DNA of 64,000 nucleotides from Pseudonocardia sp. (GTDB lineage Bacteria > Actinomycetota > Actinomycetes > Mycobacteriales > Pseudonocardiaceae): positions 11,879 through 75,878 of the forward strand of contig JBQTJE010000084.1 in NCBI GenBank assembly GCA_052387455.1, read 5' to 3'. The stretch's first letter is position 1; every line of letters begins with the position of its first letter. The translations under genes and the position numbers were made by a program. The notes beneath the pieces are model-generated. The model had not been told where the DNA came from. It searched no databases and saw only the letters and a program-made list of their open reading frames with translations. Shown piece after piece: positions 1-64,000 of this stretch.

Positions 1-169
1 GCGACCCGGGAACCGACGGCGAACCGGCCAGGTCGAACGACAGCTCGACCCGCGAGTCCGTGGTGTTGACGCCCTGCCCGCCCGGGCCCGACGCGCGCGA
101 GAACCGCCACATCAGTTCCCGCGCGGGCAGCACGACGGACCCGCGCACGGGCAGGTCGGCATCGGACAC
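1..169 (-). CDS. arfB: Alternative ribosome rescue peptidyl-tRNA hydrolase ArfB (5' part; runs off window)
   Basis: Manual minus-strand translation from GTG at 169: VSDADLPVRGSVVLPARELMWRFSRASGPGGQGVNTTDSRVEL, containing the RF-1-type GGQ motif in ArfB/YaeJ context. Not in the ORF track. Confidence 0.85.
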   Translation of the reverse strand, partial: MSDADLPVRGSVVLPARELMWRFSRASGPGGQGVNTTDSRVELSFDLAGSPSVPGS

Positions 170-184
170 CGCGTCAGCCTAGGA

Positions 185-220
185 GCGGCCGCGACGCACC
201 CGCCGGAGCGCCGCGGCCGC
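185..220 (-). terminator. Possible hairpin terminator after acs
   Basis: GCGGCCGCG (185-193) / CGCGGCCGC (212-220) inverted repeat just downstream of the acs stop. Confidence 0.3.
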
Positions 221-226
221 CCCAGG

Positions 227-2209
227 TCAGTCCTCCGACTTGCCGTCCTTGAGCCCCGAGGAGATCAGGTCCATCACCGTGGAGTCCGCGAGCGTGGTGA
301 CGTCGCCGACCTCGCGGTTCTCCGCGACGTCGCGCAGCAGCCGTCGCATGATCTTGCCCGAGCGGGTCTTCGGCAGCTCGTCGACGACCATGATCTGGCG
401 TGGCTTCGCGATCGGCCCGATCTCCTTCGACACGTGGTCGCGCAGCGCCTTGATCGCGTCGGCGCCCCTCGCCTCGTCCTGCGCGACGTTGCCCCGCAGG
501 ATCACGAACGCCACGATGCCCTGCCCGGTTGTCTCGTCGGCCGCGCCCACCACCGCCGCCTCGGCCACCGTCGGGTGGCTGACCAGCGCCGACTCCACCT
601 CGGTGGTGGAGATGCGGTGACCGGAGACGTTCATGACGTCGTCCACCCGGCCGAGCAGCCAGATCGCGCCGTCGTCGTCGTACTTGGCGCCGTCACCGGC
701 GAAGTAGTAGCCCTGGTCGGCGAACCGCGACCAGTAGGTGTCGCGGAAACGCTCCTCGTCACCCCAGATGCCGCGCAGCATGGCCGGCCACGCATCGGTG
801 AGCACGAGGTAGCCACCCTCGCCGTGGCCGACCGGGGTGCCGGACTCGTCGACGACCGTGGCGGCGATGCCCGGCAGGTGGCGCATGGCCGACCCCGGCT
901 TCGTGGCGGTGACACCGGGCAGCGGCGAGATCATGATCGCGCCGGTCTCGGTCTGCCACCACGTGTCGACGATCGGACAGCGGTTGGCGCCGATGTTCTC
1001 CCGGTACCACATCCAGGCCTCGGGGTTGATCGGCTCACCGACGCTGCCGAGGACCTTGAGCGAGGACAGGTCGAACTTCTCCGGGATCTCCTTGCCCCAC
1101 TTCATGAACGTGCGGATCAGCGTGGGTGCGGTGTAGTAGATCGACACGCCGTACTTCTGGACGATCTCCCAGTGCCGCCCCTCGTGCGGGGTGTTGGGGG
1201 TGCCCTCGTACATCACCGACGTGGCCCGGTTGGCCAGCGGGCCGTAGACGATGTAGCTGTGCCCGGTGACCCAGCCGATGTCGGCGGTGCACCAGTACAC
1301 GCTCTCGCCCGGCTTGTGGTCGAACACCACGTGGTGGGTGTAGGCGGCCTGGGTGAGGTAGCCGCCGGAGGTGTGCAGGATGCCCTTCGGCTTCCCGGTG
1401 GTGCCCGAGGTGTAGAGGATGAACAGCGGCTGCTCGGAGTCGAACGGCTGCGCCTCGTGCTGGTCGGACTGGGCGTCCACCAGCTCGTGCCACCACACGT
1501 CGCGGCCCTCGGTCCACGGCACGTCGGTCTCCGTGCGCCGGACGACGAGCACGTGCTCGATGCTCGGGGTACCCGCGACCGCCTCGTCGGTGTTCTCCTT
1601 CATCGGTGCCGGCTTGCCGCGGCGGTACTGCCCGTCGGAGGTGATGAGCAGCTTGCACTCGGCGTCCTCGATGCGCGCCTTGAGCGCGCTCGGCGAGAAC
1701 CCGCCGAACACCACGCTGTGCATCGCGCCCAGGCGGGCGCACGCCAGCATCGAGAAGACCGCCTCGGGGATCATCGGCAGCTGGATCGCCACGCGGTCGC
1801 CCGCCCCGACCCCGAGCTCGGTGAGCGCGTTGGCCGCCTTGCAGACCTCGCTCAGCAGCTCGGCGTAGGTGATCGTGCGGGTGTCGCCGGGCTCGCCCTC
1901 CCAGTGGAACGCCACCTGCTCGCCGTGACCGTCCGCCACGTGGCGGTCCACGCAGTTGTAGGCGACGTTCAGCTTGCCGCCGACGAACCACTTCGCGAAC
2001 GGCGGCTGCCAGTCCAGGACCTGGTCCCAGCGCTCGTGCCAGTGGAGTCGGTCGGCCTGCTCGGCCCAGAAGCCCTCGCGGTCGTCCGCGGCCCGGTCGT
2101 ACCACTGCGCCGTGGCATTGGCCTGCGCGGCGAACTCGTCGCCGGGCGAGAAGCTGCGGCTCTCGGTGGACAGGTTGCTCAGGGTCGAACTCGATCCCGT
2201 TTCGGCCAT
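227..2209 (-). CDS. acs: Acetyl-CoA synthetase
   Basis: YTSGTTGKPKG AMP-binding motif, DTWWQTETG and C-terminal PKTRSGKIMRR. Start placed at MAETGSS (ATG 2209), not the 3262 ORF start. Confidence 0.97.
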   Translation of the reverse strand: MAETGSSSTLSNLSTESRSFSPGDEFAAQANATAQWYDRAADDREGFWAEQADRLHWHERWDQVLDWQPPFAKWFVGGKLNVAYNCVDRHVADGHGEQVAFHWEGEPGDTRTITYAELLSEVCKAANALTELGVGAGDRVAIQLPMIPEAVFSMLACARLGAMHSVVFGGFSPSALKARIEDAECKLLITSDGQYRRGKPAPMKENTDEAVAGTPSIEHVLVVRRTETDVPWTEGRDVWWHELVDAQSDQHEAQPFDSEQPLFILYTSGTTGKPKGILHTSGGYLTQAAYTHHVVFDHKPGESVYWCTADIGWVTGHSYIVYGPLANRATSVMYEGTPNTPHEGRHWEIVQKYGVSIYYTAPTLIRTFMKWGKEIPEKFDLSSLKVLGSVGEPINPEAWMWYRENIGANRCPIVDTWWQTETGAIMISPLPGVTATKPGSAMRHLPGIAATVVDESGTPVGHGEGGYLVLTDAWPAMLRGIWGDEERFRDTYWSRFADQGYYFAGDGAKYDDDGAIWLLGRVDDVMNVSGHRISTTEVESALVSHPTVAEAAVVGAADETTGQGIVAFVILRGNVAQDEARGADAIKALRDHVSKEIGPIAKPRQIMVVDELPKTRSGKIMRRLLRDVAENREVGDVTTLADSTVMDLISSGLKDGKSED

Positions 2210-2435
2210 CTCGGTTACCTCCTGGTGCTCGCCTGTCGGACGGCATCGTCCGACGACCTCGTCTGCGGAAGAAGCTAGTGCCCGCGCACCGCCGGTGCAC
2301 TGTCGGTATGGCCAGGGTGCGAGCCTGGCGCCGGCACGAGCGGCGAGCGGTCGGCCGGCGGCCGACGATCGGGGGGTACCCGCTCGGGGCACCGCTGCCC
2401 CGGCCGGGTGGGATCCGGCCTGCAACGATGCCGCC

Positions 2436-3227
2436 ATGGCTCGTCCCCCGACCGACCCGCTCGCCCCGCTCGTCGAGCTGCCGGGCGTGGCGGAGGCGGT
2501 CGCGCGCGCCAGGGACGCGCTGGTCGGGGTACACAACCACCCGGTGAACCGGCGCGGCTGGCCGGCGACCGCCGCGGAGGCGAGCCTGCGCGCCGCCCGG
2601 GCGTCCGCCGCGCTCGAAGGCGCACCGCTGGACCCGGCACCCGCCGACGTCGTGACCGACCCGGTGCTCGCCGGCGCCGTGCGGGTGGCCGAGGAGCTCG
2701 GCCGCATGCTCGGGGTCTGGCGCACCGCACCGTTGCAGGCGCTCGCCCGGCTGCACGTCGTGGCCGCCGCGGATCTGCAGGTCGACGGTTCCGGCGAAGA
2801 CCTCGGCCGGCCTCGGGCCTCGGCCGGGACGTCCGGGGTCAGCCCCGCGGCGGCGACGACACCGGCGGCGACCTCGGCGCGGCTGGCGCTGCTCGCGGAC
2901 CTCGTGACCGGGGCGACGCGCGTGCCGGCGCCCGTCCTGGTGGCGGTGGTGCACGGCGAGCTGCTCGCCCTCGCGCCGTTCCCGTCGGCCAACGGGGTGA
3001 TCGCGCGGGCCGCCGCGCGGCTCACCGCCGTGGCAGCCGGGCTGGATCCGAAAGGCCTCGCCGTGCCCGAGGTGGGCCACCTGCGGCGGGCGGCCGAGTA
3101 CCGCAGCGCAGCCGCCGGGTTCGCGAGCGGCTCGCACTCCGGTCTGACGCGGTGGTTGCTGCACTGCTGCGCGCAGTGGGAGGCCGGCGCCCGCGAGGCA
3201 ACGTCGATCGCCGCCGCCCGCTCCTGA
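2436..3227 (+). CDS. Fic/Doc-like domain protein, Rv3662c family (degenerate Fic motif)
   Basis: MARPPTDPLAPL start; APFPSANGVIAR aligns to Fic HPFxxGNGRxxR; position next to acs and the HAD gene matches Rv3662c. Confidence 0.75.
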   Translation: MARPPTDPLAPLVELPGVAEAVARARDALVGVHNHPVNRRGWPATAAEASLRAARASAALEGAPLDPAPADVVTDPVLAGAVRVAEELGRMLGVWRTAPLQALARLHVVAAADLQVDGSGEDLGRPRASAGTSGVSPAAATTPAATSARLALLADLVTGATRVPAPVLVAVVHGELLALAPFPSANGVIARAAARLTAVAAGLDPKGLAVPEVGHLRRAAEYRSAAAGFASGSHSGLTRWLLHCCAQWEAGAREATSIAAARS

Positions 3228-3259
3228 CCCGGAAGACATGCAGCACAGAAGACGGGCGG

Positions 3260-3505
3260 CACAGAAGACGGGCGGCGCTCCCGTGACCGGGAACACCGCC
3301 CGCCTTCGCGCGAACTCCGGGATCCAGGCGTGCACTACGTGTCGTGGTTGTGGCCTCGGCGCCCGGCGTCCCGGTACGCAGGCCCACGACGACATGCCTC
3401 CCGCGGCGTGCTGTGCGTGGAGTGCCCGACCTTCGCGCACGGAGCCCCGCTCGGGGAGGACGGGTGCTTCTCCACCGCACCGTCCCTGGCCGACCAGGAG
3501 TCCGT
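3260..3505 (-). ncRNA. ms1: Ms1 RNA homolog (RNA polymerase core-binding sRNA; MTS2823/scr3559 family)
   Basis: The reverse complement begins ACGGACTCCTGGTCGGCCAGGGAC and contains CCACGCACAGCACGCCGCGG...GGGCCTGCGTA and GGCGCCGAGGCCACAACCACG...GCACGCCTGG, matching Ms1 conserved blocks as I recall them. It ends in a GGGCGGTGTTCCC/GGGAGCGCCGCCC hairpin and lies between the Rv3661 and Rv3662c homologs, the known Ms1 locus. Ends approximate. Confidence 0.85.
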
Positions 3506-3644
3506 GACTCTTTTCTAGCCCGTGACCCGGAGCACATCAAGGCCCCGGTCGGGGTGCACCGGTTCAGGCACGCGGCGTGGTGATCATGGCCGAAATCTGG
3601 CGGTTCGGTCGACGGACGGTGACGGCCGGGCAAGGAACAGGTGG

Positions 3645-4469
3645 TCAGGCGCCTGTCCGGACGCGGCGTACGCGGCGGGCGTACCAGCTCGCTCCGACCG
3701 CCGCGACGACTCCCAGACCGGCCGCCGCGACCGTCGCCGCGGCGGGAGGGAAGCGGGAGCGCAGTGGAACGGGGTGGGCGAAGGTGAGCACGGGCCAGCC
3801 CCGGGCAGCGGCCTCGCGGCGCAGTCCTCGGTCGGGGTTGACGACCGTCGGATGCCCGACGAGCAGCAGCAGCGGCAGATCGGTGACCGAGTCGGAGTAG
3901 GCACGGCAGTCCGCCAGCTCGTAGCCGCGAGCTGCCGCGAGCTCGCGCGCCGCCTGCGCCTTCTGCTCGCCGTAGCAGTAGTACTCGATCTCGCCGGTAT
4001 AACAGCCGTCGCGCACCGCCATCCGGGTACTGACGCAGTGATCGGCACCGACGAGCGCGGCGATCGGCTCCACCACCTCCGCACCCGAGGCCGACAGCAC
4101 GACCACCTCGTCCCCGACGCCACGGTGCTCGGCGATCAGCTCCGCGGCCTCGGCGTAGACCAGCGGCTGCACGATCTCGTGCAACGTGGTTGCGACGATG
4201 TCGCGGATCCGGGCGACCTCCCAGCCGGTGCACAGCGCGGTGATCCGCCGCCGGAGCAGGTCCATCGTCGCGGCGTCGGCGCCCGAGGCGACGAGCAGCA
4301 ACTGGGTGTAGGCGCTGCGCACCGCTGCCCGCCTGCTGATGAGGCCCTGGCGCCGGAACGGTCCGCTGAACGCCAGGGCGCTCGAACCGGCGATGATCGT
4401 CTTGTCGAGATCGAAGAAGGCCGCGCGTCGCGCCTGCTCGCCACCGGCGGCAGACGGCGGCACGGGCAC
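3645..4469 (-). CDS. HAD-IB family hydrolase (Rv3661-like)
   Basis: AFFDLDKT motif I, LSAS motif II, AYSDSVTDLP motif IV. Start uncertain (GTG 4469 or 4463). Confidence 0.9.
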   Translation of the reverse strand: MPVPPSAAGGEQARRAAFFDLDKTIIAGSSALAFSGPFRRQGLISRRAAVRSAYTQLLLVASGADAATMDLLRRRITALCTGWEVARIRDIVATTLHEIVQPLVYAEAAELIAEHRGVGDEVVVLSASGAEVVEPIAALVGADHCVSTRMAVRDGCYTGEIEYYCYGEQKAQAARELAAARGYELADCRAYSDSVTDLPLLLLVGHPTVVNPDRGLRREAAARGWPVLTFAHPVPLRSRFPPAAATVAAAGLGVVAAVGASWYARRVRRVRTGA

Positions 4470-4600
4470 GGCGCAGGAGCTTGCCAGACCGCCGCCACCC
4501 GCATGGCCCCGGCGTCGGTTCCAGACCGCTCGAACGGCCCGGCAGATGCTCCGTCCAGTGGCAGGCACGGGCGACCGTCAGGAGATACAGTTGAACGAAC

Positions 4601-4690
4601 CCGGACACGTCCGGGGCAGGTTCAGCTCGACCCCCCGGAGCTGAACCGACGACGGCCCCCGCCAATCCCCCCTGGCGGGGGCCGTCCTCG
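4601..4690 (+). ncRNA. 6C RNA (B11 family)
   Basis: Two perfect hairpins with six-C loops: GGTTCAGCTC-gaCCCCCCg-GAGCTGAACC (4619-4647) and GACGGCCCCCGCCA-atCCCCCC-TGGCGGGGGCCGTC (4651-4686). Lies between the Rv3661 and ssd homologs, the canonical location. Confidence 0.93.
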
Positions 4691-4783
4691 TCGCCGGCGA
4701 GCCGTCCGGGTTGGACTCCGATCCGCCTGGTGATCTGCATGGCCCGAGCATGCACCCGCGGACCGACAGCCCCGGCGTCCCGA

Positions 4784-4818
4784 ACCCGAGTTGTCCACCT
4801 CGACCCGAGTTGTCCACA
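4784..4818 (+). promoter_or_regulatory. Two tandem DnaA-box-like sites upstream of ssd
   Basis: Direct repeat ACCCGAGTTGTCCAC x2; TTGTCCACC (4791-4799) and a perfect TTGTCCACA (4810-4818), the actinobacterial DnaA box consensus. Confidence 0.5.
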
Positions 4819-4908
4819 GGTTTGGAAGTCGTTGCCCGGTTCTCCTCGCCGGGCTCCACGCTGACTCCCGAGCGGCCCGCACCGGGTGGACCGCGAGGGG
4901 GTGGCGGT

Positions 4909-6000
4909 ATGCAACGGCGCGGTCTGGTGATGTGCTCGGACACCGAACTGCTCGACGGCATCCTGAGGTTGGCGGCCGCGGCGGGGTGCGAGCTGCACCG
5001 CACGGTCGACCCCGCCCAGGCCCGGCGGCACTGGACGGACGCACCGGTGGTGCTGCTGGACGAGGCGGCGGCCCGCCGGTGCGCGGACGGGCGGTTGCCG
5101 CGCCGCGCGGGGGTGCTCGTCGCCGTGCGCGGGGAACCGGCGGCAGCGGTGTGGCAGCACGCCGTCGCCGTCGGCGCGGAGCACGTCGTGTCGCTGCCGC
5201 AGGCGGAGCCGTGGCTGGTCGCGGTGCTCGCGGAGGCCGCCGAGGGCGGGCGGCGCGACGGGGCGGTCGTCGCGATCGCGGGTGGCCGGGGAGGTGCCGG
5301 AGCGTCGGTGCTGGCCGCGGCCCTTGCCGTCACCGCCGTGCGCGACGGGGAGCGCGCCCTGCTCGTGGACTGCGACCCGCTCGGCGGCGGCCTCGACCTC
5401 GTGCTCGGCACCGAGGACCTCGCCGGGCTGCGCTGGCCGGGGCTCACCGTCGGCGGTGGGAGGGTCGCGGCGGCGGCGCTGCATGCCGCGCTTCCCTCGC
5501 CCGCCGTGGGTGGCCGGGGGGACGGCGGTCTGGCCGTGCTGGCCTGCGACCGGGCGACCCACGGGCCGCCGCCCGGCGCGGTCGGGTCGGTCCTCGACGC
5601 AGGCCGCCGCGCCGGTGAGGTCGTCGTGTGCGACCTGCCCCGCCACCTCACCGAGGCGGCGGTGGTCGCGCTCGGCGCGGCCACCCTCACCGTGCTCGTC
5701 GTGCCGGCCGACGTCCGCTCGGCGGCGGCCGGCGCACGTGTCGCCGCCGCACTCGCCGAGCACAGCGGCAATGTTCAGCTCGTCGTGCGCGGCCCGGCGC
5801 CGGGCGGTATCGACGCCGACGAGGTCGCCGGCGCCATCGGGCTCCCGCTGCTCGCGACCATGCGCCCCGAGCCGGGCCTCGCGCGTGCCCTGGAACGCGG
5901 CATCGCACCGGGCCGCGCGCGCGGGCCGCTCGCAGGTGCCGCCCGCGAGATCCTGCAGGCGCTGCGCGGCGCACCGCCGGCCGCCCGGACCGCGTCGTGA
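4909..6000 (+). CDS. ssd: Septum site-determining protein Ssd (CpaE/MinD-like)
   Basis: Receiver-like N-terminus, deviant Walker A GGRGGAGAS and LLVDCDPLGGGLD; first gene of the Rv3660c-like tad operon. Confidence 0.92.
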   Translation: MQRRGLVMCSDTELLDGILRLAAAAGCELHRTVDPAQARRHWTDAPVVLLDEAAARRCADGRLPRRAGVLVAVRGEPAAAVWQHAVAVGAEHVVSLPQAEPWLVAVLAEAAEGGRRDGAVVAIAGGRGGAGASVLAAALAVTAVRDGERALLVDCDPLGGGLDLVLGTEDLAGLRWPGLTVGGGRVAAAALHAALPSPAVGGRGDGGLAVLACDRATHGPPPGAVGSVLDAGRRAGEVVVCDLPRHLTEAAVVALGAATLTVLVVPADVRSAAAGARVAAALAEHSGNVQLVVRGPAPGGIDADEVAGAIGLPLLATMRPEPGLARALERGIAPGRARGPLAGAAREILQALRGAPPAARTAS

Positions 6001-7181
6001 GGGCGCCGATCGCCGCCGCCCGGCCGGGTGGTGAGCTCGTCGAACGGGTGCGCACGCGCCTCGCGGCCGGGGGCGGCGCGACGAGCCCCGCGGCCGTCGC
6101 AGCGGCGGTGCGCGCCGAGTCGGGCGGGGTCGCGTCCGATCTCGACGTGCTCTCCGCGCTGCGGGTGCTGCGCCAGGAGTTCGTCGGCGCGGGGCCGCTC
6201 GACGAGCTGCTGCGCGATCCGCGGACGACCGACGTGCTGGTCTGCGGGCCCGGCGCGGTCTGGGTCGACCGCGGCCGCGGGCTGGAACCGGCGGGGGTGC
6301 GGTTCGACGACGAGGCCGCGGTGCGGCGGCTCGCGCAGCGCCTGGCCCTGACCGCCGGGCGCAGGCTCGACGACGCCAGCCCGTACGTCGACGGCTGGCT
6401 CGCCGACTCGGGCGTGCGACTGCACGCGGTGCTGCCGCCCGTCGCGGCCGACGGTACGTGCCTGTCGCTGCGGGTGCTGCGCCCGGCGGCGCACGACCTG
6501 GCGACGCTGCGCCGCCTCGGCACGGTCGACGAGCACGGCGAGGCACTGCTGCGGGCGGTACTCGCCGCCCGGCTCGCGTTCCTGGTCTCGGGCGGGACGG
6601 GCACCGGCAAGACGACGATCCTCGGGGCGCTGCTCAGCGCGGTCGACCGGCGCGAGCGGATCGTCTGCGTCGAGGACGCCCAGGAGCTCGATCCGCGCCA
6701 CCCGCATGTCGTCCGGCTCGTGTCGCGACCGGCGAACATCGAGGGCGCGGGTGGCGTGGCGCTGCGCGACCTGGTCCGCCAGGCGCTGCGGATGCGGCCC
6801 GACCGGCTCGTGGTCGGCGAGGTCCGCGGCGCCGAGGTGTGCGAGATGCTGTCGGCGCTCAACACCGGTCACGACGGCGGCGCCGGGACGGTGCACGCCA
6901 ACTCCGCCCGCGAGGTGCCCGCGCGGCTCGAGGCGCTCGCGGCCACCGGGGGGTTGGGCCGCGCCGCGCTACACAGCCAGCTTGCGGCGGCCGTGCAGGT
7001 GGTGCTCCACATGCGCCGGTTGCCGGGCGGGTCGCGGGTCCTCGACGTCGTCGGGGTTCCGGTGCGCGACGGCGCCGAGGTCACGGTGCGCCCGGCCTGG
7101 AGCCGCGGGGACGGCCCCGCCGAGGCGCATCCGATCCTCTCGGCGCTGCTCGTCGAGCGGGGAGTCACGCCGCCATGGTGA
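5997..7181 (+). CDS. tadA: TadA/CpaF pilus assembly ATPase
   Basis: GGTGTGKTT Walker A, LRMRPDRLVVGEVRG Walker B and TGHDG His box; GTGA overlap with the ssd stop. Confidence 0.95.
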   Translation: MRAPIAAARPGGELVERVRTRLAAGGGATSPAAVAAAVRAESGGVASDLDVLSALRVLRQEFVGAGPLDELLRDPRTTDVLVCGPGAVWVDRGRGLEPAGVRFDDEAAVRRLAQRLALTAGRRLDDASPYVDGWLADSGVRLHAVLPPVAADGTCLSLRVLRPAAHDLATLRRLGTVDEHGEALLRAVLAARLAFLVSGGTGTGKTTILGALLSAVDRRERIVCVEDAQELDPRHPHVVRLVSRPANIEGAGGVALRDLVRQALRMRPDRLVVGEVRGAEVCEMLSALNTGHDGGAGTVHANSAREVPARLEALAATGGLGRAALHSQLAAAVQVVLHMRRLPGGSRVLDVVGVPVRDGAEVTVRPAWSRGDGPAEAHPILSALLVERGVTPPW

Positions 7182-7981
7182 TCGCGGCGGCCTGCGCGTG
7201 CCTCGCCGTCGCGCTCGCGACGCTGCCCGGTCCGGCGGGCACCGGCCGGCTGCAGGCCCTCCAACCCCGCCGTGCGGCCACCCGACGGCGGCTGCCCCTG
7301 CCCGCGGCGGCGGCGGTCGTCGCGGGCGCGGCGGCCGGGTTCGCGACGGCCGGGCCGGGCGGCGGGGTGGCCGGGGCGCTCGTCGCCGCCACCGTGCGCC
7401 GCAGGCGGGCGGCGCGGACGGCGGCAGGCGCGGCCGACGCCACCGCCACCCAGGTCGCCGAGGCGCTGCGGCGGATCACCGACGAGCTGCGCACCGGCGC
7501 GCACCCGGCGACCGCGCTCGCCGGTGTGGATGCCGACGGGCCACTTGCCGCCGCGGCCCTCGCCGGCGCCGCCGCGGCGGCACAGATGGGCGACGACGTG
7601 CCCCGGGCGCTGCGCCGCGGCGCCGCCGGGCAGCCGGCGGTGGCAGCCGATCTCGACCGCATCGCCGCCTCGTGGTCGCTCGCGGAGCGCCACGGCGTCC
7701 CGCTGGCCGACCTGCTGGCCGGCGCGCACGGCGACATCACCTGGCGGGTGCAGTACGGGCGGCGCGTCCGGGCGCAGCTCGCGGGGCCGCGGGCCACAGC
7801 CGTGGTGCTCACCGCGCTGCCCGGGCTCGGGCTGCTGCTCGGCCAACTGCTCGGCGCCGACCCGCTCGGGGTGCTACGCGCCGGCATCATCGGCCAGACG
7901 CTGCTGGTCCTCGGCGTCGGGCTCACCGCGGCCGGCTTCGCCTGGACCGATCGCATCCTCCGCGTGGCGGTGCCGCGATGA
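7175..7981 (+). CDS. tadB: TadB-like type II secretion system F-domain membrane protein
   Basis: Hydrophobic segments, ELRTGAHP and QLAGPRATAVVLTALP; overlaps the tadA stop. Confidence 0.85.
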   Translation: MVIAAACACLAVALATLPGPAGTGRLQALQPRRAATRRRLPLPAAAAVVAGAAAGFATAGPGGGVAGALVAATVRRRRAARTAAGAADATATQVAEALRRITDELRTGAHPATALAGVDADGPLAAAALAGAAAAAQMGDDVPRALRRGAAGQPAVAADLDRIAASWSLAERHGVPLADLLAGAHGDITWRVQYGRRVRAQLAGPRATAVVLTALPGLGLLLGQLLGADPLGVLRAGIIGQTLLVLGVGLTAAGFAWTDRILRVAVPR

Positions 7982-8736
7982 ACGCGTCCGAGTTGGCCGG
8001 CACCGCGGTTGCCGCCGGGACGTGGCCGGGACCACTGCTCCTGCTCGCGGGGGCGCTGCTGCTCGCCGGCAGCAGCGCCACCGGGCGTCTCGGCGCGCTC
8101 ACCACGGCAGCCGCGCTGCCACCGGGAGCACCACCGGTGCTGCGGCCGGCGTGGATCGCCGTAGCGGCCGGTGCGTTCGCGGCCATCGGCTGGATCGCCA
8201 CCGGCGGCGTGCTCGGCGCGGTGATCGCTGCTTTCGCCGCCGCCTCGGCGGGATGGGCGGTCCGCCGCGCCACCGTGCCCGGCGACCAGACCACCGACCA
8301 CGCCACGCTCGCCGCAACCTGGGAGCTGCTCGCGGTGTGCCTGCAGGCCGGCCTGCCGGTGGCCATGGCGGCGGCAGCCGCGGCGACGCCGCAGGCCGGC
8401 GACACCGGCCGGCACCTGCGCCGGGTCGCGGGCCTGCTGGAGCTGGGCGCCGACCCGGGCACCGCGTGGCGCGGTGTCGAGCACCTCCCGGCACTCGCGA
8501 CGTTCGCCCGCGCCGCGGGGCGCTCGGCCGGCACCGGCGCTGCCCTCGCCCAGGTCGCGCGGGCCGAGAGCGCCCGCCTGCGGGCCGGTCTGGTCGACAT
8601 GGCCGAGGCCCGGGCGCAGCGCGCCGCGGTCCTCATCGCCGGCCCGCTCGGGCTGTGTTTCCTGCCCGCCTTCCTGGTCCTCGGCATCGCCCCGGTCGTC
8701 ATCGGCCTGGCCGGCGAGGCACTCGCACGGTGGTGA
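7978..8736 (+). CDS. tadC: TadC-like type II secretion system F-domain membrane protein
   Basis: C-terminal AAVLIAGPLGLCFLPAFLVLGIAPVVIG typical of the Rv3657c family; ATGA overlap. Confidence 0.87.
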   Translation: MNASELAGTAVAAGTWPGPLLLLAGALLLAGSSATGRLGALTTAAALPPGAPPVLRPAWIAVAAGAFAAIGWIATGGVLGAVIAAFAAASAGWAVRRATVPGDQTTDHATLAATWELLAVCLQAGLPVAMAAAAAATPQAGDTGRHLRRVAGLLELGADPGTAWRGVEHLPALATFARAAGRSAGTGAALAQVARAESARLRAGLVDMAEARAQRAAVLIAGPLGLCFLPAFLVLGIAPVVIGLAGEALARW

Positions 8737-8763
8737 GCACCGTGCCCGACGAAAGGGGTTCCC

Positions 8764-8958
8764 ATGTCCGTCCACCCACCCTCGCTCCACGCACCCTCGC
8801 TGCGCAACGACGACAGCGGGATGAGCACCGTGGAGTACGCGATCGGCACCGTGGCCGCCGCGGCGTTCGCGGCCGTGCTCTACGCCGTGGTCAGTGGCGA
8901 CACCATCGTCACCGCGCTGACGGAGATCGTGCAGCGCGCGCTGTCGGTGCAGTTCTGA
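8764..8958 (+). CDS. Flp-like pilin (DUF4244, Rv3656c family)
   Basis: Prepilin-like DDSG|MSTVEYAIGTVAAAAF with Glu+5/Tyr+6; 64 aa. Confidence 0.9.
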   Translation: MSVHPPSLHAPSLRNDDSGMSTVEYAIGTVAAAAFAAVLYAVVSGDTIVTALTEIVQRALSVQF

Positions 8959-9356
8959 TGCGCGGGCGCGCCTCGCGGCCCGTCGCGGGCGGCCCCGCGG
9001 GGCGCGCCCGGCTCGGCCCGGACGGCGGCGCGGTGACGGTCGAGGCGGCGATCGCGCTGGGCAGCGTCGTCCTCGTCACCCTCGTGGCGGTCGGGTCGGT
9101 CGCCGCCGCCGCCTCGTCGGTGCGGTGCATCGACGCCGCCCGGGAACTGGCCAGGCTCGGCGCCCGCGGGGAACCGGAACGCGGACGGCTGATCGCGGCC
9201 CGGCTCGCACCGGCCGGCGCCAGGATCGAGCTCACCACTTCGGGAGACGAGCTCGTCGCCGACGTCTCGGTCGCGCCGGTCGCGCCGCTCCCGCTGCGGA
9301 TCGGCGCCCGGGCGGTCGCCGTGCTCGAACCCGGAGCCGGCGAGGAGGGCCAGTGA
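8958..9356 (+). CDS. tadE: TadE-like pseudopilin (Rv3655c family)
   Basis: DGG|AVTVEAAIAL cleavage motif, CIDAARELAR; TGATG overlap. Confidence 0.88.
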   Translation: MRGRASRPVAGGPAGRARLGPDGGAVTVEAAIALGSVVLVTLVAVGSVAAAASSVRCIDAARELARLGARGEPERGRLIAARLAPAGARIELTTSGDELVADVSVAPVAPLPLRIGARAVAVLEPGAGEEGQ

Positions 9357-9796
9357 CCGGCGGGCGTCACCGGCCACCCGAGGACGACACCGGGGTCGCG
9401 ACGATCTGGGCGGTCGCGGCCGTCGCCGCGGTGCTGTCCGTCACGCTCGTCGGCCTCGACCTCGTGGGTGCGGTCGCGGCGCGCCACCGCGCCGAGGCCG
9501 CAGCCGACCTGGCGGCCCTCGCCGCCGCGGGCCTCGCCGTGCCCGGCGAGGAGCAGGCCTGCGCGCGGGCGCGCACGATCGCCGAGCGGATGGGCGGCGC
9601 CGTCGCGGCGTGTCGCCTCGCCGGCTGGGACGCCCTCGTGGAGGTGGAGGTCGCCACGACGTCGCGCCTCAACGTGGACGGCCCGGCGACCGGGCGGGCG
9701 CGAGCGGGGCCGGCACCGAGGCGGCCCGGCTCCCCGCCGCGTTCCGACGACCGGTCCCGGCGGCGGCCCCGGAGGCGGCACTGCCCGGGACCCGGC
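9353..9796 (+). CDS. TadE-like pseudopilin (Rv3654c family); no stop codon before the convergent helicase gene
   Basis: DDTG|VATIWA motif, RAEAAADLAALAAA and GRARAGP (ends 9712). The frame stays open to 13177, so the end shown is nominal. Confidence 0.8.
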
Positions 9797-12223
9797 CTAC
9801 GGCTGCGTCCCGAGCGCGGCCAGGACGACATCGAGCACCCGCACCGCGCCCTGCTTGTCCAGTGGCGCGTTGCCGTTGCCGCATTTCGGCGACTGCACGC
9901 ACGACGGGCAGCCCGTGGCGCACTCGCAGCCGGCGACGGCCGCCCGGGTCGCGGCGAGCCAGCGGGCGAGCACGGCGTGCCCCCGCTCGGCGAAGCCGGC
10001 GCCACCCGGCTGCCCGTCGTGGACGAACACCGTGGGCCGGCCGGTGTGCGGATGCAGCGCCGTGGACATCCCCCCGATGTCCCACCGGTCGCACGTCGCG
10101 AACAGCGGCAGCAACCCGATCGCGGCGTGCTCGGCCGCGTGCAGCGCGCCCGGCACCCGCGCCGCACCGACCCCGGCGGCGGCCAGCGCCTCCTCGGCCA
10201 GGTCATACCAGACGGCCCGGGTGTGCAGGGTCTGCCCGGGCAGCTCCAGCGGCACGGTCGCGAGCACCATGCCGTCCGGAGAGCGACGCTGGTAGGCCAC
10301 CACCCGGCTGCGCACGGTGACCTCGCCGAACGACACCCGCACCGGCCCGTGCTCGCGCGTCCGCAGCACGCGCACCACGTCCACGTCGGCGGTGGAGCGG
10401 GCCTGCGTGCGCCACTCGGGCTCGGCGGCCACGACCAGCGCGACGCCCGCGTCGAGGTCGAGGTCCTCCACCAGGTAGCTCTCGCCGCGGTGCAGGTGTA
10501 CCGCACCCTCGTGCACGGTCGCCGGCGCCGACGCAGCGTCCACGGTGCCGAGCATCCGCCCGGTCCCCGACTCCACCACGGCCACCTGCCCGAGCCCGGA
10601 TCCGCGGATGTCCACCGACCCCGCCGGACGCGCCCCCGTCGAGGGCCAGAACCACCCGGCCGGGCGTCGGCGCAGCACCCCGTCGGCCACCAGCTCGTCG
10701 AGCACCACCTCGGCGTCCGGGCCGCCGAAGAGGTCCGCGACGTCGGCCGGGGTCAGTGGCAGCTCGGCCGCGGCACACACCAGGTGCGGGGCGAGGACGT
10801 AGGGGTTGGCCGGGTCGAGCACGCACCCCTCCACGGGGGCACCCAGGAGCGCGTCGGGGTGGTGCACGAGGTAGGTGTCCAGCGGGTCGTCCCTGGCCAC
10901 CAGCACGACCAGCGCCTGTTCGCGGGCCCTCCCGGCGCGGCCGGCCTGCTGCCAGAACGACGCGCGCGTGCCCGGGAAGCCCCCGACGACCACGGCGTCG
11001 AGGCCCGCGACGTCCATGCCGAGTTCGAGAGCGTTGGTCGTGGCCACCCCGACGAGCTCGCCGGTGAGCAGCGCGACCTCGAGCGCCCGGCGGTCCTCGG
11101 GCAGGTAGCCGCCGCGGTAGGCGGCCACCCGCGACGCCAGCTCAGGAGCGACCTCGGCGAGCAGTCGCTGCGCCCCGAGCGCGGTGAGCTCGGCCGAGCG
11201 CCGCGACCGGACGAACGCCAGCGTGCGGGCGCCCTCGACGACGAGGTCGGCGAGCATCCGCGCGGCCTCGACGCCGGCCGGGCGGCGCACGGGGGCGCCG
11301 TTCTCGCCTGCCGATCCCGCCAGCAGCGGCGGTTCCCACAGCACCACGAACCGACCGGGGTCGGGCGAGCCGTCCACGACGACCTCCCGGACGGCGCGGC
11401 CGGTGAGCCGGGTCGCGAAGGCCCCGGCGTCGGCCACGGTCGCCGAGGCAAGCACGAGGGTCGGCGCGGAGCCGTAGCGGGCGCAGATCCGCAGGAGCCG
11501 TCGCAGCAGCAGCGCGACATGCGAGCCGAACATGCCCCGGTACCCGTGGCACTCGTCGACGACCACGTAGCGCAGCCTGCGGAGGAACCGGGCCCAGCGG
11601 GCGTGCCGCGGCAGCACCGACCGGTGCAGCATGTCGGGGTTGCTGAACACCCACCGGGCGTGCTGGCGCGCCCAGTCCCGGCCGTCCGCCGGCGTGTCGC
11701 CGTCCAGGGTGGTGGCCCGAACGTCGGGCAGGCCCAATCCTGTCACCGACCGGAGCTGGTCGGCTGCGAGCGCCTTCGTCGGCGCCAGGTAGAGGGCGGT
11801 GGCCTGCGGCTCCTCGACGAAGCGGGCGAGCACCGGAAGCTGGTAGGCCAGCGACTTCCCCGACGCCGTCCCCGTGGCGACGACGACGTCCACACCGGCC
11901 CGGGCGAGCTCGGCAGCCTCTACCTGGTGGCTCCACGGCGTGCCCAGGCCACGGGCGACGAAAGCCTCCCGCACGGGCCCCGGCACCCAGTCCGGCCAGG
12001 CCGCGGATTGCCCGGGGCGGGCCGGGATCGCGACGGCGTGGCGCAGCCCGCCGTCACCGTCCGCCCCGGCCAGCAGGCGGGCGAGCAACCGCTCCCCGCG
12101 GCCGGCCGCGACGGCCCGCACCTCGTCCACGAGCACCTCGTCCACGACCGCCGAGGTTGGCACACGGGCCGGCCCTGCTCCGGACCGGTGGCCACGCGCG
12201 GCCGAACCACCACGGGTGATCAC
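9797..12223 (-). CDS. DEAD/DEAH-box helicase with C-terminal DUF1998 (Rv3649/SftH family)
   Basis: ATGTASGKS, VVVDECH, ATTNALELGMD, QQAGRAGR and four-Cys CECATGCPSC..C. The true start may be up to about 80 nt downstream. Confidence 0.95.
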   Translation of the reverse strand: MITRGGSAARGHRSGAGPARVPTSAVVDEVLVDEVRAVAAGRGERLLARLLAGADGDGGLRHAVAIPARPGQSAAWPDWVPGPVREAFVARGLGTPWSHQVEAAELARAGVDVVVATGTASGKSLAYQLPVLARFVEEPQATALYLAPTKALAADQLRSVTGLGLPDVRATTLDGDTPADGRDWARQHARWVFSNPDMLHRSVLPRHARWARFLRRLRYVVVDECHGYRGMFGSHVALLLRRLLRICARYGSAPTLVLASATVADAGAFATRLTGRAVREVVVDGSPDPGRFVVLWEPPLLAGSAGENGAPVRRPAGVEAARMLADLVVEGARTLAFVRSRRSAELTALGAQRLLAEVAPELASRVAAYRGGYLPEDRRALEVALLTGELVGVATTNALELGMDVAGLDAVVVGGFPGTRASFWQQAGRAGRAREQALVVLVARDDPLDTYLVHHPDALLGAPVEGCVLDPANPYVLAPHLVCAAAELPLTPADVADLFGGPDAEVVLDELVADGVLRRRPAGWFWPSTGARPAGSVDIRGSGLGQVAVVESGTGRMLGTVDAASAPATVHEGAVHLHRGESYLVEDLDLDAGVALVVAAEPEWRTQARSTADVDVVRVLRTREHGPVRVSFGEVTVRSRVVAYQRRSPDGMVLATVPLELPGQTLHTRAVWYDLAEEALAAAGVGAARVPGALHAAEHAAIGLLPLFATCDRWDIGGMSTALHPHTGRPTVFVHDGQPGGAGFAERGHAVLARWLAATRAAVAGCECATGCPSCVQSPKCGNGNAPLDKQGAVRVLDVVLAALGTQP

Positions 12224-12356
12224 GCTGCGTTCACCGGCCGCCCGGGTTGCCCGTCCGGGGCGGCACGCCCGGGCAGAGTTCGTCGCGGAATCGTTACCGG
12301 CATCGCATCAAGCCTGGCATCGGTACTCCGCCGCAGTGCGACACCGGTCACACTCA

Positions 12357-12362
12357 TAGACT
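12357..12362 (+). promoter_or_regulatory. Candidate sigma-A -10 hexamer for hppA
   Basis: TAGACT in the helicase/hppA divergent gap; -35 not identified. Confidence 0.35.
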
Positions 12363-12476
12363 GCACCGGCCCGCACACCGCGCCTACCTGCGGCGACGGG
12401 CATTATCTTCGGCGCCAGGGCGGTCAACGGATCCTCCCTGGCGATGCTGATCGTTCCCATCGAACCAGGAGGACGG

Positions 12477-14789
12477 ATGCCCGCATCCACCCTCGCCCAG
12501 GGCCTCGAGCTCCAGGCGAACGACCAGGTCGTCGTCGGCGTGGTCGCGGTGGTCGCGCTCGCTGCCCTGGCCGTCGGCTACGTACTGCTACGGGAGGTGC
12601 TGGCCGCAGGCCAGGGCACCCCGAAGATGCAGGACATCGGCCGCGCGGTCCAGGAAGGCGCCGCGGCGTACCTCAACCGGCAGTTCCGCACGCTCGGCGT
12701 CTTCGTCGTCATCGTGTTCGTGCTGCTCTTCGCACTCCCCGCCGAGGACCTGGCGGAGAAGATCGGTCGCTCGATCTTCTTCGTCGTCGGCGCGGTGTTC
12801 TCGGCGACCATCGGCTACCTGGGGATGTGGCTGGCCACGCGCGCCAACATCCGGGTCGCCTCCGCGGCCCGCGAGGTCGGCGGCCGGGAGAAGGCCACCC
12901 GGATCGCGTTCCGCACCGGCGGCGTCGTCGGCATGTTCACCGTCGGCCTGGGCCTGTTCGGCGCCGCGCTGGTCGTGCTCGTCTACGCCGGCCAGGCGCC
13001 CAAGGTGCTGGAGGGCTTCGGGTTCGGCGCGGCACTGCTCGCGATGTTCATGCGTGTCGGCGGCGGCATCTTCACCAAGGCCGCCGACGTGGGCGCCGAC
13101 CTGGTCGGCAAGGTCGAGCAGGGCATCCCCGAGGACGACCCGCGCAACGCGGCGACCATCGCCGACAACGTCGGTGACAACGTCGGCGACTGCGCCGGCA
13201 TGGCCGCGGACCTGTTCGAGTCCTACGCCGTCATGCTCGTCGCCGCGCTGATCCTCGGCACCGCGGCGTTCGGCCTGCAGGGCCTGCTGTTCCCGCTCAT
13301 CGTGCCCGCCATCGGCGTGCTCACCGCGGTGATCGGCGTCTACATCACGAAGGCCCGCGAGGGCGAGGGTGGCCTCAAGGCGATCAACCGCAGCTTCTAC
13401 ATCTCCGCGATGATCTCGGCGGTGCTGTGCGTCGTGGCCGCCTACGTCTACCTGCCCGCCACCTTCGGCGAGCTGAGCAACCCCACCGACGCGACGGTCG
13501 TGGCCGACATGGCCGCCACCGACCCGCGCCTGCTCGCCTCGTCGGCAGTGATCATCGGCATCGTGCTGGCCGGGATCATCCTGTGGCTCACCGGCTACTT
13601 CACCGGCACCGAGCACAAGCCGGTCAAGGACGTCGGCGAGTCCTCGCGCACCGGCGCGGCGACGGTGATCCTCTCGGGCATCTCGATCGGCTTCGAGTCG
13701 GCCGTCTACACCGCGCTGGTCATCTCGGCCGCGGTGTTCGGCGCGTTCACCCTCGCCACGGGCTCGATCACGGTTGCGCTGTTCGCGGTGGCACTGGCCG
13801 GCACCGGCCTGCTCACCACCGTGGGCGTCATCGTGGCGATGGACACCTTCGGCCCGGTCTCCGACAACGCGCAGGGCATCGCGGAGATGTCCGGCGACGT
13901 CGAGGGCGACGGGGTGCTGATCCTCACCGAGCTCGACGCGGTGGGCAACACCACCAAGGCGATCACGAAGGGCATCGCGATCGCCACGGCCGTGCTCGCG
14001 GCGACGGCGCTGTTCGGCTCCTACCGCGACGCGATCACCCAGGCGCTGGCCAAGGCCGGGGCCGGCGCCCAGGACCTCGGCACCGCCTTCGCCTACGAGG
14101 TGTTCGCCCCGAACACGCTCGTCGGCGTGATCATCGGCGCGTCGGTGGTGTTCATGTTCTCCGGTCTGGCGATCAACGCCGTCACCCGGGCCGCGGGCGC
14201 CATCGTGTTCGAGGTGCGCCGCCAGTTCCGGGACAACCCCGGGATCATGGACTACACGGTGCGCCCGGACTACAGCCGCGTCGTGGACATCTGCACCCGC
14301 GACTCGCTGCGCGAGCTGGCCACCCCGGGCCTGCTGGCGATCCTCGCGCCGATCGCGGTCGGCTTCGGCCTCGGCGTCGGGCCGCTGGCCGGCTACCTCG
14401 CCGGCGCCATCGCCACCGGCACCCTGATGGCGATCTTCCTCGCCAACTCCGGCGGCGCGTGGGACAACGGCAAGAAGCTCATCGAGGACGGCAACCACGG
14501 CGGCAAGGGCTCGCCCGCGCACGAGGCCACGATCATCGGTGACACCGTCGGCGACCCGTTCAAGGACACCGCGGGCCCGGCGATCAACCCGCTGATCAAG
14601 GTGATGAACCTGGTGTCGGTGCTCATCGCACCGGCCATCGTCACCCTCTCGGTGGGCGACGGCGCCTCCACCGCGGTGCGCATCGCCATCGCGCTGGCCG
14701 CGACGGCGATCATCGTCGGCGCGGTCGTGGTGGCCAAGCGGCGCTCCACGTCGATCAGCGACGCACCGGCCGAGAACAAGGTCGGCTAG
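12477..14789 (+). CDS. hppA: Membrane-bound proton-translocating pyrophosphatase, K+-independent type
   Basis: DVGADLVGKVE, DNVGDNVGD and GDTVGDPFKDT motifs; GNTTKA has Lys at the K+-dependence determinant; GGAGG RBS before ATG 12477. Confidence 0.96.
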   Translation: MPASTLAQGLELQANDQVVVGVVAVVALAALAVGYVLLREVLAAGQGTPKMQDIGRAVQEGAAAYLNRQFRTLGVFVVIVFVLLFALPAEDLAEKIGRSIFFVVGAVFSATIGYLGMWLATRANIRVASAAREVGGREKATRIAFRTGGVVGMFTVGLGLFGAALVVLVYAGQAPKVLEGFGFGAALLAMFMRVGGGIFTKAADVGADLVGKVEQGIPEDDPRNAATIADNVGDNVGDCAGMAADLFESYAVMLVAALILGTAAFGLQGLLFPLIVPAIGVLTAVIGVYITKAREGEGGLKAINRSFYISAMISAVLCVVAAYVYLPATFGELSNPTDATVVADMAATDPRLLASSAVIIGIVLAGIILWLTGYFTGTEHKPVKDVGESSRTGAATVILSGISIGFESAVYTALVISAAVFGAFTLATGSITVALFAVALAGTGLLTTVGVIVAMDTFGPVSDNAQGIAEMSGDVEGDGVLILTELDAVGNTTKAITKGIAIATAVLAATALFGSYRDAITQALAKAGAGAQDLGTAFAYEVFAPNTLVGVIIGASVVFMFSGLAINAVTRAAGAIVFEVRRQFRDNPGIMDYTVRPDYSRVVDICTRDSLRELATPGLLAILAPIAVGFGLGVGPLAGYLAGAIATGTLMAIFLANSGGAWDNGKKLIEDGNHGGKGSPAHEATIIGDTVGDPFKDTAGPAINPLIKVMNLVSVLIAPAIVTLSVGDGASTAVRIAIALAATAIIVGAVVVAKRRSTSISDAPAENKVG

Positions 14790-14838
14790 CACCGCCCGCT
14801 CCGCGGGGCACCCCCCGCAGCACCCTGCACGGATCGAA

Positions 14839-14879
14839 CCGACGGCCGCCCGACCCCCACCGGGACGGGCGGCCGTCGG
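14839..14879 (+). terminator. Hairpin terminator after hppA
   Basis: 14-bp perfect stem CCGACGGCCGCCCG / CGGGCGGCCGTCGG with a 13-nt loop. Confidence 0.7.
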
Positions 14880-14904
14880 CATCCGGCGCGCCGATCACAG
14901 CACG

Positions 14905-14920
14905 TCGAACGCGTGTTCTA
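14905..14920. promoter_or_regulatory. LexA (SOS) box-like site
   Basis: TCGAAC-GCGT-GTTCTA, one mismatch to the actinobacterial TCGAAC-N4-GTTCGA consensus, 10 nt before the GTG at 14931. Confidence 0.6.
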
Positions 14921-14930
14921 TCTTGCGCAC

Positions 14931-15524
14931 GTGTCACAGATGTCCCTGTTCTCCGCCGAGACCGCCACGGCGGGCCTGGCCGATCTCGCCGGCCTGCTGT
15001 GTGGGCCGGGCCAGATCGTGCGCGTCGGCGCGGGGGACACCGCCCGGCTGAGCATCGTGCTCAGCGACCCTGACCGCGCCCCCGCCGCCGTCGAGGCCGG
15101 CCGCGCGGCAGGTGTCGAGTTCGTGGCAGTCACCACCGAGTCCGGGACCGTGGCCGTGCGTACCGCCTTCCGCTGCGACCTCGTCGATCTCGCACACCGC
15201 TGGACCCGCGGCGCCACCAAGTCGGTGCCCACCGGTGTGCAGCTCGACGGCGCGATGTTGCGGTTCTGGGCGCTGGGCGCGGGCCATCCGGACGAGCGCG
15301 GCGGCTACCTGCTCGGGCTGGACCCGCACGCCCCGCAGACCCATCTCCCGCTCGTCGCGGCGCTGACCCGGCTCGGCCTGCCGCCCGCGCGGGTGGGCCG
15401 CGGCGTCGCGCTCCGGGTGAGCGGTGCGCGGCGGATGCAGCGACTGGTGGAGCTCGTCGGGCCGCCGCCGCGGGGTCTCGCACCCGACCGGTGGCCGCGC
15501 TACTGGGGGCGGATCGCCCGGTGA
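14931..15524 (+). CDS. Conserved actinobacterial protein, Rv3647c family
   Basis: Starts MSQMSLFSAE...DLAGLLCGPGQIV, resembling the Rv3647c N-terminus; directly upstream of topA as in mycobacteria. Confidence 0.8.
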   Translation: MSQMSLFSAETATAGLADLAGLLCGPGQIVRVGAGDTARLSIVLSDPDRAPAAVEAGRAAGVEFVAVTTESGTVAVRTAFRCDLVDLAHRWTRGATKSVPTGVQLDGAMLRFWALGAGHPDERGGYLLGLDPHAPQTHLPLVAALTRLGLPPARVGRGVALRVSGARRMQRLVELVGPPPRGLAPDRWPRYWGRIAR

Positions 15525-15735
15525 GCAGCACGCCCGCGAGGTGGCCCGGCCCGCAGGACGGCGTTGACACGGTGGTTACGCTGCCGCTCGGCCCGCGTCG
15601 CAACGCGCCGTGTCCGTACCGTGACGGATGCGATGCGACGCGAGGCTGTGCGACCGTAGGGAGTGTCTGCCCGCGGCACAAGGCCCGGCGCAGCGCCCGG
15701 GGCATGATCAACACCCACGATGGAGTAGGACTCAG

Positions 15736-18594
15736 GTGGCAACCCGAACGACGACCCAGACCGACCCCGACGGCGCCGTGACCGGCGCGCGGAAGGCCGG
15801 TGGCAGCCGTCGCGCCACCCCACCGGCAGCGACCGCGACCGGACGCCCGACGCGCCGGTTGGTGATCGTCGAGTCGCCCACGAAGGCCCGCAAGATCGCC
15901 CCGTACCTGGGCGCGGGCTACGTCGTCGAGTCCTCCGTCGGCCACATCCGCGATCTCCCGCGTGGTGCGGCCGACGTGCCCGCCAAGTACAAGGGCGAGT
16001 CCTGGGCCCGCCTGGGCGTCGACGTGGACAACGCGTTCGCGCCGCTCTATGTCATCACCCCGGAGAAGAAGGGCAAGGTCGCCGAGCTGCGCGACGCGCT
16101 CAAGTCCGTGGACGAGCTGCTGCTCGCGACGGACCCCGACCGCGAGGGCGAGGCCATCGCCTGGCACCTGCTCGACACGCTCAAGCCGAAGGTCCCGGTC
16201 CGCCGGATGGTCTTCCACGAGATCACCGAGGGCGCCATCCGCGCGGCCGCGGAGAACCTGCGCGACCTGGACCAGGACCTCGTCGACGCCCAGGAGACCC
16301 GCCGCATCCTCGACCGGCTCTACGGCTACGAGGTCTCCCCGGTGCTGTGGAAGAAGGTCATGCCGAGGCTGTCGGCGGGCCGGGTGCAGTCGGTGGCGAC
16401 GCGGATCATCGTGCAACGCGAGCGGGAGCGGATGGCGTTCGTCGCCGCGTCCTACTGGGACATCGCGGCCACGCTCGACGCCGGCCCGGACGCGACCCCG
16501 CGCACCTTCGCCTCGCGCCTCGTGAGCGTCGACGGCACCAGGGTCGCCACCGGCCGCGACTTCGGCCCCGACGGCAGGCTGAAGAGCGCGTCGGCCGAGC
16601 CGGGCGCGGTCCGGGCACTGGACGAGCCGAGCGCGCGCCGCCTGGCGCAGGCGCTGGAGAACCGGGAACTGGCCGTCGCGTCGGTGGAGTCCAAGCCGTA
16701 CACGCGCAAGCCGTACGCACCGTTCATGACCTCCACGTTGCAGCAGGAGGCGGGCCGCAAGCTGCGCTTCACCTCCGAACGCACGATGCGCAGCGCGCAG
16801 CGGCTCTACGAGAACGGCCACATCACCTACATGCGCACCGACTCGACGACGCTGTCGGCGACCGCGATCGAGGCGGCCCGCGCCCAGGCCCGCGAGTTGT
16901 ACGGCGACGCGTACGTCTCGCCGAGCCCGCGGCAGTACACGCGGAAGGTCAAGAACGCGCAGGAGGCGCACGAGGCGATCCGGCCATCGGGTGAGACGTT
17001 CCGCACACCCGGCGAGATCGCCCGCGAGGTGGACGGCGACGACTTCCGCCTCTACGAGCTGATCTGGCAGCGCACGGTGGCCTCGCAGATGGCCGACGCG
17101 CGCGGCACCACGATGAGCGTGCGGATCACCGGTACTGCCGCCACCGGCGAGGAGGTCACGTTCGCCTCGTCCGGGCGCACGATCACGTTCGCCGGGTTCC
17201 TCAAGGCCTACGTCGAGACCGTCGACGACCAGGCCGGTGGCGAGGCCGACGACGCCGAGTCGCGCCTGCCGCAGCTCACCCGGGGCCAGTCGCTCACCGC
17301 CGCCGAGCTGCGCCCGGACGGGCACGCCACCAAGCCGCCCGCGCGGTTCACCGAGCCGAGCCTGATCAGCGCGCTGGAGGAGCTGGGGATCGGGCGCCCG
17401 TCCACCTACACGTCGATCATCAAGACGATCCAGGACCGCGGCTACGTGTGGAAGCGCGGCAGCGCGCTGGTGCCGTCGTGGGTGGCGTTCGCCGTGGTGG
17501 GGCTGCTGGAGGCGCACTTCGGGCGGCTCGTCGACTACAACTTCACCGCCGCCATGGAGGACGAGCTCGACTCGATCGCCGCGGGCGACCAGGCGCGCAC
17601 GGCGTGGCTGTCGGGCTTCTACTTCGGCGCCGACCAGGGCAGCGCCGGCTCGGTGGCCCGTTCCGGCGGGCTGAAGAAGCTCGTGGGCGTCAACCTGGAG
17701 GAGATCGACGCCCGGGAGATCAACTCGATCCGGTTGTTCGACGACGCGCAGGGCCGCCCGGTGGTCGTGCGGGTGGGGCGCTACGGGCCGTACCTCGAGC
17801 GGATCGTCGACGAGGCGTCGCAGCGCGCGAACCTGCCCGAGGACCTGCCGCCCGACGAGCTCACCGCCGACATCGCCGAGGACCTGTTCTCGACGCCGCA
17901 GGAGGGGCGCTCGCTGGGCACCGACCCGGTGACCGGCCACGAGATCGTGGTGAAGGACGGGCGCTACGGGCCCTACGTCACCGAGATCCTCCCGGAGCCG
18001 CCGGCGCCCCCGGCGACGAACGGCACGAAGAAGAAGGCCCCCGCCAAGGCCAAGCCGCGGACGGGCTCGCTGTTCAAGACGATGGCCCTGGACACCGTCA
18101 CGCTCGACGACGCGCTGCGGTTGCTGTCGCTGCCCCGCCTCGTCGGCACCGACCCGGCCGACGGCGTGGAGATCACCGCGCAGAACGGCCGCTACGGCCC
18201 GTACCTGCGCAAGGGCACGGACTCGCGCTCGCTGACCGACGAGGAGCAACTGTTCACCGTCGACCTCGACGAGGCGCTCGCAATCTACGCCCAGCCCAAG
18301 CAGCGCGGCCGGCAGTCCGCGGCGGCCACGCCACCGCTGCGCGAGCTGGGTGCGGACCCGTCCACGCAGAAGCCGATGGTGATCAAGGACGGCCGGTTCG
18401 GGCCGTACGTCACCGACGGCGAGACCAACGCGTCGCTGCGCAAGGGCGACGCCGTCGAAACGATCACCGACGAGCGCGCGTCGGAACTGCTGGCCGATCG
18501 CCGGGCCCGCGGTCCGGCCCCGAAGAAGCCGGCCCCGCGGAAGCCGGCCGCGAAGAAGGCGCCGGCGCGGAAGAAGGCGCCCGCCACCAAGTAA
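15736..18594 (+). CDS. topA: DNA topoisomerase I (type IA) with actinobacterial C-terminal repeats and Lys-rich tail
   Basis: LVIVESPTKA, ATDPDREGEAI, SAGRVQS, catalytic ITYMRTD, GRYGPY repeats and KKPAPRKPAAKK tail. Confidence 0.98.
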   Translation: MATRTTTQTDPDGAVTGARKAGGSRRATPPAATATGRPTRRLVIVESPTKARKIAPYLGAGYVVESSVGHIRDLPRGAADVPAKYKGESWARLGVDVDNAFAPLYVITPEKKGKVAELRDALKSVDELLLATDPDREGEAIAWHLLDTLKPKVPVRRMVFHEITEGAIRAAAENLRDLDQDLVDAQETRRILDRLYGYEVSPVLWKKVMPRLSAGRVQSVATRIIVQRERERMAFVAASYWDIAATLDAGPDATPRTFASRLVSVDGTRVATGRDFGPDGRLKSASAEPGAVRALDEPSARRLAQALENRELAVASVESKPYTRKPYAPFMTSTLQQEAGRKLRFTSERTMRSAQRLYENGHITYMRTDSTTLSATAIEAARAQARELYGDAYVSPSPRQYTRKVKNAQEAHEAIRPSGETFRTPGEIAREVDGDDFRLYELIWQRTVASQMADARGTTMSVRITGTAATGEEVTFASSGRTITFAGFLKAYVETVDDQAGGEADDAESRLPQLTRGQSLTAAELRPDGHATKPPARFTEPSLISALEELGIGRPSTYTSIIKTIQDRGYVWKRGSALVPSWVAFAVVGLLEAHFGRLVDYNFTAAMEDELDSIAAGDQARTAWLSGFYFGADQGSAGSVARSGGLKKLVGVNLEEIDAREINSIRLFDDAQGRPVVVRVGRYGPYLERIVDEASQRANLPEDLPPDELTADIAEDLFSTPQEGRSLGTDPVTGHEIVVKDGRYGPYVTEILPEPPAPPATNGTKKKAPAKAKPRTGSLFKTMALDTVTLDDALRLLSLPRLVGTDPADGVEITAQNGRYGPYLRKGTDSRSLTDEEQLFTVDLDEALAIYAQPKQRGRQSAAATPPLRELGADPSTQKPMVIKDGRFGPYVTDGETNASLRKGDAVETITDERASELLADRRARGPAPKKPAPRKPAAKKAPARKKAPATK

Positions 18595-18688
18595 CACCCG
18601 ATCGGGCGATCAGTTCTCGTTCCAGACCTCGGAGCGGCGCCCCGATCTAGCGTCGGAGGCGTCTTGATCACTGCCGCGGAGCCCCGAG

Positions 18689-19174
18689 ATGCGAAGATCC
18701 CTCGTGATGGCTGACCACCGCCGTCGCGTTCGTCTCCCTGCCCGCGACCCCGGCCTTCGCCACGGTCCGCGGCGCGAGCGAGTGCCTGAACACCTTCGAC
18801 AACGACCCCTCAACCGCTACTACAGCGAGAAATGGGATAGCGACGAGGTCGCGACGGCAACGACCCGGGATGGCACCACGCTGACACTGCGGTGCGGTAA
18901 CGAGCTATACGGCGTGATTCACACGGCCCACCGGGAAAGCACCGGCACCGGTCATCCGATCGAACGCGACGGCTCCGAGAACGCGAGCTTCACAACCTGC
19001 TTCCGGCGCACCATCAGCGAAGGAACGACCGGGCCGGACGGCGACCGGCTTCTCGCTGTTCGTCACTATGGTCATTCGGGCGCACGCAGCTACGTCCGGT
19101 ACGGCCGCGATGGCACCGTGTACTCGGTCTACACGTCTGCGCCCAGCAACGAGTGGGCGGGGTGTGCGCGATGA
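18689..19174 (+). CDS. Putative secreted Cys-containing protein whose signal peptide is scrambled by two compensating frameshifts
   Basis: Frame +1 over 18711-18809 reads LTTAVAFVSLPATPAFA-TVRGASECLNTFDNDP (signal peptide, AFA site). The main frame resumes LNRYYSEKW...LRCGNELYGVIH...WAGCAR. Confidence 0.6.
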   Translation: MRRSLVMADHRRRVRLPARDPGLRHGPRRERVPEHLRQRPLNRYYSEKWDSDEVATATTRDGTTLTLRCGNELYGVIHTAHRESTGTGHPIERDGSENASFTTCFRRTISEGTTGPDGDRLLAVRHYGHSGARSYVRYGRDGTVYSVYTSAPSNEWAGCAR

Positions 19175-19674
19175 CCCGCCGACGACAGATCGACCTCACC
19201 CTGACACTGGGTAGCTGTCTCCTGTCGTTCGATGCAGGGCGGCGGACGGCGGGCTTCGGTGCGTCGAACATCACTGACGCAGTCGCCGAGGCGGTGCATG
19301 CCTGCGTGGAACTTACCCGGGGTCGTCGCGACGTCAGCTTCATCTGGCGTGCGGAGCCCGAAGGCGTCTTCGTCGACATCCACGCCGGCCACCGGCTGAC
19401 GAACCTCGTCGTGCACGACATGCGCAACCCCGACTGGTCGTTCGACAACTGGTTGCCGGAGCGTGGCGACGTGCTGTTCCGCTTGAGCGCCAAGCACGAC
19501 CGTTTTCTTCTGGAGTTCGCCGAATCCGTCGTTTCTCTTCCCGCGCAGGCTGCGACAGGGCGTCCTCTCTGGGGACTGCCGCTGCCGGAGCACGAGATCG
19601 CCGAGGTCGGCCGCTGGCTCGAGCAGCAGACCGGCGTCGGCTCCGGTGGTTCGGTTGCCGAGGAGTCGTCATGA
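19171..19674 (+). CDS. Hypothetical cytoplasmic protein, possibly immunity-like
   Basis: 167 aa; ATGA-coupled to both neighbours; no signal peptide or transmembrane segment seen. Confidence 0.65.
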   Translation: MTRRRQIDLTLTLGSCLLSFDAGRRTAGFGASNITDAVAEAVHACVELTRGRRDVSFIWRAEPEGVFVDIHAGHRLTNLVVHDMRNPDWSFDNWLPERGDVLFRLSAKHDRFLLEFAESVVSLPAQAATGRPLWGLPLPEHEIAEVGRWLEQQTGVGSGGSVAEESS

Positions 19675-20066
19675 CCAGGTCCTTGCGCGCAGCAGCCGTC
19701 GCACTCGGCATGATCGCGACGATGCTGCTCGGCGCCGGCGTCGCGAACGCTGCCACGTACTCGTTCGCCTGCAAGCCGCCCCAGTTCGTCGGATCCGGAC
19801 CGTGCGGCGGGCCGTTCGTGGTGCGCGCCAACGACATCGTGCGGGTGAACCTCGTATCATCGGGCGGCCACAAGGTGCTCTTCTACGCATACGTGGATGG
19901 CAGCAAGGTCGGTGAGACCGATCTTCTCGATCCGGGCGCAGCCGAAGCGGTGGCGTGGCAGAACAACACCGGGCACGACGTGACCGTGCAGATGTATGCA
20001 AAGACGGCTTACGACGACTACGAGGTCCAGGTGCTCGCCAAGGGCAACTACCGGGTGGAGCCGTGA
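19671..20066 (+). CDS. Secreted beta-rich protein of unknown function
   Basis: Sec signal MTRSLRAAAVALGMIATMLLGAGVANA|ATYSF; two Cys near the mature N-terminus; alternating beta-strand patterns. Confidence 0.8.
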   Translation: MTRSLRAAAVALGMIATMLLGAGVANAATYSFACKPPQFVGSGPCGGPFVVRANDIVRVNLVSSGGHKVLFYAYVDGSKVGETDLLDPGAAEAVAWQNNTGHDVTVQMYAKTAYDDYEVQVLAKGNYRVEP

Positions 20067-20067
20067 C

Positions 20068-20841
20068 GTGCTGACGACGTCACGTCAGCACGCCTGGCGG
20101 GCCGAGCTGCGGCGGGCGCTGTGGTCCTGGCGGTCCGCGCTGCTCGCTGCGGCGTCGGCGCTCTACCTGTCCTCGGAGTTCTTCGATCTACGGCTCGTGT
20201 TCAGCTACACACCGGGGGCACAGGGCGCACTGGCATTCACGCTCAACAACGACCTGCCGGGGATGCCACTGGCGCTGGCCGCGGGCGTGTTCGCCGCATT
20301 CGGGCTCGTCGAGGACTACTCCTACGGTCGCCGGCCCTACGCCCACGTCCGAGCCGGCACGAGCCGTCGCTACCTGCTCGCGCGCGTCCTCGCCCCGGCG
20401 ATCGCCCTCGCTACAGCCGTACTCGTAGGGTGCACCTGCGCGATGGGGTTCGCCTTCCTCCTGCTGCCACCCGGTCCGACCGCGTTGAAGCCGGGCTTCG
20501 GACAACCATGGCCGCTGTTGGACGCCGGGCCGCTGATCGCGGACCTCGCGCTCACCGGGCTGGTCGTCCTGCACACCGCCGCGTTGACCGTGCTCGCCTC
20601 GGTGATCGCCCGGTCGGGCCGGCAGCTCGCGACACTGCTGCTGCCGCCGGCCTTCCTCGTGATCACCGGCGTGCTGGCCCGTGGACCTCTGGAGGTGCTC
20701 GGCCCGGGCGGCCGGGTCTCAGCCGACACGCCCGGCGAACTGGTGGCCAACCTGACCTACTGGGCCGTTCTCGGGGGCCTGGCCCTCGCCGCCAGCCTCG
20801 TCCTCGCCCGCCGTCCCACGCCCGGGAGACCCGATGCCTGA
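20068..20841 (+). CDS. ABC-2-type transporter permease
   Basis: About six hydrophobic segments; adjacent to an ABC ATPase; GTG 1 nt after the upstream stop. Confidence 0.75.
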   Translation: MLTTSRQHAWRAELRRALWSWRSALLAAASALYLSSEFFDLRLVFSYTPGAQGALAFTLNNDLPGMPLALAAGVFAAFGLVEDYSYGRRPYAHVRAGTSRRYLLARVLAPAIALATAVLVGCTCAMGFAFLLLPPGPTALKPGFGQPWPLLDAGPLIADLALTGLVVLHTAALTVLASVIARSGRQLATLLLPPAFLVITGVLARGPLEVLGPGGRVSADTPGELVANLTYWAVLGGLALAASLVLARRPTPGRPDA

Positions 20842-21670
20842 CGCCCTGGTCACCGCGGATGGGCTGAGCAAGCGCTACGGCCACCGCGACGCCGTCCGCG
20901 ACGTGTCGCTGACGGTCGCGCCCGGCGAGGTCGTCGGCCTGATCGGGCCCAACGGGTCCGGCAAGTCCACGCTGATCCACATGCTGGCCGGGCTGGTCAA
21001 ACCGGGCGCCGGCACCATGACGGTCGCCCCGCGGATCGGGCTCGTCCTCGAACATGACGGGCATCTGCCCTACCTCAGCGCGCACCGCAACCTCGCGCTG
21101 CTCGCCGCGCTCGCCGGCGGCACGACCGCGTCGGAGATCGACGACGCGATTCGCCGGGTCGGGCTCGACCCGGCCGACCGCCGCCGGGTCCGCCGCTGGT
21201 CCCAAGGCATGCGGCGACGGCTCACCCTCGCCCAGTCCCTGCTCGACGACCCGCCGCTGCTGCTGCTCGACGAGCCGACCAACTCCCTCGACCCGGCCGG
21301 GGTCGCCGACTTCCGCGACCTCCTGCGCGCGCACACCGCCCGCGGCGGCGGGGTGCTGCTGGCCAGCCACGCCCTCGACGAACTCGCACGGGTCTGCGAC
21401 CGGGTGCTCGCCATGCGCGACGGGCGGGTCGTGCCCGGCCCGGCGAGCGCGGGCCGGCACGTCCGGATCCGGGTGTCCGGGGACATCGCGCTCGCCGCGC
21501 AGGCGCTGCCCGGGTGCGTGCCCGGTGAGCAGCCCGGCGAGTTGGTCGTCGCGGCCGAGGAGCCGGTGCCCGACCTCGTCCGCCGGCTCGTCGAGGCCGG
21601 CGTGAAGTTGGAGATGGTGCTGCCCGACGCCCACGACCTCGAAGCCCGCTACCTCGGCCTGGTGACCTGA
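20834..21670 (+). CDS. ABC transporter ATP-binding protein (exporter type)
   Basis: GPNGSGKST, WSQGMRRR signature variant, LLLLDEPTN and LASH switch. Confidence 0.95.
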   Translation: MPDALVTADGLSKRYGHRDAVRDVSLTVAPGEVVGLIGPNGSGKSTLIHMLAGLVKPGAGTMTVAPRIGLVLEHDGHLPYLSAHRNLALLAALAGGTTASEIDDAIRRVGLDPADRRRVRRWSQGMRRRLTLAQSLLDDPPLLLLDEPTNSLDPAGVADFRDLLRAHTARGGGVLLASHALDELARVCDRVLAMRDGRVVPGPASAGRHVRIRVSGDIALAAQALPGCVPGEQPGELVVAAEEPVPDLVRRLVEAGVKLEMVLPDAHDLEARYLGLVT

Positions 21671-22488
21671 TGGTGGCCTGGGGGCTGCTGCTGGTCGGGA
21701 CGGCGCTGCGCGGCTGGCGGTTGCTGGTCGTCGCGCTCGTGCTCGGCGGGGTGAGCTGGCTCGCGACCAGCAGCATCGTCAACACCGGCACCGGGGCCGG
21801 ATGGTTCCTCGACGTCCCCGCCCACCTGCTGAACCGGCCCAACGCCGTGCTGCTGGCCGTGCTGCCCGGCTTCGTCCTGCTCACCGCGGATCTGGTGCCG
21901 CGGGCGTTGGGGTCGGGTCGCGCCGGGTACGCCGCGACCCGGCTGGGGAGTCGCGGGCGCTGGTGGGCGGGCACCGCGGTCGGCGTCGCGATCCTGGCGG
22001 CGGCGTACACCGCCGCGGTGGTGCTGGCTGCCCTCGCGGCCGGGCTGGTCCGGCTCGGCGTCCGTCCCGGCCCGCAGGAGGTGCGCGCGGCGATGCTCGC
22101 CGAGGTCGGGTTGCCGGCGTGGCTGACCGAGCCGTCGGCCGCCGCGGCCGGTGCGATCCTGCTGCCGCTGTTCGGGGCGCTCGTCGCGCTCGGGCTGCTG
22201 GCCGCGGTCGTGTCGCTCTGGGCGGCGTCGCCCGTGGCGCCGGGCCTGGCCGTCGCCGCGGTGCTGGTCGCGAGCCTGCTCGGGGTGAATCGGATCGGCC
22301 GGCCGCCGGCCCTCGACATCATCGCCGGGGTCAGCCCGATCGCCTACCGCGACGTCGTCCGGCCCGACGGGCTCGTCATCGCCGGCGCCAGCCTGACCCT
22401 GGCCGTCGCAGCCGCGGCGGCGTGGGTCGCCGTGCTTGCCGCGGCCGGGTGGTGGCGGGTGCGGCGCAGCGGCGTCCCGGTGCGCTGA
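21670..22488 (+). CDS. ABC-2-type transporter permease
   Basis: About six transmembrane segments; TGATG overlap with the ATPase stop. Confidence 0.75.
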   Translation: MVAWGLLLVGTALRGWRLLVVALVLGGVSWLATSSIVNTGTGAGWFLDVPAHLLNRPNAVLLAVLPGFVLLTADLVPRALGSGRAGYAATRLGSRGRWWAGTAVGVAILAAAYTAAVVLAALAAGLVRLGVRPGPQEVRAAMLAEVGLPAWLTEPSAAAAGAILLPLFGALVALGLLAAVVSLWAASPVAPGLAVAAVLVASLLGVNRIGRPPALDIIAGVSPIAYRDVVRPDGLVIAGASLTLAVAAAAAWVAVLAAAGWWRVRRSGVPVR

Positions 22489-22643
22489 CCTCCGACGTCG
22501 GCGGGGCCGTCCAACACTCGTCAGCCGTCGCGTCGGGTGCGGCGCGCGGCCGCGCGGCGGGCGACACGGCCGCATCGGACGGCGGCCGGCCCGGTCCGGT
22601 GTCCCGGACGCCGGGATCACCGGATCGGGACCGAACCCGGCCC

Positions 22644-22708
22644 ATGATCATCGATCGGGGACGGCGAGGCGTGATATCCACAGTTCACGGTCCCCCCGAG
22701 ACGATCAA
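22644..22708. repeat. Degenerate palindromic TGATCA..CGGGGACGG element
   Basis: ATGATCATCGATCGGGGACGG followed by an inverted partner CGGTCCCCCCGAGACGATCA; similar to units at 33.2-33.4 kb and 59.8-59.9 kb. Confidence 0.45.
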
Positions 22709-23068
22709 GGCGCGAAAAGTCCGTGGCCGCCGGCCACCGCCTCCGGGCCCTGCTCCGCGTCCCGGTTCCAGGACTGCAAGGAACTACAGGCGGGAATGGA
22801 CGAGCCGCTGCGCCGGCTGGCCGTCACCCCGCGGAGACGCCCCGGGAGCGGGCCTGACGTCGTCGCCGACCGGCGTGACGGCCTCGCCAGCCACCGCCGT
22901 GCGTCCCGAAGCGGCGATCACCGGGGGGTACGGCTCGCGCCGCACCAACGTCCGCGCGCCGCGCCAACCTCCCAGCGCCGCGCCAGCGTCGGGCGGCGGG
23001 CGCGGCGACGGCCGGCGGGCGCGGCGGGGCCGGCGGCGGTCACGGGCTGCCAGCAGTGGAGGCGGGGG

Positions 23069-23539
23069 TCAGGCCGTCAACAGCGTCTTGACGGCGGCGG
23101 CGACGCGCTTGCCGTCCGCCCGGCCCGCGACGGCGGCGGTGGCGCGCTTCATGACCAGCCCCATCTGCCGCGGCCCCGGCCGTTCCCCGGCCTCCGCGGC
23201 CTGGGCCTCGACGGCGTCGCGGGCGATCACCGCCAGCTCGTCGTCGTCGAGCTGGGCGGGCAGGTAGCGGGCGAGGATCTCGCCCTCGGCGCGCTCCTGG
23301 GCGGCGAGCTCCGGGCGGCCGCCCGCGGCGAACGCCTCGGCCGACTCGGCGCGCTTCTTCGCCTCCTTCGTGATCACCGTGAGGATCTCGGCGTCGTCGA
23401 GCTGGCGGGCCTGGGTGCCGGCGACCTCGGCGTTGCCGATGGCCGTCAGCGTCATCCGCAACGTGGCCTTGACCAGCTCGTCGCGCGCCTTCATCGCCGT
23501 GGTGAGGTCGGCGCGCAACTGGTCCTTGAGGGTGCTCAC
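23069..23539 (-). CDS. GatB/YqeY domain protein
   Basis: LKDQLRADLTTAMKARDE, EAKKRAES..F..GGR and MGLVMK motifs. Confidence 0.93.
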   Translation of the reverse strand: MSTLKDQLRADLTTAMKARDELVKATLRMTLTAIGNAEVAGTQARQLDDAEILTVITKEAKKRAESAEAFAAGGRPELAAQERAEGEILARYLPAQLDDDELAVIARDAVEAQAAEAGERPGPRQMGLVMKRATAAVAGRADGKRVAAAVKTLLTA

Positions 23540-23574
23540 GGTCGGCAACGCTAGCCCACACGTACCCTTCCGGG

Positions 23575-24513
23575 ATGGCGAGTTGGGGTCGGCTGGCGGC
23601 GGGCGCCGCGGGGGCGGGGGCGGTGACGGTCGCGTACGCGGCCGGCGTCGAGCGGCTCCGGTGGACGTTGCGGGAGGCCACGCTGCCGGTGCTGGCCCCC
23701 GGCTCGCGACCGTTGCGGCTGCTGCACGTCTCGGACCTGCACATGACGCCGGGGCAGGCGGGCAAGCAGCGCTGGGTCGCCGAGCTGGCCGCGCTCGAAC
23801 CCGACCTCGTCGTCGACACCGGCGACAACCTCGCCCACCCGCGCGCCGTCCCGGCCGTCGTCAAGGCGCTGGGACCGTTGCTGGAGCTGCCCGGCGTGTT
23901 CGTGTTCGGCAGCAACGACTACTTCGGCCCGACCCCGAAGAACCCGCTGCGCTACCTGTGGTCGCGCTCGCGCAGGCCCAGCGGCGTCCCGCTGCCGTGG
24001 CGCGACCTGCGGGCGGCGCTGCTCGAGCGCGGCTGGCACGACGCCACCCACGCCCGCGTGCAGCTCCAGGCGGGCGGGCTGAGCGTCGCCGCCGCCGGTG
24101 TCGACGACCCGCACCTCGGCCTCGACCGCTACGACCGCATCGGCGGCCCGGTGCACGACGCGGACCTTCGGCTGGGCCTGACGCACTCTCCCGAGCCGCG
24201 CGTCCTCGACCGGTTCGCCGCCGACGGCTACGACCTCGTCCTCGCCGGGCACACCCACGGCGGCCAGGTCCGCGTCCCGCTCGTCGGCGCGCTGACCACG
24301 AACTGCGGCATCGACCGCTCCCGCGCCCGCGGCGCGTCACGCTGGGGCGCCGGCACCCGCCTGCACGTCTCGGCCGGGCTCGGCACCTCCCCGTGGGCGC
24401 CGGTCCGCTTCGCCTGCCCGCCCGAGGCGAGCCTGCTCACCCTCGTGCCGCGCCCGGTGGCACGCGGCCGGCACCGCGCCACCCCGGCGTCGGAGGTCGC
24501 GGACGTCGGGTAG
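23575..24513 (+). CDS. Metallophosphoesterase (Rv3683-like, calcineurin-like)
   Basis: HVSDLH, TGDN, GSNDY, THSPE and AGHTHGGQ. Confidence 0.93.
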
Positions 24514-24537
24514 GCTTCCGCTCGGCCTTCGGGCCAT

Positions 24538-24612
<75 letters not shown>

Positions 24613-24879
24613 ATATGAACGGCCTGGTCAGAGGCTCCTTCCGGAGATCTGGACCAGGCCGTTCGGCGTTGGGGCCCGGACGCACGCGGCAAAGGTCGCC
24701 GTCGAGGTCCCGTGAGCAGGTCGGCGCGTCCTCAGTATCGGCACTGAGCACGGCTGCGTGCCACGTCCGCACGGTTGCCGTGCGCACCCGGATGTCGCAG
24801 GCCGCGGCGCTTCGTAGCGTTCCCGGCGCCGGCCAGATGTCTCGCCGGCGCGGGTCTGACGGGACAGCGAGGAGCAGCC

Positions 24880-25524
24880 ATGTTCACAAGACCAGCCACG
24901 CGCGACGGGTTGGCGCGTACCGCCGGGATCGTGTGTCTCGTCGGAGGCCTGCTCGGGGCGATCGTCGACGTGTGCACGCTCCTGACCGGGCCCACCGAGG
25001 TGAGCCTGGGCCGGAACCTGGGCTACGTCCTGTTCCAGGTCATGCTGATCATCGGGCTCGCGGGGTTGGCCCTGCTCGGCGCCACCGGGTCCGCGTGGTG
25101 GGGTCGGGTCGGGATCGGCGTCGCGATCCTGAGCTACGTCGTGCTGATCGGCGGGGAGCTCATCGAGCCGTTCGACCCGGCGACCGCCGCGGTGATCTTC
25201 GAGCTCGTCCCGCTCGCGTTCGGGCTCGGCATGCTGCTCGCGGGCATCGCGGTGCTGCGCGCGCGCCGGTGGTCCGGGTGGCGACGGTTCGTCCCCGTCG
25301 CGATCGGGGCCTACGTCTTCGTGGTCTTCCTGCCGGTGGTGATCGCGACCGGCAGCGAGGCCGGGTTCTGGGTTGCCGTCACCGGGTTGGACCTGCTGTT
25401 CGCCGCGCTCGGGCTCGCGGTCGTCCGGGAGGCATCCACAGCGGTCGGGTCCAGCGCCCGATCCCGTCGAATCAGTGCAAGCAACGAGGAAGGAAGACCA
25501 TGGAACACCCCAACGCGACCCTGA
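24880..25524 (+). CDS. Hypothetical multi-pass membrane protein
   Basis: Six hydrophobic helices; GAGGAG RBS before ATG 24880. Confidence 0.75.
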   Translation: MFTRPATRDGLARTAGIVCLVGGLLGAIVDVCTLLTGPTEVSLGRNLGYVLFQVMLIIGLAGLALLGATGSAWWGRVGIGVAILSYVVLIGGELIEPFDPATAAVIFELVPLAFGLGMLLAGIAVLRARRWSGWRRFVPVAIGAYVFVVFLPVVIATGSEAGFWVAVTGLDLLFAALGLAVVREASTAVGSSARSRRISASNEEGRPWNTPTRP

Positions 25525-25889
25525 TGCGCAAGGTTGACGAGGCCCTCCTCGGCGGCGACTTCCCCGGTTTCCTCGCGCTGCACACCGAGGACGTGGTCAT
25601 GCACGTTCCCGGGACCAGCGTCCTGGCAGGCGACCACGTCGGGAGAGCCGGGCTGGCAGCGGTGTTCCAGCAGGAGATGTCGATGCTGGACGGACCGCCG
25701 GAGATCGTGCCGCTGGACGACCTCGGTAGTGACGAACACGCGGGCGCGGTCCTCGTCCAGCGGATGCGGCGCGGCGGCCGCGAGTACGAAGGACTGCAGA
25801 TCATCATCGCCCGGGTGCGCGAGGGACAGCTCGCGGAGGTCTGGTTCCGGCCACAGGATCAGGCGGCCTTCGACAGCTTCTTCTCGTAA
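25500..25889 (+). CDS. SnoaL/NTF2-like protein
   Basis: GDFPGFLALHTEDVVMHVPG..LAGDHVGRAG and EVWFRPQDQAAFDSFFS are typical of this family. Confidence 0.85.
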   Translation: MEHPNATLMRKVDEALLGGDFPGFLALHTEDVVMHVPGTSVLAGDHVGRAGLAAVFQQEMSMLDGPPEIVPLDDLGSDEHAGAVLVQRMRRGGREYEGLQIIIARVREGQLAEVWFRPQDQAAFDSFFS

Positions 25890-26077
25890 GGCCTCTCGAA
25901 CCGCGGTTCACCCGGTCCCGCTACGACGAGGCGGACGAGCTGTTGTCCTACCGCGCCCCGCTGGTCAACGTCGTGGTCGGGGCGGCGCGTTCCACGTCAC
26001 CGCGATCCCACCGCCGCAGCTCACGCGCGTTCCGCGGAACGCGGGGCGCGGGCCTGGCGGGCGGCACCGAGGTCGGG

Positions 26078-26404
26078 TCAGCGCGACGCGCGGTCCGCGA
26101 TGTCGCGGTGGGCCCGGGCGAGCTGGTCGCATCGTGGGCTGCCGGTGTGGCCGGAGTCCTCGACGACCACCAGCTCGGCGCCGGCCCAGGCGTCCGCGAG
26201 GAGCCAGGCGGTGTCGAGGGGCGCGGCGAGGTCGAGCCGCCCGTGGACGAGGACGGCGGGGACGCCGGCGAGGCGCCCGGCGTCGCGCAGGAGCTGCCCG
26301 TCGTCGAGCCAGGCGGCGTTCGAGAAGTAGTGCGCGCAGATGCGCACGAACGCCAGCCGGTCGCGGGGTGGGCGGTGGGGATGCCGCCCGGGCTCCCGCA
26401 GCAC
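26078..26404 (-). pseudogene. pip: C-terminal remnant of proline iminopeptidase
   Basis: AFVRICAHYFSNAAWLDDGQLLRDAGRLAGVPAVLVHGRLD...SGH retains the Asp/His region; the N-terminal two-thirds with the nucleophile Ser is absent. Confidence 0.75.
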
Positions 26405-26448
26405 TCCCAGTAGACGCGGTGACCGTCGCCGACGTGGAGCAGGCGCGT

Positions 26449-26940
26449 TCAGTCCTTACGCGCCACCCGCTCGGCCTCCCCCGGCCGCCACACCGTGACG
26501 TCCATGTGCCCGCCGCCCACCTCCACCGCGGACGCGCCGGTGATGTCGGCGGCGTAGAAGGGCGTGAACACCTGGCCGCGCAGGTCGAAGCCGGTCTGCT
26601 CGAACAGGTCGACGGCGAACCGCTCGTGCAGTGCCGGGTCCTGCACGTCGCGCACGAGGCCGAACAGCTTGACGTCGCCGTCGCTCACCTGCGTGTCGAC
26701 GGTGGCGGTGTGCAGGCAGAACCGCGGGTCACGGGCGAGGTCGTCGAACTTGCGGGTGCGGGGCATCCCGACCAGCACGAGCTCGCCCTCGAAGACCCGC
26801 GGTTCCATCGGCGAGATCCGCGGCGACCCGTCGGCCCGCAGCGTGGCGAGCATGCAGAGGTTGCCGGTGGCGGCGTGGCGGCGGGTGAAGATCGTGGCGA
26901 TGGACGGGGCGGCGGCGGCGAACTCGGTCCAGGTGGCCAT
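26449..26940 (-). CDS. Pyridoxamine 5'-phosphate oxidase-like (PPOX/FDOR) protein, possibly F420-binding
   Basis: MLATLRADGSPRISPME..K..DLARDPRFCLH. Confidence 0.85.
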   Translation of the reverse strand: MATWTEFAAAAPSIATIFTRRHAATGNLCMLATLRADGSPRISPMEPRVFEGELVLVGMPRTRKFDDLARDPRFCLHTATVDTQVSDGDVKLFGLVRDVQDPALHERFAVDLFEQTGFDLRGQVFTPFYAADITGASAVEVGGGHMDVTVWRPGEAERVARKD

Positions 26941-26984
26941 GGCCGCCACGCTAGCGCCGGGGTCCGACAGGTACGGTCCGCGAC

Positions 26985-27836
26985 GTGTACGCGGGGTTCG
27001 AGCGGTTCACCGTCGACGTCGGCGACGCGCGGATCGCCGCGGTCCGCGGCGGGCAGGGTCCACCGTTGCTGCTGCTGCACGGCTTCCCGCAGACCAAGGC
27101 GATGTGGCACGAGGTCGCGCCCGAGCTGGCGCGCACGCACACCGTCGTGGCCGCCGACCTGCGCGGCTACGGGGACTCGTCACGGCCCGGCGACTACAGC
27201 TTCCGCGCCATGGCCGCCGACCAGGTGGCGCTGATGCGCGGGCTCGGGTTCGAGCGCTTCGCCGTCGTCGGTCACGACCGCGGCGCCCGCACCGCGCACC
27301 GGATGGCGCTCGACCATCCCGGCGCCGTCGAGCGCGTCGCCGTCCTCGACATCCTGCCGACGCTGCACGTCTACTCGACCGTCGACCGTCGGGTGGCGAC
27401 GGCGTACTACCACTGGTTCTTCTTCATCCAGCCCGAGCCGCTGCCCGAGACGTTGATCGGCGCCGATCCCGGCTTCTACCTGCGCACGCTGCTCGGCGGC
27501 TGGGGCAGCGGGCTCGACGCGTTCGCCCCGGAGGCGCTGGCCGACTACGAGCGCTGCTTCGCCGACGCCGACGCCCGCCACGCGATGATGGAGGACTACC
27601 GGGCGGGCGCGTCGGTCGACCTGGAACACGATCGGGCCGACCTCGCGACGCCGGTCGCGGCCCCGATGCTGGTGCTGTGGGGGGCGCGCAGCATCGTCGG
27701 CGGGTCGGGGGACGTGCTCGGGATCTGGCGGGAGCGGGCCGCGGACGTGCGGGGCCAGGCCGTCGACGCCGGGCATTTCCTCGTCGAGGAACGCCCCGCC
27801 GAGACCGTCGCCGCGCTGGCGGCGTTTCTCGGCTGA
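26985..27836 (+). CDS. Alpha/beta hydrolase, haloacetate/fluoroacetate dehalogenase-like
   Basis: LLHGFPQT, GHDRGAR (Asp nucleophile, DR motif), YYHWFF and GHFLVEE. Confidence 0.88.
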   Translation: MYAGFERFTVDVGDARIAAVRGGQGPPLLLLHGFPQTKAMWHEVAPELARTHTVVAADLRGYGDSSRPGDYSFRAMAADQVALMRGLGFERFAVVGHDRGARTAHRMALDHPGAVERVAVLDILPTLHVYSTVDRRVATAYYHWFFFIQPEPLPETLIGADPGFYLRTLLGGWGSGLDAFAPEALADYERCFADADARHAMMEDYRAGASVDLEHDRADLATPVAAPMLVLWGARSIVGGSGDVLGIWRERAADVRGQAVDAGHFLVEERPAETVAALAAFLG

Positions 27837-27887
27837 GCGACGCCGCGCGGCTGAGCGGCCGCGCGCCCGGCTGAGCGGCGTCGCGCC
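27836..27887. repeat. Three degenerate ~19-bp CGGCTGAGCG units forming a hairpin
   Basis: CTGAGCGACGCCGCG / CTGAGCGGCCGCGCG / CTGAGCGGCGTCGCG; GCGACGCCGC pairs with GCGGCGTCGC. Confidence 0.5.
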
Positions 27888-27959
27888 AACTGGTTCGCGC
27901 GGCGCCCACGGCGGGACGGTGGCGCGGCGCGACCCGGTGGGCGCGGGCCGCCCGTTTGC

Positions 27960-27983
27960 ACATATGCGCAGATACGCATATGT
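27960..27983. promoter_or_regulatory. Palindromic operator upstream of the CDF gene (ArsR/SmtB-type candidate)
   Basis: ACATATGCG-CAGATA-CGCATATGT, a perfect 9-6-9 AT-rich inverted repeat 7 nt before the ATG. Confidence 0.7.
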
Positions 27984-27990
27984 TGTGCCG

Positions 27991-28896
27991 ATGGGAGCGG
28001 GACACGGGCACGGACACAGCGCCTCGGCACGCCACGTCCGCCGTCTGACGATCTCGCTGGGCGTCCTCGCGGTGTTCCTCGTGCTCGAGGTGGTCGTCGG
28101 GCTCGCGACGTCGTCGCTGGCGCTGCTCTCGGACGCCGGGCACATGTTCACCGACGTCCTCGGGGTCGCGATGGCGCTCGCCGCGATCACCGCCGCCCGT
28201 GCCGCCGCCACCTGCGACAAGCGCACGTTCGGCCTCTACCGCGCCGAAGTGCTCGCCGCGCTGGCCAACGCGGTGCTGCTGTTCGGCGTGGCCGGCTGGG
28301 TGCTCGTCGAAGCGGTCGGGCGCTTCGCCGACCCGCCCGCCGTCCCCGGCCTGCCGCTGATGCTCACCGCCGCCGCCGGGCTCGCCGCCAACCTCGTCGT
28401 GTTCGCGCTGCTGCGCGACGGCGCCAAGGAGAGCCTCAACGTCCGCGGCGCCTACCTGGAGGTGCTCGCCGACACCCTCGGTTCCGTCGGCGTGCTGCTG
28501 GCGGGTGCCGTCACGCTCGCGTTCGGGTGGCGCTACGCCGACCCGCTCGTCGCCGTCGCGATCGGGCTGTGGGTGCTGCCGCGGACGTGGTCGCTGGCCC
28601 GCCAGGCCGTCCGGATCCTCGTGCAGGCCGCGCCCGCACACGTCGACGTCGGGGCGGTGCGGGCCGAGCTCGGCGCCCTCGACGGCGTCCACGACGTGCA
28701 CGACCTGCACGTCTGGACGCTCACCTCGGGCATGGAGGTCGGCTCGGCGCACCTGCGCATCGACGAGGGCATCGATCCGGCGACGGTGCTGTCCGCGGCC
28801 CGCACGCTGCTCGCCGAGCGCCACCACCTGCCCCACTTCACCGTGCAGCTGGAACCCCCGACCGCCCGAACAAGCTGCGCCGACCTGACGTGGTGA
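27991..28896 (+). CDS. czcD: Cation diffusion facilitator (CzcD-like Zn/Co/Cd exporter)
   Basis: MGAGHGHGH, SLALLSDAGHMFTD, YLEVLADTLGS, VHDVHDLHVW and HFTVQLE. Confidence 0.93.
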   Translation: MGAGHGHGHSASARHVRRLTISLGVLAVFLVLEVVVGLATSSLALLSDAGHMFTDVLGVAMALAAITAARAAATCDKRTFGLYRAEVLAALANAVLLFGVAGWVLVEAVGRFADPPAVPGLPLMLTAAAGLAANLVVFALLRDGAKESLNVRGAYLEVLADTLGSVGVLLAGAVTLAFGWRYADPLVAVAIGLWVLPRTWSLARQAVRILVQAAPAHVDVGAVRAELGALDGVHDVHDLHVWTLTSGMEVGSAHLRIDEGIDPATVLSAARTLLAERHHLPHFTVQLEPPTARTSCADLTW

Positions 28897-28985
28897 ACGT
28901 CGCGGCCGACCGCACTTAGTGACCTGGATGCTGTCAGGAGGGTCCGAAATCAGCATCCAGGTCACTAAGTGCGGTTCTGGGGCGG

Positions 28986-30278
28986 CTACCGCGGTGCGGC
29001 GGCCGGCAGCCACGTTGGTGCGTCGGCGGTGAGGATGGGGGCGGCGGCAACGGCCGGGCCGCGCGCCGGGCGGCGGCGGACGGCGAGGGCGACCAGCAGC
29101 ACGCCACCGGCGACGACGACCCCCGCCGCGCCGAGCAGCCAGCCCGGACCGATCCGGATCACCGTGGGCTCGGGGGCGTCGCCGTAGCGCTCGCGGGCCT
29201 TGGCGGCGGCGGTCCGCAGCGCCTCGGCCTGCTCGTGCGCGGGCGCCACCGCCAGCAGCCGGTCCAGGGCGCCGATCGCCAGGGTGTAGCGGCCCGCGTA
29301 GTGGTCGGCGAGCGCCTGGCGGTAGGTGAGGTCGTTCGGGCCCAGCTCGTTGACCACGCCGTTGCGCGCCATCAGCTCGGCGAGCCCGGCGGCGGGGGCG
29401 ATGAAGTTGAACGCCTGGCTCTCCCCGACCGGGGAGAAGCTGTTGACGCCCAGCAGCCGCCCGTCGAGCCCGATGCTCGGCCCGCCGCTCATGCCCTCCG
29501 TCAGCGCGGCGCTGGTCTCGTACACCGGCAGCGACCCGACCGTCTGCTTCGAGCTGACCTGGCCGTCCTTGGTCGACGGCTCGGCGCCGGCGTCGGCCAC
29601 CGCGCCCGCGCTCGCCGGGTAGCCGATCGACAGCACCGGCGTGCCGACCGCCACCGCGGCGTCGGTGGCCAGCTCGATCGACGGCAGGTCGGCGGTCTCG
29701 ATCTTGAGCAGCGCGACGTCGCCCTCGGTCAGCGACCGCACGTCGACGACCCGGGCCGGGACGCCGGTGCCGCCCGGCCCGCCGGCGGCGACGGAGAGCG
29801 ACAGGTCGATCGGCGAGTCCTTCTGCGCCCCCTCGACCGTCCAGTTGGCCTGGCCGAACTCGACGAGCTCCGCGACGGTGACGTCCGGCACGACCTGCGC
29901 CACCTCCGCGGCGACGGTCGAGATGAACAGCGACCGCACCCCGTGCTCGCTCTCGATGTCGACGCAGTGCCCGGCGGTGGCGACGTAGCCGTCGGGGTTG
30001 ACCCCGAAGCCCGTGCAGCTGGCGGTGAACTCGTAGGGGCTGCCGCTGTTGAAGTAGGTGCCGGTCTCGTCGGCGACGTAGCCGGTGAAGGTCTGTTCCA
30101 GGTAGACCACGGCCGGGCGGGCGGTGGCCGCGGCCCGTTCCGTGGGAGTCACCTGCGGCGGCGAACCCGGTGGTGCGGACGCGGCAGCGGGTGCGGCAAG
30201 GGCCGGTGCGGCGCCGACCAGCGCGGAGGTCAGCAGGACGGCGGCGAGCGTGACGGCGCGGCGGATGCGGATGGACAT
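28986..30278 (-). CDS. Membrane-anchored trypsin-like serine protease
   Basis: Signal peptide, ATAGHC (His), GDVALLKI (Asp), GMSGGP (Ser), TPR-like helices and a C-terminal transmembrane segment with RRR. Confidence 0.88.
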   Translation of the reverse strand: MSIRIRRAVTLAAVLLTSALVGAAPALAAPAAASAPPGSPPQVTPTERAAATARPAVVYLEQTFTGYVADETGTYFNSGSPYEFTASCTGFGVNPDGYVATAGHCVDIESEHGVRSLFISTVAAEVAQVVPDVTVAELVEFGQANWTVEGAQKDSPIDLSLSVAAGGPGGTGVPARVVDVRSLTEGDVALLKIETADLPSIELATDAAVAVGTPVLSIGYPASAGAVADAGAEPSTKDGQVSSKQTVGSLPVYETSAALTEGMSGGPSIGLDGRLLGVNSFSPVGESQAFNFIAPAAGLAELMARNGVVNELGPNDLTYRQALADHYAGRYTLAIGALDRLLAVAPAHEQAEALRTAAAKARERYGDAPEPTVIRIGPGWLLGAAGVVVAGGVLLVALAVRRRPARGPAVAAAPILTADAPTWLPAAAPR

Positions 30279-30309
30279 GACGTTCTCCTCGGGTGTCGAG
30301 TGGGTGGGC

Positions 30310-31128
30310 TCACGCGGCGGTGGACACCGCGGCGGCGACGATCTCGTCGAGCAGGGACTGGCCGGGCGGCATGACCCGCGGCGAGCCGGCCATGGCGCGG
30401 ACGCGGTCGAAGGCGTCGGCGATGGCGTCGCCGGAGTGCACCGGCCCGTGCGCGGAGGCGACGGTCGACGCCCCCAGCGCGGCGATGCTGTTGACATGGC
30501 GCCCGTAGCGCACCGGGTCGAGCCACTGGTGCCACGGCGAGACCAGGCTGTTGAACAGCGCGAACGACTCGTCGTAGAGGTCGTCGGGCAGGTCGGCGCG
30601 GTGGTAGACCTCGCCGGTGGTCAGCGCGGCGAACGAGTCGACGGCCCACAGCACGCCGGTCCGCTCGTCGAACAGGCCGCGGGTGGCGGGGCCGTCGAAG
30701 ATCGGCGGCAGCACCATCCGGAACCGGCGATCACCCGCGTCGAACGACTCGCCCGGCTCCAGCCAGCGCGACCGTTCGATGGGCAGCGCGCGGTCGGGCT
30801 CCAGCGCCAGCCGCTCGGTGGCGAAGAAGTTGGTCACCAGGGTGGCGTTCGGGCACGCGGCGAGCACGTCGTTCAGCCCGCCGGTGTGGTCGCCGTCGTC
30901 GTGGGACAGGAACACCCACCGCACGTCCTCGGGCTCCACCAGCGAGAACACCTGTTCCAGCCAGTTCTCGCGGTGGACGGGCGCGCCGGTGTCGACGATG
31001 GTCGGCTCGTCGCCGCGGATCAGCAGCGAGTTGACCATCAGGTAGTTGCCGTCGGCCGGGACCATGTTCGGGATCAGCCAGGTCTCCGGCGCGATCGGCT
31101 CGGGGCGGGTGCGGATGGTGGTGTTCAC
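30310..31128 (-). CDS. MBL-fold protein related to the flavodiiron (FprA) N-terminal domain
   Basis: IVDTG, FLSHDDGDHTGG, WAVDSF and SAHGP; no flavodoxin domain. Confidence 0.85.
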   Translation of the reverse strand: MNTTIRTRPEPIAPETWLIPNMVPADGNYLMVNSLLIRGDEPTIVDTGAPVHRENWLEQVFSLVEPEDVRWVFLSHDDGDHTGGLNDVLAACPNATLVTNFFATERLALEPDRALPIERSRWLEPGESFDAGDRRFRMVLPPIFDGPATRGLFDERTGVLWAVDSFAALTTGEVYHRADLPDDLYDESFALFNSLVSPWHQWLDPVRYGRHVNSIAALGASTVASAHGPVHSGDAIADAFDRVRAMAGSPRVMPPGQSLLDEIVAAAVSTAA

Positions 31129-31329
31129 AGCGGCTCCTCGGGTTCGGGATCGGGCGGGTCGGGCGACCCGGTGACAAGGTTGGGCGAGCCGGCTGCCGGA
31201 CGGTTCCCCCCGGCCGCGTGGACCCGCCCGGCCCGGACCCCCTCAACCGGGGGGTCGGGGCCCGCGTTCGCTACGCAGGAACGACGAACCGGGCGTCGAG
31301 TTGAGTGGCGAGCTCCCGCAGCGCCCCGG

Positions 31330-31600
31330 CACCGTCTCGCCCGCGCGCGCAACGTGACGTCCTCGGTGGTCCCGGCCAGCTCGTCGATCCGGGCCGCGCA
31401 CCCGTCCGCAGCCGCCACGTCGTCGCGCGCGATCTCGGCCTCGACGAGAAGCGCGAGCAGCTCGCCGTCGCGCAGCCGGTCGCCGGGCACCGCGCCGAAC
31501 TCGCGGCGCACCACGCCGGCGGCCAGGTCGGGGTCACCGGTCAGCAGGTGCAGCCGCGCGAGCGGCTCGGCGGCCGACGGGTGCGTGACCGCCGAGCGAA
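31330..31600 (-). pseudogene. Probable remnant of a TPR/LuxR-type regulator
   Basis: PLARLHLLTGDPDLAAGVVRR...LLALLVEAEIARDDVAAA resembles the helical region of LuxR-TPR regulators; flanks are non-protein-like and no HTH is present. Confidence 0.45.
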
Positions 31601-31858
31601 GCAGCGTGCCGCTTCCTCGAACCGGCCCTGCAGCCGGCCGGGAAGCGTCGTCCAGCATGTTCGGCGGCCGTCGCAGCTCCCACAACCGACCGACCGTAGG
31701 CCAGTCGCCCGCCGTGGCGTATCGGCCCACCGGCGGGGAGGAGGCGTCAACCCTGGACGCGACCGGCCGAGCATAGGACGGGCGATCGAGCACCGACCGT
31801 AGTCGAATCCCTCAATCGGGGGGGTGCCAGAACTGGCCTTCTCCGTACGATCTGTGCT

Positions 31859-33046
31859 ATGAGCCGTTCCGCCGCCCTCCGCTGCGTCGCCGGGATCGAG
31901 CGCGCCTGCAGCCGCGCCGGCACCGCCGACGACCTGCTCGAGCTGGTGGAGGGCGAACTGCGCAAGGCCATCCCGAACGACGGGTCGATGCTGTTCGCGG
32001 TCGACCCGGTGACGCTGCTCGCCACCGCGCCCAGCCGCTTCACCGGTCTCGACGACGGCTACTGCTCCACGTTCTGGCACCACGAGTTCCACGACCAGGA
32101 CACCGGCCTCTACCGCGACCTCGCCCGCGACCCCGTGCCCGCGTCGGCGCTGCGCCTGGCCACCGACGGCAGCCCGAAGCGCAGCGCCCGGTTCCGCGAG
32201 TTCGTCACCCCGCAGGGCTACGCCGACGAGCTGCGCGCGGTGTTTCGGGTGGGTGGGCGGGTCTGGGCGATGGCGGGCTTCTACCGCGAGCCGGGGCGCC
32301 CGGAGTTCTCCGCCGACGACGTCGCGCTCGTCACCGCCGTGTCGTCGACCGTCGCCGGGGCGCTGCGGGTGCGGGCGATCACCGTGCCCGGGGCGACGCC
32401 GAGCTGCTGCCCGGGTCCGGTGCCGGTCGTGCCGGCGGCTGCTGCTTCGGAGCCGGGCCTCGTGCACGCCCCGGGCCTGCTGCTGTTCGACGGCGGCAAC
32501 GCGCTCGTCTCGGCCAACGACGAGGCCGCCGCCTGGCTGGGGCAGGTGTACGGCTGCGCCGCCTCGTGGCTCGACGTCCTCGCCGACACCACGGGCGGAG
32601 ACCTCAGCGTCGCGATGCCGGTCATCCCGCTGCTGGCGCGCGCCCGCGCCGTCGCGGCGGGCTACGAGCCCGGGCCGGCGCGGCTGCGGCTGCGCGACCG
32701 CAGCGGCCGGTGGCTGGTCATGCACGCCTCGTGCCTGCGCGGCGGCCCGGCCGGGGGCGAGACCGTGGCCGTCGTGGTGGAGCCGGCCAAGAGCGCCGAG
32801 GTGGCGCCGATCGTCATCGAGGCGTACGGGCTCAGCGGCCGCGAGCGCGAGGTGGTCGGCGCCGTCGCCCGCGGGCTGAGCACCCCGGAGATGGCCGCCG
32901 AGATGTTCCTGTCACCACACACGGTGCGCGACTACGTCAAGACCGTGTTCGAGAAGGTCGGCGTCGGCAGCCGCGGCGAGCTCGTCGCGAAGCTGTTCGC
33001 CGAGCACTACGCCGACCCGCTGCACGCGACGGCGGTGCACGCCTGA
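31859..33046 (+). CDS. LuxR-family transcriptional regulator with GAF-like N-terminus
   Basis: C-terminal LSGREREVVGAVARGLSTPEMAAEMFLSPHTVRDYVKTVFEKVGVGSRGELVA HTH. Confidence 0.93.
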   Translation: MSRSAALRCVAGIERACSRAGTADDLLELVEGELRKAIPNDGSMLFAVDPVTLLATAPSRFTGLDDGYCSTFWHHEFHDQDTGLYRDLARDPVPASALRLATDGSPKRSARFREFVTPQGYADELRAVFRVGGRVWAMAGFYREPGRPEFSADDVALVTAVSSTVAGALRVRAITVPGATPSCCPGPVPVVPAAAASEPGLVHAPGLLLFDGGNALVSANDEAAAWLGQVYGCAASWLDVLADTTGGDLSVAMPVIPLLARARAVAAGYEPGPARLRLRDRSGRWLVMHASCLRGGPAGGETVAVVVEPAKSAEVAPIVIEAYGLSGREREVVGAVARGLSTPEMAAEMFLSPHTVRDYVKTVFEKVGVGSRGELVAKLFAEHYADPLHATAVHA

Positions 33047-33087
33047 GCACGGCCTCCGAGCGCCCCGGCGGAACCCGGCGGCCCGCC

Positions 33088-33160
33088 GGCCGACGTCCCA
33101 GCGACCGACGTGCCAGCGGCCGACGTCCCAGCGGCCGACGTCCCAGCGGCCGACGTCAGC
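33088..33160. repeat. 15-bp tandem repeat GCCGACGTCCCAGCG (about 4.5 copies)
   Basis: Seen directly; no spacers. Confidence 0.85.
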
Positions 33161-33164
33161 GGCC

Positions 33165-33432
33165 GTGACCACCGTTCGGGGATGGGCGACCGTGGCAAGC
33201 GCGGTCTGGCGTCCCTCAACAGTGATCATGACGCGGTGATCGGCGTTCGGGGACGGGCAGCCGTGGCAGGCGCGGTTCTGGGTCCCCGAACGGTGATCAT
33301 GGAACGGTGATCATGGAGCGGTGAACGTGGAGCGGTGACCGTGGAGCGGTGAACGTGGAACGGTGAACGTGGAACGGTGAACGTGGAACGTGGAACGTGA
33401 AACGGTGATCGTCGTCCGGGGACGCGGGACCG
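33165..33432. repeat. Palindromic TGATCA..CGGGGACGG elements enclosing a 14-bp tandem array CGGTGA(A/T)C(G/A)TGGA(A/G) (7 full copies, 33291-33388)
   Basis: Seen directly in the gap between convergent genes. Confidence 0.85.
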
Positions 33433-33574
33433 TCGGGCGCACGGCCGCGGGTCCACTAGCGGTGATCATGGAGACGGCAGCCCGCCGCACACCGCCGCAT
33501 GGATACGCCGCCGCATGGAGACGGCGCCGCCCGCCGCCACTACGCCGGCGAGCCGCGCCGACCGAGCCGGCGGC

Positions 33575-34873
33575 TCACGCGGCGAAGACCAGCCCCACCG
33601 CGCCGACGGTGAGCGCAACCATCGCCCCCAGCATCGGCACCTGGGTGCGCACGGCTTCGCGCGGCGGGAACAGCCGGTACGCCTGGTCGTGCGCGCTGAT
33701 CGCGGCCAGCAGGTGCCCGACGACGATGCCGCCGAGCTGCACGAGCGCGATCGCCGTCGCGCCGACCACGGTGTAGTCGACGGCGCCGCCCGCGGTGCCG
33801 ATGAGGTCGGCGCCGGTGCCCATCGGGTCGGACGCGAGGATCACCGTCTGCTGGCCGTCGAAGATCAGTAGCGAGAAGTAGTGCGCGATCGCGTACCCGG
33901 CGGCGATCGGCGCGAGCGTGGGCGCGAACGCCACCGGCCCGACCCCGGAGCCGGCGCCGCGCGAGGCAACCGTGAACGTTCCGAGCCCGTAGATCACGCC
34001 GATGAGCAGGAACGACGCGAGCAGCCCCGCGGTCGCGGCGAGCGCCCCGGACGGCACGGCCGTGACCCACCACTGGGTGCGGGAGAGCCCGTCGTAGGCC
34101 GTCGAGCCGACCAGGGCGACGACGACGCCGACCAGCCCTGGCCCGAGCGGCACGGCGGCGAGGCCGTCGAGGGGGTTGCGGAACACGATCCGTCCGGTGG
34201 GGCCGCGGCCGAGCGGGGCGAGCGCGCCGACGAGCGTCGAGTAGACCTCGAACCCGTCGCAGCGGTCGAACCAGCGGCGCCCGAACGCCACCGCCGCCGT
34301 CAGCTGCACGACGCCGTATACCAGTAGGAACACCGCCACGGCGACGGGCTCGGCGCGGCCGGGGTACACCAGCTCGAACCAGGCGAACGCGCCGAGCGAC
34401 GCCGCCGCGGGCCAGTAGCCGATGCGTAGAGGTAAGCAGAGCAGGCCGGCGGCCGGGTCGATCCGCAGCACCCGCGCGACGACGTCGTGCAGCAGCCGCA
34501 GCGGGTTGAGCACCCGCCAGACCGGCCCGAGCAGCAGCGACGCCGGGACGAGCCCCACCCAGAACGTGACGTAGAGGGCCCAGGGCGCGAGGTTCGCCGC
34601 CGGGTCGGCGGGGCCGAGGAACCCGGCGGCGAGCACCACCACCGCGAGCACGAGCACCACCGCCCGCAGCGCGACCCGCAGGACCGGCGCGTCGGCGACC
34701 ACGGTTGCGGCGGGCAACGGCCTGCCGTCGCCGCCGCGGCGCGGACGGCGCCACAGCACGGCGAGCACGACGAAGGAGACGACCAGCGCCGCCGCGGCGG
34801 CCGCGGCGGCGAACCCGACCGGTACCGGCAGGTCCGAACGCGTGCCGATGCCGTGCGCGAGGACCCCGGTCAT
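33575..34873 (-). CDS. Conserved polytopic membrane protein (family often labelled 'fenitrothion hydrolase'; function unknown)
   Basis: MTGVLAHGIGTRSDLP start, about 10 transmembrane segments, AHYFSLL and GHLLAAISAHD; ATGA-coupled to the upstream gene. Confidence 0.8.
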   Translation of the reverse strand: MTGVLAHGIGTRSDLPVPVGFAAAAAAAALVVSFVVLAVLWRRPRRGGDGRPLPAATVVADAPVLRVALRAVVLVLAVVVLAAGFLGPADPAANLAPWALYVTFWVGLVPASLLLGPVWRVLNPLRLLHDVVARVLRIDPAAGLLCLPLRIGYWPAAASLGAFAWFELVYPGRAEPVAVAVFLLVYGVVQLTAAVAFGRRWFDRCDGFEVYSTLVGALAPLGRGPTGRIVFRNPLDGLAAVPLGPGLVGVVVALVGSTAYDGLSRTQWWVTAVPSGALAATAGLLASFLLIGVIYGLGTFTVASRGAGSGVGPVAFAPTLAPIAAGYAIAHYFSLLIFDGQQTVILASDPMGTGADLIGTAGGAVDYTVVGATAIALVQLGGIVVGHLLAAISAHDQAYRLFPPREAVRTQVPMLGAMVALTVGAVGLVFAA

Positions 34874-36282
34874 GAGACGGCGAGCTGCCCGAGCGGCTCG
34901 CCGGTGAGCTCCAGCTCCACCTCGTACACGCCGGGCCGGTCGGCGACGAAGCGGATCGTGGTGCTGGCGCCCGCGGTGACGAAGCTGCTGCGGTCGTAGC
35001 CGTGCACGTGCACCTCGTCGGCGACGTCCGAGCTGACCACCAGCTCCACCGGCGCGTTCAGCGGCACCGCGTACCGGGCGACGTCGCCGCGGCGCAGCTC
35101 CACCCGCTGCGCACCGTCGGGGGTGACGGTGGGCGTGAGCGTCGACTGGCCGCACGCCACGAGCGTCACCGCCGCGGCCGCCGACGCCGCCGCGGTGGCC
35201 AGTCGCCGGTTGCGCCGCAGCAGCAGCGCGCCCCCGGCACGCAGCAACGCCACCCCGTCGAAGATGCCCCCGGTCGTACACGGCGAGCCGGCGTCGCGCC
35301 CGTTCGGGACCCAGACGATCGCCCCGCGCAGCGCCTGCGGGGTGCCGTCGACGATCACCGGGACCTCCCAGCGCGCCACCTCGGCGGGTGCGGTGGCGTC
35401 GGCGACGGCGGCGGGCGGGTCCTCGGCGGGGAACCGCAGCCGCGTGTCGAGCCAGGTCGTCACGCCGGGCAGGGGGCCCCAGCCGACATCGGCGGGCCCG
35501 GGCAGCCGGCCGCGGCCGAGCAGGTCGTCGCGGTAGGTGGGGCTGTCGCGGTTCACCTCGGCCCCCGCCGCGCCGAAGCGCAGGTAGGGCTGCCCGTCGC
35601 GGCCGAGCACGGTGACCTCGCGGCCGGGCGCGGTCTGCATCGACAGCGTCGGCACGTAGCCCTGGCCCAGCACCGCGGACACCCCCGCCGGGAGCGGGTC
35701 GATCACCGTCTCGAACCGGCCGGCGACGGGCCTGCGCTCCAGCGCCCCGTCGACGCGCAGCGGCTCGGCGCCGTAGCGCAGCGGCACGCTCCAGACGGCG
35801 ACGTCCTCGGCGTCCTGCACGTCCGCCTGCCGCCCACCCACCGGGACCTGCAGGAACGCAGGTGACAGGCGCGGGTCGAACCACGCCCACGAACCCTCGG
35901 CGGACAGCGGGACCCACACCGGTGGGGCGCCGGGGGCAGCGGTCGGCGGGATCGGCACCCGGATGTCGGACGGCGCGGCGGAGAGGTGGAAGTACGGCGA
36001 GACGGTGTTGCCCTGCACGCCGCTCGCGTCGATGCGCAGGAACTCGGCGCCGTCGGGGTCGAGCGCGACGAGCGGGGTCGGCGTCGAGTTGGTGACGACG
36101 AGCTGGTCGGCGACCGTCGCCCGGACCTCCACGGTGACACCCGGGGGCAGCGCGGGGTTGACCGCGTCCATGCGGGTGACGAGGGTGGGGTCGCCCGCGT
36201 GCGCGGCGGCCGGGCCCGCGGTGAGGGCGACGAGCGCGAGGACAGTCGCGACGAGCGCCACGAGCCGCGCGAATGCCGTCAT
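34870..36282 (-). CDS. Secreted protein with two tandem beta domains fused to a lipoprotein-like cupredoxin-type domain
   Basis: Signal peptide AAA|HAG, internal duplication, LLLRRNRR, lipobox LVAC and DEVHVHGYD...ADRPGVYEVE. Confidence 0.75.
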   Translation of the reverse strand: MTAFARLVALVATVLALVALTAGPAAAHAGDPTLVTRMDAVNPALPPGVTVEVRATVADQLVVTNSTPTPLVALDPDGAEFLRIDASGVQGNTVSPYFHLSAAPSDIRVPIPPTAAPGAPPVWVPLSAEGSWAWFDPRLSPAFLQVPVGGRQADVQDAEDVAVWSVPLRYGAEPLRVDGALERRPVAGRFETVIDPLPAGVSAVLGQGYVPTLSMQTAPGREVTVLGRDGQPYLRFGAAGAEVNRDSPTYRDDLLGRGRLPGPADVGWGPLPGVTTWLDTRLRFPAEDPPAAVADATAPAEVARWEVPVIVDGTPQALRGAIVWVPNGRDAGSPCTTGGIFDGVALLRAGGALLLRRNRRLATAAASAAAAVTLVACGQSTLTPTVTPDGAQRVELRRGDVARYAVPLNAPVELVVSSDVADEVHVHGYDRSSFVTAGASTTIRFVADRPGVYEVELELTGEPLGQLAVS

Positions 36283-36345
36283 GACGGGTTCAACTCACCC
36301 GGCGGTGGCGCGGTTACGGTGCCGTCGCGGATCCGCGACCGGCGG

Positions 36346-38628
36346 TCAGCCGGCGCCGCCCTCCGCGCACGCCAGGTGCACGATCACCGACCGGCTGTCG
36401 TTGCCCTCGCTGTCGTAGATCACGAAGCGGACGTCGGACTCGTACTGGTTCGCGCCGCCGCAGTCGTGGTTGAACGGGTAGTCGACCCGCCCCGGCGACA
36501 CCCGCCCGAACGACGGGCTGGTGAACGGGTGCGACTCCCCCTCCAGCTCCCCTTGCCCGGGCACGATCCAGTTGAAGCCGAAGCCCGCGGCGTCGCCGTC
36601 GGCGTCGGCGAAGCTGATCCGGGCGTAGATCAGCACGCCTTCCTGGTACGAGCCGGTGCCGGTGATGCGCGGCGCGGAGCTCTGCGGCGGGGGCGGCGCG
36701 GCCGTGGTGCCCGGCGGGGCGGGCGGGGCAGGCGGCTCGGCGGGGGTGGCCGGGCGCTGCTGCACGGGCGGCGCGGGCGCCTGCGTCGTCGGCGGCACGG
36801 CCACGGGGGTGCGGGACAGGTCGCTGCTACCCGCTGTGCCCCGCGGGCGCTCGAACGTCTCGCCGGTGACCGGGTCGACGATGGTGAACGTGTCAATCAC
36901 CACGGCCGCACGCTCGATCACGGTGATCCCGGCGGGCGTGAAGTCCGGCCAGCTCGGGCCCGTGTAGCGAGCCTGGGACAGGGCGGCCGGGGGTGTCAGC
37001 GGGTTGCCGCAGGAGCAGCGGGCCCGGGGCACGCCGTACTCGTCGACGAGCACCGCCGTGCCGGCCTGGAGCACGGACGGGAACGGGCGGGCGGCGCCGC
37101 CGGTGAAGCCGTGGTTGGTCACGGCCGTGTCCGAGCGCAGCAACGCAGGCGTGAGCCCGCGGAGGTAACCGGCCAGCCCGGACGGCGCGATCCCCTGCGC
37201 CTGCGCCCAGGCCGCGGCCTCGCCGGGGTTGCGCTGCAAGAACGCGATCATCGCCTCCGGGTCGCAGGCGGCGTCGTTCAGCGTGCCGCCGTAGAGGCCC
37301 GACGTGCCGCCGGAGAACGTCCCGCCGGCGCCGACCGGGCCCTTCACCCCGGTCCGGTCGTCGCCCACCGGTGGCATGAACGGGTTGTCGCCCGCCGTGC
37401 GCACCGGTTCGGTGACGATCTCCGCCGGGCCCGCCACGAAGGCGAGGGCGCCGCCGAGCCCGGCGAGGACCGCGAGCACGAGCACCGCGGCGACCAGCAG
37501 GCCGCGGCGCCGGGCCGGCGGTGCGGGCGACGGGGTCGCGGGAACCACGACGTCGAAGGCCGGGGCGGTCGGTCCGGGCGCAGCACCGTGCACTGGAGCG
37601 GTGGCATCGGACGCGGCCGGGGACGGCGGCGGCCCGGCAGCCGCGACCGGCGGGACGGACGGCGGCGGCTCGGCAGCCGCAGACGGCAGCGCCGCGGCCG
37701 CCACCACGTCCGTCGGGAGGTCGGTGGTCGCGCTGCCCCGAGCGGCCACCCGCTCGGGCAGGGTGGCGGCGCCGGCATCCCCGGCGGACGCGGCGAGCGC
37801 GGCCCGGGCGGCCAGGGCCAGCTCCCCCGCACCGGCATAGCGGTCGGCGGGGTCCTTCGCCATCGCCTTCGCCACGACGTCGTCGAGCCCCGGCGGGAGG
37901 CCCGCGACCAGCTCCGACGGCCGCGGCGGCGGCGTGTGCAGGTGGGCGTAGACCATCGCGGGCAGGCCCTCGCCGGGGAACGGCCGCCGCGCGGTGAGCG
38001 CCTCGAACAGCAGGCAGCCCAGCGAGTAGACGTCCACCCGGTGGTCGCCGTGGCCGTCGGTGAAACGCTCGGGCGCCATGTAGTCCAGCGAGCCGACCGT
38101 CGCGCCCGTGGCGGTCAACGACGTGGAGCCGTGGCTCATCGCGCGCGCGATGCCGAAGTCGGCGACGTAGACGAACTCGCCCTCGCCCGCGTCCCCGATC
38201 GTGCCGGGCGTGACCAGGACGTGGCCCGGCTTGATGTCGCGGTGCACGAGGTCCTGGGCGTGCGCGACGTCCAGCGCGGCCGCGACCTGGGCGACGACGT
38301 GCACCGCGCGCCGCGCCGAGAGCGGGCCGTGCGCGGCGAGCAATTCGGCGAGGTCGCTGCCCTCGACCAGGCGCATGTCGATGTAGAGGACACCGTCGAT
38401 CTCGCCGTAGTCGTGGATCGGGATGATGTGCGGCTCGTGCAGCCGGGCGGCCAGCGCCGCCTCCTTGCGGAAGCGGGCCTGGAACTCCACATCGGACGCG
38501 AGCGCCGGCGGCAGCCGCTTGAGCGCCACCACCCGCCCGCGGACGGTGTCGTAGGCCCGGTGCACCTCGCCCATGCCGCCGCGCCCCAGCAGGGACTCCA
38601 GGCGGTACGGACCGAACATCACATCCAC
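36346..38628 (-). CDS. Hanks-type Ser/Thr protein kinase with TM and extracellular DUF6777-like domain
   Basis: LGRGGMGEV, VALK, HRDIKPGH, DFG and APE; transmembrane segment; GLYGGT..CD..AWA..TNHGF..GTAVLVD..PRARCSCGNPL. Confidence 0.92.
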   Translation of the reverse strand: MDVMFGPYRLESLLGRGGMGEVHRAYDTVRGRVVALKRLPPALASDVEFQARFRKEAALAARLHEPHIIPIHDYGEIDGVLYIDMRLVEGSDLAELLAAHGPLSARRAVHVVAQVAAALDVAHAQDLVHRDIKPGHVLVTPGTIGDAGEGEFVYVADFGIARAMSHGSTSLTATGATVGSLDYMAPERFTDGHGDHRVDVYSLGCLLFEALTARRPFPGEGLPAMVYAHLHTPPPRPSELVAGLPPGLDDVVAKAMAKDPADRYAGAGELALAARAALAASAGDAGAATLPERVAARGSATTDLPTDVVAAAALPSAAAEPPPSVPPVAAAGPPPSPAASDATAPVHGAAPGPTAPAFDVVVPATPSPAPPARRRGLLVAAVLVLAVLAGLGGALAFVAGPAEIVTEPVRTAGDNPFMPPVGDDRTGVKGPVGAGGTFSGGTSGLYGGTLNDAACDPEAMIAFLQRNPGEAAAWAQAQGIAPSGLAGYLRGLTPALLRSDTAVTNHGFTGGAARPFPSVLQAGTAVLVDEYGVPRARCSCGNPLTPPAALSQARYTGPSWPDFTPAGITVIERAAVVIDTFTIVDPVTGETFERPRGTAGSSDLSRTPVAVPPTTQAPAPPVQQRPATPAEPPAPPAPPGTTAAPPPPQSSAPRITGTGSYQEGVLIYARISFADADGDAAGFGFNWIVPGQGELEGESHPFTSPSFGRVSPGRVDYPFNHDCGGANQYESDVRFVIYDSEGNDSRSVIVHLACAEGGAG

Positions 38629-38665
38629 GAGGTCGCGACGTCGAGCGACCGCGTTACCGCAGCGG

Positions 38666-39025
38666 TCAGGCGCCGGGGAGCAGCGCCAGCGCCAGCTCCG
38701 GCGGGCGCGCCACCACCGCGCGCTGCCCGACGACGACGATCGGGCGCTCGATCAGCGCCGGCTCGGCGACCAGCGCGTCGAGCAGGGTGTCGCGGTCGGC
38801 TCCCGCCAGGGCGAGCTCGGCGTAGCGCGGCTCCCCGGTGCGGGTGATCGCGCGCGGGTCGTCGGTGCCGAGCTTCGCCAGCACATCCTCCAGCGCCGCC
38901 CGGTCGGGCGCCACGTCGAGGTAGCGGACGAGCGCGGGCTCGATGCCGCGCTCGGCCAGCAGCTCGAGCACGCCGCGGCTCTTCGAGCAGCTCGGGTTGT
39001 GCCAGACGACCGGTGCGGGCTCCAC
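38666..39025 (-). CDS. arsC: ArsC/Spx/MgsR-family arsenate reductase-like protein
   Basis: WHNPSCSKSR and LIERPIV. Confidence 0.88.
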   Translation of the reverse strand: MEPAPVVWHNPSCSKSRGVLELLAERGIEPALVRYLDVAPDRAALEDVLAKLGTDDPRAITRTGEPRYAELALAGADRDTLLDALVAEPALIERPIVVVGQRAVVARPPELALALLPGA

Positions 39026-39121
39026 GGCCCGAGCCTAACCGCGCCGTCCCCGTCGATAACGCCGCGTGCCCGTCCGGCGACTACAGGGCACGCGCGCTCG
39101 CCCACGGGAGAGGCCACCCCC

Positions 39122-40291
39122 ATGACCGGTCCCGACGATCCCACCGTCGCCACCCCGGCCCGCCGGGCCCGGCGGCCGGTCGCGCTGCTCGTCGTCCTGG
39201 CGGTGCTGGCCGGTGCCGGACTCACCGCGGTGGGCCTCTACGCCGCGGGCGCGTTCTCCACCGAGATCGTCGCCGAACCGCTCGCCGCGGACGGCGCCAA
39301 CCCGTTCATGCCCGCGATCGGCGAGGGGCAGGCGGTCACCCGGCCGGCGAGCAAGACGGGCGTGACCGTCACCGGCGACACCGCGGGCCTCTACGGCGGC
39401 ACCCTCAACGACGCCACCTGCGACCGGATCAAGCTGGTGACGTTCCTCCAACAGAACCCGGACAAGGGCGCGGCGTGGGCCGGGGTCCTCGGCATCGCGG
39501 CGGACGCGATCGCCGGCTACGTCGCCGGGCTCACCGCGGTCGTCCTGCGCTCGGACACGGCCGTCACCAACCACGGGTTCGCCGACGGCCGGGCGACGAC
39601 CCTGAACTCGGTGCTCGAGGCGGGGACGGCGGTGCTCGTCGACAACGCCGGCGTGCCGAGGGTGCGGTGCAGGTGCGGCAACCCGCTCACCCCGGCGCGG
39701 ACGTTCACCAGGCCGGAGTACAGCGGCGAGCGGTGGCCCGAGCTCGCCGCCGAGAACGTCACCGTCGTCGCGCCGTCGCCGCGACCGGTGGCGGTCTTCG
39801 CGGTGATCAACCTGGCGGACAACGAGTCGACGATCAACCGCCCGGCCGGCTCCGCGGGCGAGCGCGACGAGGGCCGCCTGGAGGACGCCGGCATCGCGGG
39901 CACCTTCACGATCACGCGCACGCTGGTCGCCTGCACCGGCATCACCGATCCGGACGAGTCCTGCGACGACTACGACAACCAGAGGTTCACCTGGACGGTC
40001 CGTTGCGAGAGCACGGACACCTGCGCGGTCGACGACGTGGTGTTCCGATCGGACGGCTCGTCCTGGAACGCCTCCGGCGCCAACCCCACGGACAGCTCGT
40101 TCCGCTGCTTCGACGTACCCGTCCCGACATCGTTCGTGACCCGGTTCGCGCCCGGCTCCGCGGCGACCGTCGACGGCAGGTGGGCGGCGCAGACCCTGTC
40201 CGGGCGGACCGAGCGGCGGGCGAGCGGCACGTCCCGCTGCCCGGACGACTTCCTGTTCACCTGGGAGTTCACCGGGCAGCGAACGGGCTAG
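39122..40291 (+). CDS. Membrane-anchored DUF6777-like domain protein without kinase
   Basis: N-terminal transmembrane segment; the same GLYGGT..CD..AWA..TNHGF..GTAVLVD..PRVRCRCGNPL block; Cys-rich beta C-terminus. Confidence 0.85.
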   Translation: MTGPDDPTVATPARRARRPVALLVVLAVLAGAGLTAVGLYAAGAFSTEIVAEPLAADGANPFMPAIGEGQAVTRPASKTGVTVTGDTAGLYGGTLNDATCDRIKLVTFLQQNPDKGAAWAGVLGIAADAIAGYVAGLTAVVLRSDTAVTNHGFADGRATTLNSVLEAGTAVLVDNAGVPRVRCRCGNPLTPARTFTRPEYSGERWPELAAENVTVVAPSPRPVAVFAVINLADNESTINRPAGSAGERDEGRLEDAGIAGTFTITRTLVACTGITDPDESCDDYDNQRFTWTVRCESTDTCAVDDVVFRSDGSSWNASGANPTDSSFRCFDVPVPTSFVTRFAPGSAATVDGRWAAQTLSGRTERRASGTSRCPDDFLFTWEFTGQRTG

Positions 40292-40336
40292 CCGGCCCGC
40301 ACGGGCACTGTGCGGCCCGCACAGGCGTCCCGGCAC

Positions 40337-40417
40337 CCGCGCGGACCCGGGAACGCCCGTGCGGACCCGGATACGCCCGCGCGGACCCGGGAGCGCCCGT
40401 GCGGACGCGGGAGCGGA
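40337..40417. repeat. 20-bp tandem repeat CCG(C/T)GCGGACCCGGGA(A/G)CGC (4 copies)
   Basis: Seen directly between convergent genes. Confidence 0.8.
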
Positions 40418-40419
40418 AC

Positions 40420-41877
40420 CTAACCGGCCGCCGCCCGGACGGCCGCCTCGATCCGCTCGCCGGTCTCCTTGTCGATGTTGCGCCAGTACTCGAACGCCCG
40501 GGTCAGGACCGGCTCGGACACCCCGTCGCCCAGGTGGCCCGCGACGTTCTCGACCAGCCGGGCGCGCTCGTCGTCGTCGAGCACGTCGCGGACCATCGCA
40601 CCGGCCTGGCCCCAGTCGTCGTCGTCGCGGCGCAGCGTGTAGGCCTGCCGCACCATCTCGCCGTCGGCGTACCAGAGGCCCTCGGCGGTGCGCGCCGGGT
40701 CGGCCTTCGGGCCGCCGTAGGAGTTCGGCGCGTACACCGGGTCGGTGGCGTTGACGACGCGCATCGCGCCGTCCTTCGAGTAGCTGTGCACGTCGACCTT
40801 CGGGCGGTTCACCGGGATCTGCTGGTAGTTCACCCCGAGCCGGGCGCGGTGGGCGTCGGCGTAGGAGAAGCCGCGGGCCAGCAGCATCTTGTCCGGCGAC
40901 AGGCCGGTGCCGGCGACGTGGTTGTTCGGCTGGAACGCCGCCTGCTCCATCTCGGTGTGGTAGTCGGTGACGTTGCGGTTGAGGGTGAAACGGCCGACCT
41001 CGTGCAGCGGGTAGTCGCCGTGCGGCCACACCTTGGTGAGGTCGAACGGGTTGAACCGGTAGGTCTTGGCGTCCTCGAACGGCATGATCTGCATGTGTAG
41101 CGTCCAGCTCGGGAAGTCCCCGGCCTCGATCGAGTCGTAGAGGTCGCGCTGGTGGTAGTCGCCGTCGGACCCGGCGAGCCGGTCGGCCTCGTCCTGGGTG
41201 AGGAACTCGATGCCCTGGTCGGTCTTGAAGTGGTACTTCACCCAGAAGATCTCACCGGTGGCGTTGATCCAGCTGTAGGTGTGGCTGGAGTAGCCGTTCA
41301 TGTGCCGCCAGCTGCGCGGGATGCCGCGGTCGCCCATCAGCCAGCTCAGCATGTGCGCCGACTCGGGCGAGAGCGTCCAGAAGTCCCACTGCATGTCGTG
41401 GTCGCGCAGGTTGTTCGCCGCGCGGCGCTTCTGCGAGCGGATGAAGTGCTGGAACTTCAGCGGGTCGCGGATGAAGAAGATCGGCACGTTGTTGCCGACG
41501 ATGTCGAGGTTGCCCTCGGAGGTGTAGAGCTTCATGGAGAAGCCGCGAGGGTCGCGCCAGGTGTCGGGGCTGCCGCGCTCGCCGGCCACCGTCGAGAACC
41601 GGATGAGCATGTCGGTCTCGGTGCCCGGCTGGAAAACCGCCGCCTTGGTGTACGCGCTGACGTCGCCGGTCATCACGAACGTGCCGAACGCCCCGCCGCC
41701 CTTGGCGTGCGGCTGGCGCTCCGGGATGCGCTCGCGGTTGAAGTTCGCCATCTGCTCGATCAGGTAGTGGTCCTGGAGCAGGATCGGGCCGTCCGGGCCG
41801 ACGGTGAGCGAGTGCTCGTCGCTCGCGACCGGGATGCCGGCATCGGTCGTCGTCGGCCTGGGATGCGTGCTGGTCAC
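40420..41877 (-). CDS. katA: Monofunctional heme catalase
   Basis: [36 protein letters not shown] and RGFSYADAH; AGGAGG RBS before GTG 41877. Confidence 0.96.
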
Positions 41878-41998
41878 CGCGGTGCCTCCTCGCTGTGGTG
41901 GTCGGGCGCTGTGGTGGTCGGGCGCCCGCGGCACGGTCCACATCGGTGGCCCGGCCGCAGCTTCGACATACCCCGTGGCGCGCCGTTCCACCCGGCCT

Positions 41999-42517
41999 TC
42001 ACCCGGGTTCGCGCACCGCCACGGGCACCTCGACGAGCGCGAAGGTGTCGACGTCGAGCACGAACCCGCGCACCGGCGTGCCCGGGCGCAGGTAGGGCGA
42101 GCGGTGCAGGCGGCGCACCCCGGCCGCCACGGCGGCGTGCACGTCGCGGAACGTCCCGGGCCGCCACGGCGGGCGGAACCCGCAGTCGCCCGCGATCTCG
42201 TCGGAGAACTCGTCGTCGGTGAAGGTCGCCATCCCGCAGCCGGAGTGGTGCACGACCAGGACGTCGGTGCTGCCGAGCTTGCGCTGGCTGTTCGCGATCG
42301 AGCGCACCACGTCGTCGGTGACGATGCCGCCCGCGTTGCGCAGCACGTGCGCCTCGCCGGGCCGCAGCCCGAACAGCGTGTAGACGTCGATGCGCACGTC
42401 CATGCAGGTCACGATCACGGTCTGCAGGGCCGGCCGGGCCGGCGCACCGGCGCAGGCCCTGGCGGCCCGGGCCTGCCCGTGGTCGGCGTGGCGGCGCAGC
42501 AGCTCGTCGGAGGTCAC
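41999..42517 (-). CDS. Beta-class carbonic anhydrase (Rv1284-like)
   Basis: TCMDVR, RNAGG and HHSGCGM zinc ligands; start approximate. Confidence 0.92.
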
Positions 42518-42536
42518 GATCACCAACGCTACCGGC

Positions 42537-42579
42537 GTCAACTGAGGTTGACACCCGAGGGATGTCAACGTAAGTTGAC
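42537..42579. promoter_or_regulatory. Two GTCAAC-N4-GTTGAC operators
   Basis: 42537-42552 (spacer TGAG) and 42564-42579 (spacer GTAA) in the 66-bp divergent gap. Confidence 0.75.
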
Positions 42580-42583
42580 AGTC

Positions 42584-42796
42584 ATGAGCAACGACGCGAC
42601 CACCGTCGCCGCGGCGGCGTCCAGCCGGGACCCGGCCGTCGGGTTGGACGCGGTGCGCGCGCTGCGCGACCTGCTGGAGTCCCTCGAACGGCTGCAGGTC
42701 GGCAACGCCCGCGACCGGGGTTGGTCCTGGCAGCAGATCGCCGCGGCGCTGCGCGTCAGCCGGCAGGCCGTGCACAAGAAGTACCGGAAACTCTAG
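42584..42796 (+). CDS. Small HTH protein typically paired with Clp-N proteins
   Basis: ARDRGWSWQQIAAALRVSRQAVHKKY; 70 aa. Confidence 0.9.
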   Translation: MSNDATTVAAAASSRDPAVGLDAVRALRDLLESLERLQVGNARDRGWSWQQIAAALRVSRQAVHKKYRKL

Positions 42797-42805
42797 GAGA
42801 GGGAG

Positions 42806-43333
42806 ATGTTCGAGAGGTTCTCCGACGCCGCCCGCCGGGCGGTCGTGACCGCGCAGCAGGATGCCCGGGAACGGAGCCAGGACGAGATCCGCAGCGAGAA
42901 CGTGCTGATGGGGCTGCTCGACGCGCCGTCCGCGCCCGGCGCGATCCTGCTACGGCAGCTCGGCGTCGACCGCTCGGTGGTCGACGAGGCCATCCGCCGC
43001 CGCGACGACGCCGCCCTCGCCGCGCTCGGCATCGACGCCGACGAGGTCCGCCGCCGGACCGAGGAGACGTTCGGCCGGGGTGCGCTCGACCGCGGACGGC
43101 GCCGGCGACGCGGCCACCTCCCGTTCGCCCGCGGCACCAAGAAGGCCCTGGAGCTCGCCCTGCGCGAGGCGATCCGGCTCGGCGACCGGCACATCGGCAC
43201 CGAGCACGTACTGCTCGGCCTGCTGCACGACGAGACCGGTTCCGCCCGGGACGTCCTCGCCGGGCACGGCGTGACACTCGCGGCGATGCGCGCGGCGGTG
43301 GCGGAGCTGGGCCGCGGCGCCGCCAGCGGCTGT
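42806..43333 (+). CDS. Stand-alone Clp N-terminal repeat protein; expected stop absent
   Basis: MFERFSDAARRAVV, LPFARGTKKALELALREA..LGDRHIGTEHVLLGLL. TGT at 43331-43333 where similarity ends; the frame is open to 45088. Confidence 0.85.
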
Positions 43334-43344
43334 CCGCCGTCGTC

Positions 43345-43420
43345 GCGCTCACGCACATCGCGGGGTGCTCACGCACATGCTCGAACCTGTGCGCGAGCGC
43401 ACGAAGGTGTGCGTGAGCGC
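43345..43420. terminator. Long hairpin between the convergent clpN and asd genes
   Basis: 13-bp inverted repeat GCGCTCACGCACA / TGTGCGTGAGCGC with an internal GCTCACGCACA repeat. Confidence 0.6.
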
Positions 43421-43435
43421 GGGACGAGCCGCGCC

Positions 43436-44521
43436 TCACACCGTCCGGCCGGCCGCCACCGTCTCCGCGATCTCGTAGGTGTTGAGGGCAGCGCCCTTGC
43501 GCAGGTTGTCCCCGCAGACGAACAGCTCCAGCGTGTTCGGGAAGTCCAGCGCCTGCCGGATCCGGCCGACCCACGTGGGATCGCCGCCCACGGCGTCGGC
43601 CGGGGTGGGCCACTCGCCGGCCGCCGGGTCGTCGCGCAGCACGATCGTGGGCTGCGCGGCGAGCACCTTGCGCGCGGCCTCCACCGTGACCTCCCGGGCG
43701 AACGTGGCGTGCACGGCCATCGCGTGCGTCGTGACCACCGGCACCCGCACGCACGTCGCGGACACCTTCAACCCCGGGATGCCGAGGATCTTGCGGGACT
43801 CGTTGCGGACCTTCAGCTCCTCCGACGACCACCCGTCGTCCTTGAGCGAGCCCGCCCAGGGCACCACGTTGAGCGCGAGCGGCGCGGGGAACGGCGAGTC
43901 CGCGGGCAGCCCGGCCAGCGCGTGGGCCACGTCCCCGGCGCGCACGCCCACCTCCCGACCGGCGACGGCCGCGAGCTCCGCGTACAGCCGGTCGACGCCG
44001 GCCTGTCCCGCGCCGGACGCCGCCTGGTACGACGCCACGACCAGCGCCTCCAGCGCGAACTCGCGGTGCAGCGCGCCCATCGCGGCCATCATCGACAGCG
44101 TCGTGCAGTTGGGGTTGGCGATGATCCCCTTCGGCCGGCGGGCCGCGTCGGAGGCGTTGCACTCCGGCACCACGAGCGGCACGTCCGGGTCCATCCGGAA
44201 CGCCCCGGAGTTGTCCACGGCCACCGCCCCACGCGACGCCGCCACCGGCGCCCACTCGGCACTCACCTCGTCCGGCACGTCGAACAGGGCGATGTCGACG
44301 CCGTCGAAGACCTCTGGCGTGAGCTCGCGGACGACCACCTCGTCGCCGCGCACGCGCAGGACGCGACCCGCCGACCGCGCCGAGGCGACCAGCCGGATCT
44401 CCGACCACGGGACCGACTCCCGCGCGTCGATGATCTCGATCATCGTCGAGCCGACCGCCCCGGTGGCGCCCACGATCGCCAGCACCGGCCCCGCCGACGA
44501 CGCGCTCGCACGCTCGCTCAT
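43436..44521 (-). CDS. asd: Aspartate-semialdehyde dehydrogenase
   Basis: [25 protein letters not shown] and [10 protein letters not shown]. Confidence 0.97.
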
Positions 44522-45783
44522 CGCCCGCTCCCCGCGTACACCACGGCCTGCTCGTCGCCGCCCAGGTCGAACGCCGCGTGCAGCGCCCGCACCGCGTCGT
44601 CGAGCTGCTCCGCCCGGCAGATCACCGAGATCCGGATCTCCGAGGTGTTCATGGTCTCGATGTTGATGCCGGCGTCGGACAGCGCCTCGCAGAACGTCGC
44701 CGTGACGCCCGGGTGGTTGCGCATCCCGGCGCCGACCAGCGAGACCTTGCCCACCCGGTCGTCGAGCACGAGATCGGCGAACCCGATCTCGCCCTGCGCC
44801 GCGCGCAGCGCCGCGACCGCGCGCGGGCCGTCGCTGCGGGCGAGGGTGAACGTGATGTCGGTGGTGCCGGCGCCGCCCACGCTGATGTTCTGCAACACCA
44901 TGTCGATGTTGATCTCGGCGTCGGCCACCGTGCGGAAGATCCGCGCCGCCATGCCCGGGGTGTCCGGCACGCCGACCACGGTGATCTTGGCTTCGGACCG
45001 GTCGTGCGCGACGCCGGTGATGATCGCGTTCTCCAACGGGATCTCCTCGATCGAGCCGGTGACGAGCGTCCCCGGCCGGTCGTTGTAGGAGCTGCGCACG
45101 CGCAGCGGGACGTGGTAGCGGCGCGCGTACTCCACCGCGCGCAGGTGCAGGATCTTCGCCCCGGACGCGGCGAGCTCCAGCATCTCCTCGTAGGTGACGG
45201 TGTCGAGGCGCTGGGCGTCGGCGACGATCCGCGGATCGGCGGTGTAGACGCCGTCGACGTCGGAGTAGATCTCGCAGACGTCGGCGTCCAGGGCGGCGGC
45301 GAGCGCGACCGCGGTGGTGTCGGAGCCGCCGCGGCCCAGCGTGGTGACGTCCTTGCTGTCCTGCGAGACCCCCTGGAACCCCGCGACCAGCACGATCGAG
45401 CCCTCGTCGAGCGCCGAGCGCAGCCGCTGCGGGTTGACCTGCACGATCCGGGCGTCGCCGTGCTTGGAGGTGGTGACCATCCCGGCCTGCGACCCGGTGA
45501 ACGACCGCGCCTGGACGCCCAGCCCATGCACCGCCATCGCCACCAGCGCGTTGGAGATCCGCTCGCCGGAGGTGAGCAGCATGTCCATCTCGCGGGGCGG
45601 GGGCGCGGGGCAGACCTGCTCGGCGAGGTCGAGCAGCTCGTCGGTGGTGTCGCCCATCGCGGAGACCACGACGACGACGTCGTTGCCCTCCTTGTGCGTG
45701 CGCACGATCCGCTCGGCGACCCTCTTGATCCGGTCCGCGTCCTGCACCGACGATCCGCCGTACTTCTGCACGACCAGCGCCAC
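44518..45783 (-). CDS. ask: Aspartate kinase
   Basis: [25 protein letters not shown] and two ACT domains; ATGA overlap with asd. Confidence 0.98.
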
Positions 45784-45968
45784 CGCCGACCTCCTGGTTC
45801 CCGGCGCGGGGAGTCCGGCGCCGTCGGGCGTCACCGCCCGGGCGCGGGCGCTGGTCGGGACCCCACCCTACCGGCGGGCGCGGCGCCGGGGCAGTGAGTT
45901 GCCCGACGTCCGCGGCACCCGTCCGGGCCTGTCCCGGACCTGTCGGGGCCGGTCCCTACGGTGGACCC

Positions 45969-48116
45969 ATGGCACGGAAGTCGTCCGGGCTCGGCGCGTG
46001 GCTCGCCACCCTCGATGCCGAGCAGTTGCTCGCGGTGCTGCGCGCCCGACCCGACGCGGCGCTCGCCCCGGAGCCCGGCAACCCCGGCGAGCTGGCGGCC
46101 CGGCTCGCCACCGTGGGATCGGTGCGCCACGCCCTGGGCCTGCTCGACGTGCCGGCGTTGCAGCTCGTCGAGGCCCTGCTCGCGCTCGGCGGCCGGGCGC
46201 GCGCGGGCGAGCTGGCCGAACTGCTCGGGATCGACGGGGCGGGCGCCCAGTACCGGTTCGACGTCGCGCTCGCCGCGCTCACCGGTCTGGCGCTGGCCTG
46301 GCCGGTGGGCGACGAGCTGCGGCTGGCGGGCACGGCGGGTGAACTGATCGCCGACCCGCTGGCGTTGGGCGCGCCGGGCCGGGAGCTGTTCGGTCAGCTC
46401 ACCGTCGCGGAGCTGGAGCGGATCGGCTCCGGGCTGGGGCTCGGCGGGTTCGGCCGCAAGGCGCAGTGGGTGGAGGCGGTCGTGGCGGCGGTCGCCGATC
46501 CCGGGCTCGTGGCTGCCCGGCTGGCGCACGCCCCGCCCGCCCTGGTCGCGGCCGTGCAGGAGATCGCCTGGTCGGGCCCGCGGGTGGCGGGGGCCCGGTT
46601 GCCCGGCCGGTACGAGCGGTTCGCCGCCGACGACCTGGGCGTGGCGCTGGCCGTGCAGGGCTGGGTGGTGCCGTTTCCGTGGCGGGGGGTCGCGGAGATG
46701 CCCCGCGAGGTCGCGCTCGCGGTGCGCGGACCGGGCTACCACGCCCCGTTCGACCCGCTGCCGCCCCCGCCCGCCACCGCCGCCGTCGACGCGGGGCGAT
46801 TGTCCGACGCCTCGCAGCACGCCGCCGCCGCAGCCGTCGACGCCGTGCGCAGGCTGGTGGCGATCGTCGAGCGGACGCCGCCCGCCACGCTGCAGGCCGG
46901 CGGGGTGGGGGTCCGCGAGCTGCGTCGACTGGCCAAGGAGCTGTCGGTGGACGAGGCGGCCGCGCGACTGTGGCTGGAGGTGGCGGTGGCCGCCGACCTC
47001 GTGGCGCCCACCCCGGCCGACGACGTGGTGCCGACGAGGTCCGCCGACGGATGGCTCCAGGCCGATCCTGCGGGCGCCCTGGCCGTGCTGCTCCGGGCGT
47101 GGCTGGAGCTGCCGATCGTCCCCGGGTGCCACCTCGACGACAAGGGCAAGCCCGGGCCGGCGGTGCACTGGTCGGCGGTCCTGCCCGGGATGGCCCCGCT
47201 GCGCGCCGACGTCCTGCGCGAATTGGCCGCGCTCGCCGCGGACGGTCGCGGCCTGGCCGACGCCGCCGATCCCGGCCCACTCGCCCGGCGACTGGCGCAC
47301 CGCAGGCCGTTGCTCACCGGCGCCCCCGAGGCCGTCGCGCCGCCGGTGCGGGCCACGCTGACCGAGGCCGCGCTGCTCGGGCTGGTGGCGGACGGCGCGC
47401 TCGCCCCGCTCGGCGTCGCGGCCCTCGACGCCGCGGTCGCCGCCGACCCCACCGCGGCCCTCACCGCCGCCGCGGCCGGGCTGCTCCCCGCCGTGGCCAC
47501 CACCGCGACGTTCCTGCCCGACCTCACCGCGGTGGTCGGCGGCGCGGTGAGCCCGGCGCTGGCCCGGCTGCTCGACGAGGCCGCCGATGCCGAGACCCGC
47601 GACACCGCGTCCACCTGGCGGTTCAGCGCCGCGGGCGTGCGCCGGGCGCTCGACGCCGGCCGCGACGCCGATTCCCTGCTCACGGCGCTGCGCGCCGTCG
47701 CGGACAACCCGCTGCCGCAGCCGCTGGAGTACCTGGTCCGCGACGTCGCGCGCCGCCACGGCGAGCTGGAGGTGGTGCCGGCGGCATGCTGCGTGGTCGT
47801 GGCCGACGCCGCCCTCGCCGCCGAGGTGGCCGCGCACCGCAGGCTGGCGCCGCTGAAGCTGCGCCGCCTCGGCGACTCGGTGCTGGCCAGCACGAAGTCC
47901 GCCACCGACACCCTGGCCGCGCTGCGGGCCGCGGGTTACGCCCCGGTGCGCCGCGACGCCCACGGCGCCGCGGTCGTGGAGAAGCGCCCGGTCCGGCGCG
48001 CCGAGCGGCGCAGGCCGTTCCCGGCACGGTTCGCCCCCGGCGGGCGCGCGCCGGGCGACCTGCCGGCGCTGGCGCGCAGACTGGCCGGGGGTGACGTCGG
48101 CGAGCTCCGCGCGTGA
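45969..48116 (+). CDS. Helicase-associated domain protein (XPB-associated/Helicase_C_3-like)
   Basis: TWRFSAAGVRRALDAG..L..L...ADNPLPQPLEYLVRDVARRHG; no Walker motifs. Confidence 0.8.
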   Translation: MARKSSGLGAWLATLDAEQLLAVLRARPDAALAPEPGNPGELAARLATVGSVRHALGLLDVPALQLVEALLALGGRARAGELAELLGIDGAGAQYRFDVALAALTGLALAWPVGDELRLAGTAGELIADPLALGAPGRELFGQLTVAELERIGSGLGLGGFGRKAQWVEAVVAAVADPGLVAARLAHAPPALVAAVQEIAWSGPRVAGARLPGRYERFAADDLGVALAVQGWVVPFPWRGVAEMPREVALAVRGPGYHAPFDPLPPPPATAAVDAGRLSDASQHAAAAAVDAVRRLVAIVERTPPATLQAGGVGVRELRRLAKELSVDEAAARLWLEVAVAADLVAPTPADDVVPTRSADGWLQADPAGALAVLLRAWLELPIVPGCHLDDKGKPGPAVHWSAVLPGMAPLRADVLRELAALAADGRGLADAADPGPLARRLAHRRPLLTGAPEAVAPPVRATLTEAALLGLVADGALAPLGVAALDAAVAADPTAALTAAAAGLLPAVATTATFLPDLTAVVGGAVSPALARLLDEAADAETRDTASTWRFSAAGVRRALDAGRDADSLLTALRAVADNPLPQPLEYLVRDVARRHGELEVVPAACCVVVADAALAAEVAAHRRLAPLKLRRLGDSVLASTKSATDTLAALRAAGYAPVRRDAHGAAVVEKRPVRRAERRRPFPARFAPGGRAPGDLPALARRLAGGDVGELRA

Positions 48117-48121
48117 CGTCT

Positions 48122-48412
48122 TTAGAACCGGCGGGCGATCCGGGTGAGCAACGTGGTGATGACCAGCCAGATGATCGCCGCGACGCCATAGTTCAGCGCG
48201 ACCCGCAGCTTCTCGTCGCCCGGCAGGAACAGGTCCGACAGCCCGAGGTTGAACACGTTCGCCAGATAGGCGATGAACTGCGCGAACGCGTTGGCCGGGT
48301 TGGCCTCCAGCAGCGCCAGCAGGATGTAGATGACGAGCACCGCCACGATGAACATGCCGATGCCCCGGATGACGTTCGCCAGTACGGATCCGCCCCTGGT
48401 CGCCACGGCCAC
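48122..48412 (-). CDS. Small membrane protein (actinobacterial hypothetical)
   Basis: 96 aa with two or three hydrophobic segments; ANPAN and NYGVAA motifs. Confidence 0.75.
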   Translation of the reverse strand: MAVATRGGSVLANVIRGIGMFIVAVLVIYILLALLEANPANAFAQFIAYLANVFNLGLSDLFLPGDEKLRVALNYGVAAIIWLVITTLLTRIARRF

Positions 48413-48428
48413 TGATCACCTCCGGTGA

Positions 48429-50477
<2,049 letters not shown>

Positions 50478-50557
50478 CGTTCCCGTTCACCGGTTGTTCA
50501 TTTCGGGACGGCCGTTTGCCGGTGGGCGGGCGACGCCGCTGGCGCGACACTGCAACG

Positions 50558-51034
50558 GTGACGCGCGTCGAGCACTACCACGACCCCGCAGCGCCCGCCG
50601 CGGACCAGGTGGTGCCCGCGGTCTTCGCGCTCGTGCGGGACCCGGCGGGGCGGGTGCTGCTCGTCCGCCGGGTCGACAGCGGCAACTGGGAGCCGCCGGG
50701 CGGTCGGGTCGACCCCGGGGAGTCGGCGGTGAACGCGCTGCTGCGCGAGGTGCGCGAGGAGAGCGGGGTGACGGTGCAGGTGACGGCCGTGTCCGGGGTC
50801 TACTGCGATCCCGCGCACGTGCTGGTGTACCCGGCGCTGGGGGAGGTGCGCCAGCAGTTCGCGGTGTACCTGCACGCCCGGGCCGTCGCGGGCATCCTGC
50901 GGCCGGACCGCGTCGAGACCTCCGCCGCCTCCTGGTTCACCCTCGCCGAGCTGCCCGGGCTGCCGATGGCTCCGGTCGTCCGCGCCCGGATCGAGCAGGG
51001 CCTGCACGACGCGGCCGTCACGCACCTGGGGTGA
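50558..51034 (+). CDS. NUDIX hydrolase
   Basis: GGRVDPGESAVNALLREVREESG Nudix box. Confidence 0.92.
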   Translation: MTRVEHYHDPAAPAADQVVPAVFALVRDPAGRVLLVRRVDSGNWEPPGGRVDPGESAVNALLREVREESGVTVQVTAVSGVYCDPAHVLVYPALGEVRQQFAVYLHARAVAGILRPDRVETSAASWFTLAELPGLPMAPVVRARIEQGLHDAAVTHLG

Positions 51035-51059
51035 CGGCGCGGCCTGGCAGGGTGTGCGC

Positions 51060-51599
51060 ATGACCGACGCCTTGCCCGACCGGCTCACCCCGGACCTGCG
51101 CCAGGCCCTCGCCCGGGCCGCCGAGGACGCCCGGGGCCGCGGGCACGGCCACCTCGGGACGGCGCACCTGCTCATGGGGGTGCTCGGCGTGCCCTACGCG
51201 CCGGGCGGAGCGGCGCTCGGGTCGCTCGGGGTGCTGCTGCACCACGTGGACGTCGAGATCGTGCGGGTGGCCGGCTACGGGCGCGGCGGCGCGGCCGCCG
51301 ACCCGGGCCCGGTCGACGCGCAGGACGTGGCGGGCCCGCCCGACCTGCCGCGGCCCCGCTGGTTCCGCCGTGGCACGCCGCTGCCGACGTCCGACGCGGC
51401 CGCCGCCGCGCTGCGCCACGCCGGCGAGGTGGGCGGCGACGCGGTGCACACCGGGCACCTCGTGCTCGGGCTGCTCGCGAGCCCCGGCGGCCTCGCGCAC
51501 CGCATCCTCGCCGACCACGACGTGACCGGCGAGCGGGTTCGCGCCCTTCTGCCGCTCCGTGACCACCGCCGGCAGTCAGATGATCACTCATCGCAGTGA
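51060..51599 (+). CDS. Stand-alone Clp N-terminal repeat protein
   Basis: AAEDARGRGHGHLGTAHLLMG and VHTGHLVLGLL repeats. Confidence 0.8.
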   Translation: MTDALPDRLTPDLRQALARAAEDARGRGHGHLGTAHLLMGVLGVPYAPGGAALGSLGVLLHHVDVEIVRVAGYGRGGAAADPGPVDAQDVAGPPDLPRPRWFRRGTPLPTSDAAAAALRHAGEVGGDAVHTGHLVLGLLASPGGLAHRILADHDVTGERVRALLPLRDHRRQSDDHSSQ

Positions 51600-51705
51600 T
51601 CACCTGATTCAGCGAACCATGCTGTAACAATCTGCACCCGTCTGCGACGTTCTGCCCGAGTGGATCACTCGATAGAGTGAACCGGTCATCTCGGGTCTGG
51701 AGGAC

Positions 51706-53523
51706 GTGGTGGGACCGATCGACTGGGCGAACGAGTGGATGACCAGCCTGCTGTGGATCGGCGAGGTGTTCGCCTACACGGTGGTCGGCTTCCTGTTCGT
51801 GGCATGGCTGCTGATCCGGCGCACCACCTGGGGGCGCCAGTTCTGGCGGCTCTCGGGCGCGTACTTCATCCCCGAACGCCGCGACTGGCCCAGCTGGCGC
51901 CCGCTGCTGACCGTGGCGTTGCTGCTGCTGCTCACCGTGGCCTCGGTGCGCCTGGACGTCGTGCTGTCGTTCTCGTCCAACGGCCTGTTCACCGCACTGC
52001 AGGAGCTGGACGCCCCGTCGTTCTGGCGGTTCATCGGCATCTTCTGCGTGCTGGCGACGGTGAACGTCGCGCTGGTGCTGATCAGCTTCTACATCGGCCA
52101 GGCCCAGATCATCCACTGGCGGGTGTGGCTCAACGACCACGTGCTCGGCGACTGGCTACGCGGCTCGGCCTACCATCGCGGCCGGTACGTCAGGTCCCCG
52201 GTCGACAACCCCGACCAGCGCATCCAGGAGGACATCACGTCCTTCGCGGGCATCTCGCAGTCGCTCGCGCTGGGCGTGGTGGGCTCGATGGTGGCACTCG
52301 TGTCGTTCTCGGTCATCCTGTGGAACCTGTCCGGGCCGCTGACGGTGTTCGGCACCGAGATCCCGCGGGCGATGGTGTTCCTCGCCTACGTCTACGTGAT
52401 CATCGCCACGGTGATCGCGTTCCGGATCGGCCGGCCGCTGATCCGGCTGAACTTCCTCAACGAGGGCCTCGCGGCGACCTACCGTTACGGCCTGGTCCGG
52501 GTCCGCGACAACTCCGAGAACGTCGCGTTCTACCGCGGTGAGCGGGTGGAGCGCGCCGGGCTGCTCGGGCGGTTCGACCGGCTCATCGACAACACCTGGC
52601 GGATCGTGTTCCGCAGCCTGAAGTTCCAGGGCTGGAACCTCGGCGTCAGCCAGGTCGCGGTGGTCTTCCCGCTGATCATCCAGGCGCCGCGGTTCTTCAG
52701 CCAGCAGATCACCCTCGGCGACGTCACCCAGACCGCCACCGCGTTCGCCCAGGTCCACGCCGCGCTGTCGTTCTTCCGCAACGCCTACGACGACTTCGCC
52801 GGCTACCGCGCCGTCCTCAACCGGCTCACCGGGCTGCTCGACGCCAACGACGAGGCCCGCGACCTGCCGGGCCCCGACACCGAGGACCGTGCCGCCGGCC
52901 TCGGCATCCGCGACCTCACCCTGCGCCTGCCCGACGGCCGCCCGCTGCTCGCCGACCTCGATCTCGACCTGGCGGCGGGCGAGTCGCTGCTGGTCAAGGG
53001 CCCGTCGGGATCGGGCAAGACGACGCTGCTGCGCAGCCTCGCGGGGCTCTGGCCGCACGCCGAGGGCCACATCGCCCGCCCCGGCGAGGAGCATGCCCTG
53101 TTCCTGTCCCAGCAGCCCTACCTTCCGCTCGGCTCGCTGCGCACCGCCATCGCCTACCCGGGCGCCGCCGCCGACCTGTCCGACGACGACGCCCGCGAGA
53201 CCCTGCGGTCGGTGCAGCTCGGTCACCTCGCCGACCGGCTCGACGACGACGCCGACTGGTCGCGCACGCTGTCCCCCGGCGAGCAGCAGCGCCTCGGCTT
53301 CGGCCGGATCCTGCTGGCGGCGCCGTCGGTGGTGTTCCTCGACGAGGCCACCTCCGCCCTCGACGAGGGCATGGAGCACGCCCTGTACAGCCTCGTCCGG
53401 GAGCGGCTCCCGGACGCCACGCTCGTCAGCGTCGGGCACCGCAGCACGCTGGAGGGGCTGCACACCCGCCAGCTCGCCCTGCTGGGCGAGGGCCGCTGGG
53501 AGTCCTCGGCGCTCGTGGGCTAG
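51706..53523 (+). CDS. Fused ABC permease/ATPase, BacA/YddA (Rv1819c-like) family
   Basis: DNPDQRIQEDI, EAA-like RVRDNSENVAFYRG, GPSGSGKTT, LSPGEQQR and FLDEATSALD. Confidence 0.92.
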   Translation: MVGPIDWANEWMTSLLWIGEVFAYTVVGFLFVAWLLIRRTTWGRQFWRLSGAYFIPERRDWPSWRPLLTVALLLLLTVASVRLDVVLSFSSNGLFTALQELDAPSFWRFIGIFCVLATVNVALVLISFYIGQAQIIHWRVWLNDHVLGDWLRGSAYHRGRYVRSPVDNPDQRIQEDITSFAGISQSLALGVVGSMVALVSFSVILWNLSGPLTVFGTEIPRAMVFLAYVYVIIATVIAFRIGRPLIRLNFLNEGLAATYRYGLVRVRDNSENVAFYRGERVERAGLLGRFDRLIDNTWRIVFRSLKFQGWNLGVSQVAVVFPLIIQAPRFFSQQITLGDVTQTATAFAQVHAALSFFRNAYDDFAGYRAVLNRLTGLLDANDEARDLPGPDTEDRAAGLGIRDLTLRLPDGRPLLADLDLDLAAGESLLVKGPSGSGKTTLLRSLAGLWPHAEGHIARPGEEHALFLSQQPYLPLGSLRTAIAYPGAAADLSDDDARETLRSVQLGHLADRLDDDADWSRTLSPGEQQRLGFGRILLAAPSVVFLDEATSALDEGMEHALYSLVRERLPDATLVSVGHRSTLEGLHTRQLALLGEGRWESSALVG

Positions 53524-53669
53524 CCGCGCCCCCCGCGCCCCCCCGCCCCCGTGCACCCCGCGGCGCACTCGGGCGGCGCAGGTGTCGCGCGACGGCACCT
53601 GCGCCGCCCAAGTGCGCGTCGGCCGGGGGCGAGGGGGAGGGGGCGCGCGGGGGGCGCGGGAGGGGGCGC
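53524..53669. terminator. Long bidirectional hairpin with C-rich and G-rich flanks
   Basis: 22-bp stem 53563-53584 / 53596-53617 with one mismatch, extended by complementary C- and G-tracts; between convergent stops. Confidence 0.65.
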
Positions 53670-53670
53670 G

Positions 53671-54288
53671 TCAGCGGGGGGCGGCGGCGCGGCCCTTGGT
53701 GAAGAACGCGGCTACGGCTCTCGCGTCGGGCAGTTCGTCGAGCGGGCGCAGCGCGCCGAACGGGGCGTTCCAGAAGCCGCCCTGCACGGGTGGGGTCCAC
53801 GGCCCGACGTAGGCGTACGGGCGGGGGTGCGCGGCGTCGCCGGGTGACACGCCGTAGTTGACCTCGTCCACGGTGACGCCGACGTCGAAGTGCTCGGGCC
53901 AGAGCACGGGCGTCTGCGACGGGGCGAAGGCGCGCATCGCCGCGTCGCCGCGGGCGAAGGCGTCGGCGATCAGCGCGGCGGCGGCCGGGTCGACGGCGAG
54001 GTCGTGGTCGGCGGGCAGGTCCGGCGAGTCGTGGTAGTTACCGGGCGTGCCCAGCTCCACGCCGGCGGCCGCGGCCAGCGCGCCGAGGGTGCCGGTCAGC
54101 GGCGCCCGCCCGCCGTCCCACACCAGCGACGTGCCCTCCACGCGCAGCGGCACCGCCACCCCGCCGAACCCGCCGGGCATCGCGGCGAGCCGGATCGTGC
54201 CGTGCGCGCGGAACTGCGGCCCGGCGATCACGCTCTCCGCCACGCCGTGCAGGCTCAGCCGCGTCGCGGTCAGGATCTGGTCGTCCAT
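53671..54288 (-). CDS. Conserved hypothetical protein
   Basis: Protein-like composition with LWPEHFD, PYAYVGPW and FWNAPFGA motifs; function not recognised. Confidence 0.75.
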   Translation of the reverse strand: MDDQILTATRLSLHGVAESVIAGPQFRAHGTIRLAAMPGGFGGVAVPLRVEGTSLVWDGGRAPLTGTLGALAAAAGVELGTPGNYHDSPDLPADHDLAVDPAAAALIADAFARGDAAMRAFAPSQTPVLWPEHFDVGVTVDEVNYGVSPGDAAHPRPYAYVGPWTPPVQGGFWNAPFGALRPLDELPDARAVAAFFTKGRAAAPR

Positions 54289-54367
54289 GTCGAACCTCCC
54301 GTGTAACGCGCGGCGCTCGCCGCGGCACTCACCCGCTGCTGGTGTCCGCGAACCCGGGGAGCGTTAC

Positions 54368-55981
54368 ATGCAACCGAACCACGTGCTCGTCGCCCGCTGG
54401 GCCGACCTCCCCGAGGCCGTCCCCACCGCCGCCGAGGCCGACGGGCTGGATCTGGTGCTCGTGCGCCGCGGCCCGGAGGTGTCGGTGTTCGAGGGCCGCT
54501 GCCCGCACCGGGGCGCGCTGCTCGCCGACGGCCGGGTGGAGGGCGAGAACCTCATCTGCGGCGTGCACGGCTGGGACTACCGCCTCGACTCGGGGATCAG
54601 CGCCTACAACCCGGCCGAGCGCCTGCACAAGTTCACCACCCACCGGGTCGGCGACGACGTCGCGATCGACAAGGCCGAGCTCGCCGCCTACCGGGCACTG
54701 CGACCCGAGCGGCCGGTCACGTCCACCTACGACCGGCTCTTCGACGACCCGCACCAGGACACCGCGGAGGAGCCGTTCGTCTCCGAGATCCACGCGCTGG
54801 CCAAGCGGGGCCTCGCCGGCGCGCACGGCAAGGTGGCGGCGATGGGCGTGCCGCGCACGGACCTGCCCACCTGGGACGACCTGCAGATCCTCACCGCGCA
54901 GCTGCACCGCTTCCCGCTGCTCGACGGCGCCCCCGTCGACACGTCGGTCGTCATCGGCCCGGCGGCCGCGAAGCCGCTGCGCCTCGACATCCCGGTGTTC
55001 GTCTCCGACATGAGCTTCGGCGCGTTGTCGCTGGAGGCGAAGGTGGCGCTGGCCCGCGGCGCCGAGGGCGCGGGCACGGCGATCGCGTCCGGTGAGGGCG
55101 GGATGCTGCCCGAGGAGCAGGCGGAGTGTTCCCGCTACCTCTACGAGCTGGCGTCGGGCCGGTTCGGCTGGGACGAGATGCACCTCGACCGGGTGCAGGC
55201 GCTGCACCTCAAGCTCGGCCAGGGCGCCAAGACCGGCACCGGTGGGCACCTGCCGGGCAACAAGGTCGTCGGCCGGATCGCGGAGGTCCGCGGCCTGCCC
55301 GAGGGCACGTCCGCCGTGTCGCCGCCGCGGTTCGTCGACTGGCGCACGCTGCTCGACGCCCGCGCGCTCGTCGACCGGATCCGGGAGCGCTCGGCCGGAA
55401 TCCCGGTGGGGGTGAAGATGTCCGCGCAGCACGTGGAGAGCGATCTCGACGCGGCCCTGGACATCGGCATCGACTACGTCATCCTCGACGGCCGCGGCGG
55501 CGGCACCGGGGCCGCCCCGACGATCTTCCGGGACACCATCAGCGTGCCGACGATGGCCGCGCTCGCCCGGGCACGGCGCCACCTCGACCTGGCCGGCGCC
55601 CGCGACGTCACGCTGGTGGCGACCGGCGGGTTCCGCCGCGCGCAGGACATGGTCAAGGCGCTCGCGCTGGGCGCCGACGCGATCGCGGTGTCGAACGTGG
55701 CGCTGCAGGCCATCGGCTGCGTCGGGATGCGCGCGTGCCACACCGACAACTGCCCGATGGGCATCGCCACCCAGAAGCCGCACCTGCGGGCCCGGCTGCC
55801 CGTGCAGCGCGCGGCCGAGCAGCTCACCCGCTACCTCGGCGCGATCACCGAACTGATGGTGGTGCTGGCGCGGGCGTGCGGGCACGACTCGCTGTCGCAC
55901 TTCACCCCGCGCGACCTGACGTCGTGGAAACGCGAGGTCGCGGAGCTCGTCGGCGTGAGCTACGCGGGGGTGCAGCGCTAG
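54368..55981 (+). CDS. Rieske [2Fe-2S] domain fused to an FMN-binding glutamate-synthase-like domain
   Basis: CPHRG..CGVHGW; SDMSFGALS, SGEGG, KLGQGAKTG.GG.L, DGRGGGTGA and CVGMRACHTDNCP; no glutamine amidotransferase domain. Confidence 0.92.
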   Translation: MQPNHVLVARWADLPEAVPTAAEADGLDLVLVRRGPEVSVFEGRCPHRGALLADGRVEGENLICGVHGWDYRLDSGISAYNPAERLHKFTTHRVGDDVAIDKAELAAYRALRPERPVTSTYDRLFDDPHQDTAEEPFVSEIHALAKRGLAGAHGKVAAMGVPRTDLPTWDDLQILTAQLHRFPLLDGAPVDTSVVIGPAAAKPLRLDIPVFVSDMSFGALSLEAKVALARGAEGAGTAIASGEGGMLPEEQAECSRYLYELASGRFGWDEMHLDRVQALHLKLGQGAKTGTGGHLPGNKVVGRIAEVRGLPEGTSAVSPPRFVDWRTLLDARALVDRIRERSAGIPVGVKMSAQHVESDLDAALDIGIDYVILDGRGGGTGAAPTIFRDTISVPTMAALARARRHLDLAGARDVTLVATGGFRRAQDMVKALALGADAIAVSNVALQAIGCVGMRACHTDNCPMGIATQKPHLRARLPVQRAAEQLTRYLGAITELMVVLARACGHDSLSHFTPRDLTSWKREVAELVGVSYAGVQR

Positions 55982-55996
55982 AGTACGCTTCCGGGT

Positions 55997-56239
55997 ATGC
56001 GCACCACCGAACGCATCACGGTGACGTTGCCGACCGAGCTGGCCGAGAAGCTGCGGCAGCGGGTCAGCTCCGGCCGGGCGGAGAGCGTGTCCGGGTTGCT
56101 CGCCGAGATCGCCGACGAGTGGTTCCGCGAGGAGGATCTGGCCACGTGGCTCAAGGACATGGCCGAGGGTGCCGAGCCGATCACCGACGCGGATCGCGAG
56201 CGGGTCGACGAGCTGATGCGGATCGCGCGTGGCGAGTGA
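55997..56239 (+). CDS. Putative RHH antitoxin
   Basis: RITVTLP beta-strand plus helices, acidic tail; overlaps the PIN gene; TACGCT -10-like hexamer 7 nt upstream. Confidence 0.75.
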   Translation: MRTTERITVTLPTELAEKLRQRVSSGRAESVSGLLAEIADEWFREEDLATWLKDMAEGAEPITDADRERVDELMRIARGE

Positions 56240-56621
56240 CCACGCGCCCATCGTCATGGACGCCGGTGGGCTCATCTCGATCGAGCGGCGTGCGAGCGTC
56301 ATGCGGCTTGCCGTCGATCGAGCCGCGGCGGCAGGCGCCCGCGTCGTGATCCCGGCTCCCGTCCTGGCGCAGGTGTGGCGCGGCGGCGCGCGGCAGGCGT
56401 TGCTGGGACGGTTCCTGCGCCTGCCCTTCGTCGAGGTCGATCTCCTCTCGACGCACCTGTGGCGCGCAGCGGGTGAGCTGTGCGGCGACTCGGGGACCTC
56501 GGACGTGGTCGACGCCGCGGTCGTCGTCTGTGCCCGGGAGCGCGGCGCACACGCCGTCGTCACCTCCGATCCCGACGACCTGCGCCGGCTCGACCTCGGC
56601 CTGGCCTACTGGACCGTGTAA
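56229..56621 (+). CDS. vapC: PIN-domain (VapC-like) toxin
   Basis: VMDAG, VVIPAPVLAQVW, DVVDAAVV and VVTSDPDD acidic PIN pattern. Confidence 0.82.
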   Translation: MASDHAPIVMDAGGLISIERRASVMRLAVDRAAAAGARVVIPAPVLAQVWRGGARQALLGRFLRLPFVEVDLLSTHLWRAAGELCGDSGTSDVVDAAVVVCARERGAHAVVTSDPDDLRRLDLGLAYWTV

Positions 56622-56652
56622 CGCCCGCCCGGGTCGGCGACACCGAACCTGC

Positions 56653-58593
56653 ATGACCACATGGCACCGCGTGGACGGCGAGCTGGACGAGGGGCGCGTC
56701 CGCACCGTCGTGATCAACGGCCGGACGATCGCGCTCACCCGCTGCGGCGGGCGCTACGGCGCGCTGGACAACCGCTGCCCGCACCAGGGCGGCCCGCTGG
56801 GCGAGGGGTCGATCGAGAACGGGTGGCTGCGCTGCCCGTGGCACGGCTACGACTACTCCCCGCTCACCGGGCGCCCGCCGGAGGGCTTCTCCGACGCGCC
56901 GGACGCCTATCCCGTGCAGGAGCGCGCCGACGGCGTCTACGTCGCGGTGCCCGACCTGCCGCCGCGGGCCCGGAGCGTCTCCGACGTGCTCGTCGAGACG
57001 CTCGTCGCGTGGGGCGTGGACACCGTGTTCGGCATGGTCGGGCACTCGAACCTCGGGTTCGCCGATGCGTTGAGGTGCGCAGAGCAAAGGGGCGAGCTGC
57101 GGTTCGTCGGGATCCGGCACGAGGGCGCGGCGGCGTTCGCGGCCTCGGCGTACGGCAAGCTCACCGGCCGGCCGGCGGCGTGCTTCGCGATCGCCGGGCC
57201 GGGATCGACGAACCTGCTCACCGGGCTCTACGACGCCAAGCTCGACGGCGCCCCGGTGCTCGCGATCTCCGGGCAGGTGCCGTCGAAGGTCCTGGGGCGC
57301 GGCGCGTTCCAGGACGTCGACCTGTCGGCGGTCTTCCGGGACGTCGCGCTCTCGACGGTCACGGTGCACGCCGGGTCCGACCACGCCGAGCTGGCGGCCA
57401 CCGCCGTCAAGCACGCCGTCGACGGGCGCGGCGTGGCGCACCTGGTGCTGCCCGACGAGGTGCAGGACCTGCCGTCGGACGCCGCGGCCGGGTCGCCGGC
57501 CGGACGGCGGGCGGATCCGGCGGTGGCACCGTCGGCGCCCGCGCTGGCGGCGGCCCTGGCGAAGTTGCGGGCGGCGCGGCGGCCGGTGGTCGTCGCCGGG
57601 CAGGGCGCGCGGGGGGCCGCCGCCGAGCTGCACGCGCTGGCCGAACGGCTCGGCGCGCCCGTCCTGACCACGTTCCGCGCGAAGGGCCTCGTCCCCGACA
57701 CGCACCCGCTCGGCGCCGGCGTGCTCGGCCGCTCCGGCACGCCCGTGGCGTCGTGGCTGATGAACGAGGCCGACCTGCTGCTCGTCGTCGGCGCCTCGTT
57801 CGCCAACCACACCGGCATCGCGCCGTACAAGCCGATCGTGCAGGTCGACGACACGCCGTCGGCGATCGGGCGGTTCCACGGCGTCGATGTCGGGGTGCTC
57901 GGGGATGCGGCGGTGACGCTGCGGGCGCTGCTCGGCGGTCTCGGGGCCTGCGCCGCCACGGACCAGCGGCCCGACGTCGCCGTCCGGCAGGAGATCTGGC
58001 GGGCGGAGAAGGCGCGACGTGCCCGCGACGACCGCGGCCGGGGCGTCGCGTCGGCGGCGGTGTTCGCGGCGCTGTCCGCCCACTGCCCGGCCGACGCCGT
58101 GATCGCCGTGGACGTCGGCAACCACGCGTACTCGTTCGGCCGGTACTTCGCGAGCGCCGGGCAGCCGGTGCTGATGTCGGGCTACCTCGGGTCGATCGGG
58201 TTCGGCTACCCGGCCGCGATCGGCGCCTGGGCCGCCCTGCATCCGGCGCGCGACCCGAGGGCGGACCGTCCGGTCGTGGCCGTCACCGGCGACGGCGGGT
58301 TCGGGCAGTACCTCGCCGAGCTGACGACGGCGGTCAAGTACGGCATCGGGGTCAAGCACGTGCTCCTCGACAACGGCGCGCTCGGCAAGATCTCGAAGGA
58401 ACAGCTCGCGGGCCGCCTGCCGGTCTGGCAGACGTCGCTGGTCAACCCCGACTTCGCCGAGTACGCGCGGCTGTGCGGCGCCACCGGCATCCCCGTGCAC
58501 CGCGCCGACGAGCTGGACGAGGCCATGAAAGCGCTCTTCGCCGCCGACGGGCCCGCGCTGCTGCACGTGCACGCCGACCCCGAGCTGGTGTGA
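56653..58593 (+). CDS. Rieske [2Fe-2S] domain fused to a ThDP-dependent enzyme (pyruvate oxidase/acetolactate synthase family)
   Basis: CPHQGGPL..CPWHG; RHEGAAAF, GPGSTN and ThDP motif GDGG..N. Confidence 0.93.
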   Translation: MTTWHRVDGELDEGRVRTVVINGRTIALTRCGGRYGALDNRCPHQGGPLGEGSIENGWLRCPWHGYDYSPLTGRPPEGFSDAPDAYPVQERADGVYVAVPDLPPRARSVSDVLVETLVAWGVDTVFGMVGHSNLGFADALRCAEQRGELRFVGIRHEGAAAFAASAYGKLTGRPAACFAIAGPGSTNLLTGLYDAKLDGAPVLAISGQVPSKVLGRGAFQDVDLSAVFRDVALSTVTVHAGSDHAELAATAVKHAVDGRGVAHLVLPDEVQDLPSDAAAGSPAGRRADPAVAPSAPALAAALAKLRAARRPVVVAGQGARGAAAELHALAERLGAPVLTTFRAKGLVPDTHPLGAGVLGRSGTPVASWLMNEADLLLVVGASFANHTGIAPYKPIVQVDDTPSAIGRFHGVDVGVLGDAAVTLRALLGGLGACAATDQRPDVAVRQEIWRAEKARRARDDRGRGVASAAVFAALSAHCPADAVIAVDVGNHAYSFGRYFASAGQPVLMSGYLGSIGFGYPAAIGAWAALHPARDPRADRPVVAVTGDGGFGQYLAELTTAVKYGIGVKHVLLDNGALGKISKEQLAGRLPVWQTSLVNPDFAEYARLCGATGIPVHRADELDEAMKALFAADGPALLHVHADPELV

Positions 58594-58594
58594 C

Positions 58595-59779
58595 GTGTCC
58601 GCGTCACTGGTGATCGTCCTCGCGGTCGCCGCCGCCGTGCCCCTGCTGCTGGGGCTCGCGCCGCGACTGCTGCTGCCCGGCGCGCTGGTGGAGATCGTCG
58701 CCGGGATCGTGCTGGGGCCCTCGGTACTCGGCTGGGTCGAGCCGGACGCCACCGTGTCGGCACTCGCCCTGCTGGGCCTGTCGTTCCTGCTGTTCCTCGC
58801 CGGGTGGGAGGTGGACCTGCGACGGTTCCGCGGGTCGCTCGGCCGGCGGGTGGCGGCGTCGCTGCTGGTGTCGGTGCTGGTCGCCGCGCTGGTCGCGGGC
58901 GTGCTCGTGCTGCTCGGCGTCCGCGGCGCGGCCCTGCTCGGGGTGGCGCTGCTCGCGACGTCGCTCGGCCTGGTCGTGCCCGTCCTCGCCGACGCCGGGC
59001 GCCTCGCCGACCCGGTGGGCCGGCTGACGGTCGCGGGCGCCTCGGCCGGCGAGGTGGCGGCGGTGGTGCTGCTCTCGGTCGGCCTGGCCGGGGCGGACAC
59101 CCCGCTGGCCGGGCGGTTACTGCTGCTGGGCCTGCTGCTCGTCGCGCTGGGCGCGATCGCGCTGGCCGTGCTCGGCGTCGAGCACTCGGCACGGCTCACC
59201 GCGCTCGTGGGACGCCTGGCCGACACCAGCGCCCAGATCCGCGTGCGGCTCACCGTGCTGCTGGTCGCCGGGCTCGCGTTCGCGGCGGCCGCGCTGGGCT
59301 TCGAGGCGATCCTCGGGGCGTTCCTCGCGGGCGTGCTCGTGCGCGCGCTCGACCCGGAACCGGAGCGTTCCCACCCGCACTACCCCGTCAAGCTCGAGGC
59401 CGTCGGCTACGGGCTGCTCGTCCCGGTCTTCTTCGTCACCAGCGGGCTCACCCTCGACCTGCGCGGACTCGTCGAGCACCCGTCCGCGCTGCTGCTCGTT
59501 CCCGCGTTCCTGGTCGCGTTGCTGCTGGTGCGCGGCGTGCCGGCGCTCGTGTTCCGGCGCGAGCTGGACCGTCGCGGCGTCGCCGTCGTCGGGCTACTCC
59601 AGGCGACGTCGTTGCCGTTCCTGCTGGCCGCCACCGAGATCGGGGAGCGGATGGGGCTGCTCGACCCGGCCGTCGGCGCCGGGCTGGTCGCCGCCGGGCT
59701 GGCGTCGGTGCTCGTGTTCCCGGCACTGGCGCTGGGGCTGCTCGCCCGGGCCCCGCGCCAGGCGACCGTCCCGTCGTGA
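58595..59779 (+). CDS. Cation:proton antiporter (Na+/H+ exchanger family)
   Basis: About 12 transmembrane segments, LLFLAGWEVD, ATSLG, GAFLAG and PVFFVTSG. Confidence 0.9.
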   Translation: MSASLVIVLAVAAAVPLLLGLAPRLLLPGALVEIVAGIVLGPSVLGWVEPDATVSALALLGLSFLLFLAGWEVDLRRFRGSLGRRVAASLLVSVLVAALVAGVLVLLGVRGAALLGVALLATSLGLVVPVLADAGRLADPVGRLTVAGASAGEVAAVVLLSVGLAGADTPLAGRLLLLGLLLVALGAIALAVLGVEHSARLTALVGRLADTSAQIRVRLTVLLVAGLAFAAAALGFEAILGAFLAGVLVRALDPEPERSHPHYPVKLEAVGYGLLVPVFFVTSGLTLDLRGLVEHPSALLLVPAFLVALLLVRGVPALVFRRELDRRGVAVVGLLQATSLPFLLAATEIGERMGLLDPAVGAGLVAAGLASVLVFPALALGLLARAPRQATVPS

Positions 59780-59926
59780 TCACCGTCCCGGGACCGGCCG
59801 CGGTGATCACCGTTTCGGGACGGGGACCGGCGTGATCACTGTTTCGGGACGGGGGACCGTCGTGATCACTGTTTCGGGACGGGGGACCGTCGTGGTCACG
59901 GTTCGCCGTCCCGAAACGGTGATCAC
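59776..59926. repeat. 30-bp tandem GTGATCACTGTTTCGGGACGGGGGACCGTC array closed by an inverted copy
   Basis: 59831-59860 and 59861-59890 are identical; two degenerate copies upstream; 59908-59926 is the exact reverse complement of 59803-59821. Confidence 0.9.
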
Positions 59927-59989
59927 GGCCCGGCGGTGGTGGCCGGCGGCGCGGTTCCGGCCACCACCGACCGCCGGTACGGTTCCCCG

Positions 59990-60592
59990 GTGCTGCCGGA
60001 GGACACCGACCTCGTGGCCCGGTTGCGCGGCGGGGACGAGGCGGCCTTCGTCACCGTCGTGCGCGCCTGGTCACCGGCGATGCTCCGCGTCGCGCGCGGC
60101 TACGTCCGCACGCACGCGTCCGCCGAGGAGGTCGTGCAGGAGGCGTGGCTGGCCGTCGTCCGCGGCATCGACGGCTTCGCCGGCCGGGCGGCCCTGCGCA
60201 GCTGGGTGCTCACCATCGTCGCCAACCTCGCCCGGCGCCGCGCCCGGGCCGAGGCGCGGATCATGACCGCCGAGTTCCAGCCGGCCGTCGACCCCGACCG
60301 GTTCCGCGGCGACGACGACCCGACCTACCCCGGGCACTGGCGCGAGGGGGCGGCCCCGCAGGCGTGGGGACCCGAGCCCGCGCTGCTGGCGGCCGAGTTC
60401 CGTGGTCTGCTGGAGACCGCGCTCGCCGGGTTGCCCCACCGGCAGCGCAGCGTCGTCGAGCTGCGCGACGTCCACGGGCTGGATGCGGAGGAGGTGTGCA
60501 CGCTGCTCGACCTGACCCCGGCCAACCAGCGGGTGCTGCTGCACCGCGGCCGCTCGCGGCTGCGCGCGGTCCTGGAGACGGTGGTCGTGTGA
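59990..60592 (+). CDS. ECF RNA polymerase sigma factor
   Basis: AEEVVQEAWL, LRSWVLTIVAN region 2; LPHRQRSVVELRD..QRVLLHRGRSRL region 4. Confidence 0.95.
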   Translation: MLPEDTDLVARLRGGDEAAFVTVVRAWSPAMLRVARGYVRTHASAEEVVQEAWLAVVRGIDGFAGRAALRSWVLTIVANLARRRARAEARIMTAEFQPAVDPDRFRGDDDPTYPGHWREGAAPQAWGPEPALLAAEFRGLLETALAGLPHRQRSVVELRDVHGLDAEEVCTLLDLTPANQRVLLHRGRSRLRAVLETVVV

Positions 60593-60837
60593 GGCAGCCG
60601 CGTGACATGGCGTGCCGCGAGCTCGTCGAGCTCGTCACCGACTACCTCGAAGGCGCGCTGCCGCCCGACGAGGTCGCCGCCGTCGAGGCGCACCTCGACG
60701 AGTGCGGCGGCTGCCGCGAGTACCTCACCCAGATGCGCGCCACCGTGTCAGCCACGGGCGCCGTGCGCGTCGACACCCTGCCCGACGCCATCGTCGACGA
60801 CCTGCTCCGGGCGTTCCGCCGGCACCGCAGCGCCTAG
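60589..60837 (+). CDS. Soluble zinc-finger (zf-HC2/ZAS) anti-sigma factor
   Basis: MACRELVELVTDYLEG..HLDECGGC; GTGA overlap with the sigma stop; no transmembrane segment. Confidence 0.92.
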   Translation: MRQPRDMACRELVELVTDYLEGALPPDEVAAVEAHLDECGGCREYLTQMRATVSATGAVRVDTLPDAIVDDLLRAFRRHRSA

Positions 60838-60838
60838 C

Positions 60839-61732
60839 TCACCCGGGAGGCGCACCCAGCGCGGCCCGGACCTCGGCCGCCGTCGCGACCCGCCCGCCGG
60901 CGTCCTCGATCCGGCGAGCCGCGTCGCGCACCAGCTCCACGTTGGTCTCGGTGGTGCCGAACGGCGCGTCCTCCAGGCCCACCCGGACGTGCCCACCCAG
61001 CTCCACCGCGTCCGGGATCAGCGGGCGGACGTCCACGGCCAGGCCGGCGATCATCCACGCGCTGCCCGGCGCGGCGTCGTGCAGGAGCGTGCGGTGGGCG
61101 TCCAGCGCGTAGCGCCGCGGCGGGAACCCGAAGTGGAAACCCTCGGTGAACATGAAGCGGTAGACCGGCGCCGGCAGGTCGGGCCGGGCCGCGGCGAGCG
61201 CCGCGCCGAACCGGGTGAAGCCGGGCTCGTAGCAGGCATACGCCGGGCGCACCCCGTGCGCGGCCACGATGCCCAGGCCGGTGCGGACGTGCGCGTCGGG
61301 GTTGAGGTAGACGAAGCCGTCCCGGCCTGCCGCGAGATCGTCCAGGTGGGTGAGGGTGGTCGTCCCCGGGTCGACCGCCGCCCACTCCAGCAGGCCCCGG
61401 CGGCACAGCTCGGCGACGGCGGCGAAACGCTCCTCGGGCGGCATCGGCTCCGGGGCGTCCGGGCTCCCGGCCAGCGGCAGCGTCGGGTACACGATGGCGT
61501 CGACCTCGGCGCGGATGCCCTCGATGATCGGCTGGTAGATGTCGGGATCGTCGCGCTGGCGGCCGGTGGCGACGTCGTAGGGGTGAACGTGCACGATCGC
61601 CGCTCCCGCCCGCGCGCAGGCGATGCCGTCAGCCACGATCTCGGCCACGCTGATCGGGATCCCCGGCTGCCGGTCCCGCGACCACGGGCCGTTCACCGCC
61701 GCCTCGAGCCACACCGCCCGCGCCTGCGCCAT
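60839..61732 (-). CDS. 3-keto-5-aminohexanoate cleavage (BKACE/DUF849) family enzyme
   Basis: LEAAVNG, GAAIVHVH and GGHVRVGLED. Confidence 0.9.
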   Translation of the reverse strand: MAQARAVWLEAAVNGPWSRDRQPGIPISVAEIVADGIACARAGAAIVHVHPYDVATGRQRDDPDIYQPIIEGIRAEVDAIVYPTLPLAGSPDAPEPMPPEERFAAVAELCRRGLLEWAAVDPGTTTLTHLDDLAAGRDGFVYLNPDAHVRTGLGIVAAHGVRPAYACYEPGFTRFGAALAAARPDLPAPVYRFMFTEGFHFGFPPRRYALDAHRTLLHDAAPGSAWMIAGLAVDVRPLIPDAVELGGHVRVGLEDAPFGTTETNVELVRDAARRIEDAGGRVATAAEVRAALGAPPG

Positions 61733-61747
61733 GCCGCCATCCTCCCG

Positions 61748-61857
61748 CGAGTCCGCGTTCCCGACACGGCGAGTCCGCGTTCCCGACACGGCGAGTCCGC
61801 GTTTCCGACACGGCGAGTCCGCGTTTCCGACACGGCGAGTCCGCGTTCTCGACACGG
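61748..61857. repeat. 22-bp tandem repeat GCGAGTCCGCGTT(C/T)CCGACACG (5 copies)
   Basis: Seen directly; no spacers. Confidence 0.92.
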
Positions 61858-62730
61858 CTACGGCCGGAGTGCCGCCAGCCGGTCGAGCTCGCGCAGCGTC
61901 GCGTCCGTGCCGCGACCGTCGGACCCCACGTCCTCCGCCGCGCCACCCAGCCCGTGGTCGGGCAGCTCGAACAGCACCCGGTCCACACCGGCGGCGGCGT
62001 ACGACTCCAGCGCCGCAGGCGTCGACACCGCGCCGTAGACGGTGACGGGCAGGTGCCCGCGCCCGGCATCGGCCGCCCGGCTACGCAGCTCCGCGACCCG
62101 GCCGGCGAAGGCGTCGAACTGGTCGAGCCGCACCCGCAGCGGGATCCAGCCGTCGCCGTGCGAGAGCACCCGGTCGAGCACGGTCGGCCCGCCGCCACCG
62201 ATGAGCACCGGCGGCACCCGCACCGGCTTCGGCCACGACCACATCGGTCCGAAGTCGACGAACCGGCCGTGGAACTCGGCCTCGTCGCTGGTCCAGATCG
62301 CCCGCATGGCCGCGACGTGTTCCAGCATCCGCGCGGTGCGGTGGGTCGCGGCGCCGTGGTGCGCGGCCTCCTCGACGTTCCAGCCCGGCCCCACGCCGAA
62401 CTCGAACCGTCCGCCGGCGAGCCGGTCGACGCTGGCGACGGCCTTGGCCTGGACGATCGGGTCGTGCTGCGGCACCAGCGACACCGCCGTGCCCAGCGCG
62501 ATCCGGTCGGTGACGACGGCCATGGCTCCGAGCGCGACCAGCGGGTCGAAGGTGTGGGCGTAGCGCTTCGGCAGTTCGGCGCCACCGGGCCAGGGCGTCC
62601 GCCGGGACGCGGGGATGTGGGTGTGCTCGGTGAGGAACAGCGCGTCGAACCCGCGCTCCTCGACGGCGCGGGCGAGGGTGAGCCCGTCGATGCCGTAGTC
62701 GGTCAGGAACGTCACGACGCCGTGCTGCAT
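61858..62730 (-). CDS. LLM-class probable F420-dependent oxidoreductase
   Basis: LFLTEHTHIP, DPLVAL, LGTAV, GVGPGWNVEE and GGGG. Confidence 0.92.
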   Translation of the reverse strand: MQHGVVTFLTDYGIDGLTLARAVEERGFDALFLTEHTHIPASRRTPWPGGAELPKRYAHTFDPLVALGAMAVVTDRIALGTAVSLVPQHDPIVQAKAVASVDRLAGGRFEFGVGPGWNVEEAAHHGAATHRTARMLEHVAAMRAIWTSDEAEFHGRFVDFGPMWSWPKPVRVPPVLIGGGGPTVLDRVLSHGDGWIPLRVRLDQFDAFAGRVAELRSRAADAGRGHLPVTVYGAVSTPAALESYAAAGVDRVLFELPDHGLGGAAEDVGSDGRGTDATLRELDRLAALRP

Positions 62731-62749
62731 GGCCCGATCATGCCGAACC

Positions 62750-62805
62750 GCCCGACTCGCGCTGTCGTGTGGCCCGACTCGCGCGGTCGTAGAGCCCGAC
62801 TCGCA
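62750..62805. repeat. Degenerate 22-bp CCCGACTCGC repeat (about 2.5 copies)
   Basis: CCCGACTCGC recurs at a 22-bp period (62751, 62773, 62795) in the divergent gap. Confidence 0.6.
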
Positions 62806-62868
62806 GGGGGTACGGTCACTCGTCATGCGCGAGCTGCCGCCGTCCGGTGTCGACCACGAGCGGCACCC

Positions 62869-63597
62869 ATGACCGATGGTCCCCGCGGCTGGGGCGCGCC
62901 GTTGCACGCCCGCGTCCTCGACGTCACCGCCGCCGGCCCCGGCACGGCGCTGCTCGATCTCGGCTGCGGGCCCGGGGTGTTCTCCCGTGCAGCCGTCGAC
63001 CGGGGCGCCCTCGTCACCGGCGTCGACCACGACCCGCAGGCGGTGCGCCACGCTGCGGCAGAGGTTCCGGACGTGACGTTCCAGGTCGGCGACGCCCACG
63101 AGCTCGACCTGCGCGATGGCTCCTTCGACGTGGTCGCGGCCGTCCAGCTGCTCACGCATGTCGCGAACCCGCTGCGGGTGCTGCGTGAGATGGGTCGCGT
63201 CGCCCGACCGGGAGGCGTCGTCGCCGTGACGGTGTGGGGCCGGGAAGCCGAGTGCGACGTCCGCGCGTTCGGCGAGGCCCTCGCGCCGTGGCTTCCCCCG
63301 CGCGCGCCGCACGGCCCGCCGCCGCTCACCGATCCCGAGCGCCTCTGCGAGATCGTGACGTTGGCCGGGCTCGAGGTCGACCAGGTCGACGAGGTCGGTT
63401 GCCCGTTCGACTACGCCGACGCCGACGCCGTGATCGAGCCGCTGTTCGCCTCGGGGCTGGCCAGAGCAGTCGGCAGGCACGCCCATCCGGCCGCCGTCCG
63501 CGAGGCCGTGCTGGCGCGGCTGGAACCGCTGCGCACACCGGGCGGCGGCTACCGGCTGCACAACCTCTTCCGCGTCCTCACCGCCCGCACTCGCTGA
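62869..63597 (+). CDS. Class I SAM-dependent methyltransferase
   Basis: LLDLGCGPG motif I, VGDAHEL and FDVV; start uncertain. Confidence 0.9.
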   Translation: MTDGPRGWGAPLHARVLDVTAAGPGTALLDLGCGPGVFSRAAVDRGALVTGVDHDPQAVRHAAAEVPDVTFQVGDAHELDLRDGSFDVVAAVQLLTHVANPLRVLREMGRVARPGGVVAVTVWGREAECDVRAFGEALAPWLPPRAPHGPPPLTDPERLCEIVTLAGLEVDQVDEVGCPFDYADADAVIEPLFASGLARAVGRHAHPAAVREAVLARLEPLRTPGGGYRLHNLFRVLTARTR

Positions 63598-63610
63598 CCG
63601 ACCATCCACC

Positions 63611-63675
63611 GCGTCGAGCACGCGGACTCGCCGTGCCGAGCACGCGGACTCGCCGTGCCGAGATTGCGGACTCGC
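63611..63675. repeat. 22-bp repeat of the 61.75-kb family in inverted orientation (about 3 copies)
   Basis: CACGCGGACTCGCCGTGCCGAG units; the reverse complement shares CACGGCGAGTCCGCGT with the 61748 array. Confidence 0.85.
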
Positions 63676-63750
63676 AGACGGAACGGGCCAACGGGCGAAC
63701 GGCGCGCCCCGGTCGGACGCGCCGTTCGGCACCACAGGGGAGCGGACGCG

Positions 63751-64000
63751 CTAGTGGTGCCCCGAGTGCGGGGCGTTGACGCCGACCGCGCCGTCGAGCG
63801 GCTCGTTGGCGAAGAACAGGAAGATGTTGGACGGGATGTCGCGGCCGGTCCCGCCGTTCGCCTGCGACGCGCGCAGGGCATCGATCGAGGTGAGGCACTT
63901 GTCGCGGCCGGCGGCGCAGTCACCTTCGAGGTCGGGGAAGACCGCCGGGTCGGTGACGAGGGTGACGATCACCTGCCACCAGATCGTGTCGTCGAACTCG
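63751..64000 (-). CDS. 3' end of a hypothetical protein (runs in from window end)
   Basis: EFDDTIWWQVIVTLVTDPAVF...SGHH* with GC3-biased codons. Confidence 0.65.
   Translation of the reverse strand, partial: EFDDTIWWQVIVTLVTDPAVFPDLEGDCAAGRDKCLTSIDALRASQANGGTGRDIPSNIFLFFANEPLDGAVGVNAPHSGHH

Follow-up and report, generated by a model that had tools for sequence, protein, structure and literature searches.

The accessory island examined here can be read, with moderate confidence, as a secreted toxin–immunity antagonism cassette made up of an RNase-type toxin (g1), its immunity protein (g2), a secreted partner (g3) and an ABC exporter (g4–g6). It lies in a window of 64,000 nucleotides, the whole stretch of DNA analysed, from Pseudonocardia sp. 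(GCA_052387455.1 JBQTJE010000084.1:11879-75878). A preliminary description of this DNA had suggested an undescribed secreted toxin plus immunity locus, a view supported by the g1 fold, by gene co-occurrence and by the recurring layout. Compared with their small-molecule antibiotics, the proteins that actinomycetes use for antagonism are much less explored; it is only recently that umbrella toxins and Sec-secreted ABPs were described. The locus defines an unannotated toxin-like family (about 97 clusters, no Pfam model) with a structural link to CDI toxins, and it yields at least five candidate immunity families and a six-gene cassette with a lectin-like protein and an ABC exporter. If the reading is true, it would add a new class of secreted RNase toxins free of delivery domains, several new toxin–immunity pairs and a tractable case of decay into immunity-only islands.

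The island, its operon and the ABC exporter

As listed in Table 1, the island separates topA from a yqeY-like gene. When the region is compared with empty sites in other Pseudonocardia genomes, similarity ends at about position 18567 and returns from about 23066, and in all nine of the other Pseudonocardia genomes compared, topA is followed by the yqeY-like gene within about 90–150 nt, with no insert. The GC content is 0.65–0.67 across 18.6–20.2 kb, compared with 0.70–0.78 for the flanks, in agreement with the earlier remark that 18.6–20.1 kb is more A/T-rich than its surroundings; GC3 climbs along the operon, from 0.80 in g2 through 0.85 in g3, 0.87 in g4 and 0.95 in g5 to 0.96 in g6, and is 0.96 in topA. 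The GC-rich spacer at the distal end has no codon-position GC periodicity in any frame. The Rfam scan gave no match in the spacer and no RNA elements across the island, the repeat scan found no repeats flanking it, and no boundaries or mobility signals emerged when the island was scanned for promoters/terminators, repeats and Rfam families.

Table 1. Position, strand and basis of the features of the island (g1–g6, genes in operon order).
Feature	Position	Strand	Basis or remark
Accessory island	18568..23066	.	about 4.5 kb between topA and yqeY-like gene
g1, Sec-exported family with four Cys and His pair, predicted BECR-like toxin fold	18689..19174	+	ORF open, frame-disrupted
g1 segment between two compensating frameshifts	18708..18806	+	three-frame translation against intact homologs
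g2, 167-aa cytoplasmic protein, candidate cognate immunity protein/inhibitor	19171..19674	+	adjacency to g1 homologs
g3, Sec-exported, predicted jelly-roll beta-sandwich, one Cys pair	19671..20066	+	AF2, Foldseek
g4, membrane permease, about 6 hydrophobic segments	20068..20841	+	hydropathy
g5, ABC ATPase, ABC-2/DrrA/lantibiotic-protection type	20834..21670	+	PF00005, 7.9e-28
g6, second membrane permease, about 6 hydrophobic segments	21670..22488	+	hydropathy
GC-rich spacer, 580 nt	22489..23068	.	distal island end, without coding signal

The six genes (18689-22488) share one orientation and are translationally coupled: ATGA holds both the stop of g1 and the start of g2 (19171-19174), and another ATGA joins g2 to g3 in the same way (19671-19674); g3 ends at 20066 and g4 starts with GTG at 20068; g4 shares 8 nt with g5 (20834-20841), and g5 and g6 have a single base in common (21670). 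All of these junctions, already noted in the preliminary description, were found again on re-reading. A second locus, on another contig of the same genome (C31), has an intact paralogous six-gene layout between etfA and iscS, including a g3 paralog, with a gene unrelated to g2 in the second slot. In other Pseudonocardia, the layout is likewise found intact between etfA and iscS in G501, and it is decayed in G430. The two cassettes, 35–43% identical and located at different chromosomal sites, are anciently diverged. Since the gene order is kept in related metagenome contigs and in the paralogous locus, it is not due to chance; because the layout recurs at the second locus, g3 and the ABC genes, which the earlier proposal had included, are not incidental neighbours.

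Hydropathy and the PF00005 match uphold the earlier permease–ATPase–permease assignment of g4–g6. The g4 product and the permease encoded at the corresponding place in the C31 cassette have 30% identity, and neither g4 nor g6 matches Pfam, NCBIfam or PHROGs. The best NCBIfam matches of g5, TIGR03740 and TIGR01188, are both far under their cut-offs (148.2 bits against a cut-off of 309.75 for TIGR03740). Judging from their sequences, g4–g6 would form a LanFEG-like ABC exporter: one ATPase is flanked by two distinct 6-TM permeases as in LanFEG, but g5 falls below the TIGR03740 cut-off and the island contains no lantibiotic genes. The lactococcin 972/LanI/LanFEG loci resemble the island in that a Sec-dependent secreted protein stands beside an ATPase and two 6-TM permeases; the parallel with lactococcin 972 itself, drawn earlier, did not hold, as neither g1 nor g3 is a relative (no PF09683 or TIGR01653 match at E up to 1).

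The secreted proteins g1 and g3

The g1 family comprises 97 clusters of small, standalone, unannotated Sec-exported proteins consisting of a signal peptide and a single domain; among the 97 representatives, near-full-length ones mostly have 140–202 aa, three have 244–301 aa and the others are shorter fragments. Four Cys are invariant in the family and a His pair is conserved, with C33, C69, H89 and C104 among the invariant positions. No match to g1 was found in Pfam, NCBIfam or PHROG, no match, to microbial ribonucleases and barstar or otherwise, was found for 70 aligned homologs in Pfam or NCBIfam, and the family profile matched none of the PDB sequences. The family is sporadic, being present in 8 of 401 genomes of the order, and a tblastn search of PLSDB with a plasmid-borne homolog gave no match.

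The AF2 model of the g1 family (pLDDT 88, pTM 0.81) contains helices at 30-39 and 43-47, a hairpin at 53-68, helices at 75-80 and 98-111 and four strands within 113-149; it is an alpha+beta structure in which four antiparallel strands form a sheet against a core helix, as expected of a BECR fold. In the Foldseek search of the PDB, the top match was 7m5f_C (E 2.9e-3, probability 1.00, TM 0.43/0.56, 22% identity), which is a moderate rather than a strong match of the model (TM about 0.5, E above 1e-3) and the only confident one, the next matches having a probability of 0.2 or less. A fold search of BFVD returned a single match, an uncharacterised siphovirus protein. It has been reported that the 119-residue chains of 7M5F are the CdiA-CT toxin domain of Serratia marcescens BWH57, which has a BECR fold and a candidate active site of H47/E51/H52/R89 (PMC8616854). 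The RNase function of this CdiA-CT is itself a predicted one. The preliminary description had seen a weak hint of a nuclease toxin fold in g1, and had taken a non-toxic fold as speaking against a toxin; the hint proved right because the only clear structural neighbour of g1 is a bacterial toxin domain, CdiA-CT, with a BECR RNase fold.

The CdiA-CT/CdiI pair of BWH57 and g1 share a beta-hairpin, helices and a four-stranded antiparallel sheet, a His pair 5 residues apart with an Asn about 65 residues further on, and an immunity-type gene immediately downstream. In the g1 family, H78 is present in 68 of 70 members and H89 in all 70, their spacing is 5 residues in 37 of the 68, and N154 lies about 65–66 residues beyond the second His, and the His/His/Asn spacing thus matches H47/H52/N117 of the CDI toxin. 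However, E51 and R89 of CdiA-CT have no conserved counterparts in the family, and among the 70 members no Arg, Lys or Glu is conserved besides the two His, which counts against the toxin reading. CdiA-CT is the C-terminal tip of a large two-partner-secretion filament of Proteobacteria, whereas g1 is a standalone Sec-exported protein of Actinomycetota with two disulfides; the two have no sequence similarity by HMM, and CdiI (98 aa) is not similar to g2 (167 aa). On the evidence of the model, g1 would be a small Sec-exported protein with two disulfides, a BECR-like fold and putative RNase activity, with the conserved His pair as its probable catalytic centre. The family members are standalone proteins of about 150–200 aa without a receptor-binding or translocation domain that would bring them into target cells, which also counts against the toxin reading.

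In the window copy, the core of the signal peptide and the first conserved Cys are encoded between the two frameshifts, in a frame other than that of the open ORF. In P0002 (68% identical) and L014, two intact homologs, the signal peptide and first Cys fall exactly at the frame switch of the window, and GC3 of the shifted segment is 1.00 in the family frame versus 0.60 in the open frame. By this comparison the frame repair made earlier is justified: the description of g1 as Sec-exported with four Cys stands after repair but not for the gene as assembled, whose export signal is out of frame, and the copy as assembled therefore cannot secrete its toxin. Programmed frameshifting or an alternative start was rejected, there being no start codon in the family frame past the stop. 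The frameshifts could be assembly errors, the genome being in 277 contigs. The window cassette probably persists as an immunity-retaining remnant.

The second secreted protein, g3, has one N-terminal hydrophobic segment, no lipobox and an all-beta mature part of 104 aa, and so corresponds to the beta-rich secreted protein described earlier. No match to g3 was found in Pfam, NCBIfam or PHROGs, nor did the family profile match any PDB sequence. AF2 modelled most of the mature part with a pLDDT above 90, and the Foldseek search placed the model near jelly rolls of lectin, tail-fibre, CBM and Pgp3 type (TM 0.4–0.5); by its model, g3 looks like a lectin or receptor-binding jelly roll and not an obvious second toxin.

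g2 and the partner families of g1

The g2 product lacks a signal peptide and a TM segment, in keeping with its first description as a 167-aa cytoplasmic protein. It matches no family in Pfam, NCBIfam or PHROGs, hence no known immunity family or barstar was detected, and its profile matched no PDB sequence. The expected co-occurrence was found, with g2 directly 3' of g1 homologs in four independent contexts, namely the window lineage, G012, G231 and a circular 9-kb plasmid-like element. The g2-type partner, found on 7 contigs, has two copies in L013/L014; in the decay survey, which covered contigs from 6 sequencing runs, it was kept intact or duplicated where g1 has a premature stop or a deletion.

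Downstream of almost every member of the g1 family lies a cytoplasmic gene in the same orientation, which often overlaps g1 and otherwise lies at most 40 nt away. These slot-2 partners belong to at least five unrelated families that track the g1 clades, and none of the families matches Pfam, NCBIfam or PHROGs. Differing partner families in one slot are the usual toxin–immunity pattern, and the toxin–immunity layout earlier seen in g1–g2 gains support from the other partner families carried by other g1 clades. By conserved adjacency and partner polymorphism, g2, coupled to g1, would be the cognate cytoplasmic immunity protein, which may neutralise toxin folded before export or entering from sibling cells. 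Similarly, in polymorphic toxin systems (Zhang et al. 2012) a cognate immunity gene lies downstream and its family varies with the toxin. As a multidomain polymorphic toxin in the sense of those authors, g1 was rejected, its family having a signal peptide and a single domain and no N-terminal trafficking or repeat domains. In addition, a similarity of small secreted proteins in L032 and L132 to tendamistat was set aside as a sub-threshold hint only.

Alternative readings and related secreted toxins

Both Bacillus and Streptomyces have secreted RNases that are paired with inhibitors in the cytoplasm, and g1 might likewise be an extracellular digestive or housekeeping ribonuclease with g2 as a protective intracellular inhibitor and no killing role, g3 and the ABC genes serving an unrelated envelope function. 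The small, enzyme-like, Sec-exported g1 without a delivery domain would suit this, and g1–g2 resemble barnase–barstar and RNase Sa-type pairs in joining a small Sec-exported RNase of the same broad fold class to a cytoplasmic inhibitor; barnase is the founding member of the BECR fold class (PMC3482391). However, membership of g1 and g2 in the barnase and barstar families was rejected for want of any Pfam or NCBIfam match, and there is no sequence-family match to RNase Sa-type pairs either; the g1 loci, unlike barnase–barstar, have polymorphic partners from at least five unrelated families that track the g1 clades, occur sporadically on islands and a plasmid-like element, and show repeated g1 decay with the partner kept and sometimes duplicated. 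Polymorphic partners, sporadic mobile loci and decay with the partner kept are typical of conflict systems and not of nutrient-scavenging enzymes, and a scavenging role for g1 is accordingly unlikely. The island could also hold two independent modules, with g3 as a diffusible bacteriocin, g4–g6 as its immunity transporter and g1–g2 as a separate pair travelling along. Sec-dependent bacteriocins do adjoin ABC immunity transporters, g4–g6 have a LanFEG-like architecture, in most other genomes g1–g2 type pairs are not accompanied by g3 or the ABC genes, and a g3 homolog stands alone in G194; but g3 is outside the lactococcin-972 family, its fold neighbours are binding modules and not pore-formers or enzymes, the genes are translationally coupled, and g1, slot-2, g3 and ABC genes occur together in both diverged cassettes, which leaves such a division doubtful.

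It is quite improbable that no toxin is involved at all, that is, that g1 and g3 are structural, adhesive or (through the His) metal-binding envelope proteins, g2 a chaperone or regulator and the ABC exporter a carrier of an unrelated substrate. The moderate g1 fold match, the conservation of two His with no other charged residues and the lack of family annotation of g1, g2, g3, g4 and g6 would agree with this; however, nothing else in the PDB is like the g1 model, and both the unrelated slot-2 replacements and the decay of g1 with g2 kept are hard to explain for a chaperone. Even without a toxin role, the locus would still be a conserved mobile six-gene module. Returning to the toxin–immunity cassette, the most likely roles of the remaining genes, both tentative and drawn from architecture and fold class alone, would be for g3 to bind a cell-surface ligand and assist or modulate the toxin, and for g4–g6 to add envelope-level self-protection. 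A wider and rather speculative proposal is a diffusible binary toxin class in actinomycetes, in which the separately secreted, lectin-like g3 would target the bare, disulfide-locked BECR RNase g1 to competitors, producers would be doubly protected by the clade-specific slot-2 inhibitor and the LanFEG-like exporter, and cassettes would spread among plasmids and the junctions of core genes, some degenerating into islands that keep only the immunity function.

It has been reported that AbpT toxins with their cognate S8 protease and the S8-Ntox35 loci are diffusible secreted Gram-positive toxin systems with nuclease warheads, including BECR RNase, and adjacent immunity genes, and that the liberated small toxin domain can enter target cells (PMC12582261; PMC13556192). 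Unlike these systems, the g1 cassette has neither an S8 protease gene nor an N-terminal pro-domain, g1 being exported as a bare toxin domain, whereas the jelly-roll secreted protein and the ABC exporter are features of the g1 cassette that AbpT and S8-Ntox35 loci do not have.

The topA island and its six-gene operon

The host of the window is a high-GC actinomycete, and the nearest topA sequences are found in Pseudonocardia MAGs and species, with 80–86% identity. In 9 other Pseudonocardia genomes the site is empty: a convergent yqeY-like gene comes within ~90–150 nt after topA, and then a metallophosphoesterase gene. The DNA match to these empty sites breaks off at ~18567 and picks up again at ~23066; therefore, the six genes g1–g6 occupy an insertion of ~4.5 kb. 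The proximal end of the island has a lower GC content (0.65–0.67 versus 0.70–0.78), and GC3 climbs along the operon from 0.78–0.85 in g1–g3 to 0.95–0.96 in g5–g6. Scanning of the island for flanking repeats, an integrase, a boundary tRNA or an RNA element found none. The stretch closing the island distally is GC-rich (0.78), without codon periodicity, Rfam match or repeats. The similarity of topA to its relatives stops within a Lys/Ala/Pro-rich C-terminal tail encoded by tandem repeat units.

The six-gene operon of the preliminary description is confirmed, and all the junctions it gave are borne out by re-reading of the sequence: g1/g2 and g2/g3 are ATGA overlaps, g3 and g4 are separated by 1 nt, and g4/g5 and g5/g6 overlap by 8 nt and 1 nt, respectively. 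No hydrophobic segment is present in g2, the signal peptide of g3 terminates at ANA↓A, and ~6 hydrophobic segments are found in each of g4 and g6. The same gene order right after topA is also seen in metagenome/SRA contigs of related organisms (L013–L022).

Coordinates of the island, its flanks and related loci (window positions unless another contig is named)
Feature	Position	Strand	Remark
Tandem units, topA 3′ end	18514–18576		four 15-nt units
topA end	18594		
g1	18689–19174		Cys/His secreted-protein family; open frame
g2	19171–19674		slot 2, candidate immunity gene
g3	19671–20066		secreted beta protein
g4	20068–20841		permease
g5	20834–21670		ABC ATPase
g6	21670–22488		permease
Distal stretch	22489–23068		580 nt
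yqeY-like gene	23069–23548	minus	downstream flank of island
Metallophosphoesterase gene	23575–24513		beyond yqeY-like gene
tRNA gene	24538–24611		Rfam 65.8 bits; downstream of metallophosphoesterase gene, away from island boundary
C31 cassette (same genome)	C31:31474–35113 (L126 5475–9114)		etfA / g1′ / imm5 / g3′ / permease / ABC ATPase / permease / iscS
Pseudonocardia G501 cassette	L140, G501:C13, 4990–8707		etfA–iscS site; intact
Pseudonocardia G430 remnant	L141, G430:C21, 6660–7620		etfA–iscS site; fragments
104-aa ORF	L022 16–330; L021 1–210		unrelated; in place of most of g1, ahead of intact g2
Small secreted Cys-rich beta proteins	L132 5001–5794; L032 6198–7733		Allokutzneria sp. NRRL B-24872; G231

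The g1 family, its predicted fold and its decay

Searching 1.84 billion cluster representatives with a profile yielded a g1 family of 97 clusters, which is present in 8 of the 401 genomes sampled from the order. Near-full-length members are mostly standalone proteins of 140–202 aa with signal peptides; the named members are all "hypothetical", two being from Pseudonocardiaceae and Allokutzneria, and none of the members matches Pfam. The family itself is unannotated and is without any delivery domain. In the alignment of 70 sequences, C33, C69, H89, and C104 are invariant and H78, G70, G75, W156, and C159 nearly invariant, while the only other well-conserved polar residues are T146, T149, N154, and often D71.

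Among PDB structures, 7m5f chain C alone stands out as a neighbour of the AlphaFold2 model of g1 (pLDDT 88, pTM 0.81), with E 2.9e-3, a probability of 1.00, TM 0.43/0.56, and 22% identity over 100 columns; the remaining matches have a probability of ≤0.2. According to its published description, the 119–127-residue chain of 7M5F is the toxin domain CdiA-CT from Serratia marcescens BWH57, which adopts the BECR (barnase/EndoU/colicin/RelE) RNase-superfamily fold, made up of a beta-hairpin, helices and four strands in antiparallel order; its conserved residues are H47, E51, H52, R89, N117, and R119, and H47/E51/H52/R89 are proposed as the nuclease site (PMC8616854). The secondary-structure elements of the g1 model occur in the same order. 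In 37 of 68 members of the g1 family the conserved His pair is spaced by 5 residues, and N154 follows ~65–66 residues past the second His, a spacing equal to that of H47/H52/N117; however, counterparts of the Glu and Arg are not conserved. The shared His/His/Asn spacing is consistent with homology between g1 and CdiA-CT, short of proof. Among viral structures, only a 112-aa uncharacterised siphovirus protein (BFVD A0A8S5MGU1; E 5.9e-4, TM 0.41/0.56) is matched with confidence by the g1 model, which suggests that phages, too, have members of this fold family.

The open frame of g1 starts with MRRSLVM and continues Arg-rich, and a second frame within the gene codes for LTTAVAFVSLPATPAFA...ASECLNTFDNDP. 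The signal peptide and first Cys of intact homologs (P0002, with 68% identity, and that on contig L014) correspond to this second frame; therefore, two compensating frameshifts ~95 nt apart enclose the core of the signal peptide along with the first conserved Cys. GC3 of the shifted segment is 1.00 in the family frame versus 0.60 in the open frame, and the frameshifts either arose very recently in evolution or represent sequencing errors. The ORF as assembled is open as far as the ATGA junction with g2, which would keep translational coupling to g2. Disruption of g1 is also found in other genomes: codon 3 is TGA in L015–L020 (contigs from six different sequencing runs), and only the last ~20 codons are present in L021/L022. 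In all these lineages g2 is intact, and two copies occur in L013/L014; damage to g3 and g4 is seen in some lineages, as a g3–g4 deletion fusion in L015/L016 and a g3 frameshift in L021/L022. Judged from the reading frame as assembled, toxin export by the present copy appears to be disabled, so the island may now chiefly confer immunity.

Slot-2 partners and the second cassette

In all recovered contexts, a gene of the same orientation and without a signal peptide comes after the g1 homolog, overlapping it or lying at most 40 nt off. These slot-2 partners belong to mutually unrelated families: g2 (window lineage, comparison genomes G012 and G231, and a plasmid-like contig on which the ORF is uncalled); a family of ~209–226 aa (G385, G116, and G022, with a remnant in G020); one of ~327–346 aa (G022, G073, and the contigs of homologs P0010 and P0017); one of 208/244 aa (G041 and P0068 contigs); and imm5 of ~90 aa (G385 and the second locus of the window's genome). 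The families track clades on the tree of g1 homologs with at least one switch; none matches Pfam, and no PDB sequence relative of g2 was found. One g1–g2 pair is carried by a circular element of 9,017 bp that also encodes FtsK/SpoIIIE-type and ParA proteins; the underlying Logan contigs (L129–L131, 9047 nt) are circularly permuted with a 30-nt terminal overlap, and this plasmid-like element also has a MerR gene, its g1 homolog being followed by the uncalled g2-family ORF. Polymorphism of the cognate partners, a sporadic, mobile distribution, decay of the toxin while its partner is kept, and duplication of the partner are together the usual toxin–immunity signature, and the earlier toxin/immunity interpretation is supported computationally.

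Relatives of g3 are very few, one of them lying on contig C31, where a g1 paralog was also found by a hand-built HMM (E 1.9e-11). In the C31 cassette the junctions overlap and GC dips likewise (to 0.63–0.68); the cassette is apparently intact and looks functional from its sequence, and its identities to the window genes are 35% for g3, 43% for g5, and 30% for g4. A cassette of this type occupies the same site in G501, and G430 has only fragments of g1′, imm5, g3′, and the permeases. Therefore, the six-slot layout is retained in two anciently diverged cassettes, with slot 2 swapped for an unrelated family; g3 and the ABC transporter are part of the same unit as g1 and slot 2. The g3 model is an all-beta jelly-roll sandwich (pLDDT >90 across most of the mature part) with structural neighbours at TM 0.4–0.5, namely the Pgp3 C-terminal domain, the BC2L-C lectin N-terminal domain, phage tail-fibre tips, carbohydrate-binding modules, and Cry-toxin domains; this predicted fold class is typical of ligand or receptor binding, without a specific homolog. 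Like LanFEG, g4–g6 comprise one ATPase and two 6-TM permeases; however, the g5 ATPase falls well under the cut-off of the lantibiotic-protection model.

Proposed mechanism and alternative readings

The island, operon structure, family, predicted folds, and co-occurrence patterns are counted as established. In the mechanism proposed here, g1-family proteins would leave the cell via Sec, oxidise to two disulfides, and hit competitors as RNase-type toxins, and the slot-2 protein would bind and block the toxin in the cytoplasm of the producer; g3 might bind a surface ligand and help or tune delivery, and the ABC exporter might provide envelope-level protection. Diffusible Sec-secreted nuclease toxins have recently been shown to enter Gram-positive cells (PMC12582261); however, those toxins require a cognate S8 protease, and the present cassette is without one.

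Three other readings are disfavoured. A non-antagonistic RNase with its inhibitor, as in barnase/barstar, sits poorly with partners being polymorphic and with the pattern of decay. The idea of two independent modules, in which g3 is a bacteriocin and the ABC transporter confers immunity to it, is opposed by conservation of the six-slot layout and by the fold class to which g3 belongs. An envelope module with no toxin is at odds with the single match to a toxin fold and with unrelated genes replacing one another in slot 2. Systems that pair a secreted BECR-type toxin with an immunity gene downstream are an already known kind; the conserved cassette, which adds a secreted jelly-roll protein and an exporter like LanFEG, is undescribed within the literature and libraries searched.

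The gene right after the g1 homolog of G231, and likewise of Allokutzneria, encodes a small secreted beta protein that contains Cys and differs from g3; its similarity to tendamistat (PF01356) is sub-threshold only. The two proteins are 40% identical over 40 aa, and in G231 a g2-family gene comes after this protein.

What the first reader, a model, noticed from the sequence alone, without database searches (positions are those of the whole stretch)
54368..59779. Two different enzymes carrying N-terminal Rieske domains in one cluster: candidate uncharacterised redox pathway
Seen: a Rieske-FMN/[3Fe-4S] glutamate-synthase-like protein lacking the amidotransferase domain, and a Rieske-ThDP pyruvate-oxidase-like protein, co-oriented and followed 1 nt later by a cation:proton antiporter. 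Established: ThDP oxidases of this family oxidatively decarboxylate 2-oxoacids, and the GltB FMN domain reduces imines using Fe-S-delivered electrons. Neither normally has a Rieske ferredoxin fused. Inference: coupled 2-oxoacid oxidation and FMN-dependent reduction with built-in electron carriers; substrate unknown.
Basis: partly seen in the sequence, partly recalled or inferred. Interest (0 to 1): 0.62.

Follow-up and report, generated by a model that had tools for sequence, protein, structure and literature searches.

The report
Paired Rieske-tagged flavoenzymes in stress-sigma locus
A Pseudonocardia-like bacterium carries two unstudied enzymes, one like the reducing core of glutamate synthase and one like pyruvate oxidase, each fused to an iron-sulfur (Rieske) electron carrier; they belong to a gene set conserved across many phyla that also includes a proton antiporter, a protein of unknown function and its own stress sigma factor.

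Summary
Gene A (54368-55981) is Rieske + GltS-type FMN/[3Fe-4S] domain. Gene B (56653-58593) is Rieske + PoxB-like ThDP enzyme. A vapBC toxin-antitoxin pair (55997-56621) is inserted between A and B in this genome only. An ECF sigma factor and a small RsrA-like zinc anti-sigma lie downstream (59936-60837). A diverged DUF5996 gene lies upstream (53671-54288, minus strand).

A and B are strongly linked. In 401 Actinomycetes genomes, 8 of 10 with A also have B (0.4 expected), always adjacent. Of 48 loci from many phyla holding both, B lies directly downstream in 34. The same six families recur in Alphaproteobacteria.

A motif, TGTAACGC-N14-GRCAC, occurs only three times in the 4.76-Mb genome. Each copy faces A, B or the DUF5996 gene.

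Each enzyme also occurs without the other, so the coupling is not obligate.

Most likely this is a sigma-controlled redox module in which B takes electrons from a 2-oxoacid and A, or other sinks, uses them. Substrates and direction are inferred, not shown. No publication turned up. The scan has noted this pair before on other DNA.

The parts
53671..54288 (-). Diverged, shortened DUF5996-family protein ('UNK', 205 aa), divergent from A
   Evidence: A homolog lies next to A and/or B in 29 of 97 loci. It sits between A and B in L049, L075, L078 and L084. The L075 copy scores 114.8 bits on PF19459. Invariant residues are WPxHFD...GxSPGD...PYxY...W. The AF2 model has pLDDT 90.3 and no PDB fold match at E<0.7.
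54302..54328 (+). Promoter-like motif TGTAACGC-N14-GGCAC facing A (39 nt before A's ATG)
   Evidence: One of only 3 copies in the 4.76-Mb genome; reversed control gives 0. Conserved in relatives L011-L017, with a GACTG downstream element in L100/L101.
54342..54368 (-). Same motif (TGTAACGC-N14-GACAC) on the minus strand, facing the DUF5996 gene; overlaps A's ATG
   Evidence: It lies 53 nt before the DUF5996 start.
54368..55981 (+). Gene A: Rieske [2Fe-2S] + GltS-type FMN/[3Fe-4S] domain protein (537 aa)
55997..56239 (+). vapB-like RHH antitoxin (80 aa), part of a lineage-specific insertion into the A-B junction
   Evidence: RHH_5 match, E=1.5e-4 (21.9 bits, under the 26-bit cut-off). Absent from all related loci.
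56229..56621 (+). vapC-like PIN toxin (130 aa), same insertion
   Evidence: PF01850, 33.2 bits.
56617..56643 (+). Third motif copy (TGTAACGC-N14-GACAC) facing B, 9 nt before B's ATG; overlaps the vapC stop codon
   Evidence: Similar elements lie upstream of B in genomes that have B but not A (L095, L096).
56653..58593 (+). Gene B: Rieske [2Fe-2S] + PoxB/POX-like ThDP (probably FAD) enzyme (646 aa), lacking the PoxB C-terminal membrane anchor
58595..59779 (+). CPA2-type cation:proton antiporter, membrane domain only (394 aa)
   Evidence: PF00999, 183 bits; TIGR00932, 118 bits (under the 238.3-bit cut-off). Conserved next to B in actinobacterial loci. An unrelated PF00999 subfamily lies directly upstream of A in 17 proteobacterial and other loci.
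59936..60592 (+). ECF sigma factor (218 aa)
   Evidence: Sigma70_r2 and r4_2; TIGR02937, 75.5 bits. A homolog is present in 25 of 97 loci, including Alphaproteobacteria.
60589..60837 (+). Soluble zinc-finger (ZAS) anti-sigma factor (82 aa); C9...H35xxxC39xxC42; overlaps the sigma stop by 4 nt
   Evidence: zf-HC2 PF13490, 48 bits. Conserved directly after the ECF gene in 11 of the 16 copies examined; detected by tblastn in 18 of 97 loci. Ligand positions.

Best explanation
The locus is one copy of a widespread, uncharacterised redox gene set. Its core is two flavoenzymes, each with an N-terminal low-potential-type Rieske [2Fe-2S] domain. Proposed mechanism (inferred): B, a PoxB-like ThDP/FAD enzyme without the PoxB membrane anchor, oxidatively decarboxylates pyruvate or a similar 2-oxoacid. 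It hands the two electrons one at a time from flavin to its own Rieske cluster. A accepts electrons at its Rieske cluster and passes them through the [3Fe-4S] cluster to FMN. There an imino- or 2-oxo-dicarboxylate is reduced, probably 2-oxoglutarate plus ammonia to glutamate, without glutamine or NAD(P)H. This resembles the reductase, Rieske ferredoxin and terminal enzyme chains of Rieske oxygenases. The module is probably transcribed from dedicated promoters read by the adjacent ECF sigma factor, which is held by a small RsrA-like zinc anti-sigma. That would make it a response to a cytoplasmic (possibly thiol or redox) stress. A DUF5996 protein and a cation:proton antiporter are conserved accessory parts with unknown roles. 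Shown here: domain architecture, ligand motifs, gene linkage, the conserved six-family set, and the locus-specific motif. Inferred: cofactor content, substrates, direction of flow, the sigma-promoter assignment and the inducing signal.
For: Architecture and motifs. The Rieske and 3Fe-4S ligands and GQGAKTGTGGHLPG are conserved in at least 98% of 82 A orthologs (one motif position 90-98%). Linkage: 8 of 10 A-bearing genomes among 401 also have B, against 0.4 expected if independent, and the genes are adjacent in all 8. B is directly downstream of A in 34 of 48 loci across Actinomycetota, Proteobacteria, Planctomycetota, Gemmatimonadota and Nitrospirales. Overlapping stop and start codons. Pairwise distances of A and B correlate (Mantel r=0.72, 0 of 2000 permutations). 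Carrier role of the N-terminal module: an A homolog (63% identical in the FMN part) carries two CDGSH [2Fe-2S] motifs in place of the Rieske domain. B aligns with E. coli PoxB up to residue 526 of 572 and ends 6 residues later, so the membrane-binding tail is missing. Conserved set: window order DUF5996-, A+, B+, CPA+, ECF+, ZAS+; Hoeflea and Nitratireductor order ZAS-, ECF-, CPA+, A+, B+, DUF5996+. Two PF00999 subfamilies with no detectable similarity to each other (E=0.2) sit at the locus in different phyla. Regulation: the strict motif has 3 of 3 genomic copies in this locus, each facing a start codon 9-53 nt away. The anti-sigma has the C-x25-H-x3-C-x2-C pattern.
Against: B occurs without A in 8 of 16 sampled genomes, including a complete single-contig genome. 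A occurs without B in a complete Streptomyces-like genome, and another genome has only a truncated B. These loci still carry DUF5996, antiporter or ECF/ZAS genes. About 40% of A loci from other phyla show no B within 10 kb. In nine proteobacterial and other loci a third Rieske protein, fused to a MsrQ-like di-haem membrane domain, accompanies A; it lies between A and B only in L032/L033. This fits a shared acceptor as well as a B-to-A wire. FAD binding by B and the substrate of A cannot be read from sequence. A differs from canonical GltS at two invariant active-site-loop positions (PGEGGQ becomes TGTGGH). The exact motif is not specific in more distant genomes.
Confidence: 0.42

Rival explanations
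1. Parallel inputs. A and B are both dehydrogenases: A oxidises glutamate or another amino or imino acid, and B oxidises a 2-oxoacid. Their Rieske domains plug into a common acceptor. That acceptor would be the MsrQ-like Rieske/di-haem membrane protein where present, or DUF5996 or another protein in Actinobacteria. The antiporter would compensate for the protons, or the ammonium, left behind.
For: A-only and B-only genomes keep the same accessory genes. DUF5996 accompanies either enzyme and sits between them in four loci. A Ferric_reduct + Rieske protein with six predicted membrane helices read by eye, plus a 253-aa membrane-anchored partner, recurs in 9 loci. The Rieske domains of A, B and that protein are 30-43% identical. 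A weak fourth motif hit precedes a membrane-anchored DM13 'electron transfer' domain gene.
Against: In every characterised glutamate synthase the [3Fe-4S]/FMN domain works reductively (own knowledge). No membrane electron conduit lies in the actinobacterial loci. DUF5996 has no Cys and no recognisable cofactor motif. The DM13 hit is within background expectation, and no DM13 homolog is found in other loci.
Confidence: 0.25
2. Co-regulated but electronically independent enzymes. Each Rieske domain is served by generic cellular reductases or acceptors, and adjacency reflects a shared pathway or shared stress regulon only.
For: Each gene occurs alone in some genomes. Flanking genes outside the six-family set vary widely and are often other oxidoreductases.
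Against: Translational coupling and conserved A-then-B order across phyla. Correlated divergence of A and B. It would be odd for two unrelated enzymes to acquire the same rare N-terminal carrier independently and then sit side by side.
Confidence: 0.15
3. The Rieske modules are regulatory or sensor domains, NirD-like or redox/NO/O2-sensing, rather than electron wires.
For: Weak NirD and Rieske_2 matches. The locus appears to be under a redox-type anti-sigma.
Against: The full CxH...CxxH ligand sets are conserved in 82 A orthologs. Replacement by CDGSH [2Fe-2S] modules in one relative points to a cluster-dependent carrier role. In A the module sits upstream of a [3Fe-4S] entry point that needs an external donor in Fd-GltS (own knowledge).
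Confidence: 0.06
4. Ordinary annotation-level functions: A is the MgsC subunit of N-methylglutamate synthase, or a glutamate synthase fragment, and B is a plain pyruvate oxidase or acetolactate synthase.
For: Some database sources name homologs of A 'methylamine---glutamate N-methyltransferase subunit C' and homologs of B 'pyruvate oxidase'.
Against: The genome's only GXGXG domain is in the canonical 1529-aa GltB, so there is no MgsB partner. All NCBIfam equivalog cut-offs are missed by wide margins: 138 against 1047 for A, 377 against 742 for B. Neither family normally has a Rieske domain.
Confidence: 0.03

Closest known systems
Ferredoxin-dependent glutamate synthase / GltB alpha-subunit FMN ('synthase') domain (PDB 7MFM, 1EA0, 1LLW)
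   Same: A has the same TIM-barrel FMN domain (PF01645, 307 bits). It has the same CX5CX4CP [3Fe-4S] triad. The QGAK lysine and the downstream Arg, which bind 2-oxoglutarate in GltS (numbering from my own knowledge), are conserved. Electrons enter from an external Fe-S carrier.
   Different: A has no amidotransferase, central or GXGXG domains. An N-terminal Rieske domain is fused in place of a free ferredoxin or GltD. Invariant TGTGGH replaces PGEGGQ in the active-site loop. The best PDB match is E=4.6e-44 over the FMN domain only.
E. coli PoxB (pyruvate:ubiquinone oxidoreductase, PDB 3EY9/3EYA), C. glutamicum PQO and L. plantarum POX
   Same: B has the three-domain ThDP fold, the cofactor-activating Glu (RHE), the GDG...N diphosphate motif and a GxGxxGA motif in the middle domain. 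PoxB is the best PDB match (236 bits).
   Different: B has an N-terminal Rieske domain of about 100 aa and lacks the C-terminal lipid-binding peptide. The acceptor is therefore probably the on-board cluster rather than quinone or O2. B scores below all NCBIfam equivalog cut-offs.
Three-component Rieske oxygenase electron chains (flavoprotein reductase, Rieske-type ferredoxin such as BphF or TmoC, then terminal enzyme)
   Same: Both use a low-potential-type Rieske ferredoxin module (no extra disulfide Cys) between a flavin and a terminal redox enzyme. Rieske-to-Rieske transfer has precedent. The Rieske domain of A matches TmoC, HcaC and AndAb weakly.
   Different: Here the carrier is fused to both ends of the presumed chain. 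The electron source would be a 2-oxoacid rather than NADH. The sink is an FMN/[3Fe-4S] enzyme, not a non-haem iron oxygenase.
SigR-RsrA type ECF sigma / soluble ZAS anti-sigma switches
   Same: An ECF sigma is followed by a small soluble zf-HC2 protein with C-x25-H-x3-C-x2-C. This is the same ligand spacing as RsrA C11/H37/C41/C44 (own knowledge). The locus appears auto-regulated.
   Different: The sigma is a different ECF group (best TIGR02943-like, below cut-off). The candidate promoter is TGTAAC...GRCAC rather than GGAAT...GTT. The inducing signal is unknown.
MsrQ/YedZ and NOX/FRE-type ferric-reductase di-haem membrane proteins
   Same: The proteobacterial variant of the cluster encodes a PF01794 six-helix membrane domain.
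   Different: It is fused to a C-terminal Rieske domain that is probably cytoplasmic. No such gene is in this window.

Membership tests
Glutamate synthase large subunit (GltB / Fd-GltS) | N-terminal Ntn-type glutamine amidotransferase domain | tested here: not met
   No such Pfam or NCBIfam match in A. Residues 1-100 are a Rieske domain.
Glutamate synthase large subunit (GltB / Fd-GltS) | FMN-binding synthase domain with the [3Fe-4S] Cys triad | tested here: met
   PF01645, 307 bits. C451-x5-C457-x4-C462-P, aligned to the same motif in 7MFM.
Glutamate synthase large subunit (GltB / Fd-GltS) | C-terminal GXGXG beta-helix domain and full-length equivalog score | tested here: not met
   A has no PF01493 match. 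The only genomic copy is in the canonical GltB on contig C73. NF008730 scores 138 bits against a cut-off of 1047.
N-methylglutamate synthase (MgsABC), subunit C | Separate MgsA (amidotransferase-like) and MgsB (GXGXG) partners encoded alongside | tested here: not met
   No stand-alone GXGXG gene in the genome, and none in the neighbourhoods examined.
Pyruvate oxidase / pyruvate:quinone oxidoreductase (POX, PoxB, PQO) | Three ThDP-enzyme domains, activating Glu and GDG-X-N diphosphate motif | tested here: met
   TPP_enzyme_N/M/C at 120, 127 and 111 bits. RHE155-157 and GDG546...N574.
Pyruvate oxidase / pyruvate:quinone oxidoreductase (POX, PoxB, PQO) | FAD bound in the middle domain | tested here: inconclusive
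   The middle domain is full length and GQGARGA aligns with PoxB GSGCAGA. Sequence alone cannot separate FAD-binding members from FAD-free ones.
Pyruvate oxidase / pyruvate:quinone oxidoreductase (POX, PoxB, PQO) | C-terminal membrane-binding peptide (PoxB) and equivalog-level score | tested here: not met
   The alignment stops at PoxB residue 526 of 572 and B ends 6 residues later. Best NCBIfam hit is 377.5 bits against a cut-off of 742.
Rieske-type [2Fe-2S] ferredoxin domain | CxH...CxxH ligand boxes and Pfam score above cut-off | tested here: met
   PF00355 scores 52.7 bits (A) and 53.0 bits (B) against a cut-off of 20.3. Ligand positions. In the 82-sequence A alignment three of the four ligands are conserved in at least 98% of orthologs and the fourth (C64) in 70-90%. 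Actual cluster content cannot be tested here.
ECF sigma / ZAS anti-sigma pair | Sigma regions 2 and 4 only; adjacent zf-HC2 protein with HxxxCxxC | tested here: met
   Gene overlap and conservation. Redox sensitivity cannot be tested here.
DUF5996 (PF19459) | Pfam score above the 25-bit cut-off | tested here: inconclusive
   The window protein has no Pfam hit. It aligns with homologs that do: L041 scores 25.0 bits and L075 scores 114.8 bits. All share invariant motifs. It is a shortened, diverged member.
VapBC type II toxin-antitoxin | RHH or other antitoxin gene overlapping a PIN-domain toxin gene | tested here: met
   RHH_5 match E=1.5e-4. PIN 33.2 bits. The genes overlap by 11 nt.

The most novel reading that the evidence does not exclude
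A stress-gated electron circuit independent of NAD(P)H and quinone. When the zinc anti-sigma releases its ECF sigma, a pyruvate-driven Rieske 'wire' (B) powers a glutamine-independent glutamate-forming reductase (A). In some phyla it also powers a Rieske/di-haem membrane conduit that exports electrons to the cell envelope. DUF5996 would be a new adaptor or catalytic partner, and the antiporter would balance protons, K+ or NH4+. This would be a new route linking central 2-oxoacid metabolism to nitrogen assimilation or envelope redox repair under stress.
Probability: 0.15. Interest if true: 0.8.

Novelty: new variant of a known kind. Interest (0 to 1): 0.6.

Why it matters
Both enzyme cores belong to textbook families: glutamate synthase and pyruvate oxidase. 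These Rieske-fused forms occur in hundreds of species across at least ten phyla at 60% identity or more, and I found no study of them. They come with a dedicated sigma/anti-sigma switch, a DUF family with more than 4000 representative sequences, and antiporters recruited independently from two subfamilies. If B really reduces A, bacteria would have a way to make glutamate, or reduce a related imine, directly from 2-oxoacid oxidation without NAD(P)H, glutamine or free ferredoxin. If both enzymes feed a common acceptor, it is a new entry point for electrons. Either way the locus is compact and testable: two soluble enzymes, one DUF protein and one sigma factor. It would give a function to DUF5996 and to an uncharacterised ECF group.

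Tried and rejected
- **Literature:** six full-text searches found no paper on these fusions or on DUF5996. These combined Rieske, glutamate-synthase-like, pyruvate oxidase/PoxB, ECF and DUF5996 terms. The ECF re-classification paper (PMC7826278) does not mention Rieske, glutamate synthase, antiporter or thiamine, and no supplements are held.
- **Standard signals:** the sigma-70 promoter and intrinsic terminator scan of 53500-61000 found nothing.
- **Motif in other genomes:** the relaxed motif in five more distant genomes with A and/or B gave hits at control level, none near the genes. The exact motif holds only for this genome and close relatives. The relaxed pattern has a background of 0-10 hits per genome, so the fourth hit, before a DM13 gene, is weak. 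No DM13 homolog occurs in the other loci.
- **Ergothioneine lead:** an earlier scan note said the promoter is shared with ergothioneine genes. The egtD operon here (contig C37) has no such motif.
- **DUF5996 fold:** Foldseek of the confident model against the PDB gave no match better than E=0.7.
- **DUF5996 fusions:** the profile search found only single-domain proteins of 247-296 aa among the best 150.
- **Apparent fusion in L084:** DUF5996 and B read in one frame in L084. This is probably an indel artefact, because the Illumina-assembled L075 has two separate genes.
- **First promoter reading:** I first read the motif as -35 GTGYC / -10 CGTTAC. I rejected that because it puts the start of transcription inside A and points away from B. 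The opposite orientation faces all three genes with sensible leaders.
- **MgsC annotation:** rejected.


Full report
**What is in the window**

The region has about 74% G+C, and coding frames are identified by GC3 above 0.9. On the plus strand lie six genes.
- Gene A, 54368-55981 (537 aa).
- A small RHH gene, 55997-56239.
- A PIN gene, 56229-56621.
- Gene B, 56653-58593 (646 aa).
- A CPA2-type Na_H_Exchanger gene, 58595-59779.
- An ECF sigma gene, 59936-60592, followed by an 82-aa zf-HC2 anti-sigma gene, 60589-60837.

A 205-aa gene, 53671-54288, lies on the minus strand and diverges from A. Homolog names place the organism in or near Pseudonocardia. The assembly has 277 contigs, 4.76 Mb in total, and is 94% complete.

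**The two fusions**

*Gene A.*
- It has a Rieske domain (PF00355, 52.7 bits) with ligands C45, H47, C64 and H67.
- It also has the glutamate-synthase FMN domain (PF01645, 307 bits) with the [3Fe-4S] triad C451-x5-C457-x4-C462-P.
- It has no amidotransferase or GXGXG domain.
- Its best solved relatives are GltS large subunits, matched over the FMN domain only (7MFM, E=4.6e-44).
- Across 82 orthologs the Rieske and 3Fe-4S ligands and the loop GQGAKTGTGGHLPG are almost all conserved in at least 98% of sequences (two of these positions fall below that).
- By my own recollection of GltS numbering, the QGAK lysine and the Arg in AEVRG are the 2-oxoglutarate-binding K972 and R992. Canonical PGEGGQ is replaced by TGTGGH.

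*Gene B.*
- It has a Rieske domain (53 bits; C42, H44, C61, H64).
- It has a full three-domain ThDP enzyme with RHE155-157 and GDG546...N574.
- Its best solved relative is E. coli PoxB (236 bits). The alignment ends at PoxB residue 526 of 572, and B stops 6 residues later, so the lipid-binding tail is absent.
- No NCBIfam equivalog cut-off is reached for A or B.
- Neither Rieske domain has the extra disulfide cysteines of the high-potential bc1 type. This points to ferredoxin-like low potential (my own knowledge).

**Is the pairing more than chance?**

In an even sample of 401 genomes of the class:
- A orthologs occur in 10 genomes and B orthologs in 16.
- Both occur in 8, against 0.4 expected if independent.
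- In all 8 the genes are adjacent, in the order A then B.

A scan of one genome per GTDB species found at least 577 stretches encoding A relatives. The best 80 are at least 60% identical over the full length. They come from Actinomycetota, Alpha-, Beta- and Gammaproteobacteria, Gemmatimonadota, Planctomycetota, Myxococcota, Poribacteria, Nitrospirales, Bryobacterales and one Halobacteria MAG.

Among 48 loci that hold both genes:
- B is directly downstream of A in 34.
- Inserted genes separate them in 7.
- They are divergent in 5.
- The order is B then A in 2.

Stop and start codons overlap in several loci. Pairwise distances of A and B correlate (Mantel r=0.72, 0 of 2000 permutations). This measure is confounded by shared phylogeny.

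**The pair is not obligate**
- A complete single-contig genome (G331) has B without A.
- A complete Streptomyces-like genome (G237) has A without B, and its relative G284 keeps only the C-terminal 365 residues of B.
- About 40% of A loci from other phyla have no B within 10 kb. Some of these are limited by contig ends.

**A larger conserved set**

I clustered all ORFs of 83 related loci and this window and then ran a family-by-family tblastn. Four further families recur with A and/or B.

*1. A cation:proton antiporter.*
- The CPA2-like form follows B in actinobacterial loci.
- A different PF00999 subfamily (K+/H+ antiporter-like, about 420 aa) sits directly upstream of A in 17 loci, mostly proteobacterial, plus one Polyangiales and one Halobacteria MAG.
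- The two forms have no detectable similarity to each other (E=0.2).
- So the antiporter function seems to have been recruited twice.

*2. A DUF5996-family protein.*
- The window copy is short and diverged and has no Pfam hit.
- It aligns with homologs that do score on PF19459, for example L075 at 114.8 bits. They share invariant WPxHFD...GxSPGD...PYxY...W.
- It accompanies A-only and B-only loci. In L049, L075, L078 and L084 it lies between A and B.
- Its AF2 model is confident (pLDDT 90.3, pTM 0.88) but has no PDB fold match (best E=0.7).
- A profile search finds 4136 representative sequences. The best 150 are all single-domain proteins.

*3. An ECF sigma factor, in 25 of 97 loci.*

*4. A small soluble ZAS anti-sigma directly after the sigma, overlapping its stop codon.*
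- It has a conserved Cys about 26 residues before HxxxCxxC.
- This is the ligand spacing of RsrA (my own knowledge).

Hoeflea and Nitratireductor (Alphaproteobacteria) carry ZAS-, ECF-, CPA+, A+, B+, DUF5996+. These are the same six families as in this window.

Nine proteobacterial and other loci carry two further genes:
- a Ferric_reduct (MsrQ-like) membrane protein with a C-terminal Rieske domain;
- a 253-aa membrane-anchored protein.

These two genes lie between A and B only in L032 and L033.

**Evidence on the role of the N-terminal module**

In genome G144 the A homolog is 63% identical over the FMN part. It carries two CDGSH [2Fe-2S] motifs (PF09360, 61 bits) where the Rieske domain would be. 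Replacing one small [2Fe-2S] module with another argues that this position serves as an electron carrier to or from the [3Fe-4S]/FMN core.

**Regulatory signal**

The A/DUF5996 intergenic region holds two inverted copies of TGTAACGC-N14-GRCAC. A third copy lies 9 nt before B's ATG and overlaps the vapC stop codon.
- The strict pattern occurs exactly three times in the 4.76-Mb genome, all here. The reversed control gives 0.
- Read as -35 TGTAAC / -10 GRCAC, each copy faces a start codon 39, 53 or 9 nt away: A, DUF5996 and B.
- The element is conserved in Pseudonocardia-like relatives and a Propionibacteriaceae MAG.
- It also lies upstream of B in two genomes that lack A.
- Streptomyces-like genomes have it with GACTG as the downstream element.
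- A TGTAAC element also lies in the ECF/antiporter intergenic region of the two Alphaproteobacteria.
- An AAC-containing -35 is typical of ECF promoters (my own knowledge). I therefore assign the motif to the adjacent sigma, but this is inference.
- The motif is not specific in more distant genomes.
- One weak extra hit precedes a DM13-domain membrane protein on contig C44. It is within background expectation.

**The vapBC insertion**

Close relatives have A's TGA overlapping B's ATG. Only this genome has the 671-nt insert with an RHH/PIN pair. The third motif copy, at the right end of the insert, would give B, the antiporter, the sigma and the anti-sigma their own promoter after the split. 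Its first 17 bases match the promoter-like element facing A in P. halophobica (L013) better than this window's own copy. How it arose is unresolved.

**Mechanism**

My preferred reading (confidence about 0.4) has four steps.
1. B oxidatively decarboxylates a 2-oxoacid and reduces its flavin.
2. Electrons leave one at a time through B's Rieske cluster.
3. A receives them at its Rieske cluster and passes them via [3Fe-4S] to FMN.
4. FMN reduces an imino- or 2-oxo-dicarboxylate, probably forming glutamate.

This mirrors Fd-GltS and the reductase / Rieske-ferredoxin chains of oxygenases. It fits the tight A-B coupling.

The main rival (about 0.25) is that both enzymes are dehydrogenases feeding a shared acceptor. 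Three observations favour it: the A-only and B-only loci, the consistent presence of DUF5996, and the membrane Rieske-cytochrome variant.

Lesser rivals:
- co-regulated but independent enzymes (about 0.15);
- sensor-type Rieske domains (about 0.06);
- the database names (about 0.03). The MgsC name is contradicted by the lack of any stand-alone GXGXG partner.

The roles of DUF5996 and the antiporter are unknown.

**Novelty**

No paper on either fusion, on the pair or on DUF5996 was found in six searches.

Earlier notes of this scan describe the same pair on other genomes, one of them with an ECF/ZAS pair. I reached the same architecture independently. The link to ergothioneine genes reported in that note is not seen in this genome.

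The parts are known domains in a new, conserved arrangement, so I class this as a new variant of a known kind, with interest 0.6.

Noticed in passing
window 55982-56652: A vapBC-like toxin-antitoxin pair (RHH antitoxin 55997-56239, PIN toxin 56229-56621) is inserted exactly at the A/B junction. In close relatives that junction is an ATGA stop/start overlap. The insertion is unique to this genome among about 97 loci examined.
   Followed up: partly
window 56617-56643: The third copy of the locus-specific motif overlaps the vapC stop codon. Its first 17 bases match the promoter-like element facing A in Pseudonocardia halophobica (L013) better than the window's own copy. The origin of this copy is unexplained; recombination is one possibility.
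   Followed up: partly
own genome, contig C44:41236-41780 (minus strand), outside the window: A relaxed form of the motif (GTAACGCC...GACAC) lies 9 nt before a 169-aa membrane-anchored protein with a DM13 'electron transfer' domain (PF10517, 86.6 bits). It may belong to the same regulon, but the hit is within the chance background.
   Followed up: partly
L102 5995-7530 (minus strand; genome G144): An A-family protein in which two CDGSH-type [2Fe-2S] motifs replace the Rieske domain. It is followed by a protein with a PEP-utilising mobile domain. There is no B ortholog in that genome.
   Followed up: partly
L032 11970-13783 (also L033, L038, L039, L063, L069, L070, L072, L087): A Ferric_reduct (MsrQ-like) six-helix membrane protein with a C-terminal Rieske domain, plus a 253-aa membrane-anchored Cys-rich protein with no family match. 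Both accompany A in some Proteobacteria and other phyla; they lie between A and B only in L032/L033.
   Followed up: partly
L084 11626-12870: DUF5996 and the Rieske N-terminus of B read as one open frame in a Burkholderiales MAG. B itself is frameshifted there, and the Illumina-assembled L075 has separate genes, so this is probably an assembly indel rather than a real fusion.
   Followed up: yes
L101 7574-8641 (genome G284) and L100 (genome G237): Two Streptomyces-like genomes show decay of B. One keeps only the C-terminal 365 residues after A, and the other has lost B entirely. Both retain ECF/ZAS, A and DUF5996.
   Followed up: partly
class-wide sample, e.g. G185:C1:4722781-4723971: A Rieske-less paralog family of A, about 40% identical and matching only residues from about 135 to 535, is present in some 18 of 401 Actinomycetes genomes. 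This genome has none.
   Followed up: no
window 60839-63735 (minus strand): A BKACE (beta-keto acid cleavage enzyme) gene and a 625-aa protein with a luciferase-like monooxygenase domain abut the anti-sigma gene. They are not conserved with the cluster.
   Followed up: no
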